Assembly (NCBI RefSeq): GCF_000143415.4
Contig: NW_003314509.1
Span: 1 to 19,817, forward strand
From: Selaginella moellendorffii
Taxonomy: Eukaryota; Plantae; Lycopodiophyta
Reading direction: 5' to 3'
DNA: 19,817 nt
In this document: in pieces, positions 1 through 19,817 of the stretch
How the letters are laid out: each line of letters opens with the position of its first letter
Numbering within the stretch: the first letter of the stretch is position 1
Program-made: the position numbers and the translations under genes
The notes under the pieces: generated by a model
What the model saw: only the letters and a program-made list of their open reading frames with translations
What the model was told of the DNA's origin: nothing
Database searches by the model: none

Positions 1-1062
1 TATACTACTTGATATTGTTTAAAATCCTCTATCATATAATAAAATTTTATTAAAATGAAACAATTTATTGATAAATTTTAATTACGGAAAATTGTAACAA
101 ACTTCACAAATCTTAATGTTGGATGTTAAAATGTTATAGGACCAAGTCAAAAAAACATTAGTGACAGAATGTTTACCTTTCACTTCATCTTATTTAAATC
201 CATTAAAGTATATTTATTGGAATCAATCTCATCCTAACTCCAAAATTTATAACATATTTACTGATCTATTTTGAATGAAAATGATTATATATATCCTATC
301 AATATTTAACAACTAACTGTTATATAATAAAAGTTTAATACTAATTTTTGTTAGTCTGATTTTATTTAAAACTTTTATAAAAAATTTTAAACTGAAAATT
401 TTTAAGTAATTTATAAATGTCTTAAATACTATATTATAATAATATTTACGTTTAATGTTTTACTTTAGAAAAATAAATAACTAGAAATATAAACATATGA
501 ATTAATTAAGTTTAGATTATCTGATTTAGATTTTTTTCTAAATTTAAACAATATCTACTAAATTAAAAGCATTAGATTATAAAAAAAATAGTTTTACTTA
601 TATTTTTTGACTATTACTGACATTTTAGTTTAAAAGATAAAATAATCTTCAATTTAGATAGTGAATTAAATTACAAATAACACTATTCTTCCATATATAT
701 AAATTTATTTTATCCCACAAAATTAATAGTAAACATTTCTTCTATAAACCCCATACAATGTTTTATTAACAAAGTTCGTTTAATGAAATTTATTTTAAAA
801 TTTTTGAATTTAGCTATATCAAGCTATGTATATATTGGATTTTACTTAATTAATCTTTGGTTTTTTCCTTGATGTTGGTTCAAATAAATATATTAGTAAC
901 TGTTCATTATATAAATGGGAAGAAACTATGATTTGTTATTTAACTTTTTATAACAATAGCTTGAAATTACTTATTACAAAAATTTGAAATATTTATAATA
1001 GGATTTGGATCAGTTAACTCTTTAAATAACAAATTTCTTTTATAAATAAAATTATTTACCAT

Positions 1063-1162
1063 NNNNNNNNNNNNNNNNNNNNNNNNNNNNNNNNNNNNNN
1101 NNNNNNNNNNNNNNNNNNNNNNNNNNNNNNNNNNNNNNNNNNNNNNNNNNNNNNNNNNNNNN
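1063..1162. other. Assembly gap (100 N); further gaps at 2750-2849, 4825-4924 and 5849-6030
   Basis: Runs of N. The three 100-N gaps are probably placeholders of unknown size. Confidence 0.99.
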
Positions 1163-2119
1163 ACTTGTAAGAGCTTTTGTTTTTTTCCTTTTACATTAGA
1201 GTGTATTTGCAATATTTCTTATTTTATTTAAATCCTTCTTATTTTTGGTTGCCATATCTCTCTGAAAAATTAAATCATAAAATTATTTTAGAGATCTTAA
1301 GCCAACTTCTAATTCAAATTTCCTAATCATAGTGCTAAATCTATGAAATTTATCAATTTAAGCACTTTAAAAGCTTCTATATTATCAATAAATAATTTAT
1401 TTTGATAACTTGTTAATGTCCAAATTCCATGATCAATTTTTCCATCACCTCACAGCCACATATTTTCCTTTATTCTGCACACAACTAAATTTTTTTAGTA
1501 CTTAATTCATCACTTTTACTAGTAATAGTTTTATATATAGTTTGAAAAGAATTCTTAAATATATGCATATAATCCTTTAAAAATGCTACTGGCAACTTAT
1601 AAAAAATGGAAGTTGATAAAATGTGAATATAACCATTTTTTATCATTAGATAATGATATTTGATCTTCTAGTCTAACCAAATAATAATATGTTTCCTATT
1701 TTTTTTGAGTCATCTATCCTAGTATTGGTCAAATATAATTATGGCCATTAAATAAACTAATTAAAATTAGAAACTAATTTAAGTTTTAGAAATAATAACT
1801 AAAATCTTACATTCTATTAGTAGACCTAAATAGATAATCAATAGGTAAGAAACACCAATGACCAATATATATGCATTTTTATAAACTTCTTAACTATATT
1901 CGTAGAATCTAGATCCATAGTCTAGGTAAAAGTATTTTCCCATTAGTTTGAAGTCTTGAACAAAATCATAATCCAGGGAAATCATGAATAAACTATCACA
2001 CTACTTCTTTAAACTTAAAAACCTAATGACCCTCTGGCTTAAATTATCTTTCCATGGCACTTCATCCTATAATTGTTTCAACTCTTCCAAAAATAATGAC
2101 CAATAAATATTAGGTACTA

Positions 2120-2660
2120 GGAAGTTGAGAGCATCCCGAGCAGGAGTGATGCTGCAAGCCTGAGCTTACACCAGATCTTAAGCTTGACATTTCTCCAGTT
2201 TGTGGACAAAATGCACTGTTTCCAGCCAATGCTACAGATGTTGATACCAGCAGATTTTGCAAGGCTTTTCCACGACAAGCAGATGAACATTTTCATGTGA
2301 GACAGAGTCCAATCAACACCTTTGTCTACGAGCCCCTAGATGCAAAGCTCTCAAACATCCAAAACCATATTCTCCAGTACAAGAGGAGCATTCGAGGTAC
2401 AGCTTTCTAGGGATCTGTATGCACAAAGACTTAGCACATGATCGAGGAACTCCCCAAGGAGAATACAGAACTTTGAAATGAAATCCAGCTGTAGAGATAG
2501 GGTGCACTACAATAGAAGAACATGTTCAAGAATGAGCTCTTTGGAATCATAGCAGTAACAAAACAGCCTAATGCCATGGAGAAGTGAGAGCTTCAAGATG
2601 AAACTCAACTCAATCGTGGAAGAAAAGTGGACCATAGAAAATCAACTCTATATTTAAAAA
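2120..2660 (+). pseudogene. Decayed coding fragment of unknown family with a coiled-coil-like segment
   Basis: GC-richer island in AT-rich DNA. One frame reads ...PVCGQNALFPANATDVDTSRFCKAFPRQADEHFHVRQSPINTFVYEPLDAKLSNIQNHILQYKRSIRGTAF*GSVCTKT*HMIEELPKENTEL*NEIQL*R*GALQ*KNMFKNELFGII... All stops are TAG/TGA, as expected from CAG/CGA C>T decay. No family recognised. Confidence 0.5.
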
Positions 2661-3132
2661 CATCATCCTAAGTTTTGAGATTCAAACTTTGAGACTCAAG
2701 AATAGGAATGAGTGGCAGTTGCCCCATGTAAAACTAATTAAAGGGGTGANNNNNNNNNNNNNNNNNNNNNNNNNNNNNNNNNNNNNNNNNNNNNNNNNNN
2801 NNNNNNNNNNNNNNNNNNNNNNNNNNNNNNNNNNNNNNNNNNNNNNNNNTGCATATCCATATGCTCAAAATCTAGAGTACTCAAGTGATACTAACTTTAT
2901 TTGCTCATAACTTCAACAAAAGCCTTCTTAGAGATTGAAGGACTTAAGTCATTCCTTTTTTACTTTTTATGTGTTTATTTGTGTCTAGAGCAAAATGCAA
3001 AATCAAGTCAAACAAGTGTAGTAGCAAACATCCATTTTACTCTTACCTTTTTTTCTCTTTCACTCTTATTTTCTTTTCCTCTTTCTTTTCTAGTACAAAC
3101 TTTTAGCACATAGACTTTTACCCAAATTTCTA

Positions 3133-3905
3133 GGAATGGCTTATTCTGACCTTTAAAGTGATGATTGTAAAATATATGAACTTTCAACATTTAAATTAAG
3201 CTGAATATTTGGTATCTCTTTGGTATATATATATATTACGAGGGTATAAAATTCCATTGGTGCTTCACCATATTAACTCTTATATGGTTATTATTTGATA
3301 CTGCCAACAAAGTTAAGTTTACTTTTGTGATTGCTATAAACTACCGATGCTAGGTTTTGGGATCAATATTTGTTGAGCATTCTTCCATTTGTTTGAGTGG
3401 AGTTTATTAAGCACTTAAGTTATATATAAGTGGGATAATAACAACACAACAACTTCCATCATTATCCATCAGTGAAGTATAAAGTGGATGACTTGGTATT
3501 AATTCATTTTCCTAATGTTACAATATATGGTTTGTCTAAGGGGCCCCTTATTCAGTGGAACGGACCATATTAAATATTGTGGTAAGTTAAACTACATATT
3601 TATAAGGTTTGGTAAAATATTCAACAAACCAATCCTTTAGAAATTATATATATGCAATAACTTAAACACTTTGTATAAAGGGATCAGGCACCACGTACAA
3701 ATCCACCAATGCCTCCTCTTGATGTTCCTCTAAATCCTAGCCTATCAACTTGAAAACCTTAACTACCTTTCATCCTTCTAAAAACATAATGTGAGGTCTA
3801 AGTGTATAATTATGATGTTGTATATAAATATTAGTATAGTGGTATTTTGATAGTCATCAGATTGACTACAATTTAGACCACTTACTTTTGTATATAAACT
3901 ATGGC
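3133..3905 (+). mobile_element. Old degenerate Ty3/gypsy fragment (integrase C-terminal half plus truncated 3' LTR), same family as the 5761-10620 element, opposite orientation
   Basis: 3133-3575 aligns by eye to the reverse complement of ~6035-6465 (e.g. attggtgcttcaccatat; gagcattcttcca; aaagtggatga; tctaaggggc; ggaccatat). 3790-3905 (TGTGAGgtctaagtgtat...) aligns to the reverse complement of the 10452-10620 LTR. Confidence 0.9.
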
Positions 3906-4469
3906 TTCACTAAGAGTGCTACTTAAGCTATAAATGAGGCTAGAAATAAAACCCCTTTTAATGGCATCTTTCTCAATATTAGATCAAGAGAGTAATAAAT
4001 AGCTCAATGAAGTTATCAGTCTTTATATTTTTTCTTAGTGAAAATCTGATAACTAAATTATTTTATTAATACTATATACTTAATATATATATCCAATCAA
4101 TATAATTTATTGGGAGTAGGTAAAAATACCATAATATAACTAGTAAATTTTAGAAATATAATAAATTTACTTTTAAATAGGACAGAGAAAAAATATAATT
4201 AAATAGAGAATGGATATAAGTGACAATACAAGTGATAAAGAAGAAACCATTGATATTTTATCCACTTGAAAAGTTCTTCACCACTTAAGAAATAATAAGC
4301 TTAAATAGAATATTAATTATATAGTATCTTTTAATTCCTTTAAAAGAATTAAATATCCTCAATTTCTTTAAAGGGAGAAATTAAGAAGCATTTGAGGTGG
4401 TATTACTTAAAAAACAAGCAAGTATATTCCTAGAGGCAATTCCTCCTTTCCTCTATTTTTTTTCTTCCA

Positions 4470-5409
4470 ATGCTTGGGCTTCTTCCCATCAATCTTCTTG
4501 TAGATTCAATGCTGCCCATTTCACTCCACCCACAGCCCCTTGAGATCTACAAAGAGATCTACCACCTTATGCACAAACTGGTAGTTGGCTCCATTGAAGT
4601 AATTGTGCCCAAATATGATGAATCTGCCATTGGGCCACATGGGTGAGTGTTAAGATCATATCCCTTACATCCTAAGCCAACTGGCTAAAGGGGTGATTAC
4701 TTGATTGTAAGGCCCTTTCTTTATCCTATTATCCTGACCTGGTGCCTAACAATCCTCCCCTTTCGTAGGGAATGATCGTCCGCGATCATACTTAGGCCAC
4801 CCTCTGATCACTATGGTCCTTCTCNNNNNNNNNNNNNNNNNNNNNNNNNNNNNNNNNNNNNNNNNNNNNNNNNNNNNNNNNNNNNNNNNNNNNNNNNNNN
4901 NNNNNNNNNNNNNNNNNNNNNNNNATTTATGCCCCACTTGTCAGCCACAAGAATCGAACTGGGCTCCAATACCAATATTATTATCTGGCGCAAAAAGACA
5001 GAGATTTAGTCGCCCTAGACTATGCTATGCCACCTCTTGAGGTTCCTCACCACCCAACCACCCCTGAGCTACCTCAAAAGCTCCACTACGCCGCCGCTCC
5101 TTTGTGAGCCCTAGGGTAGGTTAAGTCCCTTACCCTAACATGCTTTATATACCCTTGAGCCTCCCTTTGACTGACGTTGACCATGTAGTCAAAGTTGGCG
5201 CCTAACAGTGAGCATGCGAGATTGATGTCCATCCATGTCGAGTGGAAATCATGCCAACATCCATTTCAATCAGATTTGCCGAGATCCCCAACATGCACAG
5301 CTTGTAGAGCCCCATGTTGGTGGAGAATGGCATTGGCACAATGTTGTTACTAGCATTGGAGAAGGCCATATTACAAAAATTGGTTAAAGAGCATTACATT
5401 GCTGTGCAC
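4470..5409 (-). pseudogene. Pseudo-exon of a plant class I SAM-dependent methyltransferase (Methyltransf_24-like), interrupted by an LTR insertion
   Basis: Starts after a ttttccAG acceptor (5410/5409). With frameshifts it reads VHSNVMLFNQF..NMAFSNASNNIVPMPFSTNMG/LYKLCMLGISANLIEMDVG/HDFHSTWMDINLACS|PMWPNGRFIIFGHNYFNGANYQFVHKVVDLFVDLKGLWVE*NGQH*I. This resembles the plant motif series PFST..DLIEVDAGHDFHSAW.DIN.A..IFGHDYF..V.LFA..DGQHW (recalled, not searched). The frame is continuous across the insertion. Confidence 0.8.
4648..5207 (-). mobile_element. LTR retrotransposon insertion, internal region hidden in an N gap, with 5-bp TSD GTGAG
   Basis: Termini TGTTA...TAACA. GTGAG at 4643-4647 and 5208-5212. 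Minus-strand PPT GAAAGGGGAGGAT (4752-4764) next to terminal segment 4648-4751. Minus-strand PBS TGGTATTGGAGCC (4962-4974) next to terminal segment 4976-5207. Confidence 0.88.
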
Positions 5410-5760
5410 CTGGAAAAATTATAAGTTGATATGGCTCTTTGTTTTACTGTAAATAAAGGATCATATTAGCTTTTAGTTTTTCTAAGTTCAACAAAATATG
5501 TAACAAAAGGTAATTATGGATGAAATAATTAGTCATTTGAAGGGTTTTTTAAGCATGTAAGTCATACTTCTATTGAATTCTTAAATAATATATACTTATT
5601 TTTATTATATTTAAATGGGATTTTTGATAATTCATACAAAGCTAAACCTTAATTAAATTGTATAAAAAACTTCACATTGATGTTAATCATATTAGTCAAA
5701 CAACAGTACTTAAGTAATTTAATTTAAAAAAATTTAATTAATTTATACACTATCATTAGT

Positions 5761-5848
5761 TGTGAGTACTTGGAATATGGAAAGGGAATATAGAAAATGT
5801 GCATCTTAATTAGCCCAAATACCCTAGCTTATATACAAGAGTGAGTGG
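5761..5848 (-). repeat. 3' LTR (partial, runs into N gap) of the tRNA-Ala gypsy element
   Basis: tgtgagtacttggaatatggaaagggaata...aattagcccaaa...gagtgg matches 10452-10531. Confidence 0.9.
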
Positions 5849-6030
5849 NNNNNNNNNNNNNNNNNNNNNNNNNNNNNNNNNNNNNNNNNNNNNNNNNNNN
5901 NNNNNNNNNNNNNNNNNNNNNNNNNNNNNNNNNNNNNNNNNNNNNNNNNNNNNNNNNNNNNNNNNNNNNNNNNNNNNNNNNNNNNNNNNNNNNNNNNNNN
6001 NNNNNNNNNNNNNNNNNNNNNNNNNNNNNN

Positions 6031-9000
6031 TAACACTCGATATGGTCCTTTCCCTGCGCAAGGAGCCCCTTAGATAAACCACATACTGTAAGATGGGGAA
6101 AATAGACTAACACCAAATCATCCACTTTGTACTCTGCAAGTGGACGATGATGGGAGTTGTAGTGCCATTGTTGTCCCATTTGTACATGGCCTAAGTGTGT
6201 GGCAAACTTAGCTTGGACAAGTGGAAGAATGCTCGTTAAATACTGATCCCACGATCAAGCATCGGCAGCTCGTGGCAAGGTAAACCCAGCTCCATTGGTA
6301 ATATTGGATCATGACTATATAAAAGTTTATATGGTGAAGCACCAATAGAACTCTACACCCCTGTGACATATGCATACCGAAGAGACGGCAAATAACCATC
6401 CCAATCCGAATGCTAAAAGTTCATATACTTCGTAATCATCCTTTTGAATGTCTGAACGAGCCGTTCCACCAGATTGTCTAATTGTGGATGATAAGCACTT
6501 GTGAAAGTGTGGCGTATCCCCAACCAAGACGTCAAAACATGAAATGCCTCAGCCACAAATGCGGACTATTATCCGAAAGAATTTGCTTTGGACAAGAATG
6601 CTGGAACACCACTCGATTGAGGAGGAAATATCCAACAGCAGTTGCAAAGGTGCTAGCAAAAGCACCAACTTCCACCTAACGAGTCAAGTAGTCAGAAGCA
6701 ATAATAACATACTCATTGCTAACAATCGACTGTGGAAAGGTCCCATAAGATCAAATGCTACCAACTCAAATGGATGAGAAATTATAATTGACTCCAACCG
6801 TCCTTCCGCAACACGAGGAGGAGTATTACGAGCTTGGCACCAAATGTAGCTATGCACATATCGAATAATATCATGTCGCATCTCCGGCAAATAGAAAGAC
6901 CTGTGCAACTTCTTGGTTACACGACAATGTCCCATATACCCACCTAGAATAGGAGAATCATGGTAAACTGCAAAATAAAGACAGAAGACACCACCAGCCG
7001 TAAATGATTATCAGGATCCGTCCCCACAAAATAAAGAAGGCCGTCTCTTCAAGGCGATATTGAGAATGTAAATGCCAGAAAGGCAAATCATTAGCAAGTG
7101 ATGCAGGATTCTCAAACCCATCTCGAATCTTTCGAATCCATGGCTGAATCTTTTGAGCATTGTAAACCTCATCAAGAGAAAGTAAATCTTGCTTTGCGCC
7201 TTGTAGACATTGAACGTCAAGTACAGCAACTACCGATGGCAATGAATCCTTGTCTAGAAAATCCACAGATGTAGGAACAATAGGTTCATCAAAAATATGA
7301 GAAGAGAGTGGAAAAGGAAGAGGAGCTCGAGAAAAGATATCAGCATCAGCCATAGAACTCCCTGGGCGATGAATAACATCAAAATTAGTTATTTGAAGCT
7401 TCAAAGCCCATTGAGCAATACGACAAACCAGGTTCTTCCACTTCAATAATGAAGTAATAGCAGCATGGTCACCTTCAAGTAACGTCCGAGAACCATGTAG
7501 ATATGCATGAAGTTTCTTGAAACCCCAGACTACTGCTAAATACTCCTTCTTTGTTGTGGAGTAGTTTATCTCCGCTGGTTGTAATGTACGGCTTATATAT
7601 GCTATGGGATGGTGCTGACTAAGCACATTCGAGCTCTCTTGCATCAACACACCTCCAAGACCAATGTCAAAAGCATCCACATGCAAAATAAAAGGTTGAG
7701 TGTAGTTAGGATATGCCAAAACCGGAAGAGTTGTTAATAGGTCTTTGAGATCCACGAACACCCACTCACAATCCAGAGACCAGATGAAAGATGACGCTGA
7801 TGACTTCAGCAACACTCGCAACAGTGCAGTGCAATCAAAAAAATGATCCACAAAACGACCAAGATACTGCACCTTGCCCAGGAAGCACTGCACATCATTC
7901 ACACACTTCGGAGTAAGGAACTTTAGAACAGCCACAAGTTTGTAAGGATCAACTTGCAAACCCTCACGAAAAACACGGTACCCAAGATAAATTGTGTTTT
8001 TGGACCCAAACACGCACTTCGACCGCTTCAGCTTTAAACCAACATCGTGTAGCCGATCCAACACTTTACAAACATCATGAATGTGCTCCTCCCACACGTC
8101 TCCTCCAAGTGGATCAAGACATCATCAATGAAGTCAGTAGTCACCTCTGGCATATCGCAAAGAACCTTGTCCGTTATCCGCTGAAAAGTTACTGAAGCAT
8201 TGTTTAAACCAAATAGCATCACCAAGAACTTGTACAAACCAAATAGTATACAAAAAGTAGTCTTAGGAATATCTTCTTTGGCCATCCGTACTTGCCAGTA
8301 CCTAGAAGTAAGATCTAGGTTGTTGAATCAACGACTTTGCCCAAGCAATCCAAGAGATCAATAGTGTGATGAAGAGGGTAAACATCTAGGATCATCACTT
8401 TGTTTAACAAACAATAGTCGATGCAGAAACAAATACTCCCATTAGGCTTCATCACAAGATGAGGTTCATATGCCCAAGGATTCCACGACTTCCGAATAAC
8501 ACCCTTTTCCAACATCTCTTTGACGTTTGCACGTAAAATTTTGATCTCCTTGGGTGACTGACAACGAATAAAAACCTTGATTCAATGAGCATCCTCGGTT
8601 GGAATCGAATGACATGTGGCAATCTTAGCCTTAGATGATAGGTCAAATTCAAAGAGATCAGAATACTCCTTTATGAGCTGGTCAACTATTGCAACACAAA
8701 GATTGTCAAAGGGATTGGAAAAGGGAAAAGCAGAATAAAACAAAAACATAAGAGGAAATAGTGGGGGAACAAAAGTAATGGAAGTAGAGGTAAAAGTAGA
8801 GAGACAAAGAGGTATGGAAGTGAGAGGAATGGATGAAACATAAGGAAGTATGAGACAAGGGGGAGAAGCTTCAAAGTCACATTTAGCATGATTGCGCTGT
8901 AACTAATCCATACTAAGAATGAGGTCAAAAGCTTGACTCGGCACCACCCGCAATGACTGCAACTCAAGCTCAAGATCGCCCACATACACAACCAGGTCTG

Positions 9001-10217
9001 CCTCATCCCATGCACATATATGTGTACGGCTATTGCCATAAAGAATGAAAACTGGTTCCACCGCACAATGCAAGTGTAGACGGCAACGTGTGGCAATAGG
9101 TCGAACAATAGAAAATAAACTTGAACCTGTATCAACCAACACAGAGAGAATAATAGGAGACCTCTTGTTATAAAAATGAGTTTGGAAAGCAAACACTGGA
9201 TGAACCGATGCCAAGTGAACCCCTTGATAATACTCTCGAAAGAAAGATGGAGGGGTCACTAACTTATTTGTGCAAGGTCCTTTGTTACTTGTGTGACTCC
9301 TCATTTCCCGAATGCATCTTGGTGTCCAAACCTTCCACTACAGTAGCACCAATAGGATGTTGCTGACACCAAGGTCTCCACCCAGGAAATGGAGGTCGCT
9401 AATCCGGAAAATGTTGACAACGCTGATAAGTATGACCAACTTCATCACACGCCCAGCAGCGAACATCACGGCCACAACTACGTCCTCGCCCTTGTCCTTG
9501 GATTCGAGTAGCAGTAGCATCAACCTCCATTGGAATATAACCATCACCCATAGGAAGTGGAGCTGAAAGATGTGTAACGAGAAGTGGAAGAGGCGACATC
9601 TTATAACATTGTGCCAAGCGGAGAGCATCATCAAGGGTGGTAGGAGCAAGTGCATGCACAATTCTGACAAGATCTTGACAAAGTGCTGGCCATAACATTC
9701 CTAGTTTGATCCGCTCCGACATATTTGGCTCCACACGAAGCAAAAGACTTCGGAAACAAATGCCAAATTGCATCACTGACTCAGATGGCCTTTGGCGAAG
9801 ATGATGCAATTGTTGGAAGGCATCATCACAGTCGTCGGCATGTCCGAAGGTGCATTTGAAGATGTCCAGGAGAACACTCCAATCCCCACGAGTGGCTTCG
9901 CTCAAACCATTGTACCACTATAATGCTATCCCTTGAAAACACATGGGAAACTCACGCAAATGTTAAGCATCATCCTAAGAATGATATGTGGCAATCACCG
10001 TGAAGTGATCGAACCAAAGGTACATATCATCCCCAAGATTTCTGCGAAAGAACTCCGGCCGAACATGAGGATTGGCACCAAGAGCAGGAGGAGTTGTACC
10101 ATGTGTCGTGAATGCTGCCATCAACAGAGTTTCGTTGTTTAATTGCAAATGCATAGCATTAAGCAATTGTACCAATTGCTGCTCCAGAGTCAAAAGAGGA
10201 GATTGTTGATCTACCAT
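6031..10217 (-). pseudogene. gag-pol pseudogene (many stops and frameshifts)
   Basis: Gag: RPEFF..DD..LW, LRQRPSESV, PMEVD, zinc knuckle CWACDEVGHTYQRC (~9410-10217). Protease LVDTGSS (~9119-9139), FDLILSMD. RT FCIDYCLLN, FGLNNASVTFQR, FIDDVLI (~8120-8515). RNase H LHVDAFDIGLGGVLMQ, NYSTTKKEYLAVVW, ADADIFSR. Integrase zinc-finger remnant and PFELVAFDLMGPF (<6963). Confidence 0.95.
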
Positions 10218-10280
10218 GAAGATGAACGAAAAAGAAATAGCAAAAGAAGAGAAATGATAAAAAGCTAGAATGAAATGGTA

Positions 10281-10398
10281 GATCTAGACAATGCAAAAAA
10301 GCTAAATCTAAACTAAAATCATGAAAGGAAAGAATAAAAGAAAGGAAATGGAAAAAGTTAGATCTAGACGATGCAAAAGCTAAATCTAAACCAAAATC
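10281..10398. repeat. Short direct repeat (~40 bp, 80-bp spacing) in the element 5' UTR
   Basis: gatctagacaatgcaaaaaagctaaatctaaactaaaatc (10281-10320) versus gatctagacgatgcaaaagctaaatctaaaccaaaatc (10361-10398). Confidence 0.8.
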
Positions 10399-10432
10399 CT
10401 AAATCCAAGCACTCCTTAGGGACAATCAAAGT

Positions 10433-10450
10433 TACCCCTCATCTCCACCA
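10433..10450 (-). promoter_or_regulatory. Primer binding site complementary to tRNA-Ala
   Basis: Plus strand TACCCCTCATCTCCACCA versus the plant tRNA-Ala 3' end TACCCCGCATCTCCACCA as recalled (17/18). It lies 1 nt from the LTR. Confidence 0.85.
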
Positions 10451-10451
10451 A

Positions 10452-10620
10452 TGTGAGTGCTTGGAATATGAAAAGGGAATACAAAAATTGTGCATATCAA
10501 TTAGCCCAAAAACCATATACAGAAGCGAGTGGTTCGGATTGAAACCAATCCAACGGCTACCAAAATCCCATTACGCTAATATTAGTATATGGCATCATAG
10601 CCATACACTTGGCCCTCACA
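10452..10620 (-). repeat. 5' LTR, 169 bp
   Basis: TGTGAG...CTCACA terminal inverted repeat, adjacent PBS, homologous copies at 5761 and 3790. Confidence 0.93.
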
Positions 10621-10975
10621 TATTGTAACTAAAAGAACAAACACAAAGAATACTTGTCTAAAAAAAAAACCTATTCTTTACTTTTGTCTTTAAGTAATAG
10701 CTTCTAAAGTGAAACTTTGAGGAGTAGTGACTATGATGTTGTATAGCCTCCTAGATATCAAGAACATTTAAGATCCTATACTATTTTATTGCAGGTGCCA
10801 TAGCATAAGAAAGAATAGGGGGTGAGAGAGCACAAGATAAGGACATGAATCTGTAGAAAGATGCTTGTTGAGAGCTCTCACCACCTTTCTGAATTATTAA
10901 AAATAGCAGATTAAGATTCTTCTACCTAATCAGACATCCATTACAAACCATGGTCAGCACTCAGACTCAGAGTGT

Positions 10976-11668
10976 ATGGAGTGAATATACTTGATGGGCC
11001 GCCCTAATCACGTGAATGGCAAGGTCCATGCTCGTGATAAGCTGGTCTCAAGAAAGTGATGGATTTGCTCCAGCAGCCATAAAATGTTTGCACTGTTGGG
11101 CACCAAGTCGTTCACGGCAATGAGCAATTTAGCAAACCAACGCATATAACTCAAGAGGTGAAGAAAGCAATTGAGAGGGCTATTCCTCTAGCTCCACTTC
11201 ACAATCCAGCAAACTTGGAGGTAACAGATCTTTACTTTCTTTTTCCAAAAAGAAAAATCCATTTATTTGTCCCATTTTTTCTCCAACCTTTCTCTTAAAA
11301 TGATCACAAAAACTTTCCAGGGAATTCAAATTGCTGAGGAGCTCTTCCATTGCCCCCACATAGCCGTCTTTGACACAGCCTTCCACTCCACCATCCCCTA
11401 GCTATCATACATGTATAGAATCCCCTAGAAGCTGTACAAAGAGCTGGGTGTGCGGCGCTATGGCTTCCACAGGACGAGCTACTAGTTTCTTCTTGGCGAG
11501 GCCTCCTGCGCTCTTGGAAGGCCAGTGCTGGAACTTAATCTCATTGCCTTCCATCTCGGCATTGGAGCGAGAGTGTGTGTGATCAAATATGTGGAATTGA
11601 TCAATACAAGCATGGGAATGACTCCACTCGAAGGTTTAGTGATGGCTACTCGGAGTGGTGGTGTTGAT
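10976..11668 (+). pseudogene. ackA: Acetate kinase pseudogene, spliced, 3'-truncated
   Basis: 11041-11220: [59 protein letters not shown]. 11321-11668: GIQIAEELFHCPHIAVFDTAFHSTIP*LSYMYRIP*KLYKELGVRRYGFHRTSY*FLLGEASCALGRPVLELNLIAFHLGIGARVCVIKYVELINTSMGMTPLEGLVMATRSGGVD. These match acetokinase signatures (GHRVVHGG, PLHNP, VFDTAFH, RYGFHG, HLGNG, TSMGxTPLEGLVMxTRSG). The 5' extension to 10976 (ME*I, putative ERI) is weaker. Confidence 0.95.
11221..11320 (+). other. Phase-0 spliceosomal intron (100 nt) of the acetate kinase pseudogene
   Basis: GAG|GTAACA...T-rich...TTTCCAG|GGA. Removal joins PANLE to GI in frame. Confidence 0.93.
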
Positions 11669-12254
11669 CTTTTACAGACTTAATTATTAGTGAATAAAGC
11701 TTATATTAAAACACAAAAGTATTCCAAATAAGTTATCATCCGATAAATCAATAGTAGAGTACATGAACCACTAAGATCAGCATATTTGGAAAACATAGGA
11801 TTCACCATCTAACAAAATTCAATAGCCAGTGTATCATCAAGGAAACTTAATGATAAAACTTAACTACTAAAGATTGTAGATAGCATGTCAAACAACTTAC
11901 AAAAGATAACTTAAAGAACACAAAGTATCATTAACTAGCAAGTAAGATGCTCGTGAATGTACCACTTAAAGGAAATAACATCCAATCTATTGAATGTATC
12001 ACCTAATGCCAATCATTGCACTAGCCATTCTGAATAAATCCTAGTCAACAATATGAAGTAACTCAAGTTGCTTAAACAAGTGTTAGCAACATCCTATCAA
12101 TGTCTCAAACCCGAAAGACCAATCCAAAGCAAACCATAAAAACATGTGATATTGTGAAAAGCTATAAGCTATTAAAGCAAATAACTAACTATCACAAAAG
12201 ATCATCAATCATCCTATGCTATCCGCCTCTATCCTTCACTAGACCTAAGGAAAA

Positions 12255-12267
12255 GGCTCCAATACTA
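12255..12267 (-). promoter_or_regulatory. Second PBS copy outside the 3' LTR
   Basis: ggctccaatacta-aat-TGTAAG, same arrangement as 16431-16452. Confidence 0.8.
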
Positions 12268-12270
12268 AAT

Positions 12271-12979
12271 TGTAAGCCATACATTTTTCCTTTCCAATTT
12301 GCCAGCTTATTTCGTCTATCCGACCAACACTGCCTTGGCTTTTGCCAAATTCCCTCACCAAGGTTCCTGCCTATGGTACTAACTCTTACTTGGTCCTACT
12401 TGGTTTCAGCTACTCACTGCATGAGCAATAGAGCGTTAACCATCCATTCATGGATTCCCAAATCTCTCCCAATCCCCCTCCCCGGGTTAGATTGGACTTA
12501 AGGTTCGGCTACACTCCCTATAGGCACAAGCAGCCAAGCACACCAAGCCTCCAAGTTCCTAACATCCCTTGGTACCATAAGACTTGATCATGGGACCCTC
12601 TAAATCCCAAGTCTTGAGTGCAACACATGCTTTATGACGCCGGGGTGAAACACGATGGCATAACGGCCTCTCCCCCCCCCCCCACTTCCATCCCAAAGGA
12701 AAGGCCCAAGCCCTTGGGAAGGGCGAGGACCAATAAGCTGCAAGGTACTCAAGTGGGGCACCACTCCACATGAGCCGAGAGCACCGCAGTCGGTTTCCCT
12801 TTCGGGAGTGGGAGCTGTTCTTGAGCACTTCCTTGGGTGGCCCCTCTGGCACCATCCGAGTCCATGCTCACTCCCACCCAAGGCCCCTCGGCCCTAGTCT
12901 CAACCTCAAGTCAGTTTGGAAGCACCACTGAAGAGTTCCTTCAAGACTAGTTCTTGGACCTCACTATCCTTACTATACA
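12271..12979 (-). repeat. 3' LTR of the chromovirus
   Basis: TGTAAG...TACA, homologous to 16447-17154. A minus-strand purine tract AGGATAAAAAGAGATG (~12982-12997) lies next to it as a candidate PPT. Confidence 0.85.
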
Positions 12980-13724
12980 AACATCTCTTTTTATCCTATG
13001 ACTTGTTGACTATGTCTCCGGGGGCATCCCCCAACTTAGCAGTGTGCCTAAGTTAGCCTCCTTGGCCAAGAGTCCATGACAACGGAATATAGGTGTCCCT
13101 ATACCCCTCACCTCACCACGCTCTAGTATAGGGTCGAGACTTGAACCCAGCCTTGCTTTATTAGGGGGTTGGGACTCGAACCCAACCTCCGTAGAATATG
13201 TCTACGGATTTGACATCCCCGCAAGGAGTCGGGTATAGTTTCCTACGCCTGGTTGACCTAACTAGCCCATGCTAATTACCTTACCTTCGGCGTGCCTTCG
13301 GGTCCCAACATATGCCATTGCTCAACTTCACAAATTGATACTTTAATTGAACTTTGCATAAGTACATAGAGTTCTGCCTTGTAGAAATTCCTCCACTAAA
13401 TCTCGCTCATTCGCTAGGTTCTCCTTTGGTTCCCATGTTTCTTCGCAGTGTGGAAATCCTTTCCACTTCACATAGAACTCTCTCACCTTGCATCCTTGTC
13501 ACTTGCTCTTGTGTGCATTGATGATGGCCTCGACTTCATATTCCTCCTCCCCTTGGATAACCTCAAATAAAAGTCTTACTTGGTCCTTGTGAAACGGATC
13601 TTCAAAGTACGGCTTGAGTAAGTTCACATAGAACACTAGGTGCATCTTCCCCATCTCTCAAGGAAGTCAGAGATGGTAAACCACTTTACCGATTCGTGCC
13701 TCAATCTCATAAGGCCCAGCAAAC

Positions 13725-13776
13725 CTGCTTAAGGAACTCAAGATCAATTCAATTCTAGGAATACATGCATTTTTAC
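13725..13776 (-). other. Putative spliceosomal intron, 52 nt, phase 2, in integrase
   Basis: CAA AG|GTAAAAATGCATGTATTCCTAGAATTGAATTGATCTTGAGTTCCTTAAGCAG|G TTT GCT GGG CCT TAT. Removal gives KLTQRFAGPY. Confidence 0.82.
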
Positions 13777-14194
13777 CTTTGGGTCAACTTCCAGCTGATC
13801 CCACTTGGCAGCCTGAGGTTCTTGGTGTTTAGCCACACCTTCTTCCCAACTTGGAACTTTACATTCCGACGCTTCTGGTTCGCATATTTGGTTTGCCTTT
13901 GTTGAGCCCGTTCCAAGAAATCCCTCACTAGAATCCAAATGTTGAGTCTTTCCGCCATGAATGCCTCCACTGCGGGTAACTCTCCATGGTACTCGGCCAT
14001 GCCAAGCTCCACAGGACCTTCAATAGCTCGCCCATTGATGACTTCCCATGGACTCACCCCGATACTCGAATGTGGTGAGTTGTTATAACATATTTCCGCA
14101 AGTCCCAAATGACTTACCCAATCGGTCTGGTCTCCTGAGACATAGCATTGCAAATAATCCTCCAGTTGCCTATTCACCCTTTCTGTTTGTCCGT

Positions 14195-14241
14195 CTGTCA
14201 AGAAGCGTTAGTGCCATCAAACTTGACTTAATACCCAATAC
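14195..14241 (-). other. Putative spliceosomal intron, 47 nt, phase 1, in the integrase catalytic core
   Basis: CAC CCA TAG ATA A|GTATTGGGTATTAAGTCAAGTTTGATGGCACTAACGCTTCTTGACAG|AC GGA CAA ACA GAA AGG. CTAAC branch motif present. Removal restores HPQx(D/N)GQTERVN spacing. Confidence 0.85.
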
Positions 14242-14464
14242 TTATCTATGGGTGATAGGCTGTGCTGAATTTCAACTTGGTGCGATACTGTTTTAGAAGA
14301 GTTCTCCAGAACTTACTAGTGAAGATCTTATCTCAATCTAAGATGATCTCTTCCGGCCTTCCCTGCACTCGAACCATTTGTTCGAAGAACAACTTCGCTA
14401 CACCTTCCGCATCCACTTCCGTTGTGGTGGGTATGAAATGTGCCATCTTCGAAAATCGGTTGGT

Positions 14465-16387
14465 GCTTGAGCTCCTCAAGTTCTTTTTGGTGCAAACGAT
14501 AGGGGGAACGAACCACCACCTTAACACCCTTGACCAACTCAATCTTATGTTTTATCGGTCGTGCCGGGGGCAACCCCGCCGGTAGCTCCTCCGGCATGGT
14601 ATCTTGGAATTGGTCCAACACCCGCTAGATCACTAAAGGTACTTCTTCTATTCCCGTCTCTTTGTCACTCTTCATGGAGAGTAAGCACGGAAATGCTACC
14701 TTGGTTCCTTTAGTGAGTTGTCTTCTCATGGACACCAGGTTTAGGCAAGAATCTTTGGCTTTGCATTGCCCTACCTTTAGATCCTGGGCCTCCACCCTGG
14801 ATTTTCTTCCTTGGGCATTCACTAGTACCACAAGGTTCCTACCTTGTCCATGCAAGGCTACCATGAACCAATCCATCCCGAAGATCACGTCAAATCCTGC
14901 CATGTCCAACACGGTGAAATCCATGTCTACTTTCCATGTCCCTATTTCGACTCTCGCTTGTCGAAATACCTCATCGGTGCTTTGGCTACCTTGAACAAAC
15001 TCTATAGTCCTTGGTTCATCCAGCCGCTGCACCGTTAGTCCAGCTTGCCAGACTATGTTTGTAGCCACAAAATTATCCAAAGCACCTGTGTCAATAAGGA
15101 TCTTAACAAAACTACCTCCGAGCTTCCCTCGGAGGGTTAGTAGATGTTGCGAACAACTCTCTACCAAAGTTGCTGGGGTAATGAGTGACTTTGAGTTAGG
15201 GACTAGATCACATACCTCAGTTTGGATTTCATCCAACTTAATGGCCATATTGGCTCTAGCCTTCTTCGGGTAGGGACATTCCCTCGAAAAATGTCCCACT
15301 TCACCGCAGTTGTAGTATATGTTGTTTCCCACGTTACTAACTGACTTGACCTTCTTATCCGTGGGTTTGTCTTTTTTTGCTTGACTCCCCTACGTACTTA
15401 CTCACTAGCCACCGGATTTGCCTTTCCGGAACCCCGAGGACTCATTCTTAGAGAAACTCTTCTTGAATTTCCCTTTGTTATACGTTCCCCTTGGTTTGGC
15501 CCCTTTGTTAAATGTGGACCCCAACCTTGTCGTTCCCCTTTCGTAGGTTATCGTTGAAATGCACCTTAATGGCTGCATCCAACGCTTCCTTGTAGTTGGT
15601 CGTGTTCCAACGCATTACCTCATTGCGAGCCTAGGTTTGCAAGCTTGATATGAAGGCATGGAACGCATCCATATCCCCCATGTCCGTGACAAGTATCCTC
15701 TTTGCCATAAACCCTGAATGGTTCCAGTCTACTTTAGCCTACTAAGCTCGTCTTTTAGATGTAGAGTAGCATTTGGAGGAACGTAAGTCATGCGGATCCT
15801 TGCCTTCATCATTTCCCAAGTGGCCACCGGTCCTTCGTTGGCCTCTATCATTCTCCACCAAGACTTGGCATTATCTGCTAAGTATGGTTTTGCACATGAG
15901 ACCTTCTCCAAGCTTGGTAACCGCAACACTTGAAAATAGTCCTCCATATTGTAAAACCACTCCTCCACCACCTTATAGTCATTCACTCCCTTGAAGATCG
16001 GTGGGGGCTTTGGTTTGTACTTGGGACTGATTCCACTTTGGTCTGTTCGACCTTGTTTGGTTTTGCCTCAGTCCCTGCCGAAGGGTTCACACCTTCTGCA
16101 CTGCCAGCATCCGCAGTCTTTTGCCTTTTCTTCCGCTTCTTATCACGCTTTAGTTTGCGTCCGAGAGTCTCCAGCAGGGTATTGGTCTGTGCCAATTGTC
16201 CTTCTAGAATGTCCAATTGAGCCTTGGACGACCGAACCTTACTACCGGACTCTTGTTTGGAAGTTTCCTCATTGGAGTCCTCCTCATGCAAGGATTCCTC
16301 ATCCATAGCCTTTTGTTCGACTGGAGGCTCCAGCTCTGGAGGAGGTTCCATCTCCGCCTTGGTTTGTTTCCGCCCTGCCTTTGCCAT
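14465..16387 (-). pseudogene. gag-protease and pre-RT linker of the chromovirus (frameshifted)
   Basis: ATG at 16387, 44 nt after the PBS. PPPIFKGVND..VEEWFYNMEDYF..AKSWWR..TWEMMKARI..LK*TGTI; knuckle YYNCGEVGHFSREC; protease ILIDTGALDNFV..DVIFGMDWF; linker GLPPARPIKHKIEL..SPYRLHQKELEELK, ending abruptly at ~14465. Confidence 0.93.
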
Positions 16388-16430
16388 CTCCCAGCAATCT
16401 GCTTCTATCCTTCGCTAGAACTGAGGAAAA

Positions 16431-16443
16431 GGCTCCAATACCA
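16431..16443 (-). promoter_or_regulatory. Primer binding site, initiator tRNA-Met-like (variant)
   Basis: Minus strand TGGTATTGGAGCC versus canonical TGGTATCAGAGCC, 3 nt from the LTR end. Confidence 0.85.
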
Positions 16444-16446
16444 AAT

Positions 16447-17155
16447 TGTAAGCCACAAATTTTTCCTTTCCAATTTGCCAGCTTACCTTGTCTATCCAAC
16501 CAACACTGCCTTGGCTTTTGCTAAGTTCCCTCGCCAAAGTTCCCACCTATGGTACCAACTCCTACTTGGTCTTATTTGGTTTCAACTACTTACTACACAA
16601 ATAACAGAGCATTAGCCATCCATTCATGGATTCCCAAATCTCTCCCAATCCCCCTCCCCGGGTTAGATTGGACTTAAGGTTCGGCTACACTCCCCACAAG
16701 CACAAGCAGCCAAGCACACCAAGCCTCTAGGTTCTTAACATCCCTTGGTACCACAATACTTGATCATGGGACCCTCTAAATCCCAAGTCTTGAGTGCAAC
16801 ACATGTTTCGGGACGCTAGGGCGAAACACCGTGGCCTAACGGCCCAGTATGGGTACCTCTACCCCCCCACTTCCATCCCAAAGGGAAGGCCCAAGCCTCT
16901 GGGAAGGGCGAAGACCAATGAGCCGCAAGGTACTCAAATGGGGCTATGAGCTGAGAGCACCACAGTCAGTTTCCCTTTCGGGAGTAGGAGCTGCTCTTGA
17001 GCACTTCCTTGGGTGGCCCCTTTGGCACCACCCAAGTCCATGCTCACTCCCACCCAAGGCCCCTCAGCCCCAGTCTCAACCTCAAGTCAGTTTGGAAGCA
17101 CCACTGAAGAGTTCTTTCAAGACTGGTTCCTGGACTTCACTATCCCTATTATACT
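16447..17155 (-). repeat. 5' LTR of the chromovirus (may extend to 17616)
   Basis: Homologous to 12271-12978. About 26 differences in the first 180 bp by manual count, nearly all transitions. Confidence 0.85.
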
Positions 17156-17231
17156 TTTGGAACCCCTGTAGCCCCCCCCCCCCCTGGGAGATGCACGCTT
17201 TGGGCTTTCACCCCTTGACCTGTATTAGTAC

Positions 17232-17535
17232 TTGGACTCGGTCTCGGACTTGATCTTGGACTTGATCTCGGACCCGACTTTGGACTTGGTCTTGGACTCG
17301 ATCTCGGACCCAATCTCGGACTCGACCTCGGACTCGGTCTCAGAACCGATCTCGGATCTTGGACTTTATCTCGAACTCAGTCTCCGAGTCGGCCTCGGAC
17401 TCGGTCTCAGAACCGATCTCGGATCTTGGACTTTATCTCGAACTTGGTCTCCGAGTCGGCCTCGGACTCGAGCCCAGACTCTATCTCAAACTTGGTTTTA
17501 AAGTCGGTCTTAGACTCGATCTCAGACTCGGTCCC
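17232..17535. repeat. Degenerate hexamer array (CTCGGA/CTCGGT/CTTGGA/CTCGAT) with a 67-bp higher-order duplication
   Basis: Units start at 17327, 17394 and (partial) 17461, each ctcggactcg. The first two differ at only two positions. Confidence 0.92.
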
Positions 17536-19817
17536 ATCCGATGAACTCTTTGTCATTTCGATCATGCTTTTGGGGATCCTTTAGCCTACGACACCTCAGG
17601 GAGTTGGTTCCTTACAGTAACTCACTTTATAATAAGCATAAGAATCATCATCAATGATCAATATAAAGGATTCAACATATCACTAACTCTTCCTCTTGTA
17701 AAGTTAGTATAGTCCACGACTGAATCACTTTTCAAGGAAAAGCTAAATCTGTTGACCCCTACTAAAAAATCTCGTTTAGAACACAACTAACTTAACTTGC
17801 AACTCAGTTTATTTGAACGTCAACATAATTACTAACTAGTAAATACATGAATGCCACTAACATAAAGCTATAGCCCAAACATCAACACTATTTACATCAA
17901 AACTAATGAAATTCAATATCAATCTTATGGAGAGATATTTCATTTCAATCAAATCTCAACAACAAGGCATCACTTCAATGCCATCAATACCATAATAAAG
18001 CAAAAAGAAAGCAAGAGCGAATCACCACTCAAAACTCTTTAGCAACCAAGCTAAACAAAGTCAAAGATACCTTAGTTAGTATCTGAGACCAATCCTTCAA
18101 CACTACTTAGTTACAAATAACACACTATCAAAGAGTGATTCACCACATCCAAGACTCCATGAAATCCAACACCATGGACTAAATGCAAACAAATAACATC
18201 GACAAAGGTAGAATTGATATACCAACATGGAAAAACTATATAAGTTTAACGACATGATCTTCTACAACACCATCTGGTAAAGCAAGCCTATCACTGCTAA
18301 ATCATCATCGAGCAAAGCAAGTGTTAAACAATCCTTAACAAAGTCTACAAGCAATGATTAGTTTCCAAACAACTAACAATCACTCTTCAACTTGCCTTCA
18401 CAAGACTTGAACACTAAACTCATGCCATCAAATCATATACTTGTCTAACATAAACGTAATACCTCAAGTACGAGATAAAGGTTTATAGACAAGCATAAAT
18501 TAAATGACTACTTGAATCCAACTCAACCGCAATAAGCTCATCAATATGTTTAGATAATAGCTCTGAGCATGCCTTAAAGAGGCTAGCTATGCATGATCAA
18601 CACTTAGTCGTAACTAAAGTGAAAATCATGAGATGAACTCATATCAGTACACAACCTCCTCATATACAAAGTTATAGTATGGGTACCAACATTTTAACCT
18701 CAGACAACTAAGTTGAACATCACCATCCTCAACCAAGGCACAAGGCCACCAAAACTAAGTTAAGATTAGTGAGAGCTCACTACTCTCATACAGTTTAACA
18801 AAATGCAAAGTGAACCTACCACCAAGCACAATGCTACAGAAAAAAGGCACAAGAGTCACATTTCTAGAAAATTGTAATGACTACTTTTTTACATCAACTC
18901 CAGACTCTATCCAACTCAATTGTTTTAGCCTCAAAAGTTAACATCCCTTTTGGGCCATATTATACAAACTACTTACTAATGTTTAAGCTAACCAAAATCA
19001 ACTTCAACCCCTTCACTAGTTTGGATTGGTTTACGAAAATAGATTAATTTTTTAGCAAAGTGATCAATAGATCAACCATTGAAAAAGCCTAAAAAAATTT
19101 GTAAAAAATTTTCCATCCTAGAGAAAGAATAACTCTCAGTCTAGGAATGCAAACTTTCAAGACTCAACCAACTTCCTCCTACTAACAACTTCACATATGT
19201 TCACCTCAACACTAATTCTCATAACTCAACAGTATATTTAAGCATCAAACATCATGCCCATATTTCGACATCCAACATAGACATCTGCAAAAATGCATAA
19301 TGAACATTTAAGGCTTGATCATGAAGACCATATCTTCAGATATCCATATTGCACTAACACTATTCTTCAATTACCTTCAATATTTAATATGAAGCCAAAA
19401 CACTAACAAGAAAAATGACATGGAAAATCAAGTTCTAAAGAAAATTCCTCATCACTTGAAACAACAATGCTACTTCCTTAACGCAAGTGCTAACAATGTC
19501 AATGCTTCAACTACACACCTTCTCCATCCATAACATAACACACCTTAGCATAATGGATCATCATCTAGAATCTAGTCAAAGCTATTATATATAAGTAGAC
19601 TAGTTTTTCCATCAACCACTTTGGGGTTTATCATCATTTACAACTTCATAAACACATTGCACACTATCACATGGATATGATATAAATTCACAATAACTTA
19701 ATCATTAATTGAGCAACACCACAAGCAATACCCATGTCACTACTACAAAGTTTATGTGAGTATCAAGTATTAACTCAATTCGACAAAATGCAACATAAAT
19801 GCCACACCCCACCGATA

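Follow-up and report, generated by a model that had tools for sequence, protein, structure and literature searches.

The element and its surroundings

The window, i.e., the whole 19,817-nt stretch of Selaginella moellendorffii contig NW_003314509.1 (assembly GCF_000143415.4) that was analysed, carries on its minus strand a decayed LTR retrotransposon with an interrupted integrase. Its features, in the 5' to 3' order of the element, are as follows.

16447..17154, minus strand: 5' LTR of ~708 bp, ending ...CA, with a G-run and eroded first bases (direct repeat and alignment)
16431..16443, minus strand: primer-binding site (PBS) 3 nt past the LTR, with two decayed bases, of the tRNA-Met type by its motif (sequence)
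15405..16387, minus strand: gag, with its ATG at 16387, frameshifts and stops (Retrotrans_gag PF03732, E 4e-6 on 15732-16067)
14625..15389, minus strand: CCHC knuckle and aspartyl protease (zf-CCHC, E 1e-6; RVP_2, E 2e-15)
14465..14624, minus strand: linker immediately before the reverse transcriptase (RT), ending at a deletion (tblastn jump)
14242..14464, minus strand: integrase exon A, covering the core as far as the helix that precedes the catalytic Glu (38-53% identity to six homologues)
14195..14241, minus strand: intron 1, 47 nt, GT...CTAAC...CAG, GC 0.40, in-frame TAA at 14230
13777..14194, minus strand: integrase exon B, from the GQTE motif to where the GPY/F region begins (homologue alignments)
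13725..13776, minus strand: intron 2, 52 nt, AG/GT...CAG/G, GC 0.33, in-frame TAA at 13775
13343..13724, minus strand: integrase exon C, GPY/F region and type I chromodomain (Chromo PF00385, E 3e-12)
12984..12997, minus strand: polypurine tract (PPT) (sequence)
12271..12983, minus strand: 3' LTR of 713 bp, TG...CA, with a G-run (repeat and alignment)
12208..12270, minus strand: second PBS and leader stub (~50 nt of leader) behind the 3' LTR (local alignment running on to 12208/16386)

The LTRs, PBS and PPT, the chromodomain at the C-terminus of the integrase, and the flanking pieces, which keep the gag-PR-RT-RH-IN order although RT-RH is deleted, are those of a Ty3/gypsy chromovirus. A sequence-only reading of this DNA had taken the unit for a true LTR element, and our search bore this out, as LTRs, PBS, PPT, gag, CCHC, protease and chromodomain were all found; a domesticated integrase or a Ginger-type DNA transposon is excluded by the LTRs, gag and protease. 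The chromodomain cage in exon C has Tyr, Trp and Phe at the three aromatic sites. At 14464/14465, a deletion has removed RT, RNase H and the N-terminus of the integrase. Its size is put at 580-600 codons from a tblastn jump from residue 243 to residue 829 of homologue P0004 and from the median homologue gap of 598 aa; in sister contigs, loose ends occur at 14455-14460, with other sequence beyond the deletion point. With this deletion, the stops and the frameshifts, the copy is dead. The LTR-body-LTR-PBS layout is that of a tandem or recombinant element. Since a second PBS and leader follow the 3' LTR, neither can a target-site duplication (TSD) be called nor the LTRs be dated, and the divergence of the LTR pair (713 vs 708 bp, K2P 0.11) was discarded as an age.

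Several other decayed sequences lie in the window. Immediately upstream of the eroded 5' LTR is a C-run with an array of ~12-bp repeats (17172-17526). Between two retroelements, ~1 kb from the element, lies a decayed acetate kinase fragment (11083-11683, plus strand) with a 100-nt GT-AG intron (11221-11320), which is 80% identical over 65 aa to S. moellendorffii protein P0045, the next best being 64-65% or less; this relic makes a spikemoss the likely host. An unrelated second Ty3/gypsy element, also decayed, occupies ~5761-10517 on the minus strand (gag 9399-9917, RT/RNase H 6958-8581, integrase zinc finger 6684-7007; end repeats 5761-5826 and 10452-10517, 86%), and an inverted older copy of its integrase end is found at 3133-3560 (~72% similar to 6049-6467). 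A GC-richer island with several open stretches of 60-86 aa in very AT-rich DNA (2100-2640) is perhaps a host gene fragment.

Two inserts within the integrase

In a tblastn-type comparison with uninterrupted homologues, the integrase region of the minus strand fell into three pieces in three successive frames. The lengths (47 and 52 nt, neither divisible by 3), the GC contents (0.40 and 0.33, against 0.43-0.49 in the coding pieces beside them) and the in-frame TAA stops of the two GT...CAG inserts were recomputed and agree with what had been read from the letters. The three alignment blocks of six uninterrupted homologues meet at the insert sites. It had also been claimed that excision at GT-AG restores a conserved integrase motif with no residue gained or lost, and the homologues substantiate it: among the 193 collected, the spacing from HP to DGQ is exactly two residues in 159 of the 162 matches of HP..DGQ[TS]E, which is the spacing that excision yields, and when X was written at the junctions, no gap came within four residues of junction 1 in 186 of the 187 alignments across it, or of junction 2 in 145 of 163. 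The split integrase is thereby confirmed as a correct observation that is not due to chance.

In their GT-AG ends, branch motif, lower GC and frame restoration, the inserts resemble U2 spliceosomal introns, a clear CTAAC branch motif being present in intron 1 only. The two introns have no resemblance to each other, and a PPT-like run was visible in neither. Each is bounded by a 4-base direct repeat across its ends (14195-14245 and 13723-13778), for intron 1 in sister copies; repeats of this kind are expected where an intron was gained through staggered insertion or at a proto-splice site.

The inserts across the family

We then examined sister copies in DNA run X1, in which 10,655 contigs matched the whole region (15 of 31 joints among those listed) and 5,631 matched the narrowed interval 13690-14289 (all 8 joints listed). 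The sequence-only reading would have failed had the inserts been private to this copy. Instead, none of the 5,631 contigs skipped the 47- or the 52-nt insert, where contigs are to be read as showing presence and not absence; the same data do reveal deletions at a depth of 109-165, i.e., the depth of long single contigs. The X1 depth was unbroken through both introns, and intron 1 was bridged gap-free by contigs only 81-87% alike. As to the further expectation that splice signals are better kept than intron interiors, none of the 40 variant places of ≥12% in 13690-14289 fell at GT, AG or CTAAC, while three such variants per intron lay within the introns, and 4 of the 6 transversions were in the 99 intron bases vs 2 in the 501 exon bases (Fisher p 0.008). 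The donor context of intron 1 is canonical in most sister contigs and decayed in this copy. These observations support both inserts being introns of the whole family and not scars of one copy. The summed contig depth (0.05-1.0 million vs ~130 for long single contigs) is not a copy number and suggests a family of hundreds to thousands of copies. Run X8, labelled as organism B, keeps both inserts as well, but was rejected as cross-species support as its variants nearly equal those of X1 at low depth; its matches may be carry-over or come from a close relative.

Signs of splicing in RNA and of possible selection on the spliced frame

Three RNA runs (X21, X22 and X23), which bear the same species label as the DNA run but are different samples, were examined with 12% of each read, i.e., 9.2 million reads each. 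Only 5 (X21), 3 (X22) and 0 (X23) reads matched the stretch, which is a very low RNA level. One X21 read matches 14092-14197 and then 14245-14287, i.e., 149 nt with an exact 47-nt gap. This read was taken from the depth bins (44-nt and again 20-nt, the same read both times), as the joint table requires three reads. The gap is shifted by 3 nt relative to the ends of intron 1, as the short repeat at both ends predicts. Intron 1 thus appears spliced in one molecule. The junction proposed for intron 1 (14242^14194) was accordingly seen in one X21 read, and the one proposed for intron 2 (13777^13724) in none: no read lacking intron 2 was found among the X21-X23 matches, and none lacking intron 1 among the 3 and 0 reads matched in X22 and X23. 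Three reads (one from X21 and a pair from X22) cease to match at 13757, 20 nt inside intron 2, and continue with sequence unlike that of the stretch. This break may mark a poly(A) site, an alternative donor, a splice acceptor in antisense or a locus that is chimeric.

Shared and near-fixed variants were split at a share of 0.9, which was our choice. In exon B, 9 of the 13 shared variants were at third codon positions (p 0.009). The synonymous fraction of these variants (8/13) was borderline (p 0.053) relative to the 0.36 expected from CG/CHG, and did not differ from that of the near-fixed variants (8/17, p 0.34). Judged from these substitution patterns, there is modest support for the spliced reading frame being under selection.

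Clade and family

The closest protein homologue was 48% identical over exon B; among the 193 homologues collected, there was no close relative and none of similar length, and none came from viral contigs. Thirteen metagenome loci and two genome loci were distant, and the four that align over the region (L001, L002, L007 and L014) are uninterrupted at the junctions they cover. In a quick tree of the best 40 of the 193 homologues and the 4 loci, the nearest neighbours were P0170, L001 and L002 (SH-aLRT 93, unstarred), all uninterrupted where they cover the junctions.

Two features characteristic of Galadriel (Galahad) elements were found here, namely a tRNA-Met PBS and a type I chromodomain with the aromatic cage, as in the club-moss members. 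According to the relevant portions of a published survey, a tRNA-Met PBS occurs in 90% of the Galadriel elements and in 5% of those of Tcn1 (PMC6317226 Additional file 5), Galadriel elements have a single Gag-Pol ORF (PMC6317226), and 83% of the Tcn1 clade is without a tRNA PBS and self-primes (PMC6317226). The tRNA-Met-type PBS speaks against membership in the Tcn1 clade, and in our comparison of LTR and leader for Tcn1-type self-priming only one complementary 8-mer was found, away from the PBS position. Selaginella intron lengths are described as grouping with those of most fungi, sharply unlike other land plants (PMC6157073, in the part concerned with intron length), so introns of 47-52 nt need no fungal donor and a fungal origin was set aside as unneeded. 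The suggestion of a Tcn1-type element shared with fungi hence fell on three counts, i.e., the tRNA-Met-like PBS, the fungus-like intron lengths of Selaginella and an ORF geometry that fits a published family, SM1-Galahad.

SM1-Galahad of S. moellendorffii belongs to the Galadriel clade and was described from a consensus with hundreds of copies, no intact copy and no TSD (PMC3350952, 2012). In the sections of that paper that deal with the family, its ORFs are given as 3885 bp ending in the core integrase, then 316 and 309 bp, the last with the chromodomain, and its LTRs as 1076/1146 bp with G-runs of 11-25 nt next to a tRNA-Met PBS (PMC3350952); neither "intron" nor "splic-" occurs in the paper (PMC3350952). 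Read unspliced, our element yields one ORF of 318 bp, which starts at codon 14093 and meets its stop in intron 2, and another of exactly 309 bp, which starts at the ATG at 13654 and reaches the end. An ORF1 of 3885 bp would require 576 codons in the deletion, and the homologues have a median of 598 (range 364-630; 28 of the 55 long homologues being measurable). Both elements share the tRNA-Met PBS, the G-runs in the LTRs, the CCHC, the type I chromodomain and the three-ORF layout (316/309 vs 318/309 bp), with internal regions of ~5.3 kb in SM1-Galahad vs ~5.2 kb estimated here. The LTRs differ (1076/1146 bp vs ~710 bp here), perhaps because ours is another subfamily or from another species, the comparison being one of descriptions. 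The element is therefore likely to be SM1-Galahad or a close relative, and since the unspliced geometry gives 318/309 bp, the two introns thus explain the published three-ORF layout of SM1-Galahad.

The sister family SM2-Galahad shares with our element the domains, the tRNA-Met PBS and the TGT...ACA ends; it differs in that a single ORF of 4731 bp runs unbroken through the chromodomain, which makes it intronless, and it is intact and abundant, as far as the description of the family goes (PMC3350952). In the survey, intact coding sequence was counted in about 42 of 270 Galadriel elements (31, or 74%), a smaller share than in Tekay or Reina (PMC6317226 Additional file 5, as excerpted), and unrecognised introns in the club-moss members could contribute to this low intactness.

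Comparison with other intron-keeping retroelements

Reverse transcription is expected to purge introns on the sense strand. To our knowledge, the exceptions among LTR elements (Ogre, BARE1, copia, EVD and env splicing) have each one alternative intron at an ORF border. Ogre (Ty3/gypsy, Tat) resembles our element in having a sense-strand intron in its genomic copies and in needing a subset of its transcripts to be spliced for the full polyprotein; its single intron of ~270 bp lies between the protease and RT ORFs and gates RT-RH-IN, as summarised in the relevant passages (PMC6317226, PMC4408406, PMC3735527), whereas here two introns of ~50 nt lie inside the integrase domain and would gate only the integrase and chromodomain. 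As both introns lie inside the integrase, our element would work like Ogre and is not Ogre. Barley BARE1, Drosophila copia and Arabidopsis EVD (Ty1/copia) likewise have an intron in the packaged RNA and separate pools for translation and replication, with the opposite logic, in that splicing gives a Gag-only mRNA and the unspliced RNA the full polyprotein (PMC3735527, PMC5580714). In the passages on these elements, the BARE1 intron is 104 nt long (PMC3735527, PMC5580714), barley BARE1 packages an uncapped, unspliced, R-containing RNA and translates a capped one (PMC3735527), and EVD requires its intron sequence for full-length RNA (PMC5580714). Penelope-like elements also keep introns and occur in Selaginella, but differ in having no LTR/gag/integrase system and another transposition route (PMC8557442, in its relevant part).

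Introns inside the integrase of an LTR retrotransposon were not found reported in open papers and preprints, and passages of PMC5718144, PMC7175516, PMC6523491 and PMC12477816 had no bearing on them. What appears new is the position of the introns, their number and their direction, along with the interpretation of SM1-Galahad as a spliced gene; the principle has precedents in Ogre and BARE1, and the family itself is likely in print.

How an intron-bearing element may replicate

The reading we prefer, to which we assign a probability of about 0.63, is that of a high-copy chromovirus, with both introns in all sister copies seen, which reverse-transcribes unspliced RNA and makes full integrase only from spliced RNA. 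Partition between genome and message is the best reading of the data, the RNA packaged being putatively the unspliced one. From the unspliced full-length RNA would come Gag, protease, RT and RNase H, plus an inactive fragment of integrase that stops before the catalytic Glu; a complete integrase, including the GPY/F region and the chromodomain, would be made from the doubly spliced mRNA. Here we take GQTE, on established knowledge of DDE integrases, to be the motif of the helix with the catalytic Glu. Spliced RNA would be kept out of particles or be uncopyable, the simplest arrangement being two pools of transcripts like those of BARE1; it is presumably excluded because it keeps both ends, so that intronless copies would otherwise arise and spread, and none were seen. 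The introns would have been gained in the Selaginella lineage at AG/G-type sites, since SM2-Galahad and the homologues are uninterrupted. The earlier proposal that splicing controls the dose of Pol would apply to the dose of integrase and chromodomain, which intron retention would cut, but not to that of Pol as a whole, both introns being downstream of RT and RNase H.

Among the alternatives, the introns may be real and their splicing incidental, with integrase borrowed in trans from an intronless partner, e.g., SM2-Galahad. We consider this unlikely. Its merit lies in the reported contrast between SM1-Galahad without an intact copy and the intact and abundant SM2-Galahad (PMC3350952, in the sections on the two families), in the very low RNA level and in a borderline selection test; however, an incidental splicing fits poorly with splice and branch signals without common variants beside intron interiors with them, and with a third-position excess in an exon B that is out of frame unless spliced, and the borrowing leaves the survival of the introns through reverse transcription unexplained. 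In another alternative, the spliced RNA is packaged too and the inserts hold a signal needed for export, dimerisation or cDNA synthesis, making intronless cDNA a dead end. Insert lengths that stay gap-free in copies 81% alike, and the need of EVD for intron sequence in making full-length RNA (PMC5580714, in the passage concerned), would suit such a cis signal, but most transversions fall in the intron interiors and neither insert shows a PPT-like run, and we regard it as quite unlikely.

It is also conceivable, and in our view very unlikely, that an intron-bearing ancestor was amplified at the DNA level by tandem or segmental duplication and that no RNA step kept the introns. The tandem-like LTR-body-LTR-PBS layout of this copy and the lack of a reported TSD for SM1-Galahad (PMC3350952, as far as its family description extends) are in keeping with this, but the subfamilies are diverged (81-99% alike) with a codon-position bias, and the published consensus has a complete LTR, PBS, PPT and gag-pol anatomy (PMC3350952, same description). 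Least probable is that we are dealing with old insertions, and no introns, which became fixed in a founder that was non-autonomous, the gapped read stemming from a rare deleted DNA copy: there is a single gapped read and the RNA and DNA are from different samples, but two independent inserts both have GT-AG ends with exact restoration of the motif, a CTAAC branch motif is present, the gap of the read is exactly 47 nt, and no such joint occurs in X1 DNA.

Starting from the preferred reading, in which unspliced RNA serves as genome and spliced RNA as integrase message, a more elaborate version is tentatively possible, although we would not count on it, namely that the integrase introns act as a three-state switch in an autonomous element. 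The unspliced RNA would be the genome, RNA with intron 1 out would give a catalytic integrase without the GPY/F-chromodomain targeting tail, and RNA with both out a heterochromatin-targeting enzyme, in a family of very high copy number in which the introns are never lost. If such a switch is true, spliced RNA must be shut out of reverse transcription almost perfectly. Which RNA gets packaged and copied is a long-standing question for retrotransposons, and family-wide integrase introns are a built-in marker of that RNA, scorable through counts of intronless copies. In intron-dense genomes with short introns, ORF-based calls of "no intact copy" can hide live families.
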